A DNA stretch of 64,000 nt from contig JBAQNH010000002.1 of NCBI GenBank assembly GCA_049303575.1, positions 180,717 through 244,716 of the forward strand. Reading direction: 5' to 3'. The position numbers were made by a program, and so were the translations under genes. This document shows positions 1 to 64,000 of the stretch, piece after piece. This DNA comes from Microgenomates group bacterium. Lineage in GTDB: Bacteria; Patescibacteriota; Microgenomatia; UBA1400; MFAQ01. The stretch's first letter is position 1; every line of letters starts with the position of its first letter. The notes below the pieces were generated by a model, which saw nothing but the letters and a program-made list of their open reading frames with translations, made no database searches and had not been told where the DNA came from.

Positions 1-2
1 GC

Positions 3-620
3 GTCATTCCCGCCAATCTTTTTGGAAAAACCATCGAAAGCCAATCCATTCAGGTCAATGGTGTTGAATTCAATCGTATTTATAAAGAGGCCGGTGAAAC
101 CAGTCTTATTTACGTCAATGTCGAAGGTGAAGACAAAGAGCGACCCACCCTTGTTACCTCCGTTCACTTCAACCCCATTACCGGAGATAAACTCCACATC
201 GATTTTCACCAGGTTAATCTTAAAGAAAAAGTTACCGCCAACGTTCCGGTCGAAATTATTGGTGAATCAGAACTCGTCAACTCCAACGAAGCCGTTCTCT
301 CTCAATCTCTCAACGAAATTGAAATTGAGGCTCTACCTACCGAGATTCCTGAAAGTATTACCTTCGACATTAGTTCACTCAAAGCCATTGGTGATCACCT
401 CTTGGTCTCCGATGCCAAAGTGTCTGCCGATGTCGAAATTAAAACAGATCCAGAACAAATGGTTGTCTCTCTCCAAGAACCTATGAAAGAGGAAGTCATT
501 CCTGTCGAAGAAGTTCCTGAGGATGCCACCGGAGCAGAAACACCTGCCGAAGGTGAAGCCGTGGAAGGCGAGAAACCTGCCGAAGGTGAAGCCAAACAAG
601 AGGAACCATCCAAAGAATAA
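3..620 (+). CDS. rplY: 50S ribosomal protein L25 / general stress protein Ctc, 5'-partial (runs off window start)
   Basis: In-frame translation from nt 3 gives ...GKTIESQSIQVNGVEFNRIYKEAGETSLIYVNVEGEDKERPTLVTSVHFNPITGDKLHIDFHQVNL..., a typical L25/Ctc beta-barrel sequence, followed by an acidic E/P/A-rich tail. Stop at 618-620. Confidence 0.8.
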   Translation, partial: VIPANLFGKTIESQSIQVNGVEFNRIYKEAGETSLIYVNVEGEDKERPTLVTSVHFNPITGDKLHIDFHQVNLKEKVTANVPVEIIGESELVNSNEAVLSQSLNEIEIEALPTEIPESITFDISSLKAIGDHLLVSDAKVSADVEIKTDPEQMVVSLQEPMKEEVIPVEEVPEDATGAETPAEGEAVEGEKPAEGEAKQEEPSKE

Positions 621-643
621 GAATAATAATATTATTGAACTAG

Positions 644-668
644 AAAAGGCGCCCCTCGGCGCCTTTTT
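644..668. terminator. Bidirectional rho-independent terminator between rplY (+) and valS (-)
   Basis: aaaaGGCGCCcctcGGCGCCttttt: 6-bp GC stem, 4-nt loop, A-run on one side and T-run on the other, between two convergent genes. Confidence 0.7.
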
Positions 669-684
669 AGTATCTGTCAAATTT

Positions 685-2736
685 TTATTTCGGCCACGAA
701 TAGGAAATCAGTGGTCCTTCATCTTCAAACATCTCCTGCCAGATTGCTTCAGTGACAAAAGGTACGAAAGGATGTAGCAGGGTGAGCATTGTTTTATATC
801 CTTCTTTCAATACCACGTCACTCACTCTTTTTTGTTTATTCATTTCGATACCCTCATCACAAAACCAATGCCAGAACTCGTTGTATACCGTCTCAGACGC
901 CAACCCCACCTTCATCTGGTCAAGGAGCTTAGTCACTTCTTTTGAAACCGTAGAAAGCTTATTTTTAAAATCATCATCACCCTCGCTCTTTGCCACAACC
1001 TCCTCTTTTGGTTTTTCTGTTATATACCTTCCCGCATTCCAGATTTTATTACCAAAGTTTCTCATTCCTCGCACTTTGTTTTCTCCGGTATTACTATCCT
1101 GTCCGGCAGTCGTGCTCATCACCAAAGCCATACGCAGAGAATCAGTCCCATACTTTGTGCACAGTTCAAGGGGATTAATGGCATTTCCTACACTTTTGCT
1201 CATTTTTCTTCCCTGCTCATCACGCACTAGTCCGTGCAAATAAACATATTTAAAAGGTGATTTTCCTGTTAAATAAATTGACAACAACATCATTCTCATT
1301 ACCCAGAAGGGGAGAATATCATATGCCGTTTCCATTACACTGGTTGGATAATAAGCTTCAAAGTCTTTTGACTTGTTTGTTTTAAGCGTTACCACCGGCC
1401 ATTGCCCGGAAGAAAACCAGGTATCAAAAGTATCTGTTTCTTGAATATATCCCTCGCCAGGAGAAGACTCCGCTACTACATAGTCGGTTTTATTTTCATC
1501 TTTATACCAAACTGGGATTCTAATGCCCCAAACAATCTGTCGACTAATATTCCAGTCACGAAGATTTAAAAGCCAATGGCGCAAAATTTTATCCCTTCCG
1601 GCTCCCAAAATTACTGTTTCTTTCGAGTCCAGAGCCTTCAGAGCTTTGTCGGCCAAAGGTTTAACTTTAATAAAGAACTGTTTGATTGGTAGAGGTTCAA
1701 TAACCCGATGGCAACGGTAACAAATGCCGACGCTGTGAATATATGGTTTTACTTCAACTAATTTATCTCCCAAATCGGCAATTATTTTTTCTCTTGCGGC
1801 ACTCGTCGACATCCCCGCAAATTCTCCGGCCGCATCCGTAATTTTTCCATTTGTACCAATTACGGTAATCACTTCTAATTTATGTTTTACTCCCACTTCC
1901 CAATCATTAGGATCATGTGCCGGGGTAATTTTTACCGCTCCGGTACCAAACTCCATGTCTACCATTTCATCTCCAACTATCGGAATTTCTCGGTTAATCA
2001 ATGGTACGATTACGGATTTTCCAATCAAGTGACTATATCTTTTATCCTTTGGATTCACCGCTACCGCCGTGTCTCCAAGCATTGTCTCTGGTCTGGTAGT
2101 TGCCACCTTCAACAAACCATAATCTATGGTATATAGCTTATCTTCTCTCTCTTCATGTTCCACTTCCAACTCGGAATAAGCCGTGCCACATCTCGTACAA
2201 TAATTCACCAATTTTTCGGCTCGATAAACTAAACCATCCTCATGTAACTTTTTAAAAGTCTTTATTACTTCCTCAACAATTTCCGGATCCAGTGTAAATT
2301 TATATCTACTCCAGTCCGCACTAGCTCCCAGTTTTTTCATCTGGTTCAGGGCCACTCCGGTATTTTCTTGAACATAATCCCAGATCATTTTGTACAAAGT
2401 CTCGCGATCAAAATCAAATCTACTTTTACCTTCTTTAGACAGCTTCTTCTCAAATACAAACTGAGTTTCAACGCCCGCATGATCTGTTCCGGGAAGCCAC
2501 AAAGCCGCCTCACCTTTCATTCGGTGATAGCGAATGAAAATATCTTCCACCGTTACAAACATCGCGTGTCCAATGTGCAAAGGATCATTTGCATTCGGGG
2601 GAGGCATAATAATAGTAAATGGCTTCTTGCCACTCTTAATTAATTCTTCTCCTGTCGGGGGAGTAAAGACACCACTTTCCTCCCAAGTTTTGTAGATTTT
2701 ATCTTCGAACTGTGTATGATCGTAATTTTTCTGCAT
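685..2736 (-). CDS. valS: Valyl-tRNA synthetase (compact, 683 aa)
   Basis: HIGH-type motif PPPNANDPLHIGHA, KMSKS motif (KMSKSVGN), ValRS-like TPAHDPNDWEVG and the anticodon-binding region. It lacks the long C-terminal coiled coil of canonical ValRS. Confidence 0.85.
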   Translation of the reverse strand: MQKNYDHTQFEDKIYKTWEESGVFTPPTGEELIKSGKKPFTIIMPPPNANDPLHIGHAMFVTVEDIFIRYHRMKGEAALWLPGTDHAGVETQFVFEKKLSKEGKSRFDFDRETLYKMIWDYVQENTGVALNQMKKLGASADWSRYKFTLDPEIVEEVIKTFKKLHEDGLVYRAEKLVNYCTRCGTAYSELEVEHEEREDKLYTIDYGLLKVATTRPETMLGDTAVAVNPKDKRYSHLIGKSVIVPLINREIPIVGDEMVDMEFGTGAVKITPAHDPNDWEVGVKHKLEVITVIGTNGKITDAAGEFAGMSTSAAREKIIADLGDKLVEVKPYIHSVGICYRCHRVIEPLPIKQFFIKVKPLADKALKALDSKETVILGAGRDKILRHWLLNLRDWNISRQIVWGIRIPVWYKDENKTDYVVAESSPGEGYIQETDTFDTWFSSGQWPVVTLKTNKSKDFEAYYPTSVMETAYDILPFWVMRMMLLSIYLTGKSPFKYVYLHGLVRDEQGRKMSKSVGNAINPLELCTKYGTDSLRMALVMSTTAGQDSNTGENKVRGMRNFGNKIWNAGRYITEKPKEEVVAKSEGDDDFKNKLSTVSKEVTKLLDQMKVGLASETVYNEFWHWFCDEGIEMNKQKRVSDVVLKEGYKTMLTLLHPFVPFVTEAIWQEMFEDEGPLISYSWPK

Positions 2737-2804
2737 TTACTCCTTGATTTTATCATCACTCACGCTACATTCAGCCCCTTTATTTGTTCTTTCGTAGAAA
2801 ATCC

Positions 2805-3836
2805 TTAAACCGTCGCCACACTTGGGTCTGGCCTTAAACTTACTGGTTTTACCTCGCGAGGAGCAATTATCGCGGCTACCCCCACCATTGCCGCGTTGTC
2901 TCCACAATATCTAAGTTCCGGACAAAAGAATTTAACCCCCTCAACTCCTTCAACTGCCATTTTTAAACCTTCTCTCAGCTGTTTATTTGCTGCTACTCCA
3001 CCAGCCATCAGTACACTTTTTGGTTTGTACTTCTCCACCGCCATCATTGTTTTTTTAACTAATATCTCAATTACAGCTTCCGAAAACTCCCACGCCAACA
3101 TATCACGTGTTTCTTCTTCAACAGTCCCCAAAGCCGTGATTGTTTTGGAAATTGCCGCTTTCAGACCAGAAAAACTCATATCTAAATTATTTTCATTAAG
3201 AAGTGGTCTGGGTAATTTAAATTTTGTTCCAAATTTTTCTTTCATTTGCACCGTCACTCTTTCTACTGCCTTGGAAATCTCTGGCCCACCAGGATAGGGA
3301 AGACCCAATAATCTCGCCGCTTTATCAAAAGCTTCTCCGACAGCATCATCACGAGTTCCCCCAATCCACTCCCAGTCTTTAGTATTTTTCATCAATATCA
3401 AGTCGGTGTGTCCACCACTCACCACTAACCCTACCGCGGGGAACATCGGTACTTCGGTCGTTTTATCTTCGACTATCCAGTTGGCAAAAACATGTGCCGC
3501 CATGTGATTCACCGAGTAAAGTGGCTTCTTCCACGCCCAAGACAAAGCCTTTGCCGACTCTACCCCCACCAACAGACTCCCCATTAATCCTGGACCAAAA
3601 CTAACCGCAATCCCTTGAATTGAGTCTTTATTTTCTCCGACGGACTCGGTAACTACTGGAATTATACTTTTGATCTGTTCGCGTGCCGCCACCTCCGGTA
3701 CAATACCACCATATTTTTGGTGCATCAATACCGAGCTTGCCACCACACTATTAAGTATTTTTACTCCTCCTCCACAGTTTTCCACGACCGCCGCCGCCGT
3801 TTCGTCACAAGTACTTTCGATAGCTAAAACTTTCAT
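2805..3836 (-). CDS. tsaD: tRNA N6-adenosine threonylcarbamoyltransferase TsaD (Kae1/YgjD family)
   Basis: MKVLAIESTCDETAAAV..., GGHTDL, SFSGLK and ...AGGVAAN motifs typical of TsaD. Confidence 0.9.
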   Translation of the reverse strand: MKVLAIESTCDETAAAVVENCGGGVKILNSVVASSVLMHQKYGGIVPEVAAREQIKSIIPVVTESVGENKDSIQGIAVSFGPGLMGSLLVGVESAKALSWAWKKPLYSVNHMAAHVFANWIVEDKTTEVPMFPAVGLVVSGGHTDLILMKNTKDWEWIGGTRDDAVGEAFDKAARLLGLPYPGGPEISKAVERVTVQMKEKFGTKFKLPRPLLNENNLDMSFSGLKAAISKTITALGTVEEETRDMLAWEFSEAVIEILVKKTMMAVEKYKPKSVLMAGGVAANKQLREGLKMAVEGVEGVKFFCPELRYCGDNAAMVGVAAIIAPREVKPVSLRPDPSVATV

Positions 3837-3887
3837 CCCCTTATTTTAACCCAGATTGAAGCAAATTAAATCAAAATTAATCAAACC

Positions 3888-5603
3888 TTAAATTCTTGTC
3901 CCCTTAAGATATATTGCCCGCCAAGGTTGATAGTTACTATAAAAAGTCTTTTCAAATAATGTTTCGTCTCCCTTAGTCACCTTGTAATTAAAAGACACTT
4001 TTGCTCCCCAAGCTGACCAGTCAATTTGTTTCATTTGTCCAAGGGGAAGAGTAGGGTCATCAACATACAGAGTTGCCGGTGGCGGAGTTTGTGAGGAAAT
4101 TTTTGGAACGGAAATACTCGCCACCCTACCATCTTTTGTTCCATAAATCTGCACACTCATATTCATATTTTTTGTGTCAACTTTGGTTTGTATTAGGATA
4201 TGATTTCCTGTATCATTCAAAAACTTTAAATCTGCGGTAGGGTTGTACACCGTTGCATCAATTCCCGGCTTACTATCTTGTTCATAATAACCTACTCGAT
4301 AAGCATGCGCCTTTCTCTCAGTGATTGTGAGCCCTGCATTAAGAGCTGCTCTAAACACCGTTGTCGATACTTGACACACCCCACCTCCATCACCTAACAC
4401 CGTTTTTCCTCCACTGATAATGTACGCTGACTGATATCCCGATGCCTTTGAAATATCCCCGACAGCACTATTAAACGAAAATTCTTCACCCGGAGCAACT
4501 ATCGTGCTATTTATTCTCGACGCTGCCAAATTAACATTAAATACTCTTCCTGGAATTGAATGAGAAAACAACGATTTACCCTCTCCAATTAACTCTTTAA
4601 TGCCTAGATTATTTATATCCCCGGCCTTAATTTTTGGGTAAGAAAGAATTACTGGAATTTCTAAAGTCTCACTACTAGCCGTCAGCAAAATCTCAGCCAG
4701 CTTCTCATTGAAAGCAGGAACATCAATTACTCTTCCCACGACTTCGGGTTTAAACTCTAGAACCTTTCCCTCTTCAAATCTAAAAACTGCGTCCTTGGAC
4801 TCTGTTTCCACCAACTGTTGTATTCTTGCTAATAAATTTCCAAACTGATCTTTATTCACAGTCTCTCTTGTCAGTCCATAAAGAGCCACCATCTCCTCTC
4901 GACTAAGACTTGTTTCAAAACTTTCCTGTTTCAGTATTAATTTCTTCTCCCCCCACTTGTTTATAGAATCAATTGCCTTGTCCACCAACTCTTTGTTTTC
5001 CTTTGCTGAAATGACCACTTTGGGTACATCAATAATCTGTTTATCCGGCAGCGACCAACCCTCAACGATCTTACCTATAAGCTGGAGTTTATCTATCTCC
5101 AAGCCATCTTTACCTGATACAGCAACTATTTTATCTTTTTCGACGACTAATTTTGGCCAAACAGGTTTCTGATTAAAGTCAGTTGCCAGTTGATCGACAT
5201 ATCCCTCCAAATCATCTTTTTCATAACTAATCGGCACCGAAATATTTCTTGGAGAATAAATTGTTTTTAACTGTTCGGATACCTGAGTTAATATATTTCC
5301 GTTTCTTCCCACCGAATATGCTTGTTCGACTGCCCAATTGAAGTCTCGTTCCACCTTGATCTCATCTAATTTATTAATCTCTTTTTCATTAACTCTTAAG
5401 ATCACACTATTGGGATTTGTTGAAAAATATTTACTAACAAGTTTTAGAGCCGTTATTTTATCCATTCCACCCACTCCGATACCGGCTACGGACACTTTGG
5501 GGAAAATTAAATTTCTGAAAGCCAGTCTATACCCCGTAAAAGCGGCACTAATTACTAAAATACATATCGCAAAAATCCAGATGATGTTTTTAAATTTATT
5601 CAT
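3888..5603 (-). CDS. VanW-family protein with N-terminal TM anchor
   Basis: N-terminal hydrophobic helix. C-terminal block GGGVCQVSTTVFRAALNAGLTITERKAHAYRVGYY is the VanW signature. Confidence 0.7.
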   Translation of the reverse strand: MNKFKNIIWIFAICILVISAAFTGYRLAFRNLIFPKVSVAGIGVGGMDKITALKLVSKYFSTNPNSVILRVNEKEINKLDEIKVERDFNWAVEQAYSVGRNGNILTQVSEQLKTIYSPRNISVPISYEKDDLEGYVDQLATDFNQKPVWPKLVVEKDKIVAVSGKDGLEIDKLQLIGKIVEGWSLPDKQIIDVPKVVISAKENKELVDKAIDSINKWGEKKLILKQESFETSLSREEMVALYGLTRETVNKDQFGNLLARIQQLVETESKDAVFRFEEGKVLEFKPEVVGRVIDVPAFNEKLAEILLTASSETLEIPVILSYPKIKAGDINNLGIKELIGEGKSLFSHSIPGRVFNVNLAASRINSTIVAPGEEFSFNSAVGDISKASGYQSAYIISGGKTVLGDGGGVCQVSTTVFRAALNAGLTITERKAHAYRVGYYEQDSKPGIDATVYNPTADLKFLNDTGNHILIQTKVDTKNMNMSVQIYGTKDGRVASISVPKISSQTPPPATLYVDDPTLPLGQMKQIDWSAWGAKVSFNYKVTKGDETLFEKTFYSNYQPWRAIYLKGTRI

Positions 5604-5668
5604 TCTTGCTATACTCTAATACAGTGTCATTCGTAATCCAACTCTACTATTTTAGCTGATATTTTTAT

Positions 5669-7138
5669 ATGGACAACCAATTTCCAATTCCAGGCCCATC
5701 TGTACCAGGGGAAACCACTCCACTACCCACCCCCGAAGAAGCTGCTCCAACACCCCCAAGCTATCAAGCCCCAGTCTCTGTCAAGCCTCCTGTAGTCAAA
5801 CCCTCACCTCTTAAAATTATTCTTCCTCTTCTCGCGGGAATTCTTGTTATTGGTTTAATTGTCTATGGCCTAACCAAATTTATCGGTTCTAGAGCACCTT
5901 CGGAGTCTATTACCACGGGACAAACCGTTACCTTGACATACTACGGACTTTGGGAACCATCTTCCGTGATGAAACCACTAATTGATGAATTTGAAACTCA
6001 AAATCCCGGTATCAAAATTAGTTACCAGCTTCAGTCGCCTCAAGACTACCAAGATCGCCTCAAAACAGCCCTTGAAGGCCAAAACTCTCCTGATATTGTC
6101 AGGCTGCACTCTACCTGGCTTCCTCTTTTTGCAAAAAATCTTTTTCCTGCTCCTGCCAACTCTGTCTCAGCCACCGAAATCTCCACCAATTTTTACCCCA
6201 TCGTTGCCAAGATGTTAGTTTCCGGCACACAGGTTTATGGAGTTCCCCTGACCATGGACGGACTGGTGCTTTTTATGAACAACTCCATGTTTCAACAAAA
6301 ATCTCTCCTACCCCCCAAAACCTGGGAAGATGTTTTGTCTGCCGCCAAATCTCTCAAGGAAGTTGATCCTCTTACCGGCAAGTTAAATCGTGCCGGAATT
6401 GCCCTTGGTAATACCGGAAATGTTGATCACTGGCCGGATATTGTTAGTCTTATGCTCCTTCAGGCAGGAGTCAAACTAACCGACATCAAGGGTGCGGAGG
6501 CTTCCGCCACTCTAACTTACTACACCGATTTTGTTACCAAACACCGTGTTTGGGACGACACCCTGCCTCCTTCCACCGTTGCCTTTGCCAACGAAAAGGT
6601 TGCCATGATTATCGCCCCTCTTTGGAGGGCTCCTGAAATAAAAGCCATCAACCCCTCCCTTTCTTGGCAAACGGTTACCGTTCCCCAGCTTCCGGACTCG
6701 GATATTGTCAACTGGACCTCTTTTTGGTTTGAAGCCGTTGCTAAAAATAGCAAGCACCCTCAAGAGGCCTGGAAATTTATTAGTTTCTTAGCTTCGGCCA
6801 AAGCCCAACAACTTCTCTTCGATGCCGCAGCTACAGATAGAGAGTATCCCCAAGCCCCTGCCAATAAAGCCGTTGCTTCACTTGCCCAAAACAATCCCGT
6901 TGTTTCTCCCTTTGTCACTAGTCTTGAAACTGCTCATACTTTTTATACCGCCAGTAATACCAGAGACGCCAAAACGGCACTTAACTCTCGCCTAATTAAA
7001 TACCTGGAAGATGCTGTTAATGCCGTCTCTCAGAACCAAGATGTAGCCAAGGCTCTGATAACTCTAAACAGTGGCTTTGCTCAGGTTTTATCCCAGTATG
7101 GTTTAGTTGCAGCCCCCGTTGCCACCACCACTCCCTAA
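5669..7138 (+). CDS. Extracellular solute-binding protein (ABC transporter family 1 SBP-like), membrane-anchored with Pro-rich cytoplasmic N-terminus
   Basis: About 45 aa P/T-rich leader, then a TM helix (ILPLLAGILVIGLIVYGL), then an SBP-like domain (YYGLWEP..., GVPLTMDGLVLFMN...). Confidence 0.55.
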   Translation: MDNQFPIPGPSVPGETTPLPTPEEAAPTPPSYQAPVSVKPPVVKPSPLKIILPLLAGILVIGLIVYGLTKFIGSRAPSESITTGQTVTLTYYGLWEPSSVMKPLIDEFETQNPGIKISYQLQSPQDYQDRLKTALEGQNSPDIVRLHSTWLPLFAKNLFPAPANSVSATEISTNFYPIVAKMLVSGTQVYGVPLTMDGLVLFMNNSMFQQKSLLPPKTWEDVLSAAKSLKEVDPLTGKLNRAGIALGNTGNVDHWPDIVSLMLLQAGVKLTDIKGAEASATLTYYTDFVTKHRVWDDTLPPSTVAFANEKVAMIIAPLWRAPEIKAINPSLSWQTVTVPQLPDSDIVNWTSFWFEAVAKNSKHPQEAWKFISFLASAKAQQLLFDAAATDREYPQAPANKAVASLAQNNPVVSPFVTSLETAHTFYTASNTRDAKTALNSRLIKYLEDAVNAVSQNQDVAKALITLNSGFAQVLSQYGLVAAPVATTTP

Positions 7139-7141
7139 GTC

Positions 7142-7960
7142 ATGAATTTAGCCGCCGCCGTTGCTAAAACCATTGCCTACGGAGGTTATTTCAATTTCCC
7201 CCTTTCTCTCGAGGAAATTCACTTTTGGTTAATTTCTCCTCGTTTGGTACCCAAATCATTAATCAAAAAATACATAACCACCCTCAAGCCCAAGGACATA
7301 AAACTTAAAAAAAATCTTTTGGCAAACACCAAACAAAAGGAAATAATTGCACTCAAGCTTCTCAAATTTATCCGCCTATTTCCCTTCATTCGCCTCATTG
7401 CTTTTACCGGTTCTGTTGCCGCCAATAATACTAAAAAAAACGACGACCTTGATTTATTAATCATTACGGAACCAAATACCCTTTGGTTTACCCGACCCCT
7501 ACTTCTACTTCTTCTTTCCTTAGTTTTTAATCGTCGTCACCCGGGGGATAACTCTTCAAAAAAAACAAAAAATGCTTTCTGCCCCAATCTTTGGCTTGAC
7601 ACGCTTTCTCTTACCGTGCCCAAAAAACGCCAAAATATTTACACTGCCCATGAAGTTCTCCAGGTGAGACCTTTGTTTGACAGGGGAGATACCTATCAGA
7701 ACTTTATTAGGTCCAATCGCTGGACCAGTCGCTATTTAGCCAATGCCTACCACAAACTGTCTGCTGGAAAATACCCCAAAAAGAACTCGAGTCCTTTATT
7801 TTTTTTCATCGCCTCTCTTAATTACCTGTTGTTTATACTTCAATACCTCTACATGCTTCCCAAAAAAACCACCGAATCTGTTTCCCTTCATGCAGCCTAC
7901 TTCCACAAGAATGATCTTTCACTTGTCCTGACCAATTATCTCAAAACCAACTCGTTATAA
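7142..7960 (+). CDS. Hypothetical protein with nucleotidyltransferase-like motif
   Basis: Segment FTGSVAANNTKKNDDLDLLII resembles the GS...DxD motif of Pol-beta-superfamily nucleotidyltransferases. The rest is unassigned. Confidence 0.35.
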   Translation: MNLAAAVAKTIAYGGYFNFPLSLEEIHFWLISPRLVPKSLIKKYITTLKPKDIKLKKNLLANTKQKEIIALKLLKFIRLFPFIRLIAFTGSVAANNTKKNDDLDLLIITEPNTLWFTRPLLLLLLSLVFNRRHPGDNSSKKTKNAFCPNLWLDTLSLTVPKKRQNIYTAHEVLQVRPLFDRGDTYQNFIRSNRWTSRYLANAYHKLSAGKYPKKNSSPLFFFIASLNYLLFILQYLYMLPKKTTESVSLHAAYFHKNDLSLVLTNYLKTNSL

Positions 7961-7971
7961 TTACCTTAATA

Positions 7972-8778
7972 ATGGAAATCTTTACCACTTACTTCTACCA
8001 ACCATTTTTCAATATTTTAGTTGGTCTTTACTGGCTAGTTGGACAAGTTTTACCCAATCCGGACATGGGCATCGCCGTTATTTTATTTGCCGTTTCCGTT
8101 CGCCTCATTCTCTTGCCTGTTGATCTGGCCGGCGACCGCTCCGCCGAGGACAAGTACGAAATTGCCAAAAAGATAAAACAATTAAAAAAGGATTTGGCTT
8201 CTGATCCAATTCGTCTTAAAGCCGAAACTCGTCGGATTATGCGTACTCGCCCCGGCGCCATTATCTCGGAAATCATCAATGTCGTCATCCAAGTCATGGT
8301 CATTCTCATGCTTTATCGTATTTTTACCACCGGCCTAGAAGGTGCCGATCTCCACTTGCTCTACAAATTCATGCCCAAGATTCAAACACCCATCGACCTT
8401 ATGTTTCTGGGAATATATGACCTATCTCACACCAATAGTTCCCTAAACGTCCTTCAGAGTTTAATGATTGCCGCCAACGAAGCTATGCACCTTTATTTTT
8501 CTCCGGTTAAACCCGACAAAAAAGACTTCGTTTCCCTGGTTATCATTTTTCCCATTTTTTGTTTTATCATTTTTATGTTCCTCCCTGCCGGCAAAAAGGT
8601 CTATATCATTACTTCAATTGCCTTCACGATGGTTGTCCGTTTAGTCAGACAGCTTCTCTATCTTTACTACTCTCTCTCCAAAAAAACAGCCCTCGAAACT
8701 GCCACGGACTCGTCTCCTGAGGCAGGAACCCCTCTTTCTTCATTGCCGACTCCAACTTCACCTGAAAAGACGATATAA
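7972..8778 (+). CDS. yidC: YidC/Oxa1-family membrane protein insertase (short Gram-positive type)
   Basis: FFNILVGLYWLVG...GIAVILFAVSVRLILLPV core and multiple TM segments, with a Ser/Pro/Thr-rich C-terminal tail. Confidence 0.75.
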   Translation: MEIFTTYFYQPFFNILVGLYWLVGQVLPNPDMGIAVILFAVSVRLILLPVDLAGDRSAEDKYEIAKKIKQLKKDLASDPIRLKAETRRIMRTRPGAIISEIINVVIQVMVILMLYRIFTTGLEGADLHLLYKFMPKIQTPIDLMFLGIYDLSHTNSSLNVLQSLMIAANEAMHLYFSPVKPDKKDFVSLVIIFPIFCFIIFMFLPAGKKVYIITSIAFTMVVRLVRQLLYLYYSLSKKTALETATDSSPEAGTPLSSLPTPTSPEKTI

Positions 8779-8789
8779 TATGGAAAGCT

Positions 8790-9401
8790 ATGGCAGATTT
8801 TGATAAATTGGTTGTTTCCTTCCTCGTTGACGAAATCGTCGGCGGTTTTTTCATTTCCGTTCCTCCAGGACACGTTGCCTGTGTTTATGATCGCGGACTC
8901 GGTGTTCTCAAGCGCGTTTGGGGTCCCGGACTTCATCTTAAGATTCCTTTTTGGCAAATAGCCAAACTTTTTAATGCTCAAATTCTTGAGTACACCATTC
9001 GCCACGGCTTTGATCTTTCTCAAAAAGAGTCTCTCGGTGATGAACCTATTACCGCTAACACCAAGGACAATAAAACCATCTCCATCGAAGGCTCGGTTCT
9101 TTTTAAGCTCGATAAAGCCAACGCCCCAGAGCTCTGGGAAAACATCGGCGACAACTTCATTTCCAAAGTTGTCCGTCCCTATTCCAGAAGTCGTATTTCT
9201 TCTGCTTTTAGTCAGTTTGATCACACCGAAATTGGTCCGGAACGAACTCAAATTGAAAACACCATCAAAAACGAACTGAACAAACTTTTTGAAGACAAAG
9301 GTCTCATCATTGAGAATGTTCTTTTTTCCGAAGTAAAAATTGTTGATACAGGCTCCAAACAGCCAGTTCAAACCATACTTTCTACCCCCGCGACCGTCTA
9401 G
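8790..9401 (+). CDS. SPFH/band-7 (prohibitin/stomatin-like) domain protein
   Basis: VPPGHVACVYDRGLGVLKRVWGPGLHLKIPFWQ is a typical SPFH-domain start. Confidence 0.6.
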   Translation: MADFDKLVVSFLVDEIVGGFFISVPPGHVACVYDRGLGVLKRVWGPGLHLKIPFWQIAKLFNAQILEYTIRHGFDLSQKESLGDEPITANTKDNKTISIEGSVLFKLDKANAPELWENIGDNFISKVVRPYSRSRISSAFSQFDHTEIGPERTQIENTIKNELNKLFEDKGLIIENVLFSEVKIVDTGSKQPVQTILSTPATV

Positions 9402-9420
9402 TTTTGTATATACTTATCCT

Positions 9421-12400
9421 ATGGCCTTGCCCAAATATTCGGTACTGCAGATTCGTCCTGCCAAAGACTCACTCACTGGTCAGGCTGCCTTTGTTGAGTT
9501 TTTAGCCTCGATCAAGTCTTCTCTCAAGGCTGGTTTTATGGATAGGCTTCTCAGCTCCTACGAAACCATTACCTTAGAAATCGCCAATCTTAGTCAAACC
9601 ACTTACTTCATTATTGCTTGTCCGGAACGTCTGGAACACCTTGTTCGTTCTCAAATTGCCGCCCAGTATCCCACGGCTCTCATTACCCCCATGAAAGACT
9701 ATCTCGTCGACTGGTTGTCTCATGGTCAGCCTCAAATAGGTCAGTTGGTGCTCTCATCTCCCTCCCAACTTCCCCTCAACGTCACCGAAGATGAAAAAGT
9801 TGACCAAATGACCGCCATTCTCGGTAGTCTCTCACGTATTCCGTCAGGTCAGGCTGCCGTAATCCAAATTTGTCTCTTCGCCGCCCCTGGAAACTGGCAA
9901 AAATCTCTTCGTAAATCGCTCGAGCCTAGACCGGTTGCCGAAGGTGAAAAATCCCAACCTAGTGCCCAAAAACCCTTCATTGAAAAAAAACTTGCCTATC
10001 AAGCCTTTGGCTGTGATATTCGCCTTGCCGCCATTTCCCAGAATGAATCGAGTTCCAGACAACTTCTTTCTCAAATTTCTGCCGCTTTCGGTACCTATTC
10101 TCTTTCCGAAGGGAATAGCTTTAAGCTCAAAGTTGTCAAACCCTCCTCTCATAAAAAACTAAAAGAAATGATTGTCGAGCGTTCGGCTAAGTACTCTAAT
10201 CAGTACCAATATCTAAACTACGCCGAAATAGCCGCCATTTATCACTTGCCTGGTGTAAATCTCGCCAACATCAAAGGTATCGCTTGGGGAAAGACCTTAA
10301 GAGGGGAGCCACCAGCAAATCTCCCCATCGCCGAAGATCTTTCTGAAGAAGAGAAGCAAGATATTAATTTCTTTGCTAAAACGGAATACAAAAACAGAAT
10401 TGTCTCCTTTGGTATGAAAAAGGGGGAGGATCGTCGTCGTCACGTATATATCTTGGGTAAATCCGGTACTGGTAAATCAACCCTCCTGTCCAACATGGCC
10501 ATCAACGATATTCGTCATGGTGAAGGCATGGCATTAGTCGATCCTCACGGGGACACCGCCGAGCATCTCTTAGACTACATCCCCTCAGACAGAATTAATG
10601 ACGTCGCCTACCTCGATCCCTCCGTCGTTGGCAAATCTTTTCATCTCAATCCTCTCTATGTTAAAAATCCGGCTTACTCGGAACTAGTCGCCTCGGGCAT
10701 AGTTTCTATTTTTAGTAAACTCTACGGCAACTCCTGGGGTCCTCGTCTGGAATATATTTTAAGAAACACTCTCCTTACTCTCGTTGGTAAGCCGGGAGCG
10801 ACCCTTCTCGATGTTCCTCGACTCCTTACTAACAAGCCCTTTAGAGAAGAATATCTTTTGGCGGTTCAGGATCCGGTTCTCCATAACTTCTGGCACGACG
10901 AATACGACAAATACTCAGAAAAATTCCAATCCGAGGCTATTTCTCCCATTTTAAATAAAGTTGGCCAGTTCATTACCTCACCCACGATTAGAGATATCAT
11001 CAGCCATCCTACTTCTACCGTCGATTTTGAAGATCTCATGAACAACGGCAAAATTATTATTCTCAATCTTCCCCAAGGCAAGATTGGTGAAGATAATGCC
11101 GCTCTCCTGGGAGCCATGTTTATTTCCCAAATTCAGATCGCCGCCATGAATCGTGCCAATATGGCCGAGACGGAGCGTAAAGACTTCTTTCTTTATGTCG
11201 ATGAGTTTCAAAACTTTGCCACCACCTCTTTTATAAAAATTCTTTCCGAAGCTCGTAAATATCGTCTTAACCTTATTCTTGCTAATCAATACACCGCCCA
11301 GCTTCCGATAGAAATTCAAGACGCTATTTTTGGTAATGCTGGCACTCTCATAAGCTTTGTCGTTGGTGCTGCTGATGCTAATCGTCTCATGAATGAACTG
11401 GGAAACTTCTACACCCAAGATGATCTCGTTGGTCTTGCTCGTTACCAAATCATCGTCAAAATTTCTGTCAACGCCTCCATTTCCAATCCTTTCTCGGCCA
11501 CGACACTACCCCTTCCGGAAAACAAAGATAACAGCCGTCAAAAAATTGTCGCGGCCAGCGAAGAACAATACTATCGTAAAACCGAGGCTCTCGACATGGC
11601 TCAAGCCTCAATTTATGCTCCCAGTGCACCCCCCAAACCCCGCTCCTATTCTCCAACCACTCCTTATCGACCTCAGCAACAAACACCCTCTTCCTCTATT
11701 AATAAAAATGAAACAATAAAACCAAGCCCAACAGTTTTTTCAAAAGAACCCTCTTTGGAAGAACTGGACAAAGACAGAAGTGAAGGTCTTCGCCCTAGTG
11801 TTGTTGGTTGTTTCTTAAACTCCGGCAAAATTCTTTTCGTTTACCAAAAAATTCATCAACTCTGGCAACTACCGCAAGGGGGAGTGGATAATCGCGAGAC
11901 CACAATCGACGCTTTCAAACGTGAAATGACTGAAGAACTAGGTGAAGATTTTGTTAAACAGTCAAGTTTCAAACCCACTTTTTTTTCTGCCGACAAAATT
12001 GAGTTTCCTCCTGACAAACAGGGTTTGCGAGAACTTAAACTCGACTCCGGTAATCCGGTCAAAATGAAAGGTAAAAAATATTATTTTCTCTACGCCACTT
12101 CTTCATCTACCGATTTGAAATTTCCTTCAGATGAAGAATATAATGATTTCAAATGGGCAAATTACAGTGAAGCTTTGGAGCTAGCAAAAACTTCTACCCA
12201 AGGAGGTAAGCTTAGAATTACAACATCAGCACTAGATATTTTAAAAAACAAAGGCCTTCTTATTTCCGGAACCAATATTAATAATCAAAGCAACAACAAT
12301 GGATCCAGATCAAACTCCAAACCTCCAACCCAACCCACTCCCATCCGACGCCCCCCAAAACCAGACGTCAACCCCATTTTCTTCCCCGATAAGTCAGGAG

Positions 12401-12552
12401 ATAACCCCACCAGCAGCTTGGAGCAGCGACCAGACTCCACCGTTAGTGTCCTCGACACCCCCGACGAGTCCGGAGCCAATCTCCCCGCCAATGTACCAGG
12501 AGATACCCCCAAAATCACCCCTCCCGGTCAAGGGAATTCCCTCATCGTCTAA
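9421..12552 (+). CDS. TraD/VirD4-like (FtsK/HerA-superfamily) ATPase fused to a C-terminal NUDIX hydrolase domain, ending in a Pro/Ser-rich tail
   Basis: Walker A YILGKSGTGKSTLL followed by ALVDPHGD. Walker B FLYVDEFQNF and ARKYRLNLILANQ are coupling-protein-like. After a P/S linker comes the Nudix box GGVDNRETTIDAFKREMTEELGE. The start was moved to ATG 9421 (MALPKYSVLQ...); the track ORF began at 9340 with a non-ATG codon. Confidence 0.7.
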   Translation: MALPKYSVLQIRPAKDSLTGQAAFVEFLASIKSSLKAGFMDRLLSSYETITLEIANLSQTTYFIIACPERLEHLVRSQIAAQYPTALITPMKDYLVDWLSHGQPQIGQLVLSSPSQLPLNVTEDEKVDQMTAILGSLSRIPSGQAAVIQICLFAAPGNWQKSLRKSLEPRPVAEGEKSQPSAQKPFIEKKLAYQAFGCDIRLAAISQNESSSRQLLSQISAAFGTYSLSEGNSFKLKVVKPSSHKKLKEMIVERSAKYSNQYQYLNYAEIAAIYHLPGVNLANIKGIAWGKTLRGEPPANLPIAEDLSEEEKQDINFFAKTEYKNRIVSFGMKKGEDRRRHVYILGKSGTGKSTLLSNMAINDIRHGEGMALVDPHGDTAEHLLDYIPSDRINDVAYLDPSVVGKSFHLNPLYVKNPAYSELVASGIVSIFSKLYGNSWGPRLEYILRNTLLTLVGKPGATLLDVPRLLTNKPFREEYLLAVQDPVLHNFWHDEYDKYSEKFQSEAISPILNKVGQFITSPTIRDIISHPTSTVDFEDLMNNGKIIILNLPQGKIGEDNAALLGAMFISQIQIAAMNRANMAETERKDFFLYVDEFQNFATTSFIKILSEARKYRLNLILANQYTAQLPIEIQDAIFGNAGTLISFVVGAADANRLMNELGNFYTQDDLVGLARYQIIVKISVNASISNPFSATTLPLPENKDNSRQKIVAASEEQYYRKTEALDMAQASIYAPSAPPKPRSYSPTTPYRPQQQTPSSSINKNETIKPSPTVFSKEPSLEELDKDRSEGLRPSVVGCFLNSGKILFVYQKIHQLWQLPQGGVDNRETTIDAFKREMTEELGEDFVKQSSFKPTFFSADKIEFPPDKQGLRELKLDSGNPVKMKGKKYYFLYATSSSTDLKFPSDEEYNDFKWANYSEALELAKTSTQGGKLRITTSALDILKNKGLLISGTNINNQSNNNGSRSNSKPPTQPTPIRRPPKPDVNPIFFPDKSGDNPTSSLEQRPDSTVSVLDTPDESGANLPANVPGDTPKITPPGQGNSLIV

Positions 12553-12877
12553 AAAGTCTGGTTTTCTAAAAACTTTCTTTATTGTTATAGCCCTCGTTCT
12601 TTTCGGCATCTTCATCGGTGTTGTTGCCGCCCGTTTTCTCCCTATGCCTGGGACGGAAGTTCCCGTTGTTACCCCAACTCCGATAATTACTGTTACTCCC
12701 TCTCTTACTCCGGAGGTTACCCCAGTCTCTACCGCTTCGGCTAACTTTATTTGTCCAGCAAATGGCTGGGTAGACTGTATGCCAATACTTGACGAGGCAA
12801 AAACAATCTCTTGTTCTGCTGAAGCTATGGCTTGGTACAAAGTCAACTGTCCCAATTTTCAGGGAGCAGCTCTCTAG
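12299..12877 (+). CDS. Membrane-anchored hypothetical protein (Pro-rich N-terminus, one TM, Cys-containing ectodomain). Start uncertain; the 5' part overlaps the previous gene in another frame.
   Basis: LKTFFIVIALVLFGIFIGVVAARF TM helix, with 4 Cys in the C-terminal domain. An alternative start is ATG 12491 (MYQEIPPK...). Confidence 0.4.
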   Translation: MDPDQTPNLQPNPLPSDAPQNQTSTPFSSPISQEITPPAAWSSDQTPPLVSSTPPTSPEPISPPMYQEIPPKSPLPVKGIPSSSKKSGFLKTFFIVIALVLFGIFIGVVAARFLPMPGTEVPVVTPTPIITVTPSLTPEVTPVSTASANFICPANGWVDCMPILDEAKTISCSAEAMAWYKVNCPNFQGAAL

Positions 12878-12880
12878 GTC

Positions 12881-12909
12881 TTGACAATAGGTCAAATTAT
12901 AAGTAAAAA
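12881..12909 (+). promoter_or_regulatory. Sigma70-like promoter of groES-groEL (TTGACA -17- TAAAAT)
   Basis: TTGACA at 12881-12886, 17-nt spacer, TAAAAT at 12904-12909, immediately followed by CIRCE. Confidence 0.6.
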
Positions 12910-12934
12910 TAGCACTCGAGGAGTATGAGTGCTA
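12910..12934 (+). promoter_or_regulatory. CIRCE operator (HrcA binding site) upstream of groES
   Basis: TAGCACTC-gaggagtat-GAGTGCTA: perfect 8-bp inverted arms with a 9-nt spacer, matching the consensus TTAGCACTC-N9-GAGTGCTAA. Confidence 0.85.
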
Positions 12935-12984
12935 TTTAGTGTATACTCAACTCCTAAGCCTTATCAATTATCTACAAACAAAGC

Positions 12985-14915
<1,931 letters not shown>

Positions 14916-14944
14916 TTAAAAGGTACTAAAGGTATAAACACAAA

Positions 14945-14967
14945 AGACCCCTTACGGGGTCTTTTCT
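14945..14967 (+). terminator. Rho-independent terminator of groESL
   Basis: AGACCCC-ttac-GGGGTCT followed by TTTTCT. Confidence 0.75.
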
Positions 14968-14978
14968 ACATCCGAAGA

Positions 14979-15541
14979 ACCCCGTACAACCTACAACTGG
15001 AGCGAAGCGAAGTTGTACGGGGGTGAAGAGCACAGACTAACACACGAAGTGTGTTAATCTGTCATCATGGAAGCCAGAAGTTTGAATCACTCGGTTTACT
15101 ACCATCAGTATCACGTTGTGTGGGGTACGAAGTACAGGAGACAGTATCTCCAGGAGTACGTAAAGAAAGCCTTTGAAATATATGTCAAACGAGTAATATC
15201 TAAGTACCCCACAATTCAACTAATCAAGGTCAATACGGATATTGATCATGTTCATCTACAACTTTCAATACCGCCTAACATGGCTGTCTCACGGGTGGTG
15301 CAGAAGGTGAAACAGGAGACAAGTAAACTCCTCAAGAAAAGATTTAAGTTCATTCGAGAAATCTATCCCTTCGAGGGTATCTGGAGTGTTGGGTACTTCT
15401 CCTCAACCATCGGGCTGAATGAGGAAACTGTCACGCGGTATATCGACAGTCAAGGGAAGAGAGACAAGGGGAGACAGTACAAACTCTGGCTCCCATGATG
15501 CCGCCAAAGGAAACCCCGTACAAGCAAAGCGTAGTGCGGGG
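14979..15541 (+). mobile_element. IS200/IS605-family insertion sequence (tnpA only) with subterminal hairpins; boundaries approximate
   Basis: Left hairpin CCCCGTACAAC-(21 nt)-GTTGTACGGGG (14980-15022) and a second hairpin AACACAC-gaa-GTGTGTT (15038-15056) upstream of tnpA. Right hairpin CCCCGTAC-(9 nt)-GTAGTGCGGGG (15514-15541) downstream. Both ends share the CCCCGTACA arm, the arrangement expected for Y1-transposase IS. Confidence 0.65.
15067..15498 (+). CDS. tnpA: IS200/IS605-family Y1 (HUH) transposase TnpA
   Basis: 143 aa; YHQYHVVWGTKYRRQYL (IS200 N-terminal signature), HUH motif HVHLQLSIPP, catalytic-Tyr region GYFSSTIGLNEETVTRYIDSQ. Confidence 0.85.
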   Translation: MEARSLNHSVYYHQYHVVWGTKYRRQYLQEYVKKAFEIYVKRVISKYPTIQLIKVNTDIDHVHLQLSIPPNMAVSRVVQKVKQETSKLLKKRFKFIREIYPFEGIWSVGYFSSTIGLNEETVTRYIDSQGKRDKGRQYKLWLP

Positions 15542-15702
15542 AGGAGGTCATTTGTTGACTAAATTATTCTTATTCTTGCCATCACGTTGAAACTAGGGAA
15601 CTTAACCATCGATAATATTATCCACAAAATAAACAAGTTTTCCACACAGCACAAACAATTGATGAATCAATCAAATTATTATCTCAATCAGTTGAAAACT
15701 AT

Positions 15703-16299
15703 TTATCTCTTGTTTACCCTGCCCAAAGCCAAGTAAGGCTGAGGGTTAATATTTTTTTCGTTTTTGATCACTTCAAGATGAAGGTGGGGTCCGGTAGTTT
15801 TTCCTGTCAAACCAACCTCACCAATAGGCTTATCGGTTGTTACGGCGTCTCCCTCGTTAACGAAGACCTTACCCATGTGTGCATATAAAGAAACAGTATC
15901 ATTTCCATTATCAATCCACACGGCTCTACCATAGTCGTACCTAAGGTATTGAACCTTAATAACGACACCTTCTCTAATAGGGTAGATCTCAGACCCCAAA
16001 GGAGCTGTTAGGTCGATTCCGGGATGTCCGAAACGGAAACCCTGAGAAACGCCTGTATAAGCAGGAAGAACGTTGGCATAACTCTTACGGGTCTCAATAG
16101 GAATCTCCGTATTAAGAGTTTGTACATTTGCAGCGACCACAGACTGGTCGATTGGGAGGAATACTAGTCCGGAAGCCAAGGAGGTCATTGAAATGACTCC
16201 ACCTAAGGCGGCCTTAATAGTTTTTCCTTCGAACATCGGTCTGATGAGTTTTGAAACAGGGTTTGATGTTCTGGTTTTTGGTAGTATGTTTAGTATCAT
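15703..16299 (-). CDS. M23-family peptidase (LytM domain) with N-terminal TM
   Basis: HPGIDL..., YAHMGKV..., GLTGKTTGPHLHLEV motifs of M23 metallopeptidases. Confidence 0.85.
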   Translation of the reverse strand: MILNILPKTRTSNPVSKLIRPMFEGKTIKAALGGVISMTSLASGLVFLPIDQSVVAANVQTLNTEIPIETRKSYANVLPAYTGVSQGFRFGHPGIDLTAPLGSEIYPIREGVVIKVQYLRYDYGRAVWIDNGNDTVSLYAHMGKVFVNEGDAVTTDKPIGEVGLTGKTTGPHLHLEVIKNEKNINPQPYLALGRVNKR

Positions 16300-16426
16300 A
16301 AACGCGGGTATTGCCCCGCATCAGGTACAAAAAATGCTTGAATTTCTCAAGCGAACGGTATCATACCATATCAAATTGCCAATGTCAAACCTACAGCCCC
16401 TGACTTGGTATATCCTTAATCTAGAT

Positions 16427-17407
16427 ATGTTGACCAAAGAACAAATTCAAAACAAAAATGTCTTACTTCGAGCTGATCTAGACGTGCCTATACGCCAAGA
16501 CGGCAGGGTCGAAAACGACTACCGTCTCCTGGCTCTTCTACCCACGATAAAGCTTTGCCTTGAGTACGCCAAAAAAACGGTTATTATTGGCCACCTTGGC
16601 CGTCCAGCGGGGGAGGATTCATCTTTAAGCCTGGCTCCTGTAAGAGATAGCCTAAATAGATTGCTAAATCAATCTATTTTGCTTCTTCCTTCGGGTATTT
16701 CTCCAGGGGAGAGATGGAAGGGGGAATCTCCCTTAGTCCTCATGGAAAACTTAAGGTTTGATCCTCGAGAAGAAAAATTAGATAGGGGATTTGCCAGTGA
16801 ATTAGCCATCGGCGCTGATATTTACATTTATGAAGCCTTTGCTACATATCGTGACTCGACTAGTTTAACCTTAATACCCGAAATTTTACCAACCTTGACT
16901 GGTTTTAGGTTTGATGAGGAAGTCCAAACCCTCCAAAAGGTGCTTAATAATCCCCTTCACCCGACTCTTCTTTTAGCTTCAGGAGCGAAGCAAGACAAGC
17001 TGGAAATAATCAATAAAATAAGTCAAAAGTTCGATCAAGTCCTGCTCGGCGGGGTATTTGCCAAGCGGGAAGACAGAACTCCGGACGGGTTTGACCTTAA
17101 CGAAATAACTACTTCCCGGTTCGTAAGCTCGATTCTTGAGGCTAAAACCATTGTTCTTAATGGCCCCGTCGGCGCATATGAAGATGGTATCCACATCCAA
17201 GCTACCAAAGCCGTTTTTCAAGCCATTATAGACTCCCAAGCCTACTCCATTTTAGGTGGTGGCGATACTCTCGCCGCCATATCTACTCTGGGCTTCTCCC
17301 ATGCCTCCTTCAGCTTCGTTAGCACCGGAGGTGGAGCAATGCTCGAGTTTTTAGCTAATGGCACCCACCCTATGCTGGAAACCCTTAAAAATGCTAAACT
17401 GATTTAG
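16427..17407 (+). CDS. pgk: Phosphoglycerate kinase (compact, about 326 aa)
   Basis: NVLLRADLDVP, IIGHLGRP, LENLRFDPREE, GGGDT, STGGGAMLEFL motifs. Start set at ATG 16427; the track ORF start at 16193 would overlap the convergent peptidase gene. Confidence 0.8.
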   Translation: MLTKEQIQNKNVLLRADLDVPIRQDGRVENDYRLLALLPTIKLCLEYAKKTVIIGHLGRPAGEDSSLSLAPVRDSLNRLLNQSILLLPSGISPGERWKGESPLVLMENLRFDPREEKLDRGFASELAIGADIYIYEAFATYRDSTSLTLIPEILPTLTGFRFDEEVQTLQKVLNNPLHPTLLLASGAKQDKLEIINKISQKFDQVLLGGVFAKREDRTPDGFDLNEITTSRFVSSILEAKTIVLNGPVGAYEDGIHIQATKAVFQAIIDSQAYSILGGGDTLAAISTLGFSHASFSFVSTGGGAMLEFLANGTHPMLETLKNAKLI

Positions 17408-17427
17408 TTATATCTATAACCTGCCCT

Positions 17428-18513
17428 ATGGTTAATTTTTCGATTAATGGTTTTGGAAGGATCGGACGCTCCGCCATGCGTGTTTGGCTTCATAATCACC
17501 TTGAAGATGCCAATCTTGTCGCCATCAATACTTCCGGTTCCCAAAACGTCGCCAGTTGGGCTTATCTTCTCCGTCACGACACTGCCTACGGCACCCTTCC
17601 CTATTCCGTCTCCTCGGAGGAAGTTCAAGACCCCAAGGATGCTTCGGATGCCAAACCAATCATTGGCTATATCACAATTGAACACCCCAAAAAAACGCTT
17701 AAAATCCCTGTTCTTGCTCAGCGTGACCCAGCCAAAATTCCCTGGGTTCAATTTGGCGTCGAGGTCGTTATCGAGTCTACCGGAGCCTTTACCAGTCTAG
17801 ACAAAGCCATTCTTCATCTCCAGGGAGGCGCCAGATTCGTTGTTCTTTCTGCTCCGGCCAAAGGTGGAGGTGTGCCTACGGCTGTTTTAGGTGTCAACGA
17901 CCAAGACGTTATTACCAAAGATCGCACCGGCACACTTTCTGTGATTAGCAACGCTTCATGCACCACTAACAGTGTTGCCCCCGTAGCCGACATCCTTCAC
18001 TCCAAGATTGGCATTCTCAAGGCTATGCTCACCACAGTTCATGGCTACACCGATGACCAAAACCTCCAAGATAACTCTCATCGTGATCTTCGCCGTGCTC
18101 GTGCCGCCGCCCAAAATATTGTGCCTACTTCCACCGGAGCTGCCGTTGCTGCCACTCAGGCCATTCCCGAACTCCAGGGACTTTTTGATGGTATCTCCCT
18201 TCGCGTTCCTGTCATCACCGGTTCTATCACCGACTTTACCTTTGTCACTCGTCGCTCCACTTCCATTGAAGAAGTAAACCAAATTTTTATGGATGCCGCC
18301 AATGATCCCAGATATCGTGGTATTTTAGCCGTGACCGACGAACCCTTGGTTTCCTCCGATATTATTGGCCGTTCGGAATCTAGTATCGTTGATCTCGAAA
18401 TGACTCGTGTCGTCGACGGTACCTTAGTGAAAGTTCTCGCTTGGTATGACAACGAATGGGGTTATGCCAATCGTCTTATTGAGGAAGTCATTAAGGCTGG
18501 CGATCTCTACTAA
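17428..18513 (+). CDS. gap: Glyceraldehyde-3-phosphate dehydrogenase
   Basis: INGFGRIGR, ASCTTN active site, WYDNEWGY. Confidence 0.95.
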   Translation: MVNFSINGFGRIGRSAMRVWLHNHLEDANLVAINTSGSQNVASWAYLLRHDTAYGTLPYSVSSEEVQDPKDASDAKPIIGYITIEHPKKTLKIPVLAQRDPAKIPWVQFGVEVVIESTGAFTSLDKAILHLQGGARFVVLSAPAKGGGVPTAVLGVNDQDVITKDRTGTLSVISNASCTTNSVAPVADILHSKIGILKAMLTTVHGYTDDQNLQDNSHRDLRRARAAAQNIVPTSTGAAVAATQAIPELQGLFDGISLRVPVITGSITDFTFVTRRSTSIEEVNQIFMDAANDPRYRGILAVTDEPLVSSDIIGRSESSIVDLEMTRVVDGTLVKVLAWYDNEWGYANRLIEEVIKAGDLY

Positions 18514-18517
18514 AATT

Positions 18518-18548
18518 AAGGACGGAGAGGGAATCGAACCCTCGCGTG
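18518..18548 (-). pseudogene. Inverted partial copy (T-arm plus 3' acceptor, roughly 30-50 nt) of the tRNA-Cys gene. On the + strand it folds as a hairpin with a T-run directly after the gap stop codon.
   Basis: Minus-strand reading ...cacGCGAGGGTTCGATTCCCTCTCCGtcct matches 19396-19422 of tRNA-Cys with 2-3 mismatches. The + strand reads GAGGG-aatcgaa-CCCTC ... TTTTT. Confidence 0.55.
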
Positions 18549-18567
18549 GAGGTTTTTGCGGATAACA

Positions 18568-19269
18568 TTATCCATTTCTATCAAGATATGCAGAATATTT
18601 ATCACATTTGTATTTCAAGAATGGGGCATGGATAATGTCTCGGTAAATAAATTCTGAAACCATGATCGCATTTCTCCAGTTATATCTCAGTTTATAGGCC
18701 CCGTATCCATAAGAGATCGAACTCTTGATTTCTGGAAAAACACTCATAATTTTTGTTGTTAATTGTTCAAGAAACATTTTACTTCCACTCGTAAAAATAA
18801 TATTCATCCTATTCTTCTTGTTTTTCTCAATGTTGATACACCCATCTCCGTCAAAATAGCCTCGAAGGAAATATTCAAAATATTTGTTAGGTATTTCCGG
18901 TAATTTGATGACTAACGATTTTCTTGGACACAATCCTATTTTAACCAGGTCATCATAAATTTTTTTGTTTCCTATTCTGACACGATACGATGTCTTACAC
19001 CAATATTCTTTCTCTCGAATTTTAATTTTTCGAGGACCTCTTTTCTGGATTATTTGCTTAGTAGACATGGCGGCCATCATATCTTTAAGAATATCTAAGT
19101 CGTTATTTGCTAACAATATATAGCATGCCCTCGAAGATTCTCTACAATCTTCAACTGCTCCATCAGCATAAATAAATCCCAAAACGTAAGCCATTTTTGG
19201 TGACCACTTTTTAAAAAAGTTTTCATCAACCTTTTTTCTGTTATATCCACCTCTTTTGTCTTGTTCCAC
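18568..19269 (-). CDS. LAGLIDADG-family homing endonuclease (two LAGLIDADG motifs), free-standing
   Basis: Motif 1 YVLGFIYADGAV and motif 2 FLRGYFDGDGCI. GTG start at 19269. Confidence 0.8.
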   Translation of the reverse strand: MEQDKRGGYNRKKVDENFFKKWSPKMAYVLGFIYADGAVEDCRESSRACYILLANNDLDILKDMMAAMSTKQIIQKRGPRKIKIREKEYWCKTSYRVRIGNKKIYDDLVKIGLCPRKSLVIKLPEIPNKYFEYFLRGYFDGDGCINIEKNKKNRMNIIFTSGSKMFLEQLTTKIMSVFPEIKSSISYGYGAYKLRYNWRNAIMVSEFIYRDIIHAPFLKYKCDKYSAYLDRNG

Positions 19270-19274
19270 AATTT

Positions 19275-19303
19275 ATTATTACCAAACAAAACCCAAATGT
19301 CAA
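19275..19303 (-). promoter_or_regulatory. Putative promoter of the homing endonuclease gene (TTGACA -17- AATAAT), giving a leaderless transcript
   Basis: Minus-strand TTGACA (rc of 19298-19303), 17-nt spacer, AATAAT (rc of 19275-19280), start codon 5 nt downstream. Confidence 0.45.
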
Positions 19304-19350
19304 TGATTTATATCAACCCTTTTGATAAATGATAAAATAGTGCCTGAAGT

Positions 19351-19422
19351 GGCCGGATGGTGAAGAGGAAACACGATTGTCTGCAAAACAATCATGCGAG
19401 GGTTCGATTCCCTCTCCGGCCT
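19351..19422 (+). tRNA. tRNA-Cys (anticodon GCA)
   Basis: Manual cloverleaf: acceptor GGCCGGA/TCCGGCC, U8, D-arm GTG-AAGAGGAAA-CAC, anticodon stem ATTGT/ACAAT with loop CTGCAAA (GCA), T-arm GAGGG-TTCGATT-CCCTC, discriminator U73 (a Cys identity element). CCA is not encoded. Confidence 0.8.
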
Positions 19423-19471
19423 CAATATTTCATGTTCGACATCTTGACATAATCTGCTATCATAGACACAA

Positions 19472-20353
19472 ATGAAGACAAACTTATTCAAGCTCTTTGC
19501 TCTCCTTATTTTTTCTGTTTTTCTTGCCGGATGCAATCTTAATCCCTTCGCCAAAAAAGCCGGTATTCAAGTTACCTCTAGTCCCGAAGCTAATGTGATG
19601 ATAAACGGCGAGTCCGTAGGCAAAACTCCCGTATATATCGACAACAAAAAACCAGGTTCCTACACTGTCCAAATGACGGCTGTTGATAGCGGTCAAACCT
19701 GGGAAACCAAAGTTGATCTTCTTGGTGGTACTTTGACTACTGTTCACCGTGAATTTGGTGAAACTCTGGACAAATCTCACAGCTATACTCTTTCCTTTGA
19801 AAAACTCAGTAACAATAAAGCTGCCGCAGTCAGTATCGTTAGTCTCCCCGCCAGTGCCACAATAAGTATCGACGGCAAACCGGAAGGCTTTTCCCCTAGA
19901 AGTATTGATATTGAACCAGGTCCTCACGTCTTTACTTTTACCAACCCCGGCTATCAAGATAAAATAGTTAATGCTTCAGTTCAGGCTGGATATCGTCTAG
20001 TTTTAAACTTCACCATGTCTGCTCTCGACATAACTCCAACGCCCACTCCTACCATTGCCACTCCCTCGGCAGCCCTTGTTACCCCCACCCCCGCCAAAAC
20101 TGTTACCCCTCTTCCCAAGCAAGCAACTTCTTCAGCAACCATAGCTAAACCCTACGTTGAGATTCTCTCAACCCCAACAGGTTGGTTAAAGGTTCGCGAA
20201 ACAGCTTCAACAGAAAGTAATGAGTTGGCTAAGGTCAACCCCGGTGATGTTTTCCCCTACAAAGAATCCACAACCTCAGGCTGGTATCAAATTGAATACA
20301 TCAAAGGCTCTTGGGGATTTGTCTCCTCCACTTACGCCAAGCTGGTTAAGTAA
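19472..20353 (+). CDS. Lipoprotein with PEGA-like repeats and C-terminal SH3b domain
   Basis: Signal peptide with lipobox LAGC, two PEGA-like segments, a Thr/Pro linker, and C-terminal GWLKVRETAS...GWYQIEY (bacterial SH3-like). Confidence 0.55.
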   Translation: MKTNLFKLFALLIFSVFLAGCNLNPFAKKAGIQVTSSPEANVMINGESVGKTPVYIDNKKPGSYTVQMTAVDSGQTWETKVDLLGGTLTTVHREFGETLDKSHSYTLSFEKLSNNKAAAVSIVSLPASATISIDGKPEGFSPRSIDIEPGPHVFTFTNPGYQDKIVNASVQAGYRLVLNFTMSALDITPTPTPTIATPSAALVTPTPAKTVTPLPKQATSSATIAKPYVEILSTPTGWLKVRETASTESNELAKVNPGDVFPYKESTTSGWYQIEYIKGSWGFVSSTYAKLVK

Positions 20354-20355
20354 TT

Positions 20356-21288
20356 CTAGGCGATATAGTACAAAACGCCGATTATCACCACCACCCACAA
20401 GCCGACGGTGATGATTAAAGGTTTGTCCGAAAATATCACTCTCTCTGGGCTTTCTCCTTCATTTTTCTCGTAGATAAGCTGCAAATATCTCATGATGCCA
20501 TAAACCACAAAGGGAATTGTAATCATCATCCACTTCTCGGAGATTAGAGTCTTTGGTAGTATCGAAATTAAGGACAATGCTCTACCATCTGGCACAATCC
20601 TGGGATGATTAAAGGTAAACAAAGAATAGGTAATCCAAGTTGCCGTTGCAAACATAGCCGTGTAAATATCCAAAAGTTTCTCGGTATAGTGCTTCAGAGT
20701 TTCTCTCGTCGAAGCACCACTTCCTCGTGACATCATTAGTGTCATCTCTCCTCTTCGTTTTCCCACAGCTAAAAACAGAGAAGCTGAAATCACAGTCAGC
20801 AAAAACCACACATCCATGTGTGCTGAAATTACGAAAGCTCCTGCATAAACTCGAATTAGATAGCCTAAGGCAATTACAATTACATCAATAATTGCCACCT
20901 TTTTCAAAAACCCGGTATACAAAACCTGAACAAAAAGGTACACCAAACAGCTAATAAAGAAAAACAGATTTAAGGTATACGCCCAAGTCAGGCCAATAAT
21001 TACTCCGGCAATTAATGCAAAAAGAGCTACCGATATAGGTAAAGCACCGGAAGCAATCGGTCTATTTTTTTTAAATGGGTGCAATCGGTCGGTACCAACA
21101 TCCAAAAGATCGTTAAAAATATAAGTCGCGCTGGATAAAATCGTAAAAACAAAAAAGGCCTGTGTTACTAATCCAAATGCTCCTTTTTGATAAAGCAGAC
21201 CCGTAAATATCAAAGCTCCAAATAAAGCGAAATTTTTCAGCCACTGTCTTGGTCTTACTGTTTTGAGTAACGCAATGAGTATTGCCAT
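20356..21288 (-). CDS. UbiA-family prenyltransferase (decaprenyl-phosphate phosphoribosyltransferase-like)
   Basis: RPRQWLKNFALFGALIF...NDLLDVGTDRLHPFKKNRPIASG (UbiA Asp-rich motif), 8-9 TM helices. Start adjusted to ATG 21288 to avoid overlap with the upstream gene. Confidence 0.7.
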   Translation of the reverse strand: MAILIALLKTVRPRQWLKNFALFGALIFTGLLYQKGAFGLVTQAFFVFTILSSATYIFNDLLDVGTDRLHPFKKNRPIASGALPISVALFALIAGVIIGLTWAYTLNLFFFISCLVYLFVQVLYTGFLKKVAIIDVIVIALGYLIRVYAGAFVISAHMDVWFLLTVISASLFLAVGKRRGEMTLMMSRGSGASTRETLKHYTEKLLDIYTAMFATATWITYSLFTFNHPRIVPDGRALSLISILPKTLISEKWMMITIPFVVYGIMRYLQLIYEKNEGESPERVIFSDKPLIITVGLWVVVIIGVLYYIA

Positions 21289-22328
21289 ACGATAAATACG
21301 GTCATTAATATTACCAATCCTATCATAATTATAAGTTTTGTCCGAGCTTCGAAGCTCAAAGCTGCGACTCCGAGAACCACTGCCGCAAACCAATAAAACA
21401 GAGCTACTCTTCTTTTTCCCCAGCCCATAGCCAGTAGTTTGTGATGCAAATGGCTCTTATCTCCCCACACCGGCGACTTTCCCGACACCAATCTTTTAAT
21501 CATAATATATAAAAAGTCAATTAATGGGATCCCCAAGACAATTATCAAGGCTCCCACCTTGGCCGTTGCTAAAATAGATATTACCCCCAGAAGTAAACCA
21601 GCCAAAGAAGTCGCCGAGTACCCCGGCATAATTTTTTGCGGATAAAAGTGAAAAACCGTCAGCCCAGCGAAAGCTCCTGCCGTCGCAAACGCGAGTATAG
21701 CCACCGGCCACTGCGTAATATCTGCACTAAAGTTCAAAGAAATGAGCCCCAAAACTATGGCCGCAATTGTAATTACCCCGCTAATTTGTCCGTCTACCCC
21801 AGATGACCAGTTAATGGCATTCATAAGGGACGGAATCCAAAGTAGGGCAAACAAATCAGCGAGGAGCCAAATCTCATGATGTTCTCCTAGCAAATCAAAG
21901 CCCAGTTTGGGAGTCGATAAGTCAATCACCCCCCCCAAAGGATTACTTATAAATGCGATTCCAATTCCGGAACCGACAATAATAGCCGTTACCAAAAAAT
22001 TCATTCCCAATCTGAGGTATGGACTCGAGCCTCTGATATCGTCTATAAGTCCCACCATCAAAGTTAACAATCCTGCCACGCCAATTGCCAGTAAGTGGCT
22101 ATCCGGTTTTAACAAAAGCATTATCGTCACCAACACTGCAAAAAAGATCGGAAGTCCTCCACCTTTGGGCACCGGGGTTTTATGAATATGTGCAGGGTGA
22201 GGAGTTTTGGTTGGGTCAATCACCCACCCCATTTTTTTAAAAAATATAATCGTCAAAGGCGTTACTACCAGGCTGATTATCAAAGCCAAGAAAAAAGGAA
22301 TTACCGTAATCACCATTGCTGGATTCAT
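21255..22328 (-). CDS. Glycosyltransferase family 4 (MraY/WecA-like polyprenyl-phosphate sugar-1-phosphate transferase)
   Basis: Multi-TM; GLIDDIRG, NAINWSSGVDG and other MraY/WecA-type motifs. Confidence 0.65.
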   Translation of the reverse strand: MNPAMVITVIPFFLALIISLVVTPLTIIFFKKMGWVIDPTKTPHPAHIHKTPVPKGGGLPIFFAVLVTIMLLLKPDSHLLAIGVAGLLTLMVGLIDDIRGSSPYLRLGMNFLVTAIIVGSGIGIAFISNPLGGVIDLSTPKLGFDLLGEHHEIWLLADLFALLWIPSLMNAINWSSGVDGQISGVITIAAIVLGLISLNFSADITQWPVAILAFATAGAFAGLTVFHFYPQKIMPGYSATSLAGLLLGVISILATAKVGALIIVLGIPLIDFLYIMIKRLVSGKSPVWGDKSHLHHKLLAMGWGKRRVALFYWFAAVVLGVAALSFEARTKLIIMIGLVILMTVFIVWQYSLRYSKQ

Positions 22329-22672
22329 ACGTTTAGAAAGATCATCATAACTCGGAAAAAACTCGCTGCCATCAAAAATACTGCCGTCACTACCCCGATC
22401 ATAATCGTGTTTTGCACGGTGACGTCATCTTTACCTGCCCAATTAGCCAAAAGCCTTGTCAAAAACAAAACTCCTTCCATGCCAGCAAAAATCCAAACAA
22501 ACCACACCTTTTCGATTAACTGTCTTTCACCCAAAGGAAAAGAATAAAGCCAGGGTAATTGGGGTGGTAACTTACTCCAAAACAAAGCCATTACTCCAGC
22601 CATAATTAATACCACGATCACTCCTATCCAAAATAACGTTACCGAGGTAGTATTTTTTTGTCTTTCTGCCAC
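22325..22672 (-). CDS. Small hypothetical membrane protein (3-4 TM)
   Basis: Hydrophobic ORF in an operon position between the GT4 and GT2 genes. Confidence 0.35.
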   Translation of the reverse strand: MAERQKNTTSVTLFWIGVIVVLIMAGVMALFWSKLPPQLPWLYSFPLGERQLIEKVWFVWIFAGMEGVLFLTRLLANWAGKDDVTVQNTIMIGVVTAVFLMAASFFRVMMIFLNV

Positions 22673-22700
22673 AACTTGAGTATATATCAGGCAAGTATTG

Positions 22701-24206
22701 TTATGCCTTTTTTTCTGTTACTCGATACTCCATGTATCTTCCCATCATCAAGCGAGTGTGAGCGTCCAGTCCCGGCAAGGCCGAGAAAAAGAAGCCTACT
22801 ACGGGCAATAAGACAAATTCAAAAGGGGACGCAATTTTTCTCCACCAGGGTAGATCTTTTACTTTAGGTCGAGCTTTTAGATCGATGAGAATCATCGCAA
22901 TCATACTAACAAGAGATAAAGTCAAAATAGCCGAAGACACCTGGGGAAGGGTTTTTCCCATCACCGTTCTGGAAAATGTCGGGTTCAAAAGTGGTGGTAG
23001 GTTAGCCGCGACCGTAATAATAAACCAGTTTACAGGCCACATAAAGTGATCCTCAATTACCTTAAATACTCTAATGGTTTTATCCCAAAACGGAGCTTTA
23101 GTGTCCAAAATATATCGTTTGATGATATAAGAATCATCCGAAGCTCCCCATGCCCAACGTTTTACCTGCTCGTACGTATTGGTGTAAGTACTCCAGAAAC
23201 CATCGGCTTCGGCAGCATCGGCAAACACCGAAATATACAAAGGCTCTACCTCTACTTTTCCTTCGGTGGCAAAATATGTCTTAAAGAAAATACGATAATC
23301 CTCGGGAATAACATCGGTATCCCAGTAATCAATGTCGTCCATCAACCTCAAACTCATTGAATAAGTCGAGAAGTTTATCAAACGGTCCGGTCGTGACAAC
23401 TGTGCCATATTAATTACACTACTCATGCGGTTAAACACTCTCATCGGCCATGGGATACGCTCAATATTATTGTAAAAAACAATTGCTCCCTGCCAAATCT
23501 TGTGGTATCTATTTGGATCATCAAGGAACATGTAGGTTAGGGCCGCCAAGTGATTTGGGTGTAGTGCTACGTCACAATCGACCGATGAAATGGTCATCTT
23601 GTCCATATCCCAGTCTTTGTGTTTTTTTAACTCTTTTCTAAACTCTTTTCCTGCCCAAGCAGCATTTGAAGATTTCCCAACAACTTCTCCCGTTAGATTG
23701 GCGGGGTGATAAGTAAAGAGTAGTTCTGCAAATTTTCCTTTAAATTTATCTCGAAGTTGTCTCTCTCTACTTCCGTTAATTTCTTCTCCCGCTCTTGCTT
23801 CCATTGCAATTAAAGGGATTATTTGTTTTGCTCCAAGAGTTTGTTTTTCCAAAGCATCCAAAGTACGTACCAAAATATCTCCCGGTTCCTTATATGTAGG
23901 CAACACAATCACATGTTTAACCTCCATCCAGTCTGCAAATCCTTTTACATCTCCCATCCAGTCATACTTTTCTGCCGCTTTAATTCTAAAATATGACATC
24001 ACCGAAGCAACCGATAAAGTTAGCGATCTGTAAAGCCAGTAAACATTAAAACTGATGATGAAATAAGCAACTCCCACGGGCCAAAAAATTGATCCCCATA
24101 CCGGAAAAAGAATAAATGACCAGCTCACAAATCCGGGCAAAATTTCAAGTACCCTTTGACTTTGGTGGGGATATTTATTGATTAGATATCTAAGGAATAC
24201 AAACAT
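22701..24206 (-). CDS. Membrane glycosyltransferase family 2 (processive, cellulose-synthase-like fold)
   Basis: N- and C-terminal TM segments. GT2 catalytic domain with DxD region (VDCDVALHPNH) and QxxRW-like motif (EQVKRWAWG). Confidence 0.65.
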   Translation of the reverse strand: MFVFLRYLINKYPHQSQRVLEILPGFVSWSFILFPVWGSIFWPVGVAYFIISFNVYWLYRSLTLSVASVMSYFRIKAAEKYDWMGDVKGFADWMEVKHVIVLPTYKEPGDILVRTLDALEKQTLGAKQIIPLIAMEARAGEEINGSRERQLRDKFKGKFAELLFTYHPANLTGEVVGKSSNAAWAGKEFRKELKKHKDWDMDKMTISSVDCDVALHPNHLAALTYMFLDDPNRYHKIWQGAIVFYNNIERIPWPMRVFNRMSSVINMAQLSRPDRLINFSTYSMSLRLMDDIDYWDTDVIPEDYRIFFKTYFATEGKVEVEPLYISVFADAAEADGFWSTYTNTYEQVKRWAWGASDDSYIIKRYILDTKAPFWDKTIRVFKVIEDHFMWPVNWFIITVAANLPPLLNPTFSRTVMGKTLPQVSSAILTLSLVSMIAMILIDLKARPKVKDLPWWRKIASPFEFVLLPVVGFFFSALPGLDAHTRLMMGRYMEYRVTEKKA

Positions 24207-24958
24207 AAGGCATTATTTCCGGTTTGTTCAACTATTGTTTCATCATCTAAATGTAGCTCTTGGGCAATTGCTGTAGCTACTATTTTAACATTCGCAGGGG
24301 TATTTACCGTTCCACGAACAGGTTCCGGGGCAAGATAGGGGCTATCCGTTTCCAAAAGGAGCCTCGAAAGAGGCACTAAAGCCAAAAGTCTGCGCAGTTC
24401 CGATGCCGATTTATAGGTAATATTTCCGGCAAAACTCACATAAAAACCCTTACCCAGGATATATTTTAGAAAATCTTCACTTCCTGCAAAACAATGAAAT
24501 TGACCCCTTGGGAGCTTCTCCATTTTTTCCAAAATAGCTTTCATCTCCACCTCTGCCTCTCTCATGTGAATCACTACCGGCAGCCGTAACCTTACTGCCA
24601 GCTCCATCTGAGCTACAAATATCTCCGTCTGTTTTTCTTCAGTCTTTTTTTCTTTGTCGTAATAGAAGTCCAGGCCAATCTCTCCAATTCCAATCACCCT
24701 ATCCGACTTACTATTTATCTCTTCCAATTCATAAATCATTTTCTCAACGTCCGTTACATCCTCAATATTTTCAGGGTGAACTCCCACCATCGCATACAAC
24801 TTCTCTTGTTCGGCAACAATAACCGTTCTCTTTGCATTTTCAATACTCCCCGACGGCATAAATATTTTTTCCACACCGGTTTTACGGGCATCCGCAATCA
24901 CTTCTTTTACATCCGTAAATTTCTCGTCTGTCAGATGACAATGTGTGTCGATTAACAT
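24182..24958 (-). CDS. tatD: TatD-family metal-dependent DNase
   Basis: MLIDTHCHL..., ...IGEIGLDFYY..., ...LLLETDSPYL. Confidence 0.9.
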   Translation of the reverse strand: MLIDTHCHLTDEKFTDVKEVIADARKTGVEKIFMPSGSIENAKRTVIVAEQEKLYAMVGVHPENIEDVTDVEKMIYELEEINSKSDRVIGIGEIGLDFYYDKEKKTEEKQTEIFVAQMELAVRLRLPVVIHMREAEVEMKAILEKMEKLPRGQFHCFAGSEDFLKYILGKGFYVSFAGNITYKSASELRRLLALVPLSRLLLETDSPYLAPEPVRGTVNTPANVKIVATAIAQELHLDDETIVEQTGNNALCLYSLDI

Positions 24959-26370
24959 TAAGGTAGTCTTTGAAACAGGTTTTCCGCTTTTTTAATTTCC
25001 TCAACGCCATACTGCGCCAGAATTTTCTCGGCGGTAATCGGCATAAAAGGCACAAGGTCTGTCCCAATCTGGCGAATCATTTTTACGAGCTCGGCCAATG
25101 CGACACCCTTTTCTTCTCCTTCTAGTTTCCAAACCTGTCTTTGATTAATTAAAGCGTCGGCATTTCTTATATCTTCCCAAATCAAAGCCACTGCCTCGTC
25201 AAACTTGTATCCTGAAAGTTTTTCCACCACTTCTTTTCGAATCGATAATTTTTCGGGAGTCACTTTCAAGTTTTCTTTTTCCGACATCGCCGCCACGCGG
25301 GCACACAAGTTACCGATACCATTGGCGAGATTTGCTTGGAAAGCTTCTTCAAATCGCTCCTTCGTCATATCCGAGTCCTCAAAAACAGACAACTCGGCCG
25401 TTAGGAAATATCGTACGGCATCTGTGCCATATTTTTTCGCGTATTCCAGGGGGTCAATTACATTTCCCAAACTCTTACTCATCTTCGTTCCACCGGAAGT
25501 AATAAAACCTTCAACAAGTATTTGTTTCGAAGTTGGCAAACCGGCTGACATTAGCATTGCCTGCCACATCGCTGTTTGCTGCCTTAGGTTGTCTTTTCCG
25601 CAAATCTGTACTCCAGGCCAGTATTCTTTAAATTTAACTTCATTTTCCGGCCAGCCAAGACAAGAAATATAGTTGACCAAAGCGTCAAACCAAACAAACA
25701 TCACTTGTTCAGAATCTCCGGGAACATCTACTCCCCAAGGCATCTTTGATTTCAAACGGGAAATACTAAAGTCCTGCAATCCACCTTCCACAAAAATTTT
25801 CATCTCATTCTGACGGAAAGACGGTTGCACAAAATCCGGCTGATTTTCGTAAAGCGCCAAAAGTTTTTCCTGATAGTTAGAGAATTTAAAGAAATAATTT
25901 TCTTCCTCGCGAATCTCCAGTTCCATTTGAGGATGAATCGGACATTTACCATTCACCAGATCGGAGTCCGTTTTTTCCAGCTCACATCCCACGCAGTATT
26001 TAATTTTGTAGTTCTTTTTGTAAATATCTCCTTTGGCATCACAAAGTTTCCAAAACTCCTGTGCCGCTTTAACGTGGTGTTCATCGGTAGTACGAACAAA
26101 ACTGTTGTAAGACAAATTTAATGCTTCTTTTAAAACAGAAAACTTTGCCGCACTTTCATCGCAGTATTTTTGTGGATCAATTCCTAGTTCAACAGCCTTT
26201 TGATAAATTTTCTGCCCATGTTCATCTGTACCGGTATTAAAGAAGACGTCATCCCCTAAAACTCGGTGTAATCTCGCCATCACATCCGCGCGCACTATCT
26301 CCATGGCAAAGCCAATATGTGGCTCCGCATTAACGTAAGGTAATGTTGTGGTGATGTAATACTTTCCCAT
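24958..26370 (-). CDS. metG: Methionyl-tRNA synthetase (minimal form)
   Basis: YVNAEPHIGFA (HIGH-type), KMSKSLGN, Zn-knuckle CVGCE...C. Confidence 0.9.
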   Translation of the reverse strand: MGKYYITTTLPYVNAEPHIGFAMEIVRADVMARLHRVLGDDVFFNTGTDEHGQKIYQKAVELGIDPQKYCDESAAKFSVLKEALNLSYNSFVRTTDEHHVKAAQEFWKLCDAKGDIYKKNYKIKYCVGCELEKTDSDLVNGKCPIHPQMELEIREEENYFFKFSNYQEKLLALYENQPDFVQPSFRQNEMKIFVEGGLQDFSISRLKSKMPWGVDVPGDSEQVMFVWFDALVNYISCLGWPENEVKFKEYWPGVQICGKDNLRQQTAMWQAMLMSAGLPTSKQILVEGFITSGGTKMSKSLGNVIDPLEYAKKYGTDAVRYFLTAELSVFEDSDMTKERFEEAFQANLANGIGNLCARVAAMSEKENLKVTPEKLSIRKEVVEKLSGYKFDEAVALIWEDIRNADALINQRQVWKLEGEEKGVALAELVKMIRQIGTDLVPFMPITAEKILAQYGVEEIKKAENLFQRLP

Positions 26371-26384
26371 GCCTCAATTGTAGC

Positions 26385-26747
26385 TCATCCAAAAATCCTC
26401 TTTATTCCTCCGGAAATCTTATTTGTCCACCCGGATGCCCATTCTTCGGCCTTAATTCTTTTAATCATCTCCTGCCATCCGGAATTGCCCAAATTTTCGG
26501 CGACGGAAGCAATCGTTGCCGAACTCACCTTAATATTATTTTTTATATCTTCGTAATTTCTTCCCTTATCAAGATACACGGCAATTCCTAATCTTTTCAA
26601 AATTGCTATTCTTTCGCCATCGGTTAGGACATCATTCATTACCATTTTGACATCCTCAGGGGTCTTGAGCTCCGCCAAGATTCCATACATCATCTCTGAT
26701 AATTGTTTCTCAATTGTTTTGTTAAGGGGGTTATTTGAAAGTTGCAT
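26385..26747 (-). CDS. TrpR-like YerC/YecD-family protein
   Basis: Around 100-120 aa helical protein with ...TDGERIAILKRLGIA..., characteristic of the YerC/YecD Trp-repressor-like family. Confidence 0.55.
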   Translation of the reverse strand: MQLSNNPLNKTIEKQLSEMMYGILAELKTPEDVKMVMNDVLTDGERIAILKRLGIAVYLDKGRNYEDIKNNIKVSSATIASVAENLGNSGWQEMIKRIKAEEWASGWTNKISGGIKRIFG

Positions 26748-26772
26748 ATTCTGTCCTAAATAATAACTTTAA

Positions 26773-27141
26773 TTAATCAAAGTGTAACACATCTTTTGGT
26801 TTTTTCTTGTAGATATATACCTCCCATACCGAAAGTAATCCAAGAATCAAAATGCCATTTAAGACAGACCCCAACCCCCAAATCCGTAAATAAATATAGA
26901 TAATAATTCCCAGAGTCCAACGCAAAGCTCTAATCGATGACATTGTTAGTATCGATAACAACCAAAAAATTCCTCCCATCAACAACAATCCCATTGGCAG
27001 ATAGCTTCCTGGAAAAAGGAAGTTGGCCATATTATCAGGATCTATTTTCCACACGGCCAAGGCAATTACCAGCCAGTTAACAACGGCAAAAAAAACTAGC
27101 CATCCATATTTCTTATTTCTTTCGTGTTTGTTTCGTTCCAT
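26773..27141 (-). CDS. Hypothetical membrane protein (4 TM)
   Basis: Hydrophobicity pattern only. Confidence 0.35.
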   Translation of the reverse strand: MERNKHERNKKYGWLVFFAVVNWLVIALAVWKIDPDNMANFLFPGSYLPMGLLLMGGIFWLLSILTMSSIRALRWTLGIIIYIYLRIWGLGSVLNGILILGLLSVWEVYIYKKKPKDVLHFD

Positions 27142-27158
27142 TAATGTAAAATGAATCT

Positions 27159-28148
27159 ATGTCAACTGATACCTTAATTGTAATAGCATTTCTCTTCTTC
27201 GGCTTATTAATTCTTTATTTTCTTCTGAAGTCCCAACTTCAAAAACCAAACACCGATCCCACACTTAATGCTTGGCTCAAATCTCTCCAGCAATCTTTTG
27301 ATACTACAAACAGAACTACAACCGCCTCTCTCCAACAAAACTATCGTGAACTTTTCTCCCGTCTCGATCAAGCGACGGCCGTCATCGGTGATCTCAAAAA
27401 AGAAGCCGGTGCTTTTGGTGAAGTTAGTCGCTCCATGAAAGATCTCCAAGACTATTTAAAATCTCCCAAACTAAGAGGCAACATCGGCGAACAAGTCCTC
27501 ACCGACTTGATTGGTCAGATGTTCCCCAAAACTGGTTATGTCTTGCAACACCATTTCAAAGACGGTCAGATAGTTGACGCTGCCATCAAAACCCAAGCCG
27601 GTATTCTCCCCATAGACTCCAAGTTTCCTATGGAAAATTTCCAAAAAATATATCAAGCCACCTCTCCTTCGGAAAAATCTCTAGCCAAATCAAGCTTTAT
27701 TCGCGACGTCAAAAGACATTTGAAGGATATCTCCAGCAAATATATTCTTCCCGATGAGGGCACTCTCGATTTTGCCCTCATGTATATTCCTTCAGAATCC
27801 GTCTACTACGAAATAGTAAATGAGGAAGAAATAATGAACCTTAGTCGCGACGCACGCGTCTTCCCTGTTTCCCCAACTACTCTCTACGCCAACCTGCAAA
27901 CAATTCTCCTTTCCCTGGAAGGTCAAAAAATTGCGGGCAAAACTGCCGAAGTCTTTACCCTTTTAAGAGCTGTCCAAAAAGACTACGAAAAATTAAATGA
28001 GAACTTCACTCTTCTGGGTAAGCACTTAACCAATGCTTACAACTCCATGAACTCCACCGCCCAAACCATGAATCAGATAGGTAACAAGCTCGAGTCTTCT
28101 CATAGTCTCAAGTCTGGCTTAGATTCCGACAAAAATAAAATAGAATAA
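27159..28148 (+). CDS. rmuC: DNA recombination protein RmuC
   Basis: N-terminal TM/coiled coil and a conserved RmuC core (...LRGNIGEQVLTDLIG..., ...LPIDSKFPMENF...). Confidence 0.8.
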   Translation: MSTDTLIVIAFLFFGLLILYFLLKSQLQKPNTDPTLNAWLKSLQQSFDTTNRTTTASLQQNYRELFSRLDQATAVIGDLKKEAGAFGEVSRSMKDLQDYLKSPKLRGNIGEQVLTDLIGQMFPKTGYVLQHHFKDGQIVDAAIKTQAGILPIDSKFPMENFQKIYQATSPSEKSLAKSSFIRDVKRHLKDISSKYILPDEGTLDFALMYIPSESVYYEIVNEEEIMNLSRDARVFPVSPTTLYANLQTILLSLEGQKIAGKTAEVFTLLRAVQKDYEKLNENFTLLGKHLTNAYNSMNSTAQTMNQIGNKLESSHSLKSGLDSDKNKIE

Positions 28149-28152
28149 CTAA

Positions 28153-31100
28153 ATGCCGAAGACCACTCCTGAATTTGATCAAGCATACAAAAAATTAAAC
28201 GACGCCCAACGCCAAGCCGTCGATACTACCGAAGGCCCTGTTTTGGTTCTTGCTGGACCGGGTACAGGCAAAACTCAAGTTCTGGCGACAAGAATAGCCA
28301 ACATTCTTAAAGAAACCGATGCTGCTCCGGAGTCCATTCTTGCACTAACTTACACCGACGCTGCCACTCGTGAGATGAAAGAACGCCTTATAAAATTAAT
28401 CGGCAAAGATGGCTACTACGTCAAAGTCACCTCCTATCACTCCTTCTGTTCCGACATCATCTCCGAAAACCCAGAAAGATTTAGCCGACCCAAGGGTCTA
28501 AGTATTGCCACAGACCTTGAAAAAATTCAATTAATTAAAGATATTTTGGAAGGAGATACTTTTCCTCTTTTAAAACCGGCAGGTGACCCCACTTACTATC
28601 TCAAATATATTCTTGGTGCCATTGCCGATCTCAAGCGCGAAGGCTACCCCATCGATAAATACAAACAGATGGTTAATCTCCTAAAAGAAGAATTTGAAAT
28701 TGAAAAAGGGGATTTAAAAAAAGTTGCTCTCAAAGAAAAAGAAACTCTCGTCGGTAAAAATACCGACCTTCTCAAAATTTACGAAAAATATCAGGAAAAA
28801 TTGGTCGAACTTGGCCGCTACGATTTTGAAGACATGATTAACTGGGTGGTCGACGCCTTTGAAAAAGACTCCGATTTTCTCCTCACCTATCAAGAAAAAT
28901 TTCAGTACATTCTGGGAGACGAATATCAAGATACCAATAACTCCCAAAACCGCCTCATCTTTTCTCTCGCGAACTTCTGGGGTGAAGAAGCCAATGTTTT
29001 TGTTGTCGGCGACCCTAATCAAAGTATTTTTAGATTTCAGGGCGCCTCCAAAGAAAATGTACTAGAGTTCCAAAAAAGATTTCCTAATCTCAAGAAAATT
29101 GTCCTCGAACAAAACTATCGTTCCACCAAAAATCTTCTTACCGCCTCTGCTGGCTTAATCAGCGAAAGCCCTCTCCACCACACCGTCAAATTCCAAGATC
29201 TACCCATCAAGGTTGCCAAATTTAGCTCTCCTCTTTTTGAAGATGAGTTTATAACAGACACCATCAAAAGAAAAATAAGAGCAGGGGCTAAAGCCGCCGA
29301 CTTTGCCGTCATCACCAAAGACAACGCTGACATCGAAAATCTGGTGAACCTTTTCAAATCCAAAGGACTTCCATATCGCCTTGAAGGAGGTGTCGACATC
29401 CTCTCTACCCCGCTCATTTCTCAGCTCCTTAAGATTATTTCTCTCGTCACTACTTTCCAAAGCAAAACTGACGACCTCGATCTCTTTTTAGTTCTCAACT
29501 TTCCTTACTTTAAATTAAACCCGCTTTCTATTCTCAAAATTTCCCGTTACGCCCACGAAAAACACGAATCCCTTATGGACACCCTTTTCGATGCCCACCC
29601 CGAGATAAATCCAGCTGTCATTGATGTTTTCCATTTACTTCTCAGCTGGAATTCTAAAGCCTCCACTCACACTGTCCCTGAGATGTTTCAGATGATATTT
29701 CAAGAATCAGGACTCCTGGATTACATTCTTGCTCTACCCCAACCAATTCAACAGTTAAACCGTTTCGGTACTCTTTTTGAAGATGTCAAAAAACAGGCCG
29801 AAGCTTTTCCCGGTCTCGACCTATTCGGTTACGTCATTAATCTCAAAACTATGGCCGAGAATGGTTTGAAACTAGAGGAAATGGCTCTCATTGGCGACAA
29901 AAATGCCGTTACCCTCACCACCGTTTATAAAGCCAAAGGTTTGGAATGGAAAACAGTTTTCATTTATCGTTTTGCCGACACTCACTGGGGTAATCACACC
30001 AAAAGACAAATGATTAAGCTTCCTCCCGGAATTTTATCTCTCGAAGATGTAGACAAAGAAGACAAAAATGCTGAGGAACGTCGCGTCTTTTATGTCGCAC
30101 TTACCCGAGCCAAAAAAAATCTCTACCTCACCGGCTCCACCCAATATCCGTCTGCTCAAAAAATGGTTTTTCCTTCTATGTTTCTTGAGGAAATTCCCAA
30201 AAACACTCGCCAACTTATCAAAGTCAGTAAGTACCAAAAAAATGCTGAAAAAATTCTAGGCAAGCTCATGTCTGTCTCGACAACCCCGGTTCTCCATGAT
30301 GGCGAAAAAGAATACCTCAAGGAAATTATCAAAGACCTCAAACTTTCCCCAACCGCTTTAAATAAATACTTAGAATGTCACTACAAATTCAAGCTGGATA
30401 ATCTCTATCGCATTCCCCGAACTACCCCTCCATCTGCGAGTTTTGGTACCGCCGTTCACACCGCTCTTCAGTATCTCTATCTCAATTTGGAAAACACCAA
30501 AAAAGTCGAGCCGTTAAAAGTTTTTTTAAGCGACTTTGAAGTTGCCCTTCGCCGTGAAATTCTTTCAGACAGTGACTTTAAAAACTACTTGGAAAAAGGT
30601 AAAAAAGTTCTCTCCGCTTACTACGATTTTTATAAAGAAAGTTTTACTCCCGCTCTCTTCACCGAGAAAAAGTTTGGCTCCTCTCTCACTTCTCAAATTG
30701 TTCTCGATGACATTCCTCTCACCGGCAAGGCCGACAGAATTGATTTAGTGAGCAAAGCAGACAAACATGTCCGTTTCGTCGACTACAAAACCGGTCAACC
30801 AAAATCTAGAAACGACATTGAGGGTTTAAACAAAAACACGAACGGCGACTACAAACGCCAGCTGGTTTTTTACCAGCTCCTAGCCGACCTCGACAGATCC
30901 TTCTCCTACAAAGTAACCCAAAATGAACTTCAATTTATTGAAACCGACAAGGGCGGCAATTTTCACCAAGAGAGATTCAACATCACCAAAGAAGAAGTTA
31001 ATGATTTAAAGAAATTAATCAGGGAAACCATGGCCAGCATTCGTGCCCTCAACTTTGACCGCACTACAGAGTATCGTCACTGCGAACGCTGTGATTTCCG

Positions 31101-31158
31101 ATCTCACTGTTGGCCGGAAGGCTTACCGGTCACTACATCAGGATTCGAAGAGGAATAA
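28153..31158 (+). CDS. UvrD/PcrA-type SF1 helicase fused to a C-terminal Cas4/AddB-like PD-(D/E)XK Fe-S nuclease domain (AddA-like single-chain helicase-nuclease)
   Basis: Helicase motifs LNDAQRQAVD...LAGPGTGKTQVL, DEYQDTN. Nuclease motifs GKADRIDLV, VDYKTG, QLVFYQLL. Cys cluster C...C-x2-C-x5-C (HCERCDFRSHC). Confidence 0.8.
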   Translation: MPKTTPEFDQAYKKLNDAQRQAVDTTEGPVLVLAGPGTGKTQVLATRIANILKETDAAPESILALTYTDAATREMKERLIKLIGKDGYYVKVTSYHSFCSDIISENPERFSRPKGLSIATDLEKIQLIKDILEGDTFPLLKPAGDPTYYLKYILGAIADLKREGYPIDKYKQMVNLLKEEFEIEKGDLKKVALKEKETLVGKNTDLLKIYEKYQEKLVELGRYDFEDMINWVVDAFEKDSDFLLTYQEKFQYILGDEYQDTNNSQNRLIFSLANFWGEEANVFVVGDPNQSIFRFQGASKENVLEFQKRFPNLKKIVLEQNYRSTKNLLTASAGLISESPLHHTVKFQDLPIKVAKFSSPLFEDEFITDTIKRKIRAGAKAADFAVITKDNADIENLVNLFKSKGLPYRLEGGVDILSTPLISQLLKIISLVTTFQSKTDDLDLFLVLNFPYFKLNPLSILKISRYAHEKHESLMDTLFDAHPEINPAVIDVFHLLLSWNSKASTHTVPEMFQMIFQESGLLDYILALPQPIQQLNRFGTLFEDVKKQAEAFPGLDLFGYVINLKTMAENGLKLEEMALIGDKNAVTLTTVYKAKGLEWKTVFIYRFADTHWGNHTKRQMIKLPPGILSLEDVDKEDKNAEERRVFYVALTRAKKNLYLTGSTQYPSAQKMVFPSMFLEEIPKNTRQLIKVSKYQKNAEKILGKLMSVSTTPVLHDGEKEYLKEIIKDLKLSPTALNKYLECHYKFKLDNLYRIPRTTPPSASFGTAVHTALQYLYLNLENTKKVEPLKVFLSDFEVALRREILSDSDFKNYLEKGKKVLSAYYDFYKESFTPALFTEKKFGSSLTSQIVLDDIPLTGKADRIDLVSKADKHVRFVDYKTGQPKSRNDIEGLNKNTNGDYKRQLVFYQLLADLDRSFSYKVTQNELQFIETDKGGNFHQERFNITKEEVNDLKKLIRETMASIRALNFDRTTEYRHCERCDFRSHCWPEGLPVTTSGFEEE

Positions 31159-31169
31159 TATATAAATAT

Positions 31170-31853
31170 ATGCCCTTACTTTTTGTTATCCTTAGTCTCC
31201 TCGGACTCCTTCTTACCAAAAAGAAAATGACCATTGATCTATCACGTCTCGTTCATCGTTTTGGTGGTAGTCAACACTCCGCCATTATTGTTTGGAGTAT
31301 TATTTTTCTTCCGGGCACTATTGTTCATGAAATTTCCCATTTTCTTTTTGCTGCTCTTACCGGTGCCCGCACCGGTAAAGTAGAAATCTTTCCTGAGTAT
31401 TTGGAAGAAGAATTAGATGAAAAGAAAAACACACGAGTAACTCTAGGCTCCGTCCGAACTCAAAAGTTAAATCCCCTTCAGGGCTTCCTCGTCGGCATCG
31501 CCCCTTTTATTTCCGGTATGGCGCTACTCATCTGGTTAGCATCACTGCTCCAAACCAGTTATTACGCAGGCAACACCTGGATTCTTGTTTTAGAGGGATA
31601 TCTCTTCTTCACCATTGCCAACTCCTTCTTTCCTAGCTGGACGGATATTAAACAAACACTTCCTTTCGTAGTCATTTCCCTCGTCGTTGCTCTTCTTGCC
31701 TGGTATTTTGGTTTCCAAATTTTCCTCGACTCTAGCTCCTATGTTTGGACAGTTCTTGACGCTCTCTGGAAAGCTGTCTTAATCAGTATTTTCTTCAATC
31801 TTGCCATAGTTGGTATACTCTTCTTTCTACGTAAACTCTTTGAGAAAAAATAA
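31170..31853 (+). CDS. Hypothetical polytopic membrane protein with HExxH motif (putative zincin-like membrane metalloprotease)
   Basis: VHEISHFLFAALTG within a TM region, about 6 TM helices. Start set at ATG 31170. Confidence 0.45.
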   Translation: MPLLFVILSLLGLLLTKKKMTIDLSRLVHRFGGSQHSAIIVWSIIFLPGTIVHEISHFLFAALTGARTGKVEIFPEYLEEELDEKKNTRVTLGSVRTQKLNPLQGFLVGIAPFISGMALLIWLASLLQTSYYAGNTWILVLEGYLFFTIANSFFPSWTDIKQTLPFVVISLVVALLAWYFGFQIFLDSSSYVWTVLDALWKAVLISIFFNLAIVGILFFLRKLFEKK

Positions 31854-31917
31854 AAGCAAATCTTGATTTCGGGTAATATATGGTATTAAATGATATATAG
31901 ATAAACTTAATTCAACG

Positions 31918-32871
31918 ATGAATTCAATTCAGACTATTCAAGATACCTTCGATGTAAATGCAATTTATGCACATAAATTGCATAGTCTCACCAAAGGTGA
32001 TAATTATATTGAGGAAGTTAGAAGGACCATTAGCGAAAAACCAAAACCAATCGTCAAATGGGTCGGGGGAAAACGACAGTTATTGTCGCAATTTCGATTA
32101 TTAAACCTCTATCCCCCAAGTGGTTTCAACCCAAATAAATCTACATATTACGAACCGTTTGTTGGAGGCGCCGCCGTTTTTTTTGATCTTCTTCCAGAAA
32201 AAGCTTTCTTGTCAGATCTAAACAATGATCTAGTGATAACTTACAACGTAATAAAAAACGATGTTGATGAGCTGATCGATTCACTTAAAAAACACGTCTA
32301 TGAAAAAGAATATTTTCTTAGAGTTAGAAAACTCGACCCAAGGAAGCTATCGAAGATTGAAATTGCATCTCGTTTTATCTACTTAAATCGCACGTGTTTC
32401 AACGGTATGTATAGAGTAAACAAAAGTGGACAATTCAACGTTCCCTTCGGAAGATATTCAAACCCACAAATTTGTGATGAGCTCAATTTACGCAGGGCTT
32501 CAAAAGCTTTAAAAAACATTGAAATAAACTGTGAGGATTATAAAGAAGTATTAAATAAAGCCAAAAAAGGTGATTTTATTTATTTTGATCCACCATATTA
32601 CCCAATTAATTCCACGTCGTCATTTACTTCTTACACCCCTAACGCCTTTTTAGATAAAGAACAAATTGAGCTTCGGGAGACATTTGCACAGCTCAGCGAT
32701 AGAGGGTGTTACGTAATGCTTTCAAACTCAGACACTCCATTTATCAACAAAATATATTCTGAATTAAAAAATAAAGGAGTCAAAATAACAAAGATTCTAG
32801 CCGGAAGGGCAATCAACTCAAAGGCTTCGAGAAGAGGTAAAATTACCGAAGTGTTAATAACAAATTACTAA
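31918..32871 (+). CDS. Dam-family DNA N6-adenine methyltransferase (alpha class)
   Basis: KWVGGKRQLL (Dam motif I), PFVGGAAVFF, FIYFDPPYY (motif IV DPPY). It lies in an AT-rich block distinct from the flanks. Confidence 0.85.
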   Translation: MNSIQTIQDTFDVNAIYAHKLHSLTKGDNYIEEVRRTISEKPKPIVKWVGGKRQLLSQFRLLNLYPPSGFNPNKSTYYEPFVGGAAVFFDLLPEKAFLSDLNNDLVITYNVIKNDVDELIDSLKKHVYEKEYFLRVRKLDPRKLSKIEIASRFIYLNRTCFNGMYRVNKSGQFNVPFGRYSNPQICDELNLRRASKALKNIEINCEDYKEVLNKAKKGDFIYFDPPYYPINSTSSFTSYTPNAFLDKEQIELRETFAQLSDRGCYVMLSNSDTPFINKIYSELKNKGVKITKILAGRAINSKASRRGKITEVLITNY

Positions 32872-32884
32872 AAATACAAAATAA

Positions 32885-33406
32885 ATGATTACAAACGGAT
32901 TTGGAGGAGGAAATACAATTACCGGTTTAAACTTCGAAAAAGAAACAGACATACTTAGTTTGTTGAAAACTAAGAGAGACTACTCCGTTGCCGACAATAT
33001 TATTTATTTTAAAAAGAAAGAAGTAGCAAAAAGTTTCAAAAAGCATGCATTGTATCCTTTTTTAAAAACAAAAGGTGTCGATTATAAGAAAATAATTTCA
33101 AAAAAATTATTACCTGATGAAGCAATTTATGTAATTGTGAACAACACACTTTTTGTAATTGAAGTAAAGTTTCAAAAAGTCGCAGGGTCAGTCGATGAAA
33201 AATTACAAACATGTGACTTTAAAAGGAAGCAGTATGCAAAACTGATGGCACCATTAAATATTGAGGTTGAATATATCTATATTCTTAGCGATTGGTTTAG
33301 AAAATCAGAATACAAAGATGTGTTGGATTATATAATTTCAGTTGGCTGTCAGTATTATTTTCAATATCTACCATTACAAAAGTTGGGACTTCCTATCCCT
33401 GAATAA
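32885..33406 (+). CDS. Small PD-(D/E)XK nuclease-fold protein (candidate restriction endonuclease subunit)
   Basis: ...KGVDYKKIISKKLLPDEAIYVIVNNTLFVIEVKFQK...: a D...(D/E)-x-K arrangement like Hjc/REase catalytic cores. 173 aa. Confidence 0.45.
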   Translation: MITNGFGGGNTITGLNFEKETDILSLLKTKRDYSVADNIIYFKKKEVAKSFKKHALYPFLKTKGVDYKKIISKKLLPDEAIYVIVNNTLFVIEVKFQKVAGSVDEKLQTCDFKRKQYAKLMAPLNIEVEYIYILSDWFRKSEYKDVLDYIISVGCQYYFQYLPLQKLGLPIPE

Positions 33407-33431
33407 AGTCAGATTACTATTATTATCAGTA

Positions 33432-34190
33432 TTGATTAAAAAAGACATTGTACTTAATCCAGATGAGTTTGAATTGGAATGCACATCTGTGTGGGCATTC
33501 CCTCGAAGAGGAAATTGGGCAACACACACTTCTGACTGGCGAGGAAATTGGGCTCCAGAAGTAGCTAGAAATTTAATACTACGCTACACATCAGAAAATG
33601 ATTGGTTGCTTGATCCGATGGTGGGAGGTGGTACTTCCGCGATAGAAGCCAAGATTCTTAATAGACACATTATTTGCACGGATATTAACGAATTAGCTCT
33701 TATAAGAACAAAGAAATCGCTTGAATTTGATGCAAAAAACAATGCAGAGCAAAGGTTATATAAGTGTGATGCTCGAGACCTGAAAAAAATAAGTAACGGG
33801 AAAATTGACTTTGTATTAACCCATCCACCTTACGTTGATATCATCAAATACAGTGAAGGAAACATAGAAGAAGATCTTTCAAATATCCACGACTTAGATA
33901 TTTTCGCAAATGAAATGAAAAAAGTTGCAGATGAACTTTATAGGGTCCTTAAAAATGGAAAATACTGTGCAATTTTAATCGGTGATACTAGAAGAAATAA
34001 AATGTATCAACCCCTTGCCTTTAAGGTTATGGAAAGATTTATTAATGCCGGTTTTGTATTGAAAGAAGACATAATAAAAAGGCAGTTTAATTGCAAAGCA
34101 ACTGGGTTTTGGGTAAACAAATCAAAACTAAACAACTTCCTGTTAATTATGCACGAACATTTATTCGTATTTCAAAAACCTACTGTTTAG
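33432..34190 (+). CDS. SAM-dependent DNA methyltransferase (N6-adenine/N4-cytosine type; motif I before motif IV). Start uncertain: TTG 33432 or TTG 33342.
   Basis: Motif I LDPMVGGGTSAIEAKILNRHIICTDINE and motif IV FVLTHPPYVD. No in-frame ATG near the 5' end; the track ORF begins at TTG 33342 and would overlap the upstream gene by 64 nt. Confidence 0.6.
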   Translation: MIKKDIVLNPDEFELECTSVWAFPRRGNWATHTSDWRGNWAPEVARNLILRYTSENDWLLDPMVGGGTSAIEAKILNRHIICTDINELALIRTKKSLEFDAKNNAEQRLYKCDARDLKKISNGKIDFVLTHPPYVDIIKYSEGNIEEDLSNIHDLDIFANEMKKVADELYRVLKNGKYCAILIGDTRRNKMYQPLAFKVMERFINAGFVLKEDIIKRQFNCKATGFWVNKSKLNNFLLIMHEHLFVFQKPTV

Positions 34191-34194
34191 AAAA

Positions 34195-34647
34195 ATGAAT
34201 AAGCTGTTAACAGAAGATTTTGTCCAAAATAATATAATTAAATATCTTTCCAGAACTGGATGGAGTAAAAGCTTGAAATCGAAAACACTTAAGGAACACG
34301 GAGTTGATATTAAGGTCAGGAACAACAATTTTGCAAGATATTGGCTGATCGAAGTCAAGGGTGATGCAAGCGAAACAGCGAAATATCCTAGATCTCATAG
34401 AGAAGTAAACTTTAATCTCGCCTTGGGGCAAATTATCACCCGTATGCAATCGAACGGAACAAGGGGTTATAAATACAGGTATAAATATGGTGTGGGGTAC
34501 CCAACTTCATTTAAAAATCTAATTGTTCGAAGATTACCTTATGATGTGTGCGACAAACTAAATCTTTATATATTTTTAGTTGACGAAACTGGAGAAGTTG
34601 AGCTGCTCGATTGGAAAGGATTAAAGAAAATCCAATCTTCTCATTAG
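34195..34647 (+). CDS. Small Hjc-like PD-(D/E)XK nuclease-fold protein (candidate second restriction endonuclease subunit)
   Basis: ...LKEHGVDIKVRNNNFARYWLIEVKGD... closely resembles the Hjc/archaeal-resolvase and REase core (VDxx...IEVK). 150 aa. Confidence 0.45.
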   Translation: MNKLLTEDFVQNNIIKYLSRTGWSKSLKSKTLKEHGVDIKVRNNNFARYWLIEVKGDASETAKYPRSHREVNFNLALGQIITRMQSNGTRGYKYRYKYGVGYPTSFKNLIVRRLPYDVCDKLNLYIFLVDETGEVELLDWKGLKKIQSSH

Positions 34648-34661
34648 CAAAATCAATTTTA

Positions 34662-34689
34662 TTATTCCTTCACAACCTTTTTCTTAGCC
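34662..34689 (+). repeat. Imperfect direct repeat (28 nt) copying the 3' end of the zinc-ribbon gene; partner at 35147-35174
   Basis: TTATTCCTTCACAACCTTTTTCTTAGCC versus TTATTCTTTTACAACCTTCTTCTTAGCC (25/28 identical), with similarity extending about 15 nt further with an indel. Confidence 0.6.
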
Positions 34690-34904
34690 CCTTCTTTTTC
34701 TAAATTGTTCGCATACAACTTTTCCAAATGGTCACCGACAAACCTGGAAACAAATTTCTTGATACATAAATAAAATACTAATAATTTGCCCCTTTTTTCC
34801 GCAAAATTTGCTGGTTGTATTTTTGTTTTTAACAGCATAGGATTAAGGTGTAAAAAATAAAAAGGCCCCCTACAGGGAGCTCTTTAACAGAATAATGGTT
34901 TTGC

Positions 34905-34916
34905 TCTGAATAGCGC
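34905..34916 (+). repeat. 12-bp inverted repeat arm flanking the tRNA-like gene (partner 35015-35026)
   Basis: TCTGAATAGCGC ... GCGCTATTCAGA, perfect complement, 98 nt apart, enclosing the tRNA-like sequence. Confidence 0.7.
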
Positions 34917-34927
34917 ACCCGTCATTA

Positions 34928-35001
34928 CCGGGTGTAGCTCAATTGGTTAGAGCAGCTGCCTATTAAGCAGAGCGTTGGGAGATCATTCCTCCCCACCCGG
35001 A
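34928..35001 (+). tRNA. tRNA-like gene with noncanonical anticodon loop (CUAUUAA, formal anticodon AUU) and noncanonical T-loop; possible pseudo- or specialised tRNA
   Basis: Acceptor CCGGGTG/CACCCGG (7 bp), U8-A9, canonical D-arm GCTC-AATTGGTTA-GAGC, anticodon stem GCTGC/GCAGA (one G.A mismatch) with loop CTATTAA, T-stem GGGAG/CTCCC with loop ATCATTC (not TTCRANN), discriminator A. Confidence 0.45.
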
Positions 35002-35146
35002 CACCAATTAAGTCGCGCTATTCAGAACAAAGCCATCATTCAATGTACTAATTAACTATATTGACATGGTACACCCAATGTCAAGTCATAGTTCGACGAG
35101 ATTCTAGCATTTATATCAAAATGTTTCAATAAAGGATATTAATGCC

Positions 35147-35785
35147 TTATTCTTTTACAACCTTCTTCTTAGCCACTTTAGCCTTTTTAGGCTTAGCTAC
35201 TTCTTTTCCGGAAGTCATTTCAATAGTCTCAAGAATTTTTTCCGTCATATTCTTCGGTTCGGTAGGAGTCAAAAGCTTTATGATTTTGTCCAGTTTGGCG
35301 TTTAGTTCACTCAAATCCATATTTCCGGCTGCCGGTCTTTGGGAAGGAGCAAAAGATCTGGACTCACCTCTTCCACCGTCTTTTTTGGCAAAACAATCAC
35401 TACAAAGTACCGGTTTACCGTTTCTTGGTTCAAAAGGAACCTGACAATTGTCTCCACACTCATCACAAATAGCACTAAACATGGGTTTATCAAATCTGTT
35501 TCTGTCTCCAAACCCTCTGTCATTGCCTCTACTTTCGAATCTGTTTCCGCCTCTGGGTTCTTCGCCATTCATTTCACCAAAACACTTACTGCAGAAAACT
35601 TCTTTTCTACCATTAGGCTTGAAAGGAACCTGGCAACTGGAACCACATTTGGCGCACACGGCGTCAAACATTTCCTTTCGCTCGGAACCTCTGTCGTTTC
35701 CGCCTCTTGAGCCGAAACTACCCTCTCTTGGGCTGTAATACTGGCTTCTACTGTCTCCACTTCCACCTCGGTTAAAATATGTCAT
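35147..35785 (-). CDS. Protein with two CxxC-x17-CxxC zinc-ribbon repeats, an RGG/Gly-Arg-rich N-terminus and a Lys-rich C-terminus
   Basis: Repeat 1 CAKCGSSCQVPFKPNGRKEVFCSKCF and repeat 2 CDECGDNCQVPFEPRNGKPVLCSDCF. N-terminal ...NRGGSGDSRSQYYSPREGSFGSRGGNDRGSERK..., C-terminal ...KPKKAKVAKKKVVKE. Confidence 0.6.
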   Translation of the reverse strand: MTYFNRGGSGDSRSQYYSPREGSFGSRGGNDRGSERKEMFDAVCAKCGSSCQVPFKPNGRKEVFCSKCFGEMNGEEPRGGNRFESRGNDRGFGDRNRFDKPMFSAICDECGDNCQVPFEPRNGKPVLCSDCFAKKDGGRGESRSFAPSQRPAAGNMDLSELNAKLDKIIKLLTPTEPKNMTEKILETIEMTSGKEVAKPKKAKVAKKKVVKE

Positions 35786-35857
35786 ATCCTATATTATAAC
35801 ACGCTTCTCGTTTCTCACACCACTGTGTCGCGCGAGCACAGTGGACTGAGTCTCTTA

Positions 35858-35911
35858 ACAACAACTACCACCGCCACAACATCCTCCTCCGCAACATGTT
35901 TCGTTCTTCAT
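35858..35911 (-). CDS. 18-codon Cys-rich peptide ORF (MKNETCCGGGCCGGGSCC), translationally coupled to the upstream MerR-family gene; putative
   Basis: ATG lies 1 nt after the merR TAA stop. The SD-like GAGGTGA sits 6 nt upstream, inside the merR 3' end. It encodes 6 Cys in three CC pairs separated by GGG and ends TAA at 35855-35857. Downstream hairpin CCACTGTG-(9 nt)-CACAGTGG at 35819-35843. Confidence 0.4.
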
Positions 35912-35912
35912 A

Positions 35913-36323
35913 TTATTCACCTCGCCTTCCGTCGTTAATTGATAATTGATGAAGTATTTCACAGCAATAAGGCCCGTTTGCCATTAGTTTTTTCAGGCGC
36001 GATTTCAATTTTTCCATCTGAGTGATACGCTCGGTCAATAGACCCAAATACCCCTCAATCGTCTTTTGAACATACTCCTTTGAGTGTGAACAGTCTCCCT
36101 TTTCGCAACCAACAGTCAGTTTTTTAATCTCGCTCAAAGGCAACCCGAGATCTCTAGCATTCTTTATCAGCTTAATTTCTCCCAAATTTTCCTCACTATA
36201 AAATCTATACCCGTTTTCCTCCCGTGAAGGGCTTTCGATCACCCCTTGTTCTTCGTAAAATCGGATAGTTTTCGCCGGCAACCCGGTAATTTTTGCCACT
36301 TGTCCTATTGAATATTTGCTCAC
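35913..36323 (-). CDS. MerR-family transcriptional regulator with C-terminal Cys cluster (metal-sensor type, CueR/ZntR-like)
   Basis: N-terminal HTH (YSIGQVAKITGLPAKTIRFYEEQGVI...), dimerisation helix, and C-terminal cysteines (GCEKGDCSHS ... GPYCCE). GTG start at 36323. Confidence 0.8.
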   Translation of the reverse strand: MSKYSIGQVAKITGLPAKTIRFYEEQGVIESPSREENGYRFYSEENLGEIKLIKNARDLGLPLSEIKKLTVGCEKGDCSHSKEYVQKTIEGYLGLLTERITQMEKLKSRLKKLMANGPYCCEILHQLSINDGRRGE

Positions 36324-36330
36324 TTAGAAG

Positions 36331-36361
36331 ACTATACACCTTCCAGTAACTAGAAGGTCAA
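36331..36361 (-). promoter_or_regulatory. MerR-type promoter with 19-bp spacer containing a CueR-box-like palindrome (ACCTTC-N9-GAAGGT)
   Basis: Minus strand reads TTGACC (-35, rc of 36356-36361), a 19-nt spacer containing CCTTCTAGTTACTGGAAGG, then TATAGT (-10, rc of 36331-36336). The dyad ACCTTCCAGTAACTAGAAGGT spans 36338-36358. This is the same architecture as E. coli PcopA. The start codon of the MerR gene is 7 nt downstream of the -10. Confidence 0.6.
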
Positions 36362-36382
36362 TAGATAGATATAATCAAACTA

Positions 36383-36982
36383 ATGGAAAACACTCAAGCC
36401 GTTTCTCACCTTAGAAAAGACAAGGTTCTTAATTTGATTATCGACAAATACAAGGTTTCTTCTCCAAAAATTTCTGTCAATCTTTTCCAAGATCTCTTAG
36501 AGTCCATTATTAGTCAACAACTCTCCAATAAAGCTGCCACCACAATTTTCAATCGTTTTCTTAGTCTATTTCCTAAAGAACAAGTTCCCCAGCCAGAAGA
36601 AATTTTAAAACTTAACGAAGAAACCCTTCGCTCTTGCGGTGTCTCACACCAAAAAGCCTCATATCTTAAATCTCTTGCCGAGGAAATAGCTTCTCAAAAA
36701 TTAGTTTTGGATAATTTACACCTTTTAGAAGATGAAGAGGTCATTTTGGAACTTACCAAAGTCAAAGGAATTGGTCGTTGGACGGCTGAAATGTTCCTCA
36801 TTTTTTCTCTCGGTAGGCAAAATATTTTTTCGGTCGGAGACCTTGGACTTCGTTCCGCAGTTGCCAAACTTTATGGAGTAAATAGGGAAGATAAAATAAA
36901 AATTGAAGAAATTTCAAAAAGTTGGAGTCCGTATCGATCTCTTGCCAGTCTTTACCTTTGGAAAAGTCTTGAAAACAGTTAG
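36383..36982 (+). CDS. HhH-GPD superfamily DNA glycosylase (AlkA-like 3-methyladenine DNA glycosylase II)
   Basis: ...VKGIGRWTAEMFLIF... HhH-GPD motif with catalytic Asp region (SVGDLGLR). Confidence 0.75.
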   Translation: MENTQAVSHLRKDKVLNLIIDKYKVSSPKISVNLFQDLLESIISQQLSNKAATTIFNRFLSLFPKEQVPQPEEILKLNEETLRSCGVSHQKASYLKSLAEEIASQKLVLDNLHLLEDEEVILELTKVKGIGRWTAEMFLIFSLGRQNIFSVGDLGLRSAVAKLYGVNREDKIKIEEISKSWSPYRSLASLYLWKSLENS

Positions 36983-36991
36983 AATAGTCCT

Positions 36992-37654
36992 ATGGCAGTT
37001 CGTCTGGAAAAATCATGGAAGGAATTACTTAAAAACGAGTTTGATAAACCATATTTCAAATCGTTAAGTGAGTTTGTTCACAACGAATACAAAACAAACA
37101 CCGTTTATCCTCCCGCCAAATTTATTTTCAACGCCCTCGATAGTCTTCCTGTTGACAAAGTCAAAGTAGTAATCATCGGCCAAGATCCATATCACGGTGA
37201 AGGCCAAGCCCATGGACTTTCTTTTTCCGTTCCCGACGGTATTTCTCTGCCTCCCTCGTTGCAAAATATATATAAAGAACTCGGTACAGACCTTGGTAAA
37301 AACCACTCCCAGTCTGGAAATCTTGAACGCTGGGTCAAAGAGGGGGTTTTACTTCTCAACGCTACTCTCACGGTAAGAGCTCACCAGGCCGGTAGTCATC
37401 AAAATAAAGGTTGGGAACAGTTTACCGACGCCATCATCCATCACCTTGCTGACAGCAAAGAAAACTTGGTTTTCATTCTCTGGGGTAACTATGCTCAACG
37501 AAAGGGTGCCTTTATCGACACACAAAAACACCTGGTTATCAAATCCGCCCATCCCTCACCGCTTTCTGCCCACAATGGCTTCTTTGGTAGCCAGCCTTTC
37601 AGCAAAACCAACAAATATTTAGAAGCTCACGGTCGCTCCTCCATAAATTGGTAA
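36992..37654 (+). CDS. ung: Uracil-DNA glycosylase (family 1)
   Basis: GQDPYH, LLLNATLTV, HPSPLSA motifs. Confidence 0.9.
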   Translation: MAVRLEKSWKELLKNEFDKPYFKSLSEFVHNEYKTNTVYPPAKFIFNALDSLPVDKVKVVIIGQDPYHGEGQAHGLSFSVPDGISLPPSLQNIYKELGTDLGKNHSQSGNLERWVKEGVLLLNATLTVRAHQAGSHQNKGWEQFTDAIIHHLADSKENLVFILWGNYAQRKGAFIDTQKHLVIKSAHPSPLSAHNGFFGSQPFSKTNKYLEAHGRSSINW

Positions 37655-37655
37655 C

Positions 37656-37922
37656 ATGCATCTCACTATCGTCGCCAAAGCAAAAAAGAAACAAGAAAAG
37701 GTAGTCCAAATTAACTCCGACACCTACGCTGTTTCGGTGAAAGAACCTCCCTCCGAAGGGCGAGCTAACGGTGCCATTATCAAATCTCTGGCCAAATATT
37801 TCTCTATTTCTCCCTCTCAAATTACTCTCGTCTCTGGTCATACAACCAAAATAAAGGTTGTCGAGGTACCAGACCACCTCGTCGACTTTGAGCTACTTCC
37901 CAAGCAAAAACCTCTTTTTTAA
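37656..37922 (+). CDS. DUF167/YggU-family protein
   Basis: 88 aa; ...AVSVKEPPSEGRANGAIIKSLAKYFSI...ITLVSGHTTKIKVVEV is the YggU-like pattern. Confidence 0.55.
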   Translation: MHLTIVAKAKKKQEKVVQINSDTYAVSVKEPPSEGRANGAIIKSLAKYFSISPSQITLVSGHTTKIKVVEVPDHLVDFELLPKQKPLF

Positions 37923-38016
37923 CCCTATATTCAGGCACAATCTTTTTCTTTTGTCCTATAACTAAAATATTTGCTATAATACCCCCAAACACTCGTACTT
38001 TAATAAGGAGGATAAA

Positions 38017-38667
38017 ATGGAAGATAAAGAAGCTTTTGACAATACCTGGATTGAAATTGGTGGTAATATCGCCAACGGTGATCGCCGACTTAGCCTGGGT
38101 AATCTTCTGGCTATCCATCACAATCTCGAACTTGAAAAAATAGACCTGCTTTTTCTACCTGATATCCAAACTGTCACCGGCACGGTGAAGCAACGGCGAG
38201 AAGCTATTTTCTACACGGCCGAAACTCTTTGGGGCAAAACTCCAGAAGAATGGCAGGAGATGGAGATTGGCTGGCTTGCCGTAGCCCGTAGTATCTACTC
38301 ACTTCCAAGATCTTCGGGAAAACACAGATTAAGTGAAGTTGTCTCGGCTGAAATTCTTGTCCGCATTGTCGCCGCCGCCAACCTGGCCATCAAGGTGGTA
38401 AACAAAAATCATTCCCATCTGACTGGTCTCTACCGTGAAGCTCTTTGGAGCATTAATATCATCCTGATGGAAGTCTGTGCCAAGGGGCGCACTCGAACAC
38501 AACGAATGAGTGATATGAGTGATACCACAGTCTTTGATATCCTCAAGGGGGGTGGTTTAATGATCGGCACTGGTGAAAAATATCTACCCAATCCGTCATA
38601 CGCCCTCCCCAAGCTGCTGATGATGCTCCACCGCGACTATCTTCGCCCTGAGGTCTATCTGTCATAA
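38017..38667 (+). CDS. Hypothetical protein (strong SD, own terminator, higher GC than its neighbours)
   Basis: AAGGAGGATAAAATG, 216 aa, no recognisable family; followed by the terminator at 38677-38701. Confidence 0.5.
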   Translation: MEDKEAFDNTWIEIGGNIANGDRRLSLGNLLAIHHNLELEKIDLLFLPDIQTVTGTVKQRREAIFYTAETLWGKTPEEWQEMEIGWLAVARSIYSLPRSSGKHRLSEVVSAEILVRIVAAANLAIKVVNKNHSHLTGLYREALWSINIILMEVCAKGRTRTQRMSDMSDTTVFDILKGGGLMIGTGEKYLPNPSYALPKLLMMLHRDYLRPEVYLS

Positions 38668-38676
38668 CAGCTACCT

Positions 38677-38701
38677 AACCCACTCACCCGAGTGGGTTTT
38701 T
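38677..38701. terminator. Bidirectional rho-independent terminator
   Basis: aaCCCACTC-accc-GAGTGGGttttt between convergent genes. Confidence 0.75.
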
Positions 38702-38714
38702 AAACCTAAAATGT

Positions 38715-39536
38715 TCAAAGCCAACGAAAAAATCCTCCTGGAAACTGGACTAGTTTCCCTCCGAATCTTCTCTTAAACTCAGTAAAACCTCTCCATCTTT
38801 TTTGTGGCCAGCGCGGATCAAATACTCCTTCAAAATCCCAGTACTTCAAACCCATTTTTTTTGACCTAAGCATCTCGTCCCAGACCAGTTTGTAGTGCGC
38901 TCCGGACTTTCTTCCCTCTTCACTCGTCCAAGTCATGTAATAGTTGGCGGTGTCTTTGGAGTAAACAATCATCAATCCGGAATGATATTCATCGCCCACC
39001 CGACTCACTACCAACCGTACCTTTCCCTTAAAACTTTTTATCAAATTCTCTACCTCATCGGATTTCATAATCCAAATTTTTGACGATTTTTTCCACAGCT
39101 CACAAAATTTTTTTGGTTCGGCGTCCTCAATTATTACTCCCACGTTTTTGTTAATTAATCTTTTGGCATTATCCGACAGACCACCCCACAACTCCTTTTC
39201 ACTTTTAGTCAAGTCGTTAATATATGAACTCATTGCCAAATAGGGAAAACGAGTCAAATAATAACCCGCTTGTCTAAAGGCCTCCGGGTTTTGCACTCTT
39301 TGCGGCTCGATAATTGAATTTGCCACCCAGTACTTTCTTTTGAGTCTCCTCAACTCTTTAAAGTCTGGATCATAGTTTGACCTTTGGATTTTCATCATCG
39401 AAAAAGGCCACCAGCCAAGACGTAAAATAAAAGCCTGCATTGTATGTCTCCCGTCGGACGCTTTTAACTGCACCGTTTTCCAACCACGGTGTTTTAGATG
39501 TCCTTCCCACCCTTTATTTTGGCGAATATCTTCCAT
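38715..39536 (-). CDS. FemAB-family peptidoglycan interpeptide-bridge aminoacyltransferase (paralog 2)
   Basis: ...YYMTWTSEEGRKSGAHYKLVWDEMLRSKKMGLKYWDFEGV... is the FemAB C-terminal domain. Start set at ATG 39536, overlapping the upstream stop as TAATG. Confidence 0.65.
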   Translation of the reverse strand: MEDIRQNKGWEGHLKHRGWKTVQLKASDGRHTMQAFILRLGWWPFSMMKIQRSNYDPDFKELRRLKRKYWVANSIIEPQRVQNPEAFRQAGYYLTRFPYLAMSSYINDLTKSEKELWGGLSDNAKRLINKNVGVIIEDAEPKKFCELWKKSSKIWIMKSDEVENLIKSFKGKVRLVVSRVGDEYHSGLMIVYSKDTANYYMTWTSEEGRKSGAHYKLVWDEMLRSKKMGLKYWDFEGVFDPRWPQKRWRGFTEFKRRFGGKLVQFPGGFFRWL

Positions 39537-40552
39537 TATTTTCTCAGCCCTGCCAGTAATTTTAGTCCCACCCATCGTAAACTATCTGTTAGTCCATAAA
39601 GCTTATACAAGGTTGGCTTAACTACCAAATCAAAACTTCCCAAAAACTCGACCAACTCCGCGCCATATCCCTGCTTAAATTTATGGAAGCCATACCATGG
39701 ATCCTTTAAATCTGGTGTCGGTCCCAAACTTCCCCACATATCAAACAAACGGCAACCCTGTTTTTTTCCAAAGCGAATCACTTCCCACATCATCAAGTTA
39801 CTCGCCATCACCTCTCTGTTTTCATTACTTGAAGCTCCATATGGATAATAGATTGTGTCATTGAGAATAAAAACCATCCACGCCGTCAACGTTTTTCCCT
39901 CATAAATAGCTTTAAACAAATGCCCCATTCCGGACTCGGTCATTGTTTGCCACATTTTATAGTGATAACTTTTTCCATGAGCAAAAAAACCCTGTCGTCT
40001 AGTTGTTTCTTCCATCAATTTCCAATAGTCTTCAAATCCAGTTTCGCTGTTATCTTCAATTATTTGTACTCCTCTTTTTTCTGCCAATCTTAAGTTGTAT
40101 CTCGTTTTTTGGTGCATGTTTTTCAACAATTCTTCCTCACTTTTGGAAATATCTAGTTGGAAAGTGAATTTTGTGAACAATGGTTTACCCTTTACCCAGT
40201 TAAAATCCTTTTCCAACTCTGTAATTTTCTTTTCCGTTTTGGCATTTATCTTTTCGTTCGGTTCAAACTTTACAAAAATTGCTCTTTTTTTCTCCGCCTC
40301 TTTTTTTATAGCTTCGATTTCTTCCTTGTTTGGCACTGTTGATTTTGGACAATACCCGATACAAAACTTGGTGTAGGGGATCCGGTGCCAGGTAATCTGA
40401 AAAACTTTATCAATATTTTTTTCTCCAAAACCAAGTCGGGACAAACCCACACCAGTTTTTTTGCGGAACTCACCCCACGCCCACGACTGCAACGGATGTT
40501 TTGCCGCTTTGTCAAAATTTCGTTTCTCAATTTCGGAAATTTCTTTAATCAC
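39536..40552 (-). CDS. FemAB-family peptidoglycan interpeptide-bridge aminoacyltransferase (paralog 1)
   Basis: ...QSWAWGEF..., ...YYPYGASSNENREVMASNLMMWEVIRFGKKQGCRLFDMWG... Confidence 0.7.
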   Translation of the reverse strand: MIKEISEIEKRNFDKAAKHPLQSWAWGEFRKKTGVGLSRLGFGEKNIDKVFQITWHRIPYTKFCIGYCPKSTVPNKEEIEAIKKEAEKKRAIFVKFEPNEKINAKTEKKITELEKDFNWVKGKPLFTKFTFQLDISKSEEELLKNMHQKTRYNLRLAEKRGVQIIEDNSETGFEDYWKLMEETTRRQGFFAHGKSYHYKMWQTMTESGMGHLFKAIYEGKTLTAWMVFILNDTIYYPYGASSNENREVMASNLMMWEVIRFGKKQGCRLFDMWGSLGPTPDLKDPWYGFHKFKQGYGAELVEFLGSFDLVVKPTLYKLYGLTDSLRWVGLKLLAGLRK

Positions 40553-40578
40553 CTTTCTATTTTATCCCTTTTTTATGC

Positions 40579-42495
40579 TTACCAATTATCAATCTCGGCA
40601 AAATCGTCCTTTGTTGCTTCCGCAATCTCCCAGTCTTGGATAATAATTCTTTTCTTCTCTCCAAACTCATCCGTCTCCGCTAAAGGTTTAGTCATTTTTC
40701 GCTCGACTTCTCGTACCCCACCCACTCTTTTTAACAGCCTCTCCGGTATCTCGGACAAAAATCTTGATGGTATCGAAGAATGGCGTCCGCCAAAAACCAA
40801 TCTATTCCTTGCCCAAGACAAGGTCAATTTTCTTTTTGCTCGTGTCATGGCTACATAAATAAGGCGTCGTTCTTCTTCAATCTGTTCCTTCTCTCCGGAA
40901 AGCATTGATCGTGAATGGGGGAACAGTCCCTCTTCCAACCCCACCACAAACACGTTTTCAAACTCTAGTCCTTTGGCGGCATGCACTGTCATCAAAGTAA
41001 TTTTTGCATTTGATTTATGTTGTTTAATTTCCGATTCGGACAAAGCCGCACTCTCCAAAAATTTCTCCACATTTTTGTAATCAGAGGCCACAGCCAAAAG
41101 TTCGTTGATGTTTTCAATTCGTGCCACATCATCATCGTCCCGTTCATCAAATCTCTCCAAAAAACCAACGGCGTTAATAATCTCCTCCAAAAGTTTTCCC
41201 GGATTTTCCTGTTTTTCCTCGTCCGTTTTTTGCTCAAGCCACCTGTCAAAAACATCAGCCCTTCTTTTTCCTAGCTTTTCAATTCTTGTTCGGCTAATTT
41301 CCTCCTCCGGATTATTCAGTACCCGTAAATAGGCAATTAAATCTTTAATCTCGGCTCGGTTATAAAATCGTAAACCACCCACCAACTTGTAGGGAATATC
41401 TCGCCGCATTAGTTCGTCCTCAAAAGCACGTGACTGAGCGTTTGTCCTATAAAGTATGGCCACGGCACCATCTTCTTCTGCGGTTTTTCTCCCCTGCTCC
41501 ACCACATATTTTGCTTCATCTCGCTCATCACCCGCCTCAAAAAAATTCACCATTTCACCCGATCCTTCCACTGTTTCCAAATGTAAAGTTGGGTGTGTCG
41601 TGTTGTGGCTGATTACGCCATAGGCGGTATCCAGAATATTTTGAGTGCTTCGATAATTCATTGGCAAACTTACCATTGCTGCTTTAGGGTACTCTGTTTT
41701 AAACAAAACTAAGTTTCGGTAATCGGCTCCACGGAAAGAATAAATTGCCTGAGCCGCATCTCCCACGGCTGTAATATTTTGTTTTTCTCCTGCCAGCAGT
41801 CTGGTTATTTCAAACTGCGCTCTATTGGTATCTTGATACTCATCCACCAAAATCCATTCCAACTTTTTATTTACATCTTCTCTGATTCGGTTGTTTTTCA
41901 AAAGTTCTACCGCCTTAACTAATAGATCATCAAAATCTACCGCATTATTTTTCTTCAGTTTGTCTTGATAGGCTTTCCACACCTTCACCACCAATCGGCG
42001 AAAATAGTCACCAGCCTTAGTTTCTGCCTCGGTTACACTCACCAAATCGTTTTTCATTTTACTGATTATGGCCAAAAACATTGCCGGCTTAGACTCCTTT
42101 GGGTCCATGTCTAACTCTTTAAGAACCTTTTTCATTGTTGCTTCAGAGTCATCGCTATCAAATATGACATAATTTGGCATTACTGCCACATTTTGACCAT
42201 ACTCTCGCAACAGTTTGGCGCAAAAAGTGTGGAATGTTCCCGCAAAACCCAACGATCCAGCTTCTCCACCTAAATTCTTTACTCTTTGTCTCATCTCTTC
42301 AGCCGCCTTGTTTGTAAAAGTTAGTAAAGCAATTTTTTCTGCACCAATACCCATTTTCTGAATCAAATATGCCGCTCTATATGTTAGTACTCTCGTCTTT
42401 CCGGAACCAGCTCCAGCCAAAATTAGAAGAGGCCCCTTTCCATAAGTCACCGCCTCCTTTTGTTCTTTGTTTAGTCCTTTTAAAAAATCATCCAT
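40579..42495 (-). CDS. pcrA: ATP-dependent DNA helicase PcrA/UvrD
   Basis: LNKEQKEAV...LAGAGSGKTRVLT, DEYQDTN, ...VHAAKGLEF.... Start set at ATG 42495 (MDDFLKGLN...). Confidence 0.9.
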   Translation of the reverse strand: MDDFLKGLNKEQKEAVTYGKGPLLILAGAGSGKTRVLTYRAAYLIQKMGIGAEKIALLTFTNKAAEEMRQRVKNLGGEAGSLGFAGTFHTFCAKLLREYGQNVAVMPNYVIFDSDDSEATMKKVLKELDMDPKESKPAMFLAIISKMKNDLVSVTEAETKAGDYFRRLVVKVWKAYQDKLKKNNAVDFDDLLVKAVELLKNNRIREDVNKKLEWILVDEYQDTNRAQFEITRLLAGEKQNITAVGDAAQAIYSFRGADYRNLVLFKTEYPKAAMVSLPMNYRSTQNILDTAYGVISHNTTHPTLHLETVEGSGEMVNFFEAGDERDEAKYVVEQGRKTAEEDGAVAILYRTNAQSRAFEDELMRRDIPYKLVGGLRFYNRAEIKDLIAYLRVLNNPEEEISRTRIEKLGKRRADVFDRWLEQKTDEEKQENPGKLLEEIINAVGFLERFDERDDDDVARIENINELLAVASDYKNVEKFLESAALSESEIKQHKSNAKITLMTVHAAKGLEFENVFVVGLEEGLFPHSRSMLSGEKEQIEEERRLIYVAMTRAKRKLTLSWARNRLVFGGRHSSIPSRFLSEIPERLLKRVGGVREVERKMTKPLAETDEFGEKKRIIIQDWEIAEATKDDFAEIDNW

Positions 42496-42528
42496 GCCAA
42501 TATATTGTAGTAGAAAGTTAGCATATAA

Positions 42529-43233
42529 TTGACTCAAACCATGAAGTACGTTATTGGCAACTGGAAAAGTAATCAAAACCTCACCGAGTCCTTAATTTGG
42601 ATTGACGGAATTCATGCCCTTAAGCCAAAATTTCCTGCCGACATCGCCATTATTCTTTGTCTTCCCTTTACCGACATCGCCGCTTTTAATCACAAAATTG
42701 CCGATCTTAATATCCCTATTATTACCGGTGCCCAAGACGTTTCCCATCTTGCTCCTGGAAAACACACCGGCGAAATTACCGCTAACATGCTTGGGGAACT
42801 TGTCAGTTACTGTATCGTTGGGCACTCGGAACGCCGTCGTGATTTTAACGAGACAAGTCAGATGGTAGCCGAAAAAGCCAAGCTTCTTCTGGAAAACTCC
42901 ATTACTCCCATAGTTTGTCTTGATCTACCGTACTTAGATGAACAAATCAAAGAACTTTTTCAAAGAAACGTCGACGTTTCTCGCTGTTTCTTCGTGTACG
43001 AACCGATAGCCGCCATTGGTACTGGCCATCCTCTGGATCCAATCGAAGCCAATCACACCACCAACCAGATTGGTTTCTTGCTAGACAACGTCGCCCCGGT
43101 TCTTTACGGCGGTTCGGTCACCGCCGACAACGTCAAATCTTTTGTGGATCAAAGTCGTATCGACGGAGTCCTGGTAGGTACCGATAGTCTTGAACCGACT
43201 CTTTTTGCCGGAATCATCAACAGTCTTACCTAA
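42529..43233 (+). CDS. tpiA: Triosephosphate isomerase
   Basis: GNWK, GHSERR, YEPIAAIGTG motifs. Confidence 0.9.
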   Translation: MTQTMKYVIGNWKSNQNLTESLIWIDGIHALKPKFPADIAIILCLPFTDIAAFNHKIADLNIPIITGAQDVSHLAPGKHTGEITANMLGELVSYCIVGHSERRRDFNETSQMVAEKAKLLLENSITPIVCLDLPYLDEQIKELFQRNVDVSRCFFVYEPIAAIGTGHPLDPIEANHTTNQIGFLLDNVAPVLYGGSVTADNVKSFVDQSRIDGVLVGTDSLEPTLFAGIINSLT

Positions 43234-44304
43234 ATGAAATTAATCCACATCAGACCTGCCAGAGTTTTCATTCGCCTCGTTTCCTTTATCAGGCGTCATC
43301 TTGTAATTATTTTTGCTGCTCTTCTTATTACCGGACTGGGATTTCTGGGTGCACAAGGACTGAGTCTCCTTTCAAGATTTCACATCAAACCCCAAGACCT
43401 TTTAAGTTTTTTTGGTACACCGTCAGAAAATCTCGATAACACCAATGGGGTTACTAATTTTTTGATTCTCGGCATCAGAGGAGAAGGTACTGACTCACCA
43501 AACCTTGCCGACACCATCATCGTTGTTTCCTACAATCACGAAACCAAAACCCCAACCATGATTAGTGTTCCTCGTGATCTTTGGGTGCCTTCAATTCAAG
43601 CAAAGATAAACACTGCCTATTACTACGGTGAACAAAAGGACCCTCCCGCTGGAATTCAAATGGCCGAAGCTGCCATTCTCGAAGATCTGGGTACTCCAAT
43701 TCATTACACCGCCATCATAAACTTCACCATTTTTAAGGAAACAATTGATCTTCTCGACGGCATTGATGTTGATATTAATCCGGGGTTTTCTGACACCGAA
43801 TTTCCCGTCCTCGGCAAGGAAAATGCAATACCAATCTCTGACCGATACGAAACCATTACCTTTGCTACTGGCTCGGCTCATCTAAATGGCGAAATGGCCC
43901 TCAAGTTTGTCCGCTCCCGTCACTCGGTAGGGGACGAGGGTACCGATTTTGCCCGTTCTCGTCGTCAACAGTCAGTCATCTCCGCTCTTCGCCAAAAAAT
44001 GCTCACCCCAGCCTTTCTCTTGGATAAAAATAAGCTAGATGCCTTCTTTGAAATTCTCGACCGTAATCTCATCACCAATCTGGATAACAAACTCTATCCA
44101 ACTTTAGCAAAAATTGCTCTCGACACTAGAAATAATCCTGTTAAATCGGTCACCTTTTCCGACCAGCCAGATGAAAACGGCATCACCATTTTATATAACC
44201 CACCCGTCAATCAGTTCAAAGGTGAGTGGGTTCTTATTCCTAAAGATAACAACTGGTCTGCCCTCAAAAAATATCTGGATAATCTCCTCAAAGGTAAGCA
44301 ATAG
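43234..44304 (+). CDS. LytR-CpsA-Psr (LCP) family cell-envelope glycopolymer transferase
   Basis: N-terminal TM, then ...FLILGIRGEG...LADTIIVVSYN...MISVPRDLWV.... Confidence 0.8.
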   Translation: MKLIHIRPARVFIRLVSFIRRHLVIIFAALLITGLGFLGAQGLSLLSRFHIKPQDLLSFFGTPSENLDNTNGVTNFLILGIRGEGTDSPNLADTIIVVSYNHETKTPTMISVPRDLWVPSIQAKINTAYYYGEQKDPPAGIQMAEAAILEDLGTPIHYTAIINFTIFKETIDLLDGIDVDINPGFSDTEFPVLGKENAIPISDRYETITFATGSAHLNGEMALKFVRSRHSVGDEGTDFARSRRQQSVISALRQKMLTPAFLLDKNKLDAFFEILDRNLITNLDNKLYPTLAKIALDTRNNPVKSVTFSDQPDENGITILYNPPVNQFKGEWVLIPKDNNWSALKKYLDNLLKGKQ

Positions 44305-46260
44305 CTAATCGACCTTGATTAAGTAAGTGTCGCCTTCTTTCCAAACCATTTCTCCAAGTTGCCATATTTTTTCTTCATTAACCTTGTAGGTTATTTTTTC
44401 GTCAAGACCAACCAGTATCCAGCCTATGTTGTACTTATCAAGTATTTCTTTTGTTTTCTCAATACTCGCTCCCTGGTATATCTCCTTAACTTCGGTTTCT
44501 CGGGAAGCCACCGCACTATAACCACCCCTCCACAACCACTCGTGTACCCGCCAACCTTGAATTGTTGGCACTCCGGAAAATACCGACACGGCATTAAATA
44601 GGGTATAGCTGTCACCGACCGCCTCAACCATATTTTTCCCGTCCATATTTTTTCTCAGATATTTCACTGCTCCATAATTTTCCGGGACTTTAGTCTGCAT
44701 CCATTTTTCACCATCCAAACCATAATAATTCGAAAAATTATCATAGTAAGTGGTGAAGGCTATAAACGAGAAGTTCATCGTTCCTACAAAGATAAAGAAA
44801 ATAATAAATGTTGCCGCGACTCTCAAACCTAAAACAATTTTTTTACCTCTATCTAATAAATTTCCCAAAGTCACTCCCAATAAAATTCCCATCAGAATAA
44901 ACGCTTGATAAGTTAGTTTGAACATTGTATTTGCCCTTGGATGGTTTGGGTAAATGTCTCGGGCGAAGACAAACTCTGGAATCGCTATCAAAAACACGGC
45001 ACTTAGAGCCAGTGTTCGAATAACTATTTTTTTCTCACCTCTCCCCTCGATAATCATTGCCAAAATATTAACCACCATTCCTCCGCTCCACAGAACTAAT
45101 AACTGCCAAAAAGGCGATCTTTCCGTTACCACCTCTACCCCGCTTGAAATCGAAGTAAACGACAGCCACCAGGGTAAAGCCACCAATAAAAACGATACCA
45201 ACATTATTCCCGCCGTTTCCAAAAGCTTTTTCAATTCCCCGGTGTTCGCCACAATCATCTGTATCCCCAAAACCAAAAGTACCAAACCATAAACCGCTAC
45301 ATCCCAGGTATTGGTCATCATCATTACTCCAAACAAAACTCCCATTACTATCTCGTAAACTCTTTTTTTATTTTCAACCCAGGAAAACAGTACTACTAAA
45401 AAAGTCAGAATAATTGGCAAATCCAATACGTGGCCATGCAAATCGGAAACCACAAAACTATAGCTAGGAAACTCATGAATGGTATTGTGGATGAATCTGG
45501 TGGCTTCAGCATACCAATAATTGTCAAGACTCCTGTTCTTAATTAGATACCAGATTACATGACTATTCCCGGCTACCATCACCGCCAGGGCGCCAACTAT
45601 TCCCCCAATTGTGGATGCTCTGGAATTTTTGTTTCCGGCGAGCATTACACATACCAAAAATACCAAACTCATCGAAGTACCAAAGATAAAAGCTAACATC
45701 AAGTTATAACCTACTGCCGGTGTCACCCCCCAAACTCTTACCCAAATACTGGCCCAAAAATGTCCAAAGGAATAGTAATTAATTGTTTGCCCTGCTTGCC
45801 ACATATCCGGAGCCGGTAATGTGGGTGACAATAAATATTGTTTTAGAAAACCGAAGTCCATAAATTTTTCCAAGCTATCCAAATTTGGCGCGTGTGCTCG
45901 AATCAAAGCCATCACTCCAAATCCGACTAAAAAAAGATATTCTTCAATGGCGATTATTTTGGCCGTCGTTCTTGCTACGGTAAAAGCTTTTACTCCGTGA
46001 GTAATAATTTGCCACAAACTTAATAGACCAAACAAAGCTAGAATTGCGAACAGTTTTCCGCTATTATTTTCCGCAATACCCAAGTAGCTCAACTGCCAAA
46101 TTAAAAGAGCTGCCACCAAGGTGGCCATCACCCTCCCCAAAGCCCAACCCTGATCCGGTAGTTTAGAAAAATACTTTTTAATTAAAGGCCAAACTAAAAA
46201 TTGCAAGCCAAGACTGATGACATATGTCCTAAGGATCGTTATCAAGTCAACACTCCACAT
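44305..46260 (-). CDS. Large polytopic membrane protein (DUF2298/YYY-family-like, putative glycosyltransferase) with C-terminal soluble domain
   Basis: At least 12 TM helices followed by about 150 aa of soluble C-terminus. Family assignment is tentative. Confidence 0.45.
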   Translation of the reverse strand: MWSVDLITILRTYVISLGLQFLVWPLIKKYFSKLPDQGWALGRVMATLVAALLIWQLSYLGIAENNSGKLFAILALFGLLSLWQIITHGVKAFTVARTTAKIIAIEEYLFLVGFGVMALIRAHAPNLDSLEKFMDFGFLKQYLLSPTLPAPDMWQAGQTINYYSFGHFWASIWVRVWGVTPAVGYNLMLAFIFGTSMSLVFLVCVMLAGNKNSRASTIGGIVGALAVMVAGNSHVIWYLIKNRSLDNYWYAEATRFIHNTIHEFPSYSFVVSDLHGHVLDLPIILTFLVVLFSWVENKKRVYEIVMGVLFGVMMMTNTWDVAVYGLVLLVLGIQMIVANTGELKKLLETAGIMLVSFLLVALPWWLSFTSISSGVEVVTERSPFWQLLVLWSGGMVVNILAMIIEGRGEKKIVIRTLALSAVFLIAIPEFVFARDIYPNHPRANTMFKLTYQAFILMGILLGVTLGNLLDRGKKIVLGLRVAATFIIFFIFVGTMNFSFIAFTTYYDNFSNYYGLDGEKWMQTKVPENYGAVKYLRKNMDGKNMVEAVGDSYTLFNAVSVFSGVPTIQGWRVHEWLWRGGYSAVASRETEVKEIYQGASIEKTKEILDKYNIGWILVGLDEKITYKVNEEKIWQLGEMVWKEGDTYLIKVD

Positions 46261-46267
46261 ACTACTA

Positions 46268-47518
46268 TCATAAGTCCCTTTCTATCATTTTGGCGACATC
46301 GTTCCCCATCTTCACAGCATAATTTGTTCCTCGGTCAAACGGGTAAACCATACTCATGTTGGCCAAATATAAACCTTTATGTTTAGTCTTTATCTTGGGT
46401 AATTCTTTTGAGTAGTTCACCGGGAAAACCGGCTGAGCAAAAGGTTTTCGGAAAACGGCCGCACCCTTAATCCACTTTTTTCTGAAAAGTCGATTCACTT
46501 TCCGTAGATAAGGAAGATACATCGTAATCAGCTCTTCTTGAGTCATCTTTAGTTGTTTACTGTCTTCCGGTAAATAATTTCCTAGGTATAAAACCCTGTT
46601 GTTTCCATAATATTTTTTATCAATCATATTAGTATGTTCCACTACCACTAAAAACGGCCAATTCTTTTCCAAAATATTCATCCAATAGCCTCTTATAAGT
46701 TTTTTATTAAGTTTCAACATCACTGTCTGTCCCCATAGATACGAAATCTTCGGGAAGGGATCCATTTCAACGTCTAATATTTTTTCCATCACTGGTGCGG
46801 GCACCGTCACCACCACTCCATCAAAATCAGCATCGTCAACAAGCCACTTACCGTCCTCTCTTTTTTTAATCTGATTGATTTTTCTTCCCAGTATGATTTT
46901 TCCACCCAGTCTGATGATTTTTTCGCCGGTTTTTTCTGCCAATTTTTGGAAACCTTCTTCAAAATATCCCAAATTTTTGGTTCTTTTAGCAACTCTGGTC
47001 CAAAACCAAGACATATTTACAGTAGAGGCAAAAGGTCCAAACTTTGCTTTCAGAAGTTTTTCCCAAATAATTCGATATCCTTCTTTCCCGATTAATCGAG
47101 GTAACATCTCTACCACTTTATATTTCTCAAAAAACAAACCATTTGGAATAAGCTTCAATATCGCCAGCCCGATACCCATTTGTACTCGACTAAAAATACT
47201 CAACCCGGAAAACTTTAACAGTGAAACAGGAGAGTCGAGCTGGACCTCTTTTTTGTTAAGAAAGCTTGTGGTTACCGGGTTTTTAACCAACGTCTTAGCT
47301 CCGACATCTTTAGCCAGCTCCAGAATATCTCTGTCGTTTGTAAAAACGTGATGATAAAAATACTCCAAACTCCACTTCCAATTCTTCTCGCGTACCCCTC
47401 CGGCCAATCCTCCCAAAGTATTTGCCTCTTCATACAAAACAACATCAACATTTTTTTTCACTAGAGCAAGAGCACAAGCAAGTCCGGTAAAACCACCCCC
47501 AATTACGGCAATCTTCAT
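46268..47518 (-). CDS. FAD/NAD(P)-binding oxidoreductase (amine-oxidase/desaturase-like)
   Basis: N-terminal Rossmann dinucleotide-binding MKIAVIGGGFTGLACALAL...LYEEANTLGG. Confidence 0.6.
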   Translation of the reverse strand: MKIAVIGGGFTGLACALALVKKNVDVVLYEEANTLGGLAGGVREKNWKWSLEYFYHHVFTNDRDILELAKDVGAKTLVKNPVTTSFLNKKEVQLDSPVSLLKFSGLSIFSRVQMGIGLAILKLIPNGLFFEKYKVVEMLPRLIGKEGYRIIWEKLLKAKFGPFASTVNMSWFWTRVAKRTKNLGYFEEGFQKLAEKTGEKIIRLGGKIILGRKINQIKKREDGKWLVDDADFDGVVVTVPAPVMEKILDVEMDPFPKISYLWGQTVMLKLNKKLIRGYWMNILEKNWPFLVVVEHTNMIDKKYYGNNRVLYLGNYLPEDSKQLKMTQEELITMYLPYLRKVNRLFRKKWIKGAAVFRKPFAQPVFPVNYSKELPKIKTKHKGLYLANMSMVYPFDRGTNYAVKMGNDVAKMIERDL

Positions 47519-47520
47519 GT

Positions 47521-48897
47521 TTACAAGGCTAACAAGATTCCTACAATCGCGAGTAATAGTCCTCCACCAAAGGCTGCGATCCCGGGAAGATCAAAGATAC
47601 CAGCTTCTGGAAGAATTGTCGGTGTGGGTGTTGTTGTTACCACCGCTACAACTGTTTGCGTCGGTGTTGGTACGGATACCGTCGGCGCGGAAGTGACCAC
47701 AACTGTTTGCGTCGTGGCTGCACAGGTACAATCATCTTCAGCTGTACAGGCTGCGGTTCGACATTTACTCGTTGTAGTGTCACAGGTTAGTCCGGTTGTA
47801 CACTCGGCGTTGGTGGTACAGGTATTGTTACATCCAACTACTGTGCTCACAGTTAGATCCTTAACGAGACTCAGTGTTCCACCCGGGAATGTCACTTTTC
47901 CCGTATTAGTAATTACCGTACCGTTAGCAACTCCCTCACTAGCCTTTACTCTGAAGTTAAACTTCTTTGTTTCAGCAGGACTAATTGTTGTATTACATGT
48001 TAGTTCCGTATCTGTTGCACTCCAAGTACATCCGGCACTGGCGTCCATAAATGTGACCGGCATATCTTTCAACGAGTCTTTAATCACGACACTGGTAGCA
48101 TTTGCCGTACCCGTATTTGTCAGTGAAATTGAATAAACGTATATTTGGCTCTTAGACACGGTACTCATCTCGGACGTCAGTGTATAAGTTCCAGCCACAT
48201 TTTCCGTCTCGTTTTTAAAGGCGGTCTTGCTTCCTGAGAGAGTTATGACAACCGGAGGTTCAACCCTTAAGCTATTTAGCCCTGTAAAAGTCTGGCTACC
48301 CAAAGTAGCAATCGCCGCGTTATCAATAGTAGAAGCTAGTGTAAAATCACCCGTTACCTTTACCCTGAAATACTTTTCTATACTTTGTCCGGCTGTAAGG
48401 TTGAAAGCGGTGCAACTATATTTTCTTGTCGCAGCATCAAAACTACAACTTTGATTGGCTGGTGAGTCAACGAAAGTTAGCTTGTCTAAGTTTCCCCCCA
48501 TCAGAGTATCACTCAAAACCACCCCACTTACAGGATCAGCTCCGATGTTTTTTACTTGAATTCGGTATACAAAAGTAGCTCCCATCGTCGCCATATCTGT
48601 GTCAGTTCTTATGGTGTAACCTTCAGTTTTTGCAGCATCATCTACGTATGTCGAGGCTTTCTTCACCACGGTTACGTTCGTCTCTGCTGCCGTTGCTGTT
48701 CCGGTCACTGTACAGGCAGGGTCACCAACCCACTGAGTTCCGATTGGTGTTATTTCTGCTGCTGCGGGTTCACTCTCTGGCGCAGTCGGAGCCACGGCTT
48801 CTCGAGTAGAAAGCTGAGTTGCCACGTAAATCGAAGCGCCTCCAAGAAGAATCACAATTAGTACAAGGGCAATGGCTAGTATTTTTTTCTTATTCAT
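47521..48897 (-). CDS. Cell-surface protein with N-terminal TM anchor, DUF11-like beta domains, Cys-rich region and C-terminal LPEAG + TM sorting-like signal
   Basis: N-terminal ILAIALVLIVILLGG then YVATQLSTREAVAPTAPESEP. C-terminal ...TPTILPEAGIFDLPGIAAFGGGLLLAIVGILLAL. Confidence 0.6.
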   Translation of the reverse strand: MNKKKILAIALVLIVILLGGASIYVATQLSTREAVAPTAPESEPAAAEITPIGTQWVGDPACTVTGTATAAETNVTVVKKASTYVDDAAKTEGYTIRTDTDMATMGATFVYRIQVKNIGADPVSGVVLSDTLMGGNLDKLTFVDSPANQSCSFDAATRKYSCTAFNLTAGQSIEKYFRVKVTGDFTLASTIDNAAIATLGSQTFTGLNSLRVEPPVVITLSGSKTAFKNETENVAGTYTLTSEMSTVSKSQIYVYSISLTNTGTANATSVVIKDSLKDMPVTFMDASAGCTWSATDTELTCNTTISPAETKKFNFRVKASEGVANGTVITNTGKVTFPGGTLSLVKDLTVSTVVGCNNTCTTNAECTTGLTCDTTTSKCRTAACTAEDDCTCAATTQTVVVTSAPTVSVPTPTQTVVAVVTTTPTPTILPEAGIFDLPGIAAFGGGLLLAIVGILLAL

Positions 48898-48902
48898 TTA
48901 TC

Positions 48903-50795
48903 TTATGGTGTGGTACTAACTTGTGCTTCAAACTGATAACTTCCGGGTGATCCAACTAGATAATCTGAGTAACTTGATACCTTTGCTACGGTTGAACTTG
49001 CAGACATCCAGTTTCCAGGAATGTTATTTACATGTACTCTAAACTGTGCCCTCAAATTATCAAGACTTCCTGTTACTGAGAATTTGAGCAAGTCACCCAC
49101 CTTTAAACTTTGTAGTTGAGTCGCGGTTAGTGGTGTGGCTGGATATACTCCGTTTACGGCCTTGTAAATCTTGACATTTACACACGCTCCTACAACTGGT
49201 GTTGTTGGCGTTGTCGCTTTATATCCAACTACGACGTCAAAATCGTTAAAGTCATAGTTTGCATCCAACTGTCCTCTGGTATCGTTGTCAGCTCCTTGAA
49301 TTGTATCCGCCCAACACTGGAATGGTGAACTAATTCCTGCTGTCGTAGAAATTCCAAAGCTGCTTAATGCCGATGGTGTTATCCTCGAACTGATATCTCT
49401 TAACTCGCCATATCTTCGACAACTTCCTCCAGAAGGATTAATATAGCCCAAGGAGTTTGTTGTTTCGTTTCCCAACTTTATGGTAACTGTATAAGTTCCC
49501 GGTTGGATCACTGCATCAAAATTATTGTCGTCAACTTTTGTTATGGCTGCACTGGTTCCGGTTCCAGCCAAGGTAACCGTTGTTCCGGCACTTGCTCCTG
49601 TAAGGTGAATACGTACTGTTCCTGCCGTTGTGAAGTTTATGGTGTTAATTTTGCTTCTGTCTGGATTACAAATCAGCTGGTTCTCTTGGCTACTCGTTGC
49701 CCCCGCTATATATGTATATGACACACACACATCAGTTCCACCAACAGGAGCTGTTGGTGCTGCTGTCGTGGTTGGAGCAGCCGTTGGAGCAGCTGTTGGT
49801 GCTGCTGTCGTGGTTGGAGCAGCCGTTGCTGTTGGCACTACCGGAGTACACGAACCCCATTCTCCGCAAGCTGGCTTTGATGCAATTCCTAATGAAATAC
49901 AAGTTCTTGTACCAGCCACTCCCGCGATACCGGAAGTACAACCAGATGTCTGAGCGGTTACACACTCACAAGCTTGTGTCGGTGTTGGTGTTGATGCGGC
50001 AGCACAGCTACTATTGTCTACACAATTTGAAGAGGGACAAGCTTGGGTATAACCAACTGTTGTCGTTGTTGTAGCACAAACGCTTCCGGAACAATTACGA
50101 ACGGTACAAGTTTTTGTAGTAGGAGTAGCTGTTGGTGTTGGTTGGGTAGTACAAGTCGCATCTGGAGTACAGTAATAACCTGCAAAAGAAGTCCCTGGAG
50201 CCTGAACTTTACACCTTTCACCTGTTTGACAGCCTGCTGCAACTCCACACGTTCCCTCTTTGTCGGCGGCACATCTACTGCCAGCCAAAGGTTCACTCTC
50301 TGGTGCTGTTGGAGCTATTGCCTGCCTTGTCGATAATTGATTGGAAACATAGTAAGCCGCTCCGGCTACACCAACAACCAGTAGCAAAGCCACAATACCT
50401 CCAATAATTGGAAACATCTTTTTCTTGGGGCTTTCTGCCGGCATTGATACTTCTTCTGGAGCAGGTGTCGGTGCCGAAAAAGGTTCCGGTGAAGGAATGG
50501 TTGTTGTTGTGGTCGTGGTTGTAATTGGTTCCGATTGGGGAGTAGGTGTGGGCAAAGATTCTGGACTTGGCCACGGCGTTATTGGAGCCGTTTCGGCTGG
50601 TGGGGTCATCGTTTCGGCGGGAGTTACTGCAGTTTGTTCAACGGGAGTAACTGGTTCAGTATAAGTTGTTGTCGTTGTCGTCGTTACTGGAGTCGGGGTC
50701 GGGGATTCGACGGGAGTTATGTCTTCGGCCACCTCGGGGGTAACCGGAGTCGTACCCGAAACCAAAGGCTGATTAATTTTATTTTGATCGTCCAT
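48903..50795 (-). CDS. Thr/Pro-rich, Cys-rich cell-surface protein with internal TM anchor
   Basis: About 130-aa T/P-rich N-terminus, TM (MFPIIGGIVALLLVVGVAGAAYYV), then SNQLSTRQAIAPTAPESEP (shared with the previous gene), a Cys-rich module, TAAPT tandem repeats and beta-rich C-terminal domains. Confidence 0.6.
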   Translation of the reverse strand: MDDQNKINQPLVSGTTPVTPEVAEDITPVESPTPTPVTTTTTTTYTEPVTPVEQTAVTPAETMTPPAETAPITPWPSPESLPTPTPQSEPITTTTTTTTIPSPEPFSAPTPAPEEVSMPAESPKKKMFPIIGGIVALLLVVGVAGAAYYVSNQLSTRQAIAPTAPESEPLAGSRCAADKEGTCGVAAGCQTGERCKVQAPGTSFAGYYCTPDATCTTQPTPTATPTTKTCTVRNCSGSVCATTTTTVGYTQACPSSNCVDNSSCAAASTPTPTQACECVTAQTSGCTSGIAGVAGTRTCISLGIASKPACGEWGSCTPVVPTATAAPTTTAAPTAAPTAAPTTTAAPTAPVGGTDVCVSYTYIAGATSSQENQLICNPDRSKINTINFTTAGTVRIHLTGASAGTTVTLAGTGTSAAITKVDDNNFDAVIQPGTYTVTIKLGNETTNSLGYINPSGGSCRRYGELRDISSRITPSALSSFGISTTAGISSPFQCWADTIQGADNDTRGQLDANYDFNDFDVVVGYKATTPTTPVVGACVNVKIYKAVNGVYPATPLTATQLQSLKVGDLLKFSVTGSLDNLRAQFRVHVNNIPGNWMSASSTVAKVSSYSDYLVGSPGSYQFEAQVSTTP

Positions 50796-50857
50796 GCGTT
50801 TAAGTACGGTCCATTAAAGAGGGCCTGTCTACACTATAAAGAAGTTTTGGTAATTTA

Positions 50858-52243
50858 TCAATCTCTCCACCATTTTTTTGATGTTCGTCCAAAAATAAAT
50901 AATATAATTCCCAGTATTCCCATTAAAATAGTAAAGTCCAAAGCTCCGGCTTCTTCCAACGTCCCCGAGCTGGTTGCGGGCATACTTGGTTCCTCAGTTG
51001 GTGTTGCCGACACGGGTGCCGACACCGTTGCTGTCGGTGAAATTGGTGAAACAGTAACCGTCGCCGAAGGTGTCGCTGTAAATGCCGGCAATCCTGCCGT
51101 ACTGTCCGACGCCAAAACGGTAAAGGTTCTGATTACTTTCTGGAAGATATTGTTTTCATCGGTGTACTCCAATGTCAGAGTATGTACTCCCGGTTCTAAA
51201 TTTTGAGGAGGAGTCCACTTCCAAACGCCATCTTTATCAGCCTTAATAATCTGTGTCAATTCAATCGGAGAGTTTACTGTAACTCTGATGGTTGTTCCGG
51301 GGGTCGCTTTTCCCGCAAACTCCGGTGAACTAGTGGCTATCATTTCTCCGTTTATTGCCGGATTCATAATTATCATCGAACCAGCCGCCTCGGTCGCTTC
51401 TGGTGCGAGAACGGGAGCCGCTTCTTCGGTGATATTTTTAAAACCACCACTTTTTATATCGGACTCGACCAATGTTCCCGAACCTGTTGCCACAGTTGTC
51501 TCCACAAAACTTTGATTTTTTCCTAATACAATGTCGGGTACCGGTTTGGTTTTTTCGGTATTAGTAATCGCCGTTGCGGTTCCCGAGATGCCCGCCTGAA
51601 CAAAAATTGAGACAAGTGACGTCTTGGGATCATACGTCAAAACCGCTCCGTCTTTGTCCCGCGATAAAGCCAAGTTTAGTCTCCAAGATCCATTGTTTGT
51701 CATCGCCGACAAAGTCTCTCCCCCCTGAACCTCGACATAAACAATCGCGTTGTTTATGGGACTAGAATCAGCGCCAATTACTTTTCCGCTTATGACGTCT
51801 TCAGGAGGTGCAATCACTTGTTGCCCCGTTCGTACCTCAAAAGGTTTTCCGGAGTCATCGTATGTCTGGGATCCTGATCCAATCATAAAATAAATAGTCT
51901 TGTCCGGATTTAATCCAGTTACTTTTACATAGTGATTGGTATAGCCCTGAGAACTTCCCGATATTTGATCACGGATATCACCCGCAGGTGTTGTGATTTT
52001 TGCTGGATTTTCCGAGTAACTTAGATATCCCGTTACTGGTGTATCGGTTGTCCAGCTAACGGTGAAGGTATTTGCTCCTCTATCGGATATCTTTACATTT
52101 TTTGGAGCTTCCGTCGGCCCGGCTTTGGTTAAAAGACCTTGGCGGTTATTTACGAGAACCACACCCGCAACCAAGCCTCCTAATAATATTAGGACTCCGA
52201 GGGCTGTTGGTATTTTCTTGGCCATCAGGCCTGTTTTATTCAC
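50858..52243 (-). CDS. Cell-surface protein with FN3-like and Ig-like domains and C-terminal LEEAG + TM + basic-tail sorting-like signal
   Basis: Signal/TM, FN3-like (NVKISDRGANTFTVSWTTDTPVTGYLSYSEN...YVKVTGLNPDKTIYFMI). C-terminal ...SSGTLEEAGALDFTILMGILGIILFIFGRTSKKWWRD. Confidence 0.6.
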   Translation of the reverse strand: MNKTGLMAKKIPTALGVLILLGGLVAGVVLVNNRQGLLTKAGPTEAPKNVKISDRGANTFTVSWTTDTPVTGYLSYSENPAKITTPAGDIRDQISGSSQGYTNHYVKVTGLNPDKTIYFMIGSGSQTYDDSGKPFEVRTGQQVIAPPEDVISGKVIGADSSPINNAIVYVEVQGGETLSAMTNNGSWRLNLALSRDKDGAVLTYDPKTSLVSIFVQAGISGTATAITNTEKTKPVPDIVLGKNQSFVETTVATGSGTLVESDIKSGGFKNITEEAAPVLAPEATEAAGSMIIMNPAINGEMIATSSPEFAGKATPGTTIRVTVNSPIELTQIIKADKDGVWKWTPPQNLEPGVHTLTLEYTDENNIFQKVIRTFTVLASDSTAGLPAFTATPSATVTVSPISPTATVSAPVSATPTEEPSMPATSSGTLEEAGALDFTILMGILGIILFIFGRTSKKWWRD

Positions 52244-52562
52244 TTATTTGTATTTGTGTTGTTGCCGAACCTGTAGACTCCGGTACTACTGGTTCGGTTG
52301 TCTCGGTTATCTCGGGCGTTGGGGTAGTAATCAATAGTAACCCCATCTCGGCTTCGGTATATACAGTTCTCTTTTCGAGATTGTCGATTACTGTTTGGTT
52401 GATTGCACCATCTAAAGATTTAATTGCTTTTGCTTGCTGTGTTGTCGTCTGACTTTTTACTGAGGCGGAGTAGATCTGGTAAGCCACTATTCCACCCACA
52501 ATAGATAGTCCCATTACTCCTACCAATAATATATAAGAAGATAGCGTTCTGGTTGCTTTCAT
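52236..52562 (-). CDS. Small membrane-anchored hypothetical protein in the pilNO operon
   Basis: N-terminal TM (YILLVGVMGLSIVGGIVAY) and a Thr/Pro-rich C-terminus. Confidence 0.4.
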   Translation of the reverse strand: MKATRTLSSYILLVGVMGLSIVGGIVAYQIYSASVKSQTTTQQAKAIKSLDGAINQTVIDNLEKRTVYTEAEMGLLLITTPTPEITETTEPVVPESTGSATTQIQISE

Positions 52563-53218
52563 TGTTTGTCGGTATAGAAGTAAAAGGTCATTTGTCCGGT
52601 AGCATTAAGTGAATCTTCTGTCCTAGTCAAACCAACTTGTTTAGTAAGAGAGACACTATTAAGTAAAACCAACCGATCCATATTTTCAACATCTTTAAGA
52701 AAAACAATCACATCTTGCGGTTTTCCTCTCACAGAAAACGTTAACTGATTAGACAAAATGTTTGCACTCGGTTTAATTAATTTTGTAGCCCATTCACCTC
52801 CAGTTTTTCCCTCACCAAGAAGAGAAATTCCTGGAAAAGCCAACGAATCGAGAACCAAATTATTTTTTTTTGCCACATATTCCAATCTAAGAGAACTATC
52901 AATATAGGAGAAGTTATCCGGAACAGCCTCGTCAAAAAGTCTCAACTTGCCTCTGAACGTATTTAGTTGATTCTGTGCATTCAAGAGTTGGACAATTTTA
53001 TTGTCGGCCTTTTTATTAATTACTTCTTGATCCTCAATTTTTTTCTGTAGGGAGACAATGTTGGTAAGTGTTGGTCTTATCGCGGCAAATATCAATATCG
53101 CTATGGTAAATACCGACAAAATTACTTCCAAAGATGCTCGTATCTCCGGACGTTTATACATCAGACTCACCCTTTGAAAGTAAAGAGAGTATTTTTCGTT
53201 GTTTAGTATGCTTGCCAT
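52559..53218 (-). CDS. pilO: Type IV pilus assembly protein PilO-like
   Basis: N-terminal TM followed by a coiled coil and a C-terminal ferredoxin-like region; positioned directly after pilN with a 1-nt overlap. Confidence 0.45.
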   Translation of the reverse strand: MASILNNEKYSLYFQRVSLMYKRPEIRASLEVILSVFTIAILIFAAIRPTLTNIVSLQKKIEDQEVINKKADNKIVQLLNAQNQLNTFRGKLRLFDEAVPDNFSYIDSSLRLEYVAKKNNLVLDSLAFPGISLLGEGKTGGEWATKLIKPSANILSNQLTFSVRGKPQDVIVFLKDVENMDRLVLLNSVSLTKQVGLTRTEDSLNATGQMTFYFYTDKQ

Positions 53219-53763
53219 TATTTAAAAGTAATTTGAACACCAAACTTCACTCCTCCGGTTGTTTGATCAAAGCTGGTTTCTTTCATGGTAATTGTTGCCA
53301 CCCCGGGCATTCTCTTGATCCCGCTAATAAACTGGGCAAATCCATACTCCGATTGTGCTTTTCCTACAACCATCAGACCGTCTTTATCAAGAGATAGACT
53401 GTCAAGGGAAGTTCCCACGGGTAAAATCTGTGTCAGGCCATCAATTTTTGATGCAAAAACAAGACCACTTCTTTGTGAAGTCTCCACCGGAAGTTGTTTG
53501 GCCAAAACCTTTCGCATCTCTACTTCCACCTCGGCATAAGCCGCAATCTGAGCTTCTTTTTGTATCAAAACTTCTCCCAAGTCGTCAAGTTTTTTATCAA
53601 AATAAAACCGAGATGCAAATGCCAGCAACACCACGAACTCAGTTAAGACCACCAAAACCCTGCCTGCTGTTGTAATCCACTTTAAAGTTTTCCCTGCAGT
53701 AGAGAACTCGAAACTATCCTTTGGCAATAAGTTAATACTAGAAACACTATGAGCAGTAGCCAC
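53218..53763 (-). CDS. pilN: Type IV pilus assembly protein PilN-like
   Basis: N-terminal INLLP motif (characteristic of PilN), then a single TM and coiled coil. Confidence 0.5.
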   Translation of the reverse strand: MATAHSVSSINLLPKDSFEFSTAGKTLKWITTAGRVLVVLTEFVVLLAFASRFYFDKKLDDLGEVLIQKEAQIAAYAEVEVEMRKVLAKQLPVETSQRSGLVFASKIDGLTQILPVGTSLDSLSLDKDGLMVVGKAQSEYGFAQFISGIKRMPGVATITMKETSFDQTTGGVKFGVQITFK

Positions 53764-53785
53764 ACCTTCAGTGTACCAAAAATCC

Positions 53786-54028
53786 TTACTTTTTGGGGGA
53801 GATTTTCTTGGACAAACGAGCCTTTATTCTGTCGGCCTTACCTTTTTTTAAAACACCCTTTTTTGCGGCTTTATCTACCATTGAGAAAGCAACAGACAGC
53901 GTTTCGATGGAGAGAACTTTCTTAAATGTATCGATGGCCGACTTTGCCTTAGTCTTAGTGGCTTTGTTAAATCCGGCCTTTTTTACGTCGGATCTGAGTT
54001 TTTTTATTGCTGATTTTGTTATTGGCAT
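53786..54028 (-). CDS. rpsT: 30S ribosomal protein S20
   Basis: 80 aa, very basic helical protein: MPITKSAIKKLRSDVKKAGFNKATKTKAKSAI.... Confidence 0.85.
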   Translation of the reverse strand: MPITKSAIKKLRSDVKKAGFNKATKTKAKSAIDTFKKVLSIETLSVAFSMVDKAAKKGVLKKGKADRIKARLSKKISPKK

Positions 54029-54090
54029 GCGCTAATTTTACCACGAGCTCCACCTAGCGCAAGTGAAGCTCATGAATTAAAATAACGACA

Positions 54091-55737
54091 GTGGTTCAAA
54101 AACTGTTAACTAAGTCGCAAGCAATACTAAATCGCAAGAGTTCAAGTATTCTTTCGGCCGCTACTATTATTGCTGCTTCCTTTCTCCTTTCAGCCTTTTT
54201 AGGGCTGGTCAGGAATCGTTTGCTTGCCGCCAGATTTTTTGGTGGTCTCGAAGGGGATCTCGATGTTTACTTTGCTGCCTTCATTGTCCCGGACACTATT
54301 TTTCAGCTTTTGGTTGTTGGTGCTGTTTCGGCCGCCTTCATTCCCATTTACCAAGGCTATCTTAAAAAATCGGTCAGGAAAGCCAATTTTATGGCCAACG
54401 TTGCCCTCACTCTCGTTACCACTACTCTTTTTATTTTATCAATCATCATTGCCATTTTTGCGCGCCCGTTTTCTCAAGTACTTTCGCATTACACCGGTTC
54501 ACAGCTTGACTTAATGGTTAATCTAATTCGACTTATGTCGATTGCCCAGATGTTTTTTTCGATTTCCTCTTTCCTTACAGGTATTCTTCAGGCCCATCGT
54601 CGTTTTTTAATACCCGCTGTTGCTCCTCTTTTTTATAATCTCGGCACGATTCTCGGAATTCTGATTCTGACCCCCTACATTGGCATTTACGCCGCTGCCA
54701 TTGGTGTCATTTTTGGTTCCTTTCTTCACGTTATCGTTCAGCTACCCGCCGCCCTCCATACCGGTTATCTTCTCAAATTCCACCTTCGGTTTAACCACAA
54801 AGGTGTTCGTCGGATGCTTCGTCTTATGCCACCCCGCTCTTTTTCTCTTGCTCTTGTTCAAGTTGAACGCATTGTTTCTTTAAATATTGCCTCCGCCTTG
54901 TCCGCCGGATCCTTTACTATTTTCAACTTCGCTCGTCAGGTTTATGTTCTGCCCATCTCTCTTTTTGGTGTTTCACTGGGACAGGCTTCTTTTCCGACCC
55001 TAGCCGAAGAAGCACTCAACAAGGATAAAACCAAGTTTGCCGATACTCTCGGAAAAACAATTTTGCAGATCTTTTTCTTCTGTCTTCCGGCCGCCATTCT
55101 CATTCTTATCTTGAGAATCCCTATTGTTCGTATTATTTTTGGTGCCAGAAATTTCCCTTGGGAAGCGACTCTTCTGACTGGTAAGGCTCTTGCTATTTTT
55201 TCCCTTTCCATCGCCCCCCAAGCCGCCGTTCAGCTACTCACTCGCGCTTTCTATGCCCAAAAAAACACTCGCACTCCCCTCATCGTCAACGTTGCCACTT
55301 TGATACTTTTTATCCTCACTTCCTATCTTTTTACCCACACTTTTTCTTGGGGAATTTTGGGACTGAGTACCGCTATGAGTCTTAGTAACGCTCTCAACTT
55401 TTTGATACTTTATCTTACGATTCGTGCCACTCTACCCAGTCTTGGAATTACTCTGGAAATTATTAAAATGCTTTTTGTCAGCGTCCTTACCTCCTTTGCT
55501 CTCTGGATACCCATGAGGCTTCTCGATCAGTTTGTTTTTGACACCACTCGTACCGTACCCCTTCTCATTCTTACGGTAATCGTCAGCCTTATTGGTCTCG
55601 TTGTTTATTTTGGTCTTGCCAATCTTCTCAAGGTTAAACAGTACGCCGATGTTAGAAGACTCTTTGTTAAGCTCGGCAACTGGCGTCAGGTGCTCGGAGA
55701 AACCGATGAGGTTATCGAGACACCGATTGTCGGTTAA
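54091..55737 (+). CDS. murJ: Lipid II flippase MurJ (MviN)
   Basis: 14-TM MOP-superfamily pattern with MurJ-like conserved N-terminal half (...AAFIPIY..., ...FYNLGTILGIL...). Confidence 0.8.
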   Translation: MVQKLLTKSQAILNRKSSSILSAATIIAASFLLSAFLGLVRNRLLAARFFGGLEGDLDVYFAAFIVPDTIFQLLVVGAVSAAFIPIYQGYLKKSVRKANFMANVALTLVTTTLFILSIIIAIFARPFSQVLSHYTGSQLDLMVNLIRLMSIAQMFFSISSFLTGILQAHRRFLIPAVAPLFYNLGTILGILILTPYIGIYAAAIGVIFGSFLHVIVQLPAALHTGYLLKFHLRFNHKGVRRMLRLMPPRSFSLALVQVERIVSLNIASALSAGSFTIFNFARQVYVLPISLFGVSLGQASFPTLAEEALNKDKTKFADTLGKTILQIFFFCLPAAILILILRIPIVRIIFGARNFPWEATLLTGKALAIFSLSIAPQAAVQLLTRAFYAQKNTRTPLIVNVATLILFILTSYLFTHTFSWGILGLSTAMSLSNALNFLILYLTIRATLPSLGITLEIIKMLFVSVLTSFALWIPMRLLDQFVFDTTRTVPLLILTVIVSLIGLVVYFGLANLLKVKQYADVRRLFVKLGNWRQVLGETDEVIETPIVG

Positions 55738-55743
55738 ACTCAC

Positions 55744-57513
55744 ATGGAAAACAAAATCAGAAACTTTTCGATTATCGCCCATATAGATGCTGGCAAGTCC
55801 ACTCTGGCCGATCGTATGTTGGAAATCACCGGTACCGTCCAAAAGGACAAGATGACTCCTCAGCTTCTGGACAGCAACCCAATTGAACGCGAAAGGGGAA
55901 TCACCATCAAGCTTGCTCCCGTCACCATGAACTACCATGGATACACCCTAAATCTTATCGACACTCCTGGTCACGTGGATTTCAACTACGAGGTTGAACG
56001 CGCCCTGGAAGCTTGCGACGGCGCCGTTCTTCTTGTCGACGCCACTAAAGGAGTCCAGGCCCAAACGGTCGCCAATCTTAGACTTGCTCGAAATCTCGGA
56101 CTTACCATCATTCCCGTCATCAATAAAATTGATGCTCCTCTTGCTGACATTTCTGCCGCCACGAGGCAGATTAAACAACTTCTCAACATTTCTTCCGAAC
56201 CCTTTTTTATCTCTGCCAAAACCGGCGAGGGAGTCGCTAATCTTCTCGATAAAATAATCTTCGACTTGCCCTCTCCCAAAATCGAAGACAAACCACTTCA
56301 AGCCCTCGTTTTTAACTCTGTTTTTGACACTCACCTTGGCGTTATTACCTTTGTTCGCGTTATTACCGGGGACCTGCACACCGGTGACAAGCTGGAGTTT
56401 CTTAACTCCGGCCAAGTTTTAACCGCTTCAGAAATTGGTGTTTTTAGTCCCAAACGTGAGGAGAAAAAAGTCATCACAGCTGGCAACGTCGGCTACATCA
56501 TCACCGGACTCAAAGACATCCATCGCATTTTGGTCGGGGACACTCTCTGTCTTGCCACCCAAAGCAAAGAAGTTACTCCCTTGCCAGGCTTCCGCAAAAT
56601 TCACCCCAATGTTTTCTTGGATATGTATCCGGCTGATGGTTCTCAGTATCGCGATCTTGTTGATGCTCTGGAAAAACTCAAACTCAACGACTCTGCCCTA
56701 ACCACACAGGGTATTAACTCTCCCATTCTTGGTCAGGGTGTAAAAGTGGGTTTCTTGGGGTTACTTCACTCCGAGGTTGTTGGGGAACGTTTGGAGCGAG
56801 AGTTCGGCCTTCCCGTTATTGCCGTTTCTCCTTCCGTTGAGTACAAGGTTAAACTCAGAAATGGCACCGAAAAAATCTTTAGCTCAGCCAGTGATTTTCC
56901 GGACCCAGCCATCATTGCCCAAGGTTTCGAACCCATGGCGACAGTCAAGATTGTTGTTACCGATAAATATGTTGGCGCTGTCATGCAACTTTGTCAGGAT
57001 CTCCGTGGCAACCTGGTGAACGTTTCATACCTTGACCAACTTGTCGAAATCGACTACTTGCTTCCCCTTATTGAAGTAATTACCGCTCTCCACGACAGTC
57101 TCAAAAGCGTCTCCCAAGGGTTTGCTTCTCTGGATTACGAACTTACCGGCTGGCACGAAGCCGAATTGGTACGTCTTGATGTACTTCTTAATCACGAAGT
57201 CTTTACACCAATGAGTATCATCACGGTCAAAGAAAAGTCGCCGTTTAAAGCCAAAGCTATCGCCGAAAAACTAAAGGAAGCCATTCCCCGTCAACAATTT
57301 GAAATTCCCATTCAAGTTGCCATTGGTGGCCAGATCATTGCCAGAGAAACAATTACCGCCTACAGAAAAGATGTCGACGCCAAACTCCACGGGGGCGACT
57401 TTACCAGAAATCTAAAACTCCTCCAAAAACAGAAAAAGGGTAAGGCTCGTATGAAACAGTTTGGCAAAGTCCAGCTTCCTCAGTCCGCTTTCCTCGCCGT
57501 CGTCAAGGCATAA
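55744..57513 (+). CDS. lepA: Translation elongation factor 4 (LepA)
   Basis: IRNFSIIAHIDAGKSTLADR, DTPGHVDF, NKID, LepA-specific C-terminal domain. Confidence 0.9.
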   Translation: MENKIRNFSIIAHIDAGKSTLADRMLEITGTVQKDKMTPQLLDSNPIERERGITIKLAPVTMNYHGYTLNLIDTPGHVDFNYEVERALEACDGAVLLVDATKGVQAQTVANLRLARNLGLTIIPVINKIDAPLADISAATRQIKQLLNISSEPFFISAKTGEGVANLLDKIIFDLPSPKIEDKPLQALVFNSVFDTHLGVITFVRVITGDLHTGDKLEFLNSGQVLTASEIGVFSPKREEKKVITAGNVGYIITGLKDIHRILVGDTLCLATQSKEVTPLPGFRKIHPNVFLDMYPADGSQYRDLVDALEKLKLNDSALTTQGINSPILGQGVKVGFLGLLHSEVVGERLEREFGLPVIAVSPSVEYKVKLRNGTEKIFSSASDFPDPAIIAQGFEPMATVKIVVTDKYVGAVMQLCQDLRGNLVNVSYLDQLVEIDYLLPLIEVITALHDSLKSVSQGFASLDYELTGWHEAELVRLDVLLNHEVFTPMSIITVKEKSPFKAKAIAEKLKEAIPRQQFEIPIQVAIGGQIIARETITAYRKDVDAKLHGGDFTRNLKLLQKQKKGKARMKQFGKVQLPQSAFLAVVKA

Positions 57514-57558
57514 AATTGCCCGCTTGACTCCCCATTATCACTCATGCTATATTACTGC

Positions 57559-57585
57559 TAATCACTGTCTTAATGAGAGTGATAA
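57559..57585 (+). promoter_or_regulatory. Degenerate CIRCE-like operator upstream of hrcA (TAATCACTG-N9-GAGTGATAA)
   Basis: 9-nt spacer as in CIRCE, arms 7/9 complementary, C-to-A variant of the GCACTC core. An extra perfect-complement half-site TTATCACTC lies at 57535-57543; TTGACT (-35-like) at 57523-57528. Confidence 0.5.
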
Positions 57586-57591
57586 AAAATT

Positions 57592-58317
57592 ATGGATCTA
57601 ACCGAAAGACAGACTCAAATAATTAAAACGATAGTCGAAGAGTTTACCGAAACGGCGGAAGCAGTTGGTTCGGTTACTCTGGAAAACAAATATCGCCTCG
57701 GTGTTTCTCCTGCCACTCTCCGAAATGAGATGGCTGTTCTTGAGGAAAAAGGTTTTCTTACTCAACCTCACACTTCAGCTGGCCGCATTCCTACTCCCAT
57801 GGCCATCAAGTTTTATGTCAACGAACTGATGAAAGAAAAAGATCTGTCTGTTGCCGAAGAAGTTAATGTCAAATCTCGTGTTTGGGACCACCGTTATAAC
57901 CGCGACGACCTACTTCGTGAAGCCACCAAGGTTCTTTCTGAAAGAACCAAGTCTCTCTGTATTGCGACCACCGAAGAAGGCCAAATGTATCACGCTGGTT
58001 ACGCCAACATTTTCAACGAAATTGAATTTCAAGATTTTGAAACCGCTAAAGAAGTTTTTTTCCTTCTCGACCAACATCAACGCCTTCTAGATATTTTTAA
58101 TCGCGCCGGAAACAACTCCCCAATCCACATTCTAGTCGGTGACGAAATGGGTGTTACTCTTCTCCGTCCCGCCAGCTGTGTCTTTGCTGATTTAAATATT
58201 GGAGGTCATCGCGGCAGTCTCGGTATCATTGGTTCCAGTCGTCAGGAATATGACCGCAACATTCCCTTTGTTCGTTACATTGCCAATTTAGTTAATCAAA
58301 TAGCTCAAGAATGGTAA
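57592..58317 (+). CDS. hrcA: Heat-inducible transcription repressor HrcA
   Basis: N-terminal winged HTH (LTERQTQIIKTIVEEF...VGSVTL...LGVSPATLRNEMAVLEEKGFL) and a C-terminal HrcA domain. Confidence 0.85.
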   Translation: MDLTERQTQIIKTIVEEFTETAEAVGSVTLENKYRLGVSPATLRNEMAVLEEKGFLTQPHTSAGRIPTPMAIKFYVNELMKEKDLSVAEEVNVKSRVWDHRYNRDDLLREATKVLSERTKSLCIATTEEGQMYHAGYANIFNEIEFQDFETAKEVFFLLDQHQRLLDIFNRAGNNSPIHILVGDEMGVTLLRPASCVFADLNIGGHRGSLGIIGSSRQEYDRNIPFVRYIANLVNQIAQEW

Positions 58318-58760
58318 AAAAAATTCAATCATCCAAAAAAGAAATTGAAAATCTCAATTTCCAAGTTAACGAACTGGAAGGTAACTATCGCCGCGCTTTG
58401 GCCGATTACCAAAACCAGGAACGTCGCTTCAGAGAGACCCAAAGTCAAATCGTCAAATTTGCCAATGCCACTCTTCTTGAAAAAATTGTTCTCAATCTTG
58501 ACTCACTCGAAATGGCTCAAAACCACCTCAAAAATGCCGGCTTGGAAATTGTTATCAAACAACTTTTGGAAACATTGAAAAATGAAGGACTTCAATTAAT
58601 TGAATCGGACGACAAACTATTTGACCCTTTAACCATGGACTGCATTGAAGTTGTTCCTGGCAAAAAAAATCACGTTGTTTCTACTCTTACCAAAGGTTAT
58701 TACCTTTTTGACAAAGTTCTCCGCCCCGCCAAAGTTAAGGTCGGTTCGGGAACAAAATAA
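58311..58760 (+). CDS. grpE: Nucleotide exchange factor GrpE
   Basis: 149 aa; coiled-coil N-terminus (...YRRALADYQNQERRFRE...) and C-terminal beta domain. Sits between hrcA and dnaK. Confidence 0.85.
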   Translation: MVKKIQSSKKEIENLNFQVNELEGNYRRALADYQNQERRFRETQSQIVKFANATLLEKIVLNLDSLEMAQNHLKNAGLEIVIKQLLETLKNEGLQLIESDDKLFDPLTMDCIEVVPGKKNHVVSTLTKGYYLFDKVLRPAKVKVGSGTK

Positions 58761-58791
58761 CTAGCATTTATAAATTAATTAAACAAAACAT

Positions 58792-60693
58792 ATGTCCAAA
58801 ATAATCGGCATCGATCTCGGAACCACCAACAGCGCTATTGCTGTTATGGAGGGAGGAAAAGCCAAAATTATTCCTACCTCTGAAGGCAGAAATACTTTCC
58901 CTTCAATCGTAGAACCAATTAAAAATTTAGTTGGTGACGTTGCCAAACGTCAAATGGTTCTCAACTCTGAAAACACTGTCTTTAGTGTCAAGAGATTAAT
59001 GGGCCAAAAATTTTCCGGCAAACAAGCTCAAAAAACCAAAGAAATTTCTCCTTACGATATTGAAGCCGGCAAAGATGGTTTGGCCATCATTAAAATTGGA
59101 GGTAAAACCTATACTCCTCAAGAAATCTCCGCCAAAATATTGCAAAAGGCCAAAGCTGACGCTGAAGCCTATCTTGGTCAGACAGTTACCGACGCCGTTA
59201 TCACAGTTCCCGCCTACTTTGATGACTCTCAACGTCAGGCCACTAAACAAGCCGGTGAAATCGCCGGACTCAATGTCCAACGTATCGTCAACGAACCAAC
59301 TGCGGCCGCCCTTGCTTATGGTTTAGACAAAGGTAAAAACGAAACCGTCGTTGTCTACGACTTAGGTGGTGGAACTTTTGACGTTTCTATTCTCGAGTTG
59401 GGCGATGGTGTTTTTGAAGTTAAATCTACCAATGGAGACACTTTCCTCGGAGGAGATGACTTTGACCACAAAATCATCGAGTACATCGTTTCCGAGTTCA
59501 AAAAAGAAAACGGAGTCGATCTTTCTCTTGATAAACAAGCGCTTCAGCGTATCAAAGACGCAGCCGAAAAAGCCAAAATCGAACTTTCCAGTACCACCGA
59601 AACAGAGATCAACCAACCCTTCATTACCCAGCGTGATGGTCAACCTCTTCACTTAACCATGAAGATTACCAGAGCCAAACTTGAGGAACTTGTTGATGAT
59701 CTGATTCAAAAAACTATCGAACCCATGAAAAAGGCTCTTGCTGACGCCAAGATTGAAAAATCGACCATTGCCGAAATAATCTTGGTCGGTGGTATGACTC
59801 GTATGCCCAAAGTTCAGCAAGTAGTCAAAGACTTCTTTGGCAAAGAGCCCAACAAGTCCGTTAACCCCGACGAAGCTGTTGCCCTCGGTGCCGCTATCCA
59901 AGGAGGCGTTATCTCTGGTGACGTCAAAGACGTTTTACTTCTCGATGTCACTCCTCTTACTCTTGGTATTGAAACTATGGGTAGTATCATGACCCCTCTT
60001 ATCGAGCGCAATACTACTGTTCCTTCCAGTAAGTCTCAAGTCTTCTCTACCGCGAGCGATAATCAACCCCAGGTGGAAATTCACATTCTTCAGGGAGAAC
60101 GTCCTATGGCCGCTGACAACAAGACACTAGGTAGCTTCGTCCTCGATGGTATTCCCGCCGCTCCTCGTGGTATTCCTCAAATTGAAGTCACCTTTGACAT
60201 CGATGCCAACGGTATCTTAAATGTACAAGCCAAAGACAAAGCCACTGGTAAAGAGCAAAAGATTACCATTAAAAACGCTACCAACCTTTCGGACGAAGAA
60301 GTTGAAAGAATGAAACAAGAGGCCGAAAAATTCGCCGAAGACGACAAGAAGAAAAAAGAACTTGTCGACAAGAAAAACGAGGCCGATACTCTAATCATTC
60401 AAACTCGTAAAGTTCTCAAAGACTCCGGTGATAAATTTGACACCGCCGCCAAAGAAGAAATTGAAAAGTCTCTCAACGAGTTGGAAGAGGAGATTAAGAA
60501 GACCGACACAACCACCGAGTCTGTTGATACCAAACTAAAAGCTGCCACCGAACTTGTCCAAAAACACGCCGAAGCTTTATACAAAGCCGCCGGTGAAAAG
60601 GACAAGAAAGAAGAACCAAAATCCGAAGACTCAAAAGGCGAAGAAACCAAGGCCGACACAAAACAAGCGGAGGAAGGCGAAGTCGTTGAATAG
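58792..60693 (+). CDS. dnaK: Molecular chaperone DnaK (Hsp70)
   Basis: [33 protein letters not shown]-like acidic C-terminus. Confidence 0.95.
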
Positions 60694-60700
60694 GAAATTT

Positions 60701-60725
60701 CAGGGGCTGAAAGCGTCAGCCCCTG
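60701..60725 (+). terminator. Stable hairpin (attenuator/partial terminator) between dnaK and dnaJ
   Basis: CAGGGGCTGA-aagcg-TCAGCCCCTG, a 10-bp stem. It is followed by ATAAAAT rather than a clean U-tract, so it is probably an RNA-processing or partial termination site. Confidence 0.5.
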
Positions 60726-60745
60726 ATAAAATGGTTTGATCCAAT

Positions 60746-61603
60746 ATGGCCACAACTCGCGACTACTACGATATTTTAGGTGTTTCCAAGTCTGCCACAG
60801 CCGCGGAGATAAAGTCGGCCTACAGAAAACTTGCTCTTAAGTGGCACCCGGACAGAAATAAAGAAAAGGATGCCCACGAAAAATTCAAAGAAATAAACGA
60901 AGCCTACGAGGTCTTAAGTAACTCCGAGAAAAAAAGCAAATACGACCAGTTCGGTCACGCTGCTTTCGGCGGCGGTACAGGTTTCAATCCAAGTGGCGGT
61001 GCTTCAGGAAATCCTTTTGCCGGTTATTACAGTTCGGGTGGCAACATCAATTTTGAAGACCTATTCGGCGGAGCCGGTGGTTTTTCCGACCCGTTTGATA
61101 TTTTTAGTAACTTCTTTGGTGGGGGATTTGGAGCACAAAGACGGCCCCAAAAAACCCACTACTCCCTAAAGATTGATTTTGACGAAGCCATTCACGGAGC
61201 CGAAAAAACTATTGTTCATCAAGGAAAAGAATACACTGTAAAAATCCCAGCCGGCGCCAACGAGGGCACTCAAATCCGTTACTCCGATTTTGATATTAGC
61301 TTCGACGTCAAACCCAGTAAAATTTTCAAACGTGAAGGCGATGATGTTATTGTCAACCATGAAATTCCCTTCACTCTCGCCATGCTTGGTGGAGACACAG
61401 TAGTTCCGACACTCGATGGTGACTTAAAAATAAAAGTCCGATCTGGCACCCAGCCGGAAACTGTTATTCGCCTCACCGGCAAAGGCGTAAAACACCTACA
61501 AAGCAATCAGCATGGAGACCTGTATATTCGATACATCATCAAGTTTCCAACCCGTCTCTCCGGCAGACAAAAGGACTTTTTACGGGAGTTTGAACAGGAA
61601 TAG
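60746..61603 (+). CDS. dnaJ: DnaJ-family co-chaperone lacking the zinc-finger (CxxCxGxG) domain (type II/CbpA-like)
   Basis: J-domain with HPD (YYDILGVSKSA...KWHPDRN), Gly/Phe-rich region, C-terminal substrate-binding domains. No Cys repeats. Confidence 0.85.
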   Translation: MATTRDYYDILGVSKSATAAEIKSAYRKLALKWHPDRNKEKDAHEKFKEINEAYEVLSNSEKKSKYDQFGHAAFGGGTGFNPSGGASGNPFAGYYSSGGNINFEDLFGGAGGFSDPFDIFSNFFGGGFGAQRRPQKTHYSLKIDFDEAIHGAEKTIVHQGKEYTVKIPAGANEGTQIRYSDFDISFDVKPSKIFKREGDDVIVNHEIPFTLAMLGGDTVVPTLDGDLKIKVRSGTQPETVIRLTGKGVKHLQSNQHGDLYIRYIIKFPTRLSGRQKDFLREFEQE

Positions 61604-62090
61604 CCAAGTTCACTATCTCAGCAAGAACAATTTTTTCTTCAATTGTCATCATTCTTGGGTGGTGAGCCACCACCACGTTTCCAATTACCCTACCTAAAAC
61701 ATCGGCAAACTTCATCCCCGTCACTGCTTCCGCCGCCTTTTCCCCAAGACACAAAACGATTTCCGGTTGAATATTTTTGATCTGATCTAAAATATTTATG
61801 GCACACATTGAGAACTCTCTCGTATTCGGTTTTCTTTTTCCTCCATCAAATAAACACTTGGCAGCATTGGTAATAATTGTTTGTTCAAATCTATCCCCAA
61901 TTATATTTTTTAATACTTGTCCGGTTCTCGACTCAAACAAACCTTTTTCATAATCTATCCCAATTGCCCTAAAATCTGAACACTCCAAGACAACCATAAT
62001 GGTTTTCCTTTTCGCTTCACCTTCTATACCCCAGTTGGGATGTTCTGCTCCCTGACATCTCAAGCAATCCGGGATCTCAACACTTCTCAT
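61539..62090 (-). CDS. Uracil-DNA glycosylase superfamily protein (family 4/5-like)
   Basis: ...GIEGEAKRKT... (GEx motif region), ...NAAKC..., ...VAHHPRM... . The 3' end overlaps the dnaJ 3' end by 65 nt (convergent). Confidence 0.5.
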   Translation of the reverse strand: MRSVEIPDCLRCQGAEHPNWGIEGEAKRKTIMVVLECSDFRAIGIDYEKGLFESRTGQVLKNIIGDRFEQTIITNAAKCLFDGGKRKPNTREFSMCAINILDQIKNIQPEIVLCLGEKAAEAVTGMKFADVLGRVIGNVVVAHHPRMMTIEEKIVLAEIVNLAIPVQTPVKSPFVCRRDGLET

Positions 62091-62746
62091 GCTTCACTCG
62101 ACTGTCGTTTCATTATCTCCCTCATCGCTTTTACGTATGATTTCTTTTCCGGTGGGTCAATACCGATTACCTTCTCCAAGATAATTTTTATATTTGGATT
62201 TTGGATCATCTGCCCTAATGCCAAACCCAAATAAATCCTCTGCCACTCTTGCATCTCACTTTTCATTTCCATATCCCAATCAACTATTACTCGGTCACAA
62301 TTTCGCATGTTTTCAATGGTTTTTTTTATTACATCGCCATGTAAACCTGCCAGTATCTGCATACACAATGTGGGACCGGTCTTATTTTCGGCATTAAAGA
62401 TATCCACAATGTTCGTTTCCAGTCCTAAAGACCACGCTATTCCCATATCTACCCTCGACCCTTCCGACGGAGTGCCTCCCGAATTCCACAAAATATCCAC
62501 CCGTCCTCCATTTTTAGCCGCCTCGTGTAAAAAATTTAGCTCCTTCATCACAATGTTGTACCCGGTCGGGTCTTCTTGGGGTGCATCATCTACCGGATTA
62601 AATAAAACTGCCCCCGCCTCTTCCAACTTTTTGGCATGCTCGGCAATTACTATCTTCTGATCGTCTGTGACGTAGCGCACGGGGGATAACAGATATACGT
62701 ATCGTCCTTGCAAATTCTCAAAGTTCCCTCCTTGTTCTGTTTTCAT
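62087..62746 (-). CDS. Hypothetical protein (possible nucleoside 2-deoxyribosyltransferase-like Rossmann fold)
   Basis: 219 aa, no secure family assignment; co-oriented with the UDG-like gene with a 4-nt overlap. Confidence 0.4.
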   Translation of the reverse strand: MKTEQGGNFENLQGRYVYLLSPVRYVTDDQKIVIAEHAKKLEEAGAVLFNPVDDAPQEDPTGYNIVMKELNFLHEAAKNGGRVDILWNSGGTPSEGSRVDMGIAWSLGLETNIVDIFNAENKTGPTLCMQILAGLHGDVIKKTIENMRNCDRVIVDWDMEMKSEMQEWQRIYLGLALGQMIQNPNIKIILEKVIGIDPPEKKSYVKAMREIMKRQSSEA

Positions 62747-62838
62747 ATTTTGGATTGTAACATGTTATAATAAGCTCGATTAAGTGAGTTAGGGCGGCGT
62801 AGGTCGTCCTTTTTTAAACAAACAAATAAAAAACAAAA

Positions 62839-64000
62839 ATGGATACACAAACCCTTTCGGCCAGAACCGAGTTTGCCGCTGCGATTAACCAAATTTGTTC
62901 CGAACGTGGAATCGCCCCGGAAACAGTTCTTGCAGCCATCAACACCGCCCTTATTGCTTCTTTCAAAAAAGACTACCCCGAACAATCTCTAAAACTTGAA
63001 GAAGAAGGCAAAATCATCACTGCTGACGTCGACTCCGATAACGGCCAGTTCCGTTTATTCGTCGGAGAAGAAGGCGCTAAGAAAAAAGATCTTAAAGAAA
63101 TTACCCCTCCAGGTTTTGGTCGTATCGCCGCTCAAGCCGCCAAGCAGGTAATTTTACAAACCATTCGTGAGGCCGAACGTGATTCCGTTCTTGCCGATTA
63201 CCAGGACCACATTGGCGAAGTCATGACCGGTATGGTTCAGCGTATGGACGGCAGAAATGTCATCATTGACCTTGGTCGCGGACAGGCAGTCATGCCTCCG
63301 GAAGAGCAATCACCCACCGAGTTCTATCGTCTCAACTCTCGTCTCAGCGTTTACCTAAAAGAAATAGCCGACACCGTCAAAGGTCGTCAAATTATTGTTT
63401 CTAGAGCCGACGACAGACTCTTGTCTGGTCTTTTCCAAAGAGAAGTTCCTGAAGTCAGTGCCGGAAGTGTCGTCATCAAGGGTGTCGCTCGTGAACCGGG
63501 AAGCCGTTCCAAGGTTTCCGTCGAGTCCACTCAACCCGGAGTTGACCCAGTTGGTTCTTGCGTCGGTCAAAAAGGTGTTCGTGTTCAGGCTGTCATCAAC
63601 GAACTAAACAACGAAAAAATCGATATCATCCAGTACTCCGAGGATAAAGACAAATACATTAAGGCAGCTTTGGCTCCGGCCGAAGGCCTTGATATCAGCT
63701 ACGACAAAACCACTGGTGAAACCATTGTTACTGTTCCTTCCGATCAACTTTCTCTAGCCATCGGTCGTGGAGGTCAAAACGTCAAACTCGCCGCCAAACT
63801 AACTCAGACCAAACTTCGTATCATCTCGGATGAGACCAAAGACATCCAAACCGGTATCGTCGCTACGGGGACAGAAGAGTTTGAGATCGATCAACTCGGT
63901 CTAGACACCAAAACCAGAAATCTTCTTGTCGAAGCGGAGCTAACTCATATCGAGGATCTCACATCTGATAAACTCGACTCAGTCAAAGGCCTCGGCCCCA
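62839..64000 (+). CDS. nusA: Transcription termination/antitermination factor NusA, 3'-partial (runs off window end)
   Basis: Translation from ATG 62839: N-terminal domain (MDTQTLSARTEFAAAINQICSERGI...), S1 domain (IGEVMTGMVQRMDGRNVIIDLGRGQAVMPP), KH domains (GSCVGQKGVRVQAVINELNNEKIDII, AIGRGGQNVKLAAKLT). No stop before nt 64000. Confidence 0.85.
   Translation, partial: MDTQTLSARTEFAAAINQICSERGIAPETVLAAINTALIASFKKDYPEQSLKLEEEGKIITADVDSDNGQFRLFVGEEGAKKKDLKEITPPGFGRIAAQAAKQVILQTIREAERDSVLADYQDHIGEVMTGMVQRMDGRNVIIDLGRGQAVMPPEEQSPTEFYRLNSRLSVYLKEIADTVKGRQIIVSRADDRLLSGLFQREVPEVSAGSVVIKGVAREPGSRSKVSVESTQPGVDPVGSCVGQKGVRVQAVINELNNEKIDIIQYSEDKDKYIKAALAPAEGLDISYDKTTGETIVTVPSDQLSLAIGRGGQNVKLAAKLTQTKLRIISDETKDIQTGIVATGTEEFEIDQLGLDTKTRNLLVEAELTHIEDLTSDKLDSVKGLGP

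Follow-up and report, generated by a model that had tools for sequence, protein, structure and literature searches.

We report a block of four genes in a 64-kb stretch of a Microgenomates group contig (hereafter, the window) that we consider likely to be a composite islet, in which a three-gene restriction-modification (RM) cassette of the GATC type (g1, g2 and g3) is followed by an independent, mobile nuclease gene (g4). The GATC specificity and the enzymatic activities are predicted. In the proposed arrangement, positions 31858-34190 would carry a type II RM cassette with the build of DpnII, MboI and LlaDCHI, comprising two methylases and one nuclease. The products of g1 and g3 would both methylate host DNA at the GATC adenine, and the g2 product would cut unmethylated GATC on incoming DNA, with host methylation blocking this cutting. 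The cassette is probably GATC-specific, and g2 is best read as a member of an unannotated family of small restriction nucleases that are predicted to be sensitive to GATC methylation. The second piece, at positions 34195-34647, is g4, which appears to move as a bare ORF that lands just downstream of varied defense genes and, at this locus, would have landed behind g3.

Composition and borders of the islet

The four ORFs lie on the plus strand, separated by 13, 25 and 4 nt (when g3 is started at 33432), and are located where an earlier, sequence-only reading of this DNA had placed them, with the motifs that it quoted. That reading also described the block as AT-rich, and a windowed GC analysis revealed a stronger signal than it had claimed. 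The compositional island (31858-34660, no strand assigned) has a GC content of 33.4%, compared with 42.8% for the remaining window, and a GC skew of +0.071, compared with -0.171. Both values are extremes among all 612 sliding 2.8-kb windows of the 64 kb, the island having the lowest GC content and the highest skew.

The block is foreign in composition and horizontally acquired, as had been proposed from its AT richness, and comparison with a close relative (L128) bears this out. Homology to L128 resumes at 31858, which is 4 nt past the stop codon of a gene for a 247-aa membrane protein, and we take the plus-strand leader at 31858-31917 as the left border of the cassette. Nucleotide identity to L128 is 86.6% across 31858-34179, whereas the core genes that flank the cassette are just 72-75% identical. 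L128 carries g1, g2 and g3 at the same locus, without g4. The borders of 31858-34660 were searched for bracketing elements, and neither repeats (att-like direct or inverted) nor an integrase was found. Scans of the block for sigma-70 promoters and terminators gave signals at the level of shuffled sequences; therefore, we base no claims about operons on those scans.

Two predicted GATC methylases

The first gene, g1 (31918-32871, plus strand; 317 aa), encodes a Dam-family N6-adenine DNA methyltransferase of the alpha class, with GATC as its predicted target. The assignment to the Dam family had already been made from the motifs KWVGGKRQLL and DPPY, and it is confirmed by matches to TIGR00571 (4.7e-86, 288.8 bits with a cut-off of 114.85) and PF02086 (4.1e-65). 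Its affinity is to the DpnM-like enzymes that serve as first methylase (M1) in DpnII, MboI and LlaDCHI. The closest solved structure is M1.DpnII (2dpm, 1e-67), E. coli Dam matches at 1e-38, and identity to M.LlaDCHIA of pSRQ700 is 44%.

The other methylase, g3 (33432-34190, plus strand; 252 aa), belongs to the N6_N4 DNA methyltransferase family with a permuted motif order, in which motif I (DPMVGGGTS) precedes motif IV (HPPY). The longest ORF begins at TTG 33342. However, homologues are 245-253 aa long and the PADLOC alignment opens at residue 33, so we assigned the start to TTG 33432. A second methylase with this motif order and a TTG start had been proposed earlier, and DNA methylase models uphold the proposal. 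The protein matches the PADLOC type II methylase model MTase_II (PDLC03376) over its full length at 2.2e-87, and PF01555 in two permuted pieces at 1.8e-20 (74.3 bits with a cut-off of 26.7). It is not a DpnA-type methylase of the beta class, because its match to M.LlaDCHIB covers only 75 aa (37% identity, 2e-9) and its motif order is permuted.

These matches are difficult to reconcile with the idea that g3 encodes an RNA or protein methyltransferase lying in the island by chance, to which weak matches with RMKL-like UPF0020 (2e-7), Trm14 and HemK-type models might point. All of these matches fall far under their cut-offs, and the linkage of g3-type genes to a Dam-type methylase and a nuclease is kept in CPR (candidate phyla radiation; Patescibacteria), Planctomycetes and Fusobacterium. 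We therefore regard that explanation as highly improbable. A g3-type gene lies downstream of g2 in all 12 Dam-type loci with enough downstream sequence. In Fusobacterium vincentii, a cassette consists of a Dam gene, a gene of the R.DpnII family (PF04556), an Mrr-like gene and a g3-type gene. The methylase in the second (M2) slot of this Dam/R.DpnII-family cassette is 56% identical to g3, consistent with g3 being a second GATC methylase.

A family of small nucleases

Between the two methylase genes is g2 (32885-33406, plus strand), which encodes a 173-aa protein with the motif PDEAIYVIVNNTLFVIEVK. Nuclease cores of the PD-(D/E)XK type had been proposed for both g2 and g4, and the families of both proteins support this, in that conservation of the D/E/K residues is complete or exceeds 90% in each. 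Among 86 representatives of the g2 family (36-66% identity), the residues P77-D78...E93-x-K95-x-Q97, G101-S102 and D104-E105-K106 are conserved in at least 90%. Although the predicted structure of g2 is poor (pLDDT 52), the protein has the (P)D...(D/E)xK motif on an alpha-beta-beta-beta-alpha-beta core that characterizes the superfamily.

Only one described family is reproducibly matched by g2 relatives, namely PDDEXK_11 (PF20472), an uncharacterized PD-(D/E)XK domain family. The matches are weak and lie over the catalytic core; they were obtained for 70 of the 86 members, with a best E value of 4e-7, and the protein in the window scores 20.2 bits, under the gathering score of 23.7. Searches of NCBIfam, PADLOC and PHROGs gave no match for g2 or g4, nor did sequence and profile searches of PDB chains, and a literature search on PDDEXK_11 and on GATC methylation in CPR yielded nothing useful. 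Among the matches listed, the source names of g2 homologues are all 'hypothetical protein'. The family comprises about 7,000 clusters at 90% identity (939 at 50%), mostly from CPR, with copies in Neisseria, Planctomycetes and phages. One protein (P0295) is a natural fusion of Dam and g2.

No homology of g2 to any known restriction enzyme family was detected. We considered that g2 might be a shrunken enzyme of the DpnII family, and the catalytic stretches do align (FD..IETNF..GSKL in the DpnII family and PD..IEVKF..GSVDEKL in g2). However, g2 does not match PF04556 (one of the 86 relatives does, at 1e-3), BLASTP against R.LlaDCHI was not significant, and hhalign comparisons with DpnII-family alignments gave E values of 0.03-0.042 with a probability of about 1% (1.2%), so we do not claim homology and do not place g2 in this family.

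Genes adjacent to g2

We examined 80 g2 loci from different species, and in all 80, g2 has as a neighbor a methylase of the GATC type that resembles either DpnA or Dam. The loci include 63 with a beta-class methylase, 15 with a Dam-type methylase and two that are cut upstream but have g3 downstream. The beta-class partner is 50% identical to the DpnA-type M.LlaDCHIB. It also resembles CcrM, whose target is GANTC (NCBIfam, 4e-73, under the cut-off), and its specificity is therefore inferred rather than read. GATC is what we take to be the specificity common to the Dam-type and DpnA-type families found beside g2. Because most sampled loci place g2 directly beside methylase ORFs of GATC type and intact length, we rejected a DpnI-like, methylation-dependent activity for g2.

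These loci also bear on the possibility that g2 is an accessory GATC-linked nuclease, such as a repair or processing enzyme or a nickase of the MutH kind that targets hemimethylated GATC, in which case the CPR cassettes would be orphan methylases with an accessory gene. A gene of the bona fide DpnII restriction family accompanies g2 in one locus (L079) and in 11 of the 47 loci on viral contigs, and the arrangements include tandem, convergent and divergent ones. Thus, g2 is not simply a replacement for the DpnII-family enzyme and could be an accessory nuclease, an explanation with which the lack of detectable homology to known restriction enzymes also agrees. On the other hand, the 63 loci with a DpnA-like methylase and g2 have no recurrent third gene; their downstream neighbors vary, and no other nuclease recurs. 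The g1-g2-g3 cassette is also patchy, AT-rich and horizontally mobile, as RM systems are. Moreover, two loci in which R.DpnII, DpnA and Dam genes adjoin a divergent pair of g3 and g2 (L152 and L156) look like two stacked isospecific systems. In the window, no DpnII-family gene is present in the 64 kb, which leaves g2, g4 aside, as the sole candidate for a nuclease next to the two methylases. Taking these observations together with the phage data below, we consider an accessory role unlikely, though the most credible of the alternatives to a restriction nuclease cassette.

GATC depletion

Phage contigs that carry solitary g2 homologues have a GATC observed/expected ratio (O/E) of 0.28, compared with 0.69 in 109 random viral loci (Mann-Whitney p = 1.4e-5, an optimistic value, as some of the phage loci are interrelated). 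Several of these contigs have no GATC sites where 20-26 are expected, and the solitary phage homologues keep their catalytic motifs intact. GATC-free phages with solitary copies of g2 fit a nuclease that attacks unmethylated GATC, and they suggest an arms race in which genomes purged of GATC use the same nuclease. In the window, 165 GATC sites are present (O/E 0.67), making GATC its second most depleted 4-mer palindrome, but CPR contigs in general are GATC-depleted (O/E 0.5-0.7).

A solitary gene for a putative nuclease

The last gene, g4 (34195-34647, plus strand), encodes a 150-aa protein of the PD-(D/E)XK nuclease fold that is borderline DUF3883/NOV_C by sequence and XisH-like in its predicted fold. 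It contains the motif GVDIKV...LIEVKG, and its catalytic E-D-ExK set is intact (E7, D38, E53 and K55). The score against DUF3883/NOV_C (PF13020) is 21.0 bits, with a cut-off of 22.1, and 30 of 44 family members match this domain at E <= 0.01, with a best value of 1e-5. One homologue is named 'DUF3883 domain-containing protein' and the rest 'hypothetical protein', among the matches listed. A search of a viral fold library gave nothing beyond weak PD-(D/E)XK or MmcB-like matches.

The alternation of methylase and nuclease genes had been taken to recall heterodimeric systems such as BbvCI and Bpu10I. All four genes would then form a single system, with the proteins of 173 and 150 aa as subunits of a heterodimeric or strand-specific nuclease and with one methylase per strand. 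Such a system would present four co-directional genes with short gaps, a pair of different methylases and a pair of small PD-(D/E)XK proteins, as seen here, and one other locus (L005) also has Dam, g2, a DUF262 gene, g3 and g4, in that order. However, the profiles of g2 and g4 are unrelated (hhalign aligned 22 columns at E 0.1), and the two genes are not co-inherited: g4 is present in one of the 80 g2 loci, and neither g2 nor g3 is present in any of 45 g4 loci. In addition, g4 is missing from L128, g2 is mostly paired with a single methylase, and the likely target, GATC, is palindromic, which would make strand-specific subunits unnecessary. The heterodimer proposal thus fails, and we judge it the least probable of the alternatives that we considered.

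The same gene order could also reflect two type II systems in tandem, with g1 and g2 forming one pair and g3 and g4 another of different specificity, and the intact catalytic residues of g4 would be compatible with this. Yet g3 travels with g2 and Dam in the 12 Dam-type loci noted above, not with g4. Furthermore, among 26 scanned upstream neighbors of g4, none matches a DNA-methyltransferase Pfam model at E <= 1e-4, many being type I or III R subunits or SduA, and a classical restriction enzyme that cuts a specific sequence would be expected to be lethal unless its cognate methylase were linked to it. Tandem systems are, accordingly, very unlikely, if marginally less so than the heterodimer or a non-DNA methylase.

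We conclude instead that g4 is an independent add-on that lies outside the RM cassette and is unrelated to it. The genes upstream of g4 copies include type I, II and III restriction genes, Shedu SduA, an OLD-like ATPase, Cap15 and Dsr1, encoded on the g4 strand at spacings of roughly -34 to +7 nt. No conserved DNA, such as the ends of a cassette or attC-like ends, was found outside the g4 ORF. Our best guess is that g4 is a solitary nuclease that does not need a cognate methylase and that may be modification-dependent or structure-specific.

Implications

A broader reading is possible, although we hold it tentatively and with less confidence than the composite islet itself. In this reading, g2 would found an unrecognized family of GATC-specific restriction endonucleases of minimal size (about 170 aa), whose members can be partnered by a methylase from any one of three unrelated GATC families, stack next to DpnII systems and have been taken up by large GATC-free phages, presumably as a weapon against host DNA. 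In turn, g4 would exemplify a new class of nuclease, encoded by a bare ORF and consisting of a single domain, whose genes spread among defense islands by landing just downstream of other defense genes. If g2 were confirmed to cut GATC, then about 7,000 clusters of 'hypothetical' proteins could be named and assigned an activity. The enzyme would rank among the smallest that act on GATC, and one nuclease family would be served interchangeably by three structurally different methylases. As a tiny nuclease gene that appears to spread between defense islands, g4 offers a clean example and is a candidate stand-alone defense or selfish element.

Comparison with known systems

The closest parallel to the cassette is with DpnII, MboI and LlaDCHI, in which a Dam-type M1, a DpnA-type M2 and a PF04556 nuclease likewise combine two methylases with a single nuclease, all encoded on one strand. 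This analogy, which had been offered as a secondary possibility, proved to be the right frame, given the DpnM-like g1, the DpnA-like partners at most g2 loci and the g3-type methylase in the M2 slot of the Fusobacterium cassette. The differences are that the DpnII-family nuclease is about 285-305 aa long, whereas g2 has 173 aa and lacks a PF04556 match, and that M2 is DpnA-like in those systems but of the circularly permuted N6/N4 type in the window. GATC recognition, with cleavage blocked by N6-methyladenine, as in DpnII-type systems, is predicted for the g2 cassette indirectly, from the families of its partner methylases, the Fusobacterium cassette and the GATC depletion of phages with solitary homologues.

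Resemblance to the type IIT systems BbvCI and Bpu10I is on the surface, as two methylase genes alternate with two small nuclease-like ORFs. The nuclease subunits of those systems are homologous and always co-inherited, in contrast to g2 and g4.

Three groups are comparable to g4. The restriction enzymes YenY4I and McaZI, which are modification-dependent, have DUF3883 (NOV_C, PF13020) as their nuclease domain; g4 would be the bare 150-aa catalytic domain, without a PUA/DUF3427 sensor, ATPase or helicase, and falls under the Pfam cut-off. XisH (2okf) is similar to g4 in predicted fold, but g4 has no sequence match to it, lacks a XisI partner and is not linked to developmental excision. Archaeal Hjc Holliday-junction resolvases share with g4 a small size and an E...D...ExK set with Hjc-like spacing, but g4 belongs to the Hjc family neither by sequence nor by closest structural similarity. 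Overall, these results do not overturn current ideas; rather, they add to the range of type II systems that is known and correct the more exotic heterodimer reading of this locus.

Gene content and composition of the island

The AT-rich island (31858-34660) carries four consecutive plus-strand ORFs: g1 (31918-32871; 317 aa), g2 (32885-33406; 173 aa), g3 (TTG at 33432 to 34190; 252 aa from its likely start) and g4 (34195-34647; 150 aa). A sequence-only reading had placed these ORFs correctly, and every motif that it quoted was found. The longest ORF for g3 starts at TTG 33342 and overlaps g2. However, because g3 homologues are 245-253 aa long and the full-length alignment to a PADLOC model runs from residue 33 of this ORF onward, the true start is almost certainly TTG 33432. 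The intergenic gaps g1/g2, g2/g3 and g3/g4 are then 13, 25 and 4 nt.

GC content of the island is 33.4%, versus 42.8% in the rest of the window, and GC skew is +0.07, versus -0.17; both values are the extremes of 612 equal-sized sliding windows. The AT-rich composition noted earlier was thus borne out. That reading was also right to see a restriction-modification island, acquired and holding two methylases alongside PD-(D/E)XK nucleases. Outside the island, GC skew of the plus strand is strongly negative (about -0.2 to -0.35) nearly throughout the window.

The two methylases

Profile matches identify g1 as a Dam-family enzyme (TIGR00571, 4.7e-86, exceeding the cut-off; PF02086, 4.1e-65). Among solved structures, the closest to g1 is M1.DpnII (DpnM, 2dpm; 1e-67), with E. 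coli Dam far weaker (1e-38), and its identity to M.LlaDCHIA of the Lactococcus plasmid pSRQ700 reaches 44%. The g3 gene encodes an N6_N4-family DNA methylase, matching the PADLOC type II methylase model over its full length (2.2e-87) and PF01555 (1.8e-20) in two permuted pieces. As read earlier, DPMVGGGTS (motif I) precedes HPPY (motif IV). Matches of g3 to RNA or protein methylase models all fall far under the cut-offs of those models.

Mobility and surroundings of the island

A related 282-kb contig (L128) has the same neighborhood, comprising a UvrD-type helicase-nuclease, a membrane protein, a treble-clef zinc-finger protein and UDG. There, g1-g2-g3 is present and g4 absent, and 2.6 kb occupied by other genes precedes g1. 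Nucleotide identity to window positions 31858-34179 is 86.6%, versus 72-75% for flanking core genes, which marks g1-g2-g3 as a discrete unit exchanged more recently than the split between the two genomes; this comparison decides which genes form the unit. The site acts like a variable hot spot.

Upstream of the island lies a 1001-aa UvrD-type helicase (28153-31158) with a C-terminal PD-(D/E)XK (PDDEXK_1) nuclease domain, resembling AddB/AddA; a second, 26% identical helicase paralogue occupies 40741-42495 on the minus strand. Beyond the island come genes for MerR-like, HhH-glycosylase-like and UDG proteins, so the islet sits in a DNA-repair neighborhood.

A tRNA-like gene lies 280 nt downstream of g4, within an element at 34885-35045. 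Its plus-strand tRNA call (34928-35002) scores 54.8 bits against Rfam tRNA and is assigned by ARAGORN to tRNA-Asn; the anticodon, ATT, is unusual and the T-loop (ATCATTC) non-canonical. This tRNA tops a long helix, some 28 bp, in which 27-nt inverted repeats (34890-34916 and 35015-35041) pair, and the predicted fold has -63.6 kcal/mol (z = -7.6). The matching 12.5 kb of L128 yielded no tRNA. A 32-nt direct repeat of 88% identity (34662-34693 and 35147-35178) is the duplicated 3' end of a minus-strand zf_Tbcl_2 gene (C-terminus ...KKKVVKE); one copy terminates a 58-aa minus-strand ORF (34662-34838) directly after g4. Between the two copies, a stretch of 485 bp contains the tRNA-like element together with a terminator-like hairpin on the minus strand (34880-34865). 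The repeat pair may be a scar of integration at the 3' end of the zf_Tbcl_2 gene.

g4 as a separate element

The nuclease-fold protein g4 is an element separate from the g1-g2-g3 cassette. Comparison of the g2 and g4 profiles reveals no relationship, and g4 occurs in 1 of 80 g2 loci, with g2 and g3 in none of 45 g4 loci. The heterodimeric M-R-M-R arrangement previously proposed, for which co-occurrence of the two small nuclease genes was the suggested check, is unsupported. The label of Hjc-like nucleases is not supported either. Among 26 loci, the gene upstream of g4 homologues shares their strand, is spaced about -34 to +7 nt from them and nearly always differs from locus to locus; these genes include type I HsdR, type III Res, a DUF6996/6997 type II enzyme, Shedu SduA, an OLD-like ATPase, Cap15 and Dsr1. 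Downstream genes are defense-flavored too, and nucleotide conservation at 33 g4 loci ends precisely at the ORF borders. A classical type II nuclease is unlikely, because a sequence-specific enzyme lacking its cognate methylase would be lethal. Our best guess, made with low confidence, is a solitary modification-dependent or structure-specific nuclease. As a promiscuous mini-nuclease directly downstream of diverse defense genes, g4 is of modest but real interest.

The g2 nuclease family and GATC

The g2 protein belongs to an unannotated, very widespread small-nuclease family with three independent computational links to GATC, which gives it modest but real interest. The family is large, with 6,992 clusters when grouped at 90% identity and 939 at 50%. 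Searches of NCBIfam, PADLOC and PHROGs models and of PDB sequences found no match for g2, and homologues among the matches listed are always named "hypothetical protein" in their source.

Across 80 loci drawn from different species, a same-strand methylase invariably accompanies g2. This is a beta-class enzyme of about 273 aa, 50% identical to the DpnA-type M.LlaDCHIB, in 63 loci and a Dam-type g1 homologue in 15; the other two are cut off on the upstream side and have the g3 type downstream. Every Dam-type locus with sufficient downstream sequence has a g3-type methylase. In one relative (P0295; 489 aa), a single polypeptide contains both a Dam-family methylase (about residues 1-310) and a complete g2 domain (321-485), which could be a natural fusion or adjacent genes read through. 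At L066, a 208-aa coiled-coil ORF (3453-4079) separates a Dam-type methylase from g2. The longest ORF of L046 (3939-5402) joins a LexA-like repressor/peptidase region and a DpnA-like methylase in a single 487-aa product; this methylase may start at an internal codon.

In Neisseria gonorrhoeae (NZ_CP119140.1, 6984-15467), a DpnA-like methylase and, after it, a g2 homologue (two pieces, 47-67% identity), both frameshifted, lie in the NgoAXI locus downstream of leuS and beside and downstream of drg, the DpnI-like "dam-replacing gene". The pair is unannotated in the PLSDB gene table, which is incomplete for this record, and the searched passages of two Neisseria papers do not mention it.

A profile scan of IMG/VR yielded 47 loci with more distant g2 homologues. 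In about 20, the homologue is solitary amid phage replication and nucleotide-metabolism genes and keeps the catalytic motif; no Dam- or DpnA-type methylase was detected within flanks of about 4 kb, and the 39 scanned neighbors include one N6_N4-family methylase of another type. These solitary-gene loci are almost devoid of GATC: the pooled observed/expected (O/E) ratio is 0.28, versus 0.69 (median 0.75) in 109 random viral loci of equal GC content (Mann-Whitney p = 1.4e-5, which is optimistic because some of the phages are mutually related). Several loci have no GATC where 20-26 are expected, and in 16 of 19 no more than two 4-mer palindromes are more depleted than GATC. In the window, GATC occurs 165 times (O/E 0.67, second most depleted palindrome), and 0.5-0.7 is typical of CPR (candidate phyla radiation) contigs. 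GGCC is the most depleted 4-mer palindrome of the window (142 observed versus 243 expected, O/E 0.59), which may reflect encounters, past or ongoing, with a HaeIII-type system.

Comparison with DpnII-type systems

The best match of g3 in the annotated collections (56% identity) lies on a Fusobacterium vincentii chromosome (NZ_CP084075.1, 656146-664859), in the order Dam-type methylase, 285-aa nuclease, Mrr-like gene and g3-type methylase. All relatives of this 285-aa nuclease have PF04556 (DpnII family). The g3 type thus occupies the slot for the second methylase in a complete and genuine DpnII-type cassette. The Mrr-like nuclease gene (272 aa) is an insertion between the DpnII-family nuclease and the methylase, and DUF262/GmrSD-like genes lie between g2 and g3 at three other loci (L001, L005, L012); it seems that additional nuclease genes of type IV-like kind repeatedly land in GATC cassettes.

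No DpnII-family gene was found in the 64-kb window. The g2 protein is not a plain substitute for the DpnII enzyme, because the two co-occur: one locus (L079) reads Dam, R.DpnII family, g2 and g3 type, and among the 47 viral-contig loci, 11 have g2 adjoining a complete Dam, DpnA and R.DpnII set in tandem, convergent or divergent orientation. Such adjacency keeps alive the alternative that g2 is an accessory nuclease, possibly MutH-like. At two loci (L152, L156), where R.DpnII, DpnA and Dam adjoin a divergent pair of g3-type methylase and g2, the arrangement is most naturally read as two stacked isospecific systems, as expected for a nuclease able to persist only where GATC is methylated. Profile-profile comparison aligns the catalytic stretches of the g2 and DpnII families without significance (E 0.04, probability about 1%), so we treat g2 as a separate family. 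Of the analogues suggested earlier, the DpnII-like system was the correct one. The g1-g2-g3 cassette has the same layout as the Fusobacterium DpnII-type cassette, with a different nuclease.

Follow-up and report, generated by a model that had tools for sequence, protein, structure and literature searches.

The stretch of DNA analysed here (the window, 64,000 nucleotides long, from a Microgenomates (Patescibacteria) bacterium) contains at positions 34928–35001 of the plus strand a tRNA gene with anticodon AUU, which by covariance model is real and structurally intact. The gene is enclosed by a long hairpin and lies in strain-specific acquired DNA. On balance it is probably an intact gene of the phage or mobile-element type, carried as cargo by a module of approximately 0.45 kb (34702–35146) in a recombination hot spot. 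From sequence comparison, the module is best read as the most recent layer in this hot spot, which is situated at the 3′ end of a zinc-ribbon gene. The locus comprises the following features.

31858–34179, plus strand: three-gene restriction-modification (R-M) module (Pfam, NCBIfam), 86.6% identical to positions 8973–11296 of locus L180.
31918–32871, plus strand: Dam-family methylase (Pfam/NCBIfam).
32885–33406, plus strand: PD-(D/E)XK-like nuclease, 173 aa (Pfam/NCBIfam).
33432–34190, plus strand: N6/N4 methylase (Pfam/NCBIfam).
34195–34647, plus strand: NOV_C/DUF3883-like gene, 150 aa, lacking in the island as it occurs in L180.
34662–34701, minus strand: orphan remnant of the zinc-ribbon gene 3′ end, containing the left direct repeat; 34661–34682 matches L180 11326–11347 at 22 of 22 positions.
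34702–34854, no strand: AT-rich spacer of the tRNA module, without similarity by BLAST to the fetched loci, phages or plasmids.
34855–34880, minus strand: intrinsic-terminator-like hairpin (34880–34865) followed by a T-run (terminator scan).
34890–34916, no strand: left arm of a 27-nt inverted repeat (repeat search, fold).
34917–34927, plus strand: 5′ linker, 11 nt, unpaired (fold).
34928–35001, plus strand: tRNA gene with anticodon AUU, T-loop AUCAUUC, C1-G72, A73 and no encoded CCA (ARAGORN, Rfam).
35002–35014, plus strand: 3′ linker, 13 nt, unpaired (fold).
35015–35041, no strand: right arm of the 27-nt inverted repeat (repeat search, fold).
35055–35084, minus strand: promoter-like site TTGACA-18-TATAGT (11/12), facing the hairpin and overlapping the palindrome TTGACAT-N10-ATGTCAA at 35061–35084.
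35101–35129, minus strand: second promoter-like site TTGAAA-17-TAGAAT with upstream TG (10/12; motif scan).
35147–35178, minus strand: right direct repeat, being the functional 3′ end and stop codon of the zinc-ribbon gene (repeat search).
35147–35785, minus strand: zinc-ribbon gene (CxxC-x17-CxxC), 212 aa; the hot spot for recombination is at its 3′ end (ORF, domain searches).

The gene is considered a real tRNA because it matches the Rfam model RF00005 with 54.8 bits (gathering score 29; model positions 1–71), is called by ARAGORN as tRNA-Asn(att) at 34928–35002, and retains the conserved tertiary positions. Both matches are confined to the plus strand. The D-arm is TAGCTCAATTGGTTAGAGC, the anticodon loop CUAUUAA and the T-loop AUCAUUC, as read from the sequence. 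The stems contain G27·A43 as the sole non-standard pair and not a single G-U pair. Tertiary contacts were likewise read directly from the sequence and judged by the established rules of tRNA tertiary structure. They include U8-A14, the Levitt pair A15-U48, and G18/G19 with U55/C56, as well as C13-G22-G46, A26·G44, U33, A37 following U36, and G53-C61. At the position of the T54-A58 reverse-Hoogsteen pair the tRNA has A54/U58, a two-sided swap. A first-pass annotation of this DNA had described a cloverleaf with a canonical D-arm, an AUU anticodon in the loop CUAUUAA and a T-loop with exchanged identities at positions 54 and 58; all three are borne out, and the region is not scored as background by covariance models. 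A tmRNA is not found in the window by ARAGORN, and Rfam yields only two tRNA matches there, with no match to GOLLD, ROOL or a riboswitch within the tRNA block.

With A34, the anticodon is not one of standard bacterial decoding. In bacteria A34 is normally confined to tRNA-Arg(ACG), and to our knowledge it is not thought to be used for decoding in two-codon boxes. The anticodon formally reads an Asn codon, and the combination of A73, U35 and U36 looks more Lys-like. At the 3′ end, A73 is followed by CACCA, without an encoded CCA. Judged from the sequence, C1-G72, A73, A34 and the absence of CCA would leave the tRNA with no clear aminoacylation identity, which counts against its interpretation as intact mobile-element cargo. 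A Lys-charged reader of AAU would mistranslate, and this was also counted against that interpretation.

The relatives of the tRNA are found in viral DNA. The earlier description of the tRNA as noncanonical is appropriate for its individual oddities, but not in the sense of uniqueness: the anticodon AUU occurs in at least 24 viral tRNA genes (24 called as tRNA(att) by ARAGORN in IMG/VR), and the A54/U58 swap occurs in several viral isotypes. All 15 of the viral tRNA(att) genes checked with Rfam pass, with scores of 40–70 bits; they did not arise by recent copying of a neighbouring tRNA, and some of them are found in conserved form on different contigs. The T-loop AUCAUUC is present in viral Lys, Asn, Met, Ile and Arg tRNAs. 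Among 612 unselected viral tRNAs the A54/T58 swap was seen in four, which makes it at least as frequent as one-sided changes. The closest relative found is a tRNA-Lys(UUU) from a viral contig, which has the same T-loop, shows 85% identity over 62 nt, and differs by one base in the anticodon. Overall the two tRNAs are only 75% identical, so that descent from a known parent by recent point mutation is not established. The best identity to any viral tRNA(att) found is at most 0.69. A control scan for GUU, intended for comparison with AUU, gave more than 120 matches. No tRNA in 185,579 GTDB species-representative genomes or in JGI metagenomes combines the anticodon loop CUAUUAA and the T-loop AUCAUUC with GAGC. 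One GTDB and two JGI sequences do match the pattern, all three being coincidences within coding sequences. In BLAST searches of the phage collection, the 152-nt and 499-nt block queries yielded nothing but generic similarity to tRNAs, and the 499-nt block gave nothing in the plasmid collection. An AUU tRNA of this type is a single instance, which also counts against the mobile-cargo interpretation. In the literature searched, neither the A54/U58 swap nor any bacterial or phage AUU anticodon was found to be described.

The surroundings of the gene are those of acquired DNA. The zinc-ribbon gene ends in a direct repeat (34662–34693 and 35147–35178) of 32 nt with 28 matches, the two copies being spaced 485 nt apart. 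The repeat is detected by BLAST within the window with E = 1.4e-5; its sequence is lysine-rich and of low complexity, and it is independently confirmed by the 22/22 match at the equivalent junction of L180. The left copy reads ...AKKKVVKE*, and a third copy at the left end of the R-M module was not found. The imperfect repeat noted in the first-pass annotation is therefore genuine, although longer than the 28 nt given there, and the right copy is indeed the true 3′ end of the zinc-ribbon gene, the left one being an orphan duplicate that ends in KKKVVKE*.

Comparison with related loci reveals an insertion polymorphism, and nine of them lack the tRNA block. In L004–L007, L019 and L020, where the zinc-ribbon gene is 87–91% identical at the DNA level, the site is empty: a convergent membrane-protein gene follows 33–65 nt past the zinc-ribbon stop codon, with only a terminator hairpin in between. 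Because the two genes are so close in these six loci, 31829–35146 is recognized as extra DNA of 3.3 kb, composed of the low-GC R-M module and the tRNA module. Loci L008 and L009 (zinc-ribbon gene 78% identical) show a similar arrangement, without R-M or tRNA module and with additional MerR and DUF218 genes further on. In the comparison with relatives the polymorphic unit is this 3.3-kb segment and not, as had been proposed, the 485-bp block, which in no locus was present or absent on its own.

In a second lineage, represented by L180–L182, the same R-M module occupies this site too, and there it is more similar (86.6%) than the flanking core genes (73–77%). In these loci other small modules replace the tRNA, and each of them is delimited by a remnant of the zinc-ribbon gene's 3′ end. 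The L180 site contains two further nested remnants, and one of its modules consists of a SAM riboswitch and a 146-aa gene. Since L180–L182 share the R-M module and the 22/22 remnant while carrying different modules, the direct repeat is recognized as a junction scar in a recombination hot spot, a remnant of the gene's 3′ end at the joint between modules acquired in succession. A mosaic test of the zinc-ribbon gene against L182 gave too weak a signal to be of use, with 96% identity in the last ~50 columns versus mostly 56–76% elsewhere and one internal segment at 90%.

The earlier proposal of an element that integrates into a gene's 3′ end is thus supported in one respect, as the duplicated end does mark acquired DNA (nested remnants occur in the second lineage also), but not with regard to an integrase-type insertion. 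No recombinase or integrase is encoded in the inserted DNA or among the window ORFs of at least 300 aa. The remnants at the hot spot are of unequal length (~22, 40 and 78 nt), so that the crossover point in the gene 3′ end is not constant; recombination anchored by homology accounts for this no less well than a site-specific integrase. With no recombinase in the module or among these window ORFs, which also counts against the mobile-cargo interpretation, the mode of movement of the tRNA module can only be deduced indirectly. Island hot spots at gene 3′ ends with nested partial copies of the target are known from tRNA/tmRNA islands and tycheposon-type arrays. As in those systems, successive small modules are bounded by leftover target 3′ ends and their content varies by lineage; unlike them, the target here is a protein gene, the remnants are unequal and an integrase was not seen in any of the arrays.

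Within the module, the tRNA gene is flanked by 27-nt inverted-repeat arms that are 89% complementary. The perfect 12-bp inverted repeats recognized in the first-pass annotation are present at 34905–34916 and 35015–35026, but they form only the core of these arms, and the unpaired linkers between arm and tRNA are 11 nt at the 5′ side and 13 nt at the 3′ side, rather than 13 nt at both. The plus strand is predicted to fold into a single long helix with the cloverleaf at its tip (−63.6 kcal/mol, z = −6.55 versus shuffles). In a comparison of flanking repeats the window scores 18, while the best of 833 viral tRNAs scores 12 and none comes close; for this background an ungapped repeat score replaced flank duplex energies, which are inflated by tRNA arrays and GC-rich flanks. 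Leader-trailer helices also enclose three of the viral tRNA(att) genes, and the enrichment of flanking repeats in viral tRNA(att) depends on the threshold, with p = 0.006 at a score of at least 9 and p = 0.11 at a score of at least 8. In L057, a viral tRNA(att) is contained within a GOLLD match. Nesting of tRNAs within large phage RNAs has been described for the linker region of GOLLD (Kretsch 2025, PMC12286853). The likeness consists of a complete tRNA placed inside the helices of a larger transcript; the difference is that the helix here is a single one of 27 bp, in a window without GOLLD or ROOL match.

Two alternative explanations of this architecture were considered. In size and terminal repeats, the 152-bp unit resembles the Correia-type elements, and it could be a MITE-like non-autonomous transposon with 27-bp terminal repeats and a core that is tRNA-derived by chance. 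This is very unlikely: outside the two arms the 12-mer core does not occur in the 64-kb window, the 182 fetched loci or IMG/VR, the sequences next to the arms (...TTTAACA and AATGTAC...) show no clear target-site duplication, and the core is a complete, high-scoring tRNA instead of a fragment. Since a second copy of the inverted repeat is absent from all three collections, the MITE behaviour that had been suggested for it is not demonstrated. Bacterial YrlA RNAs likewise carry a tRNA-shaped domain on a long closing stem, and the unit might accordingly be a Y-RNA-type or other scaffold RNA, in which the long stem and tRNA mimic bind a protein partner. This explanation is the most improbable of all, because no YrlA or Y-RNA match is obtained even at E ≤ 10, a TROVE/Rsr protein is not encoded among the window ORFs of at least 300 aa, the anticodon arm is of full length, and single-stranded linkers of 11 and 13 nt intervene between stem and acceptor.

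The strand opposite the tRNA carries transcription signals that were missed in the first-pass annotation. The promoter-like site at 35055–35084 is one of only four equally good sites in 64 kb, where 1.9 are expected by chance; minus-strand transcription is predicted to start ~7 nt beyond the right arm, and the terminator is situated 9 nt beyond the left one. On the plus strand, no promoter of at least 10/12 is found upstream of the tRNA, and no terminator downstream of it within 34500–35300. That a good promoter and terminator bracket the hairpin only on the strand opposite the tRNA counts against the mobile-cargo interpretation, and it is the basis of several rival explanations. The first of these, which is possible but clearly doubtful, holds that the gene is a silent relic: a hitch-hiking mobile-element tRNA, for example of the tRNA-Lys(UUU) type with a U34-to-A change, is no longer expressed, after a single flip of the 98-nt core via the 27-nt repeats left it antisense to promoter and terminator. 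The arrangement of the 11/12 promoter, start and terminator agrees with this, as do the nearest relative, a Lys(UUU) tRNA one anticodon base different, and the singleton status of the AUU tRNA across all databases searched. However, all stems and tertiary pairs are intact without visible decay, the recurrence of AUU in viral tRNAs means that it is not an obvious lesion, and 75% overall identity to the Lys tRNA is low.

It is unlikely that the functional product is instead a minus-strand small RNA of ~190 nt (~35048 to 34855), consisting of a long hairpin and terminator with a core antisense to a tRNA, that acts on that tRNA or related ones. Promoter, hairpin and terminator are indeed tightly set on this strand, for which a stable fold is predicted (−88.1 kcal/mol, z = −8.2), with one helix mismatch versus two on the plus strand. 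Yet all bases universally conserved in tRNAs belong to the plus strand, where alone Rfam and ARAGORN give their matches; on the minus strand Rfam families give no more than noise caused by the terminator, and the zinc-ribbon gene would in any case be expected to have a terminator there. We know of no precedent for such a hairpin RNA antisense to a tRNA.

The same geometry as in a silent relic would result from an invertible switch, in which recombination at the 27-nt repeats flips the core, so that the tRNA is alternately sense (on) and antisense (off) to a promoter and terminator that stay in place. Surveys of invertible promoters place repeats of 27 nt and a core of 98 nt within the range of known invertons, but this explanation is quite unlikely, as no invertase is encoded in the island or among the window ORFs of at least 300 aa, and the core has one orientation in all four assemblies (the window and L001–L003). 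Equally speculative is the more specific proposal of a phase-variable tRNA gene, of which one orientation expresses the wobble-A tRNA(AUU), while the other, seen here, is off and has its antisense strand transcribed. As part of this speculation, the tRNA would back-fill AAU decoding when the host G34/Q34 tRNA is under attack, or would recode AAU; in a broader version, AUU tRNAs, often enclosed by helices, would form an unrecognised functional class of mobile-element tRNAs. Invertons and Correia-type MITEs share with the present unit the imperfect inverted repeats of ~27 bp, a core of ~100 bp and a promoter-like edge; they differ in that no invertase, second orientation or second copy was found here.

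For the preferred interpretation, that of an intact mobile-element tRNA, a route to expression can be outlined. If the plus strand is transcribed, this would most simply occur by read-through from the R-M operon, because no plus-strand terminator was detected at 34500–35300. The 27-bp leader-trailer helix would then be a site for cleavage by an RNase III-type, double-strand-specific enzyme, releasing a pre-tRNA with single-stranded tails of 11 and 13 nt, and RNase P, 3′ trimming and CCA addition would complete its maturation. The mature tRNA would read AAU via A34 and, by analogy with phage tRNAs, might supplement or back up the host G34/Q34 tRNA-Asn (or U34 tRNA-Lys). In Patescibacteria the host's tRNA-Asn may have an intron (PMC13011429). 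Such a backup could be called for, among other settings, when the host is attacked by anticodon nucleases specific for the wobble base. For some phage-encoded tRNAs, escape from defences that target tRNAs has been proposed or demonstrated (van den Berg 2023, PMC10264068), and the tRNA-Lys of T5 acts against PARIS (PMC11464382). The present tRNA resembles them in standing alone on mobile DNA and in its altered anticodon loop, and its AUU anticodon and AUCAUUC T-loop were each found in viral contigs; it differs in its location in a bacterial chromosome beside R-M genes and in that the altered position is the wobble base itself. A minimal-genome bacterium here carries an AUU tRNA that is complete in form, and its kin recur in phage contigs. 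If such tRNAs are expressed, they would bear on how mobile elements tune or protect translation, for instance by escape from wobble-specific anticodon nucleases, and on whether deliberate miscoding occurs. The promoter and terminator on the opposite strand of a repeat-bounded tRNA are a concrete oddity that can be tested cheaply. In addition, the locus provides a case from the Patescibacteria, a group in which the biology of mobile elements is poorly known, of a protein gene whose 3′ end is a hot spot where acquired DNA has accumulated in layers.

The R-M part of the island is distinguished by its base composition, with a GC fraction of 0.34 at 32–34 kb versus 0.40–0.46 elsewhere. Homologues of the 150-aa NOV_C/DUF3883-like protein were traced through five further contexts; these are varied mobile and defence contexts, none of them beside a comparable tRNA block. 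One of the homologues belongs to an element directly adjoining a canonical tRNA-Asn(GTT).

ARAGORN predicts two tRNA genes in the window. One is an ordinary tRNA-Cys; the other, a tRNA-Asn(att) at 34928-35002, carries the anticodon AUU (hereafter tRNA(att)). The Rfam tRNA model matches the latter over its full length, on the + strand only, and reaches 54.8 bits where the gathering score is 29, well above background. The first-pass annotation of a cloverleaf tRNA with an AUU anticodon and an ATCATTC T-loop is thus borne out, and the tRNA feature is real. Its stems comprise 7, 4, 5 and 5 pairs, with G27.A43 as the sole non-Watson-Crick pair. Read against the established scheme, the tertiary set is complete (U8-A14, A15-U48, G18/G19 with U55/C56, and C13-G22-G46), and A26.G44, U33, A37 after U36, and G53-C61 are also kept. 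The molecule shows three oddities: the anticodon itself, the T-loop AUCAUUC, which has A54/U58 instead of T54/A58, and C1-G72 combined with A73, without an encoded CCA. The encoded CCA is likewise missing from the tRNA-Cys(GCA) gene at 19351-19423 (+), which has an extended -10 element TGATAAAAT 13 nt upstream and no recognisable -35 element.

A search of 185,579 species-representative genomes and JGI metagenomes with the exact-type pattern (GAGC, CUAUUAA loop and AUCAUUC T-loop) yielded no tRNA; three matches were rejected as coding-sequence coincidences. Neither the anticodon nor the T-loop oddity, taken singly, is unique to the window tRNA. The CUAUUAA loop with a canonical T-loop was found in 29 IMG/VR stretches (L031-L059), in 24 of which ARAGORN calls a tRNA(att), and all 15 viral tRNA(att) checked pass Rfam with 40-70 bits. 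With an identity to neighbouring tRNAs of 0.72 or less, none of them is a recent duplicate of its neighbours; some are conserved across several contigs, and several are accompanied by a normal tRNA-Asn(GTT). No published treatment of AUU-anticodon viral tRNAs as a class was found. The discriminator of the AUU tRNAs is A in 10 (the window's own included), G in 8 and U in 3, and many begin with U1-A72 or C1-G72. The AUCAUUC T-loop is present in viral Lys, Asn, Met, Ile and Arg tRNAs. Among 612 unselected non-redundant viral tRNAs (L031-L179), 602 have T54/A58 and 4 the A54/T58 swap. The swap is at least as frequent as any one-sided change, which suggests that the swapped bases form a compensated pair. 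The nearest relative found of the window tRNA is a tRNA-Lys(UUU) from a viral contig with the same T-loop (85% identity over 62 nt, 0.75 overall). One viral tRNA(att) (L057, 3233-3306, minus strand) lies within a match to GOLLD, a large phage RNA (2891-3379, minus strand; RF02032, 179.5 bits); GOLLD RNAs are known to carry tRNAs sometimes in their linker region (PMC12286853). Another is located about 400 nt from an int-alpA RNA match (L043, 11954-12019, minus strand; RF02996, 53.8 bits).

The surroundings of the tRNA(att) contain the following features.

Repeat arms and predicted transcription signals around tRNA(att)
34890-34916 and 35015-35041: inverted-repeat arms, 27 nt each, 89% complementary
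35084-35055, minus strand: promoter-like site TTGACA-18-TATAGT (11/12), predicted start ~7 nt outside the right arm
35129-35101, minus strand: second promoter-like site (10/12, upstream TG)
34880-34855, minus strand: canonical terminator hairpin and T-run, 9 nt past the left arm

The inverted repeat, earlier described as 12 bp long and 13 nt outside each end, is indeed present, but its arms extend to 27 nt, with 11 and 13 unpaired bases between them and the tRNA. The RNA is predicted to fold into a single long helix capped by the cloverleaf (-63.6 kcal/mol, z = -6.55). With the same scoring, the flanking-repeat score is 18, versus 12 for the best of 833 viral tRNAs. Leader-trailer helices enclose three viral tRNA(att) genes, and flanking repeats are enriched in tRNA(att) at a score of at least 9 (3/21 versus 13/812, p = 0.006), but not significantly at a score of at least 8. 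A MITE, for which further copies of the repeat had been proposed as a check, is very improbable, as no second copy was found in the window, the 182 fetched loci or IMG/VR. A reversible inversion switch is hardly more probable: all four assemblies (the window and three identical Logan contigs) share one orientation of the repeat-bounded core, and the large ORFs of the window (300 aa or more) include no recombinase. Nor do they include a TROVE protein, which leaves a Y-RNA-like scaffold the least probable reading of all.

The genomic context is that of a hot spot at the 3' end of the zinc-ribbon gene (35147-35785, minus strand). Two proteins of the island are 100% identical to NCBI 'Microgenomates group bacterium' proteins WA052_01515 and WA052_01525 (704-kb contig), the three Logan contigs match the window with 100% identity over the region, and more distant relatives of the zinc-ribbon protein occur in Collierbacteria and other Patescibacteria. 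In the closest non-identical relatives (L004-L007, L019, L020; 87-91% DNA identity in the zinc-ribbon gene) a convergent gene for a 226-228-aa membrane protein lies 33-65 nt past the zinc-ribbon stop, with only a terminator hairpin between; two loci of 78% identity (L008, L009) show the same junction, with MerR and DUF218 genes past the membrane-protein gene. Compared with the six loci, the window contains extra DNA at 31829-35146, and the right edge of homology coincides exactly with the zinc-ribbon stop codon.

Components of the extra DNA
31858-34179, plus strand: restriction-modification (R-M) module with a Dam-family methylase, a 173-aa PD-(D/E)XK-like protein and a second N6/N4 methylase
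34195-34647: 150-aa NOV_C-like gene
485-bp tRNA block

The proposed insertion polymorphism is therefore evident, but its unit includes the R-M genes and is not the 485-bp block alone. The R-M module has a low GC content (0.34 versus 0.40-0.46 elsewhere). A homologue of the 150-aa protein is found in another fetched locus (L025, 10518-12086), in an element that also encodes a primase-polymerase; a large serine recombinase gene of the same element adjoins a canonical tRNA-Asn(GTT).

The block is flanked by a direct repeat with a spacing of 485 nt, which spans 32 nt (28/32 matches) rather than the 28 nt first annotated. As had been noted, the right copy is the genuine 3' end of the 212-aa CxxC-x17-CxxC gene, and the left copy is an orphan that still encodes AKKKVVKE-stop. 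A further lineage (L180-L182) has the same core neighbourhood, there only 73-77% identical to the window, yet its copy of the three-gene R-M module, located at the equivalent position, reaches 86.6% identity (window 31858-34179 versus L180 8973-11296), a difference which suggests that the module has moved between lineages. The 150-aa gene is confined to the window's version of the island in comparison with L180. Directly after the R-M module, L180-L182 contain a stretch that matches the beginning of the left repeat of the window at 22/22 positions, further along a second zinc-ribbon 3'-end remnant of ~78 nt, and then the real gene end. The remnants are separated by small modules, one with 80-aa and 57-aa ORFs, and no tRNA is present between them. 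Another L180 module holds a SAM riboswitch (RF00162, 12191-12289, plus strand; 46.1 bits versus a threshold of 44.4) and, downstream of it, a 146-aa gene (12355-12795, plus strand). Because gene-end remnants bound other modules at the same site, the left repeat of the window is a junction scar. Each incoming module would join at the zinc-ribbon 3' end, bring or regenerate a working end and move the older end outward; on this view the most recent layer would be the tRNA module (34702-35146). The annotated integration at a gene 3' end holds in that modules were acquired there, but the remnants are unequal (~22, 40 and 78 nt) and an integrase is lacking. Both observations are no less compatible with homology-anchored recombination than with a site-specific integrase; incoming DNA would pair at one edge with the zinc-ribbon gene and be joined illegitimately at the other. 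The last ~50 alignment columns of the zinc-ribbon gene (35147-35200) are 96% identical to L182, versus 56-76% for most of the gene, a weak hint of an imported working 3' end.

The earlier reading is thus partly right, the feature being real, and we favour, with moderate confidence, a tRNA of mobile-element or phage type that is cargo of the layered hot spot. Phage tRNAs have been proposed or shown to evade tRNA-targeting defences by anticodon-loop changes (PMC10264068, PMC11464382), and group I introns are frequent in the tRNA-Asn genes of Patescibacteria (PMC13011429). The tRNA(att) would be expressed by read-through from the R-M operon, released by cleavage at the 27-bp helix, matured at its ends in the standard way, and would decode AAU. 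Read-through is possible since no + strand terminator was detected between the R-M operon and the tRNA; none was detected downstream of the tRNA either, and the best + strand promoter-like site upstream scores 9/12.

What stands out, in this single instance, is a promoter and a terminator on the strand opposite a repeat-bounded tRNA. These predicted signals are left unexplained by a cargo tRNA. Promoter-like sites of at least 11/12 number only four in the 64 kb, versus 1.9 expected by chance. A silent relic, inverted through recombination at the two repeat arms, is an unlikely though not negligible source of this arrangement. A hairpin RNA made from the minus strand, where the fold reaches -88.1 kcal/mol (z = -8.2) and the helix pairs slightly better (one mismatch versus two on the plus strand), is improbable. 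The terminator is partly unsurprising, as one is expected downstream of the zinc-ribbon gene anyway, and the promoter-like match is somewhat less surprising because its -35 element belongs to a palindrome. This perfect palindrome, TTGACAT-N10-ATGTCAA (35061-35084), overlaps the -35 element and spacer in an operator-like layout. A MerR-family gene is located at 35913-36323 and is missing from that position in L004, L007 and L019. An uncalled 58-codon ORF (MLLKTK...KKKVVKE*; 34662-34838, minus strand), probably not a gene, runs from just past the minus-strand terminator into the orphan remnant of the gene end, where it stops.

Follow-up and report, generated by a model that had tools for sequence, protein, structure and literature searches.

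Promoter, operator and regulator

The window, that is, the whole 64-kb stretch of DNA that was analysed, carries on its minus strand a cassette of four parts, namely a MerR-type promoter, the gene of a CueR-like regulator (merR), a Cys-rich short ORF coupled to it through an SD and a 3' RNA hairpin, next to which lies the gene of a zinc-ribbon protein (Table 1). Sensor, promoter and peptide gene together occupy around 550 bp. These sequence features had been listed in a previous sequence-only reading of the same DNA, and direct reading recovered all of them at the same minus-strand coordinates; they are real and far above chance expectation. The unit is kept with its four parts in 29 of 29 related loci of Patescibacteria type, in three further contigs and in five loci from Chloroflexi.

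Table 1. Features of the locus, with their positions in the window.
Feature	Position	Strand	Context or basis
-35 hexamer TTGACC	36356..36361	-	Overlaps the left arm of the operator; direct reading
Operator dyad ACCTTCTAGT-T-ACTGGAAGGT, 10-1-10, CueR-type box	36338..36358	-	Within the 19-bp spacer
-10 hexamer TATAGT	36331..36336	-	7 nt 5' of the merR start codon
MerR-family regulator, 136 aa, GTG start at 36323	35913..36323	-	Pfam, NCBIfam, alignment, AF2
SD of the short ORF, GAGGTGA	35917..35923	-	Inside the last merR codons (R-G-E)
Short ORF encoding MKNETCCGGGCCGGGSCC, 18 aa, 6 Cys	35855..35911	-	1 nt past the merR TAA
Stem-loop, core stem CCACTGTG/CACAGTGG, loop CTCGCGCGA	35814..35850	-	Fold, covariation
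Extended -10 promoter of the zinc-ribbon gene, TGtTATAAT	35793..35801	-	7 nt before the ATG
212-aa protein with two CxxC-x17-CxxC domains	35147..35785	-	TIGR04272, PF23477

The promoter had been described as of MerR type, and both hexamers and the 19-bp spacer are present as claimed. The type is conserved in the 29 related loci in the form TTGAC, 19-bp spacer, TAnnnT, with TTGAC found in every one of them at a constant distance from the -10. MerR target promoters are defined by a spacer of 19-20 bp with a dyad, and a 19-bp spacer with a dyad was found in 29/29 loci. The dyad of the window, a 10-1-10 palindrome with a single mismatch, is thus longer than the sequence-only reading gave; in the 29 loci it carries from 0 to 4 mismatches. 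When up to three mismatches to the operator consensus were allowed, a single match was found in the 64-kb window, against 0.01 expected per window. Further regulon members in the window are ruled out, since the operator occurs only once there. The likeness to the CueR box also held, as the arms ACCTTCC/GGAAGGT of E. coli PcopA, which overlap the -35, are shared with one change and with the same 19-bp spacing. PcopA itself was checked directly, and CTTGACCTTCCCCTTGCTGGAAGGTTTAACCT was found 5' of copA in 5417 of 5426 genomes.

A scan of metagenomes with the operator retrieved mostly other MerR subfamilies (with a C-terminal CVCHLVSE and without the peptide) and Cu-type ATPases. Cu-type P1B ATPases, and in one case a MerA-like gene, were preceded by the same box, which is thus of a generic kind and identifies neither the regulon of the subfamily nor the metal.

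In 28 of the 29 loci the start codon follows the -10 by 5-9 nt, in 26 of them by 5-7 nt, and therefore the merR transcript is predicted to be leaderless, a proposal of the sequence-only reading that this comparison of spacings backs. The promoter geometry and the close start codon recur in L203, L205 and L206 and in loci from Dehalococcoidia.

The regulator matches the Pfam models MerR_1, MerR and MerR-DNA-bind (PF13411, 6e-21; PF00376, 4e-16; PF09278, 2e-7), and shows the winged HTH and the long dimerisation helix that define the MerR family, the latter at residues 82-116 of an AF2 model with a pLDDT of 84. The top fold matches are CueR, CadR and NmlR; whether ranked on sequence or on fold, the best solved relatives are structures of CueR (around 35% identity), with which the regulator shares the HTH and the coiled-coil. 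The best NCBIfam matches were ZntR, CueR, CadR and MerR, with comparable scores of about 71-81 bits, all of them under the cut-offs: 80.5 vs 147.4 and 69.5 vs 244 bits for CueR (TIGR02044 and PRK10227), 78.3 vs 168 and 80.9 vs 143 bits for ZntR (TIGR02043 and PRK09514), 74.8 vs 151.5 bits for CadR-PbrR, and 71.3 vs 150.9 bits for the Hg-responsive MerR. Family matches, solved relatives and fold matches thus place the protein in the metal-sensing MerR clade, as had been claimed; CueR, ZntR and CadR, the models proposed for checking it, are among its best matches, but no curated cut-off is passed, and the distance to the CueR equivalog (80 vs 147 bits) is large.

Two Cys motifs are found in the regulator, GCEKGDC (C73, C78) and PYCC (C120, C121). 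Both had been described as terminal pairs, but C73 and C78 lie with H80 in the middle of the protein, in a loop ahead of the dimerisation helix, C120 and C121 being past it. In alignment A1, C73, C78 and C121 are invariant, and conservation is 90% or more at C120 and H80. As in CueR, a Ser caps the N-terminus of the dimerisation helix (S81 here, aligned with S77 of CueR, from the alignment and the AF2 model); in the rows of alignment A1 shown, Ser and Thr predominate at this position, as judged by eye. Unlike CueR, the window clade lacks the C112-x7-C120 loop and has the vicinal CC with C73, C78 and H80 instead: in the window regulator C120-C121 stand alone, with no upstream loop Cys, and longer homologues have C-x8-9-CC. 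A Cu(I)-type metal is slightly favoured as the putative signal; as the window clade is devoid of the CueR loop, the ligand could be something else. The CC-x3-H arrangement (C120, C121, H125) presumably recalls C114-C115-x3-H119 of ZntR, but H125 is not conserved over the subfamily, and where ZntR has its diagnostic Cys79 the aligned residue is Ser or Thr, with Ser in the window regulator.

The arrangement of the four conserved Cys is unlike that of any characterised metal sensor, and genes related to msrA/msrB (L021), thioredoxin (L203) and DsbA (L206) are found as neighbours. Both facts would suit a response to thiol, redox or electrophile stress through the Cys of the regulator, in which the peptide would be a sacrificial thiol of low molecular weight where glutathione-type thiols may be lacking, and redox sensors do exist within the MerR family, such as SoxR and NmlR. 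Nevertheless, the sequence and the fold of the regulator are nearest to CueR/CadR and not to SoxR/NmlR, its Cys sit exactly at the metal-site positions of the MerR family in the AF2 model, and the operator is of the CueR type, as before Cu ATPases, so that we regard such a response as unlikely.

The Cys-rich short ORF and the hairpin

Direct reading confirmed both the 18-codon ORF, 1 nt past the regulator gene, and the GAGGTGA embedded in the end of the latter. A check of its conservation had been proposed, and every related locus does have a Cys-rich short ORF after its regulator homologue, the ORF being found 3' of merR in 29/29 loci, in 3 more contigs and in 5 loci from Chloroflexi. Each of the 29 loci has an SD-like motif 5-12 nt 5' of this ATG, formed by the codons of a conserved K-G-G-E tail with which the regulator ends. 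Measured from the first base of the merR stop codon, the start of the ATG varies between 23 nt upstream and 30 nt downstream, with all frames represented, and the coupling between both genes is tight, often with an ATGA overlap. Programmed frameshifting or read-through as a general link between MerR and the peptide was discarded, as the offset between stop and ATG is variable and the short ORF always has its own SD.

The products range from 5 to 25 residues with 2 to 8 Cys, typically 30-45% Cys, and end in CC or CxC; MKNCTCCGDECKCGDCKC exemplifies the CxC type within the family, and the smallest peptides, of 5-7 residues, are MSPCC, MRSPPCC and MRIPPCC. Among close relatives, the Cys columns show synonymous TGT/TGC changes and other residues vary, and the Cys are under selection at the protein level. 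When 218 kb were scanned, 25 short ORFs with at least four Cys were found, 23 of which were the one coupled to merR; in the short-ORF count of the 64-kb window, this ORF is one of 471. Comparison of loci revealed no Cys-rich short ORF 3' of ordinary proteobacterial CueR-like genes.

Metallothioneins are defined by small size, a high content of Cys and the binding of metal ions by thiolate clusters; the first two features are found in these peptides, and no family model of known bacterial metallothioneins (SmtA/BmtA etc.) matched them. Neither Pfam nor NCBIfam gave matches to five representative peptides with E values up to 10, or to the 35-aa extended ORF with E up to 1, and exact look-ups of the peptides in a collection of 15 billion proteins found none.

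The hairpin announced downstream of the short ORF was confirmed, and is present in 29/29 related loci, starting around 5-13 nt past the stop codon. Its fold energy is -20.6 kcal/mol and its loop holds a GC-rich self-complementary centre, in such a form that it is the sole one of its loop type among 63 hairpins in the window. The z-score of the fold is weak by itself (-1.6), and the hairpin is judged real because of covariation, with compensatory changes at all 10 pairs and 95.7% of the cells paired vs 62% in shuffles. It is not a canonical terminator, as it has no U-tract and was not called by a terminator scan, and an Rfam search of the region gave no relevant family match. Pairing of the loop within the mRNA was also rejected, as only 2 of 26 loci contain the loop hexamer a second time.

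Mycobacterial polycysteine short ORFs are cysteine-responsive attenuators and, like the one described here, are unannotated, dominated by Cys codons and carried on leaderless transcripts (bioRxiv 10.1101/834739). With the hairpin so close to the stop codon that a terminating ribosome would touch it, the short ORF could similarly be a cis-acting sensor of the supply of cysteine or Cys-tRNA, forming an attenuator with the hairpin and giving a product without function. However, the mycobacterial ORFs stand in first position and regulate cysteine-metabolism genes that lie 3' of them (bioRxiv 10.1101/834739), whereas this one is the last gene, at the 3' end of its unit, with its own SD and no conserved gene downstream, where the neighbours are often convergent. 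The two hallmarks of leader-peptide attenuators, a regulated downstream gene and alternative RNA pairings, are both missing here, the hairpin having no alternative partner in the mRNA. Moreover, ribosome stalling needs no conserved C-terminal CC or CxC, and the fusions of the peptide to MerR described below are sensible only if the peptide itself matters. We hence consider attenuation highly improbable.

Boundaries of the cassette

The presence of two CxxC-x17-CxxC domains in the downstream protein, noted in the sequence-only reading, was confirmed by TIGR04272 (7e-32, 108.8 bits vs a cut-off of 36, two copies) and PF23477 (8e-32, 109 bits vs a cut-off of 27, two stretches); the protein is rich in Gly/Arg at its N-terminus and in Lys in its tail. 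That reading had joined its gene to merR and the short ORF in a single metal-responsive operon of three genes, a model for which the common strand and close spacing in the window speak, as does the possible read-through of an intervening hairpin without U-tract. Proteins with CxxC-x17-CxxC bind zinc (PMC12704099), and in P. aeruginosa CadR activates a protein with two zinc ribbons (PMC12301328), although the ribbons of the latter, Zrd, have a different motif, CxxC-N10-CxxC (PMC12301328). Against the model, the extended -10 of the zinc-ribbon gene is its own and is conserved in the window, L005 and L007, with the same spacing in these orthologues despite a different upstream context. Besides, in L005 and L007 the gene lies behind another gene and around 800 nt upstream of merR, and it is absent beside merR in most loci, where the downstream genes are unrelated or convergent. 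The three-gene operon was therefore abandoned, on account of this conserved promoter and of the variable position relative to merR, and we rate it as very unlikely. The operon consists of two genes, merR and the short ORF, and the zinc-ribbon gene is, as its context indicates, an independent unit outside the cassette, with its own putative leaderless promoter.

The genes flanking the cassette vary at nearly every locus, and the gene 3' of it is different at almost each one and frequently convergent; the cassette is independent of its neighbours. Metal genes adjoin it in few loci only. Occasional metal-linked neighbours were CsoR with a CopA-like ATPase, HMBD-MauE and ZIP, and another metal-linked neighbourhood was ArsR-thioredoxin-ArsP.

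Proposed mechanism and known systems

In MerR/CueR systems, the metal-bound regulator untwists an over-long spacer, turning the promoter on. We propose that in this module a metal sensor activates its own gene and drives a thiolate "sponge" peptide, a model in which we infer both the sensing and the metal binding by the peptide, and to which we give an even chance of being right. According to it, a CueR-like MerR dimer would sit on the 10-1-10 dyad between the -35 and the -10 of a promoter inefficient unaided, because both hexamers are too far apart with 19 bp between them. A thiophilic metal would be bound at the dimer interface, with C73, C78 and H80 of one subunit and C120 and C121 of the other as candidate ligands, and the regulator would then untwist the spacer and turn the promoter on, as homology and promoter geometry suggest. 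Transcription would begin at or beside the merR start codon, and therefore the regulator, being leaderless, would probably be made at low level; the single other gene of the transcript would be the strongly SD-coupled short ORF. Its product would be the effector, with thiolates that bind the inducing metal as an analogue of a mini-metallothionein or phytochelatin, lowering free metal and feeding back on the sensor, and the conserved 3' stem-loop would close or stabilise the transcript. The sensor-plus-peptide unit looks like one to sense and soak up toxic metal.

A homologue search gave 339 hits. The peptide is found as an in-frame C-terminal extension of the regulator in 7 of 114 homologues, and MerR homologues from Vibrionaceae have CCGGS-like C-terminal tails. 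Together with the tight translational coupling and with smallest peptides that hold just the terminal CC pair, these forms point to a stoichiometric partner of the sensor, which, acting as a co-sensor or small chaperone, would deliver or strip the metal or complete the MerR site, setting the threshold or the reset. The fusions would fit such a 1:1 partner no less well than a bulk sponge, and the peptides of 5-7 residues, possibly unstable, would do poorly as bulk buffers. Conversely, the strong SD of the peptide vs the leaderless regulator suggests that the peptide is in excess, its number of Cys, from 2 to 8, is unexpected for a part of a fixed site, and the fusions retain the internal SD and ATG, so the free peptide may still be produced from them. 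On balance, the partner role appears rather unlikely to us.

The sensor-sponge model has counterparts among known systems. In Gram-positive mer operons and in TipAL, a MerR-type promoter transcribes the gene of its own regulator, with enzymes or transporters as cargo, or with the regulator itself as a drug sink. Here too merR comes first after the MerR-type promoter that its product is predicted to control, and therefore induction would be self-amplifying, but the sole cargo is a tiny peptide. Unlike in CueR/PcopA, the promoter drives the gene of its own regulator and the peptide and not an efflux ATPase, from a transcript that would be leaderless. A MerR-type metal sensor with a small Cys-rich product is also found in P. 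aeruginosa, where Zrd, a small Cys-rich protein that had gone unannotated and is proposed to sequester the inducing metal, is activated by CadR (PMC12301328). However, Zrd is folded, with two Cys4 zinc ribbons, and is encoded at a separate locus, and CadR was not autoregulated in that study (PMC12301328), whereas here a peptide of 5-25 residues is translationally coupled to a sensor predicted to be autoregulated. Known bacterial metallothioneins are under the control of ArsR- or CsoR-type repressors (PMC11672702). The peptides resemble metallothioneins such as SmtA/BmtA and MymT in being small, Cys-rich and presumably metal-inducible, but have no sequence relationship with the bacterial ones and are two to ten times shorter; with plant phytochelatins they share a composition rich in Cys and Gly, but the peptide of the module would be made by the ribosome. 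A search of full-text literature aimed at the module, with most subscription journals outside its scope, yielded no account of it, in agreement with the remark in the sequence-only reading that no equivalent was known.

Taken jointly, these features could tentatively be read as a hitherto unrecognised, portable cassette of CPR (Patescibacteria) and Dehalococcoidia, in which a CueR-derived sensor with its own leaderless transcript would have as sole cargo the smallest known gene-encoded metal-binding thiol peptide (5-25 residues with a Cys-Cys end), acting directly on the sensor, as the natural fusions suggest, and followed by a new class of hairpin. Within this joint reading, the peptide would stand in, as a ribosomal product, for phytochelatin or glutathione where thiol biosynthesis may be absent, and the self-complementary loop of the hairpin may pair two transcripts.

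If the peptide binds metal, the gene-encoded metal-binding peptides would gain a new family, one that is invisible to gene callers and absent from the 15-billion-protein collection, and the cassette may be the sole metal defence in many bacteria with ultra-small genomes and without obvious efflux systems nearby. As a compact natural homeostat of sensor, promoter and buffer, it could serve as a part for biosensors or bioremediation and as a model of sensor-buffer feedback, and the existence of split and fused natural forms offers a handle on the resetting of MerR sensors. The hairpin with a palindromic loop is an additional conserved RNA element, uncharacterised so far. Regarding methods, ORFs of 5-25 codons were reliably detectable by comparing the regions directly 3' of regulator genes.

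Promoter and regulator of the module

The sequence-only reading had proposed a metal-responsive operon of three minus-strand genes at 35147-36361: a merR regulator, a coupled Cys-rich short ORF and a zinc-ribbon gene. All of the sequence features that it listed were confirmed. The promoter it described (TTGACC, 19 bp, TATAGT; 36361-36331, minus strand) is present as stated, and the imperfect dyad is longer than noted, with ACCTTCTAGT-T-ACTGGAAGGT spanning the -35 and the spacer as a 10-1-10 palindrome with one mismatch. The likeness to a CueR box was also borne out: of 5426 complete E. coli genomes, 5417 carry CTTGACCTTCCCCTTGCTGGAAGGTTTAACCT immediately before copA, and this site shares the 19-bp spacing and the ACCTTCC/GGAAGGT arms. 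A consensus operator search of the 64-kb window, allowing up to three mismatches, returned a single site, that of merR, with 0.01 expected.

Features of the module and of the adjacent zinc-ribbon gene
Feature	Position	Strand	Basis and remarks
-35 hexamer TTGACC	36361-36356	-	direct reading
19-bp spacer TTCTAGTTACTGGAAGGTG	between -35 and -10	-	direct reading
-10 hexamer TATAGT	36336-36331	-	direct reading; merR GTG start 7 nt further on
merR ORF, 136 codons, GTG start	36323, TAA stop at 35915-35913	-	direct reading
SD GAGGTGA of short ORF	35923-35917	-	direct reading; within final merR codons
Short ORF MKNETCCGGGCCGGGSCC	ATG at 35911	-	direct reading; one nt past merR stop
3' stem-loop	35850-35814	-	-20.6 kcal/mol
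Zinc-ribbon extended -10	35793-35801; ATG 35785	-	in related loci: L005 about 2460-2531, L007 about 2505-2575
Zinc-ribbon protein, 212 residues, two CxxC-x17-CxxC domains	35785-35147	-	TIGR04272 7e-32, PF23477 8e-32

A homology search with the regulator returned 339 proteins, almost all metagenomic, the named sources being Collier-, Woese-, Ames-, Parcubacteria or "Patescibacteria group". A one-genome-per-species scan yielded 80 loci. The closest 29 (40-74% identity) are mostly from Patescibacteria MAGs, some of them under questionable labels (for instance "uncultured Pseudomonadales"), and were compared with the window at base level. TTGAC, the spacing of exactly 19 bp and TAnnnT are kept in all 29, with 0-4 mismatches in the 10-1-10 dyad, and the merR start codon (ATG in 25 loci; the window and one other have GTG) lies 5-9 nt past the -10 in 28 of them, and 5-7 nt in 26. 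The same arrangement was found in three extra contigs retrieved via the protein database and in Dehalococcoidia loci at 35-39% regulator identity. As transcription normally starts about 7 nt downstream of the -10, the mRNA would begin at or beside the merR start codon, which puts merR in first place behind a MerR-type promoter of its own. The leaderless start suggested earlier is thus upheld by the comparison, and the conserved distance between -10 and start predicts a leaderless merR transcript.

The regulator comprises a MerR HTH and a MerR DNA-binding/dimerisation domain. Its best NCBIfam matches were ZntR (80.9 and 78.3 bits), CueR (80.5), CadR-PbrR (74.8) and MerR (71.3), with SoxR, NmlR and drug-binding types far below, but it fell under every curated metal-sensor equivalog cut-off (143-168 bits). 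The earlier likening to CueR and ZntR therefore stands for the metal-sensor branch and fails for any named type: the regulator lies in this branch, outside every named equivalog. CueR is the top solved-structure match by sequence (69 bits) and by fold (around 35% identity). In the AlphaFold model (43 homologues, pLDDT 84), residues 82-116 form the long dimerisation helix, capped by S81, which aligns with CueR S77, a position occupied by Ser in monovalent-metal sensors and by Cys in divalent-metal sensors (CueR, ZntR). The loop directly before this helix contains C73, C78 and H80; C120 and C121 follow the helix directly. From opposite subunits of the antiparallel MerR dimer, these two regions come together at the metal site. 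All 43 homologues share C73, C78 and C121, with C120 and H80 at least 90% conserved. A CueR-like C-x8-9-CC loop is found in more distant members; its first Cys is lost in the window's clade. The conserved extra Cys/His residues and this loss make the sensory site a new variant, to which no metal is assignable from sequence.

The coupled short ORF and its hairpin

The Cys-rich ORF one nt past the merR stop and its embedded SD were both found as described, and their conservation downstream of MerR homologs was confirmed, with a short ORF in 29 of 29 related loci. Measured from the first base of the merR stop, its ATG lies between 23 nt upstream and 30 nt downstream, often overlapping the stop as ATGA, and an SD-like motif precedes the ATG by 5-12 nt. 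As this SD encodes in the merR frame the conserved regulator tail K-G-G-E, selection on it must be strong enough to have set the last residues of the regulator. The products have 5-22 residues in the 29 loci (25 in the extra contig L206) and 2-8 Cys, ending nearly always in CC or CxC, as in MKNKTCCGGECCGEGKCC, MKNCTCCGDECKCGDCKC, MTDGTCCGEQGTCSC and MNGGCCGGGSCC; loci at first seeming to lack the ORF encode the minimal peptides MSPCC (L014), MRSPPCC and MRIPPCC.

As a control, ATG short ORFs of 5-25 codons were counted in six frames over 218 kb of related loci. Only 25 of 2103 had at least 4 Cys, and 23 of these were the merR-coupled ORF, which in the 64-kb window is the sole such case among 471 short ORFs. 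Synonymous TGT/TGC changes were detected in five of the six Cys columns (window and related loci L002 and L003) and non-Cys residues are freely replaced, a signature pointing to selection on the peptide, not on the RNA. Ordinary proteobacterial CueR-like genes from the one-genome-per-species scan are not followed by such an ORF. A chance ORF was excluded as an explanation by the comparative data. The polycysteine short ORFs of mycobacteria are cysteine-sensing attenuators (bioRxiv 10.1101/834739), but a similar role here is very improbable, as the module has no target gene.

In-frame fusions of regulator and peptide occur in 7 of 114 subfamily proteins (P0019, P0034, P0073, P0089, P0109, P0113 and P0116), with the ...GGE-x-M... 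junction retained. These fusions, and the members of 5-7 residues with the terminal CC alone, would fit the peptide as a one-to-one partner of the sensor, acting as chaperone, reset factor or co-ligand, a reading we consider unlikely. Vibrionaceae MerR homologues carry CCGGS-like motifs in their C-terminal tails (L038, L041, L056).

Five Chloroflexi loci also carry a Cys-rich ORF, four encoding peptides of 34-37 residues ending ...CDCDCGPLCPPDCC and one MTECPCPCGTCPCECCG. These Chloroflexi/Dehalococcoidia MAG contigs (L029, L033, L034, L037, L065) have the full cassette of CueR-type box, leaderless merR, coupled Cys ORF (ending CPPDCC in the longer peptides) and hairpin with a CTGCAG-centred loop, which at 35-39% regulator identity suggests that the unit as a whole is deeply conserved or else has been passed on horizontally.

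A strong stem-loop begins around 5-13 nt past the short-ORF stop at every locus. By visual reading of the folds, 26 of the 29 have a varied stem and a GC-rich self-complementary 6-8-mer centre (TCGCGA, TCGCGCGA, GCTAGC, GCGCGC or CCGCGG), usually offset by an extra 5' A or T. A stricter automatic scan for perfect stems only confirmed 10 of these 26; at the other three loci an ordinary terminator takes the place of this hairpin. The centre is CTGCAG in Dehalococcoidia, and GGGCCC, GCGCGCGC or GGGCGCCC in the extra contigs, and the window has a single hairpin with such a loop among its 63 perfect ones. Alignment of 22 hairpins revealed compensatory changes at all 10 pairs, a pair-type count that is not circular, and 95.7% of cells paired versus 62% after shuffling and 27-55% with partners slid, a percentage that is partly circular because the sequences were picked as hairpins. 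The 15 G·U cells in the inner eight pairs, with one mismatch, point to a sense-strand RNA structure rather than a DNA palindrome. Rfam gave no match for the hairpin, and no second copy of the loop hexamer was found in the mRNA. We take the hairpin to be a transcript-end or stability element, whose self-complementary centre may serve in loop-loop dimerisation, be a protein site or represent a terminator variant.

Proposed mechanism and inducing metal

We give about an even chance to a model in which a self-activating metal sensor drives a thiolate peptide that binds the inducing metal. The apo-regulator would sit on the dyad of the promoter with its 19-bp spacer, and metal binding would untwist the spacer, the established MerR/CueR mechanism, and turn transcription on. 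The leaderless mRNA would then yield a little more regulator and, from the strong SD, more Cys-rich peptide, whose thiolates would bind metal and relieve the signal in a closed loop, which we regard as the most economical model. As the sole non-regulatory product of the conserved unit, the peptide must be its effector. The MerR-type Cd/Zn sensor CadR sets a precedent by activating Zrd, a small and unannotated protein rich in Cys for which metal sequestration has been proposed (PMC12301328).

We lean slightly towards a Cu(I)-type metal as inducer, given how near the regulator is to CueR, the presence of Ser/Thr at the diagnostic position and the operator also found before metagenomic Cu-type ATPases. 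Caution is advisable, as the same box precedes a MerA-like gene, all equivalog cut-offs are missed, and Zn, Cd or Hg would go well with the additional Cys and His ligands. In metagenome contigs (L096, L115, L119, L147, L148) the exact box TTGACNTTCCAGNNACTGGAAGGT stands ahead of Cu-type P1B ATPases, with their CPC and DKTGT motifs, and in L115 ahead of a 556-aa HMA-containing ORF that ends SCCAG and is similar to mercuric reductase. The box is also found upstream of numerous MerR homologues from a different subfamily, which have a C-terminal CVCHLVSE and no Cys peptide.

The regulator type and promoter logic are textbook, and a MerR-controlled Cys-rich product, with its putative metal binding, is of a known kind. 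The peptide family had no match in Pfam or NCBIfam, was not found in a 15-billion-protein collection, and no description was found in the literature covered, which was incomplete and included a recent comprehensive review (PMC11672702). The extreme shortness of the peptide with its C-terminal CC/CxC rule, its obligate linkage to a leaderless sensor that regulates itself, natural fusions included, and the palindromic-centre hairpin look new.

Neighbouring genes

Clustering of the ORFs showed that the regulator alone is common to all loci, the next downstream gene differing in almost all and being frequently convergent. The hairpin and then the double CxxC-x17-CxxC protein do lie downstream as had been described; the inclusion of the zinc-ribbon gene in the same operon did not survive the comparison. 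Its product clusters with homologues at four loci only, and in L005 and L007 the gene lies around 800 nt upstream of merR with another gene between. An extended -10 (TG-n-TATAAT), ATAGG(A/C)T and then ATG are found at this gene in the window, L005 and L007, whatever lies further upstream, with the -10 exactly 7 nt from the ATG, which marks the gene as an independent leaderless unit. Read-through from the module may occur in this genome, as the hairpin has no U-tract, and a three-gene operon, at most here and by that route, is quite improbable. CxxC-x17-CxxC proteins bind zinc in Methanosarcina, where their function is uncharacterised (PMC12704099).

Metal-related neighbours are sporadic, namely a divergent CsoR with a CopA-type ATPase (L018), an HMBD-MauE protein (L020) and a ZIP transporter (L017), and ArsR-thioredoxin-ArsP adjoins the module in L203 (1331-2810). 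Thiol, redox and metalloid neighbours at some copies give weak support to a non-metal thiol or redox stress module, which would also agree with the unusual Cys pattern and which we judge unlikely. Also beside the module are msrB/msrA-like ORFs in L021 (2156-3062) and DsbA-like genes in L206 (5221-6429). The window shares neighbouring UDG and PF1765-like genes with the Collierbacteria contig L004, and so probably comes from the same group.

In a crude count, 14 of the window's 59 long ORFs had a -10-like hexamer 5-8 nt upstream of their first ATG and only 4 an SD-like motif. This genome may be rich in leaderless genes, in which case the Cys short ORF would be conspicuous for its strong SD. A tRNA at 34928-35002 (plus strand; Rfam 54.8 bits) has by ARAGORN the anticodon ATT (Asn), very unusual for bacteria, and is flanked by an inverted repeat of around 20 nt (35031-35012, 34919-34900), with a near-consensus promoter TTGACA-18-TATAGT containing a palindrome (35084-35055, minus strand) aimed into it. 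Beside the tRNA, three successive ORFs (173, 282 and 150 aa; 32885-34647, plus strand) look, by translated motifs, like a DNA methyltransferase with restriction-type partners, and this region may be a mobile or defence islet.
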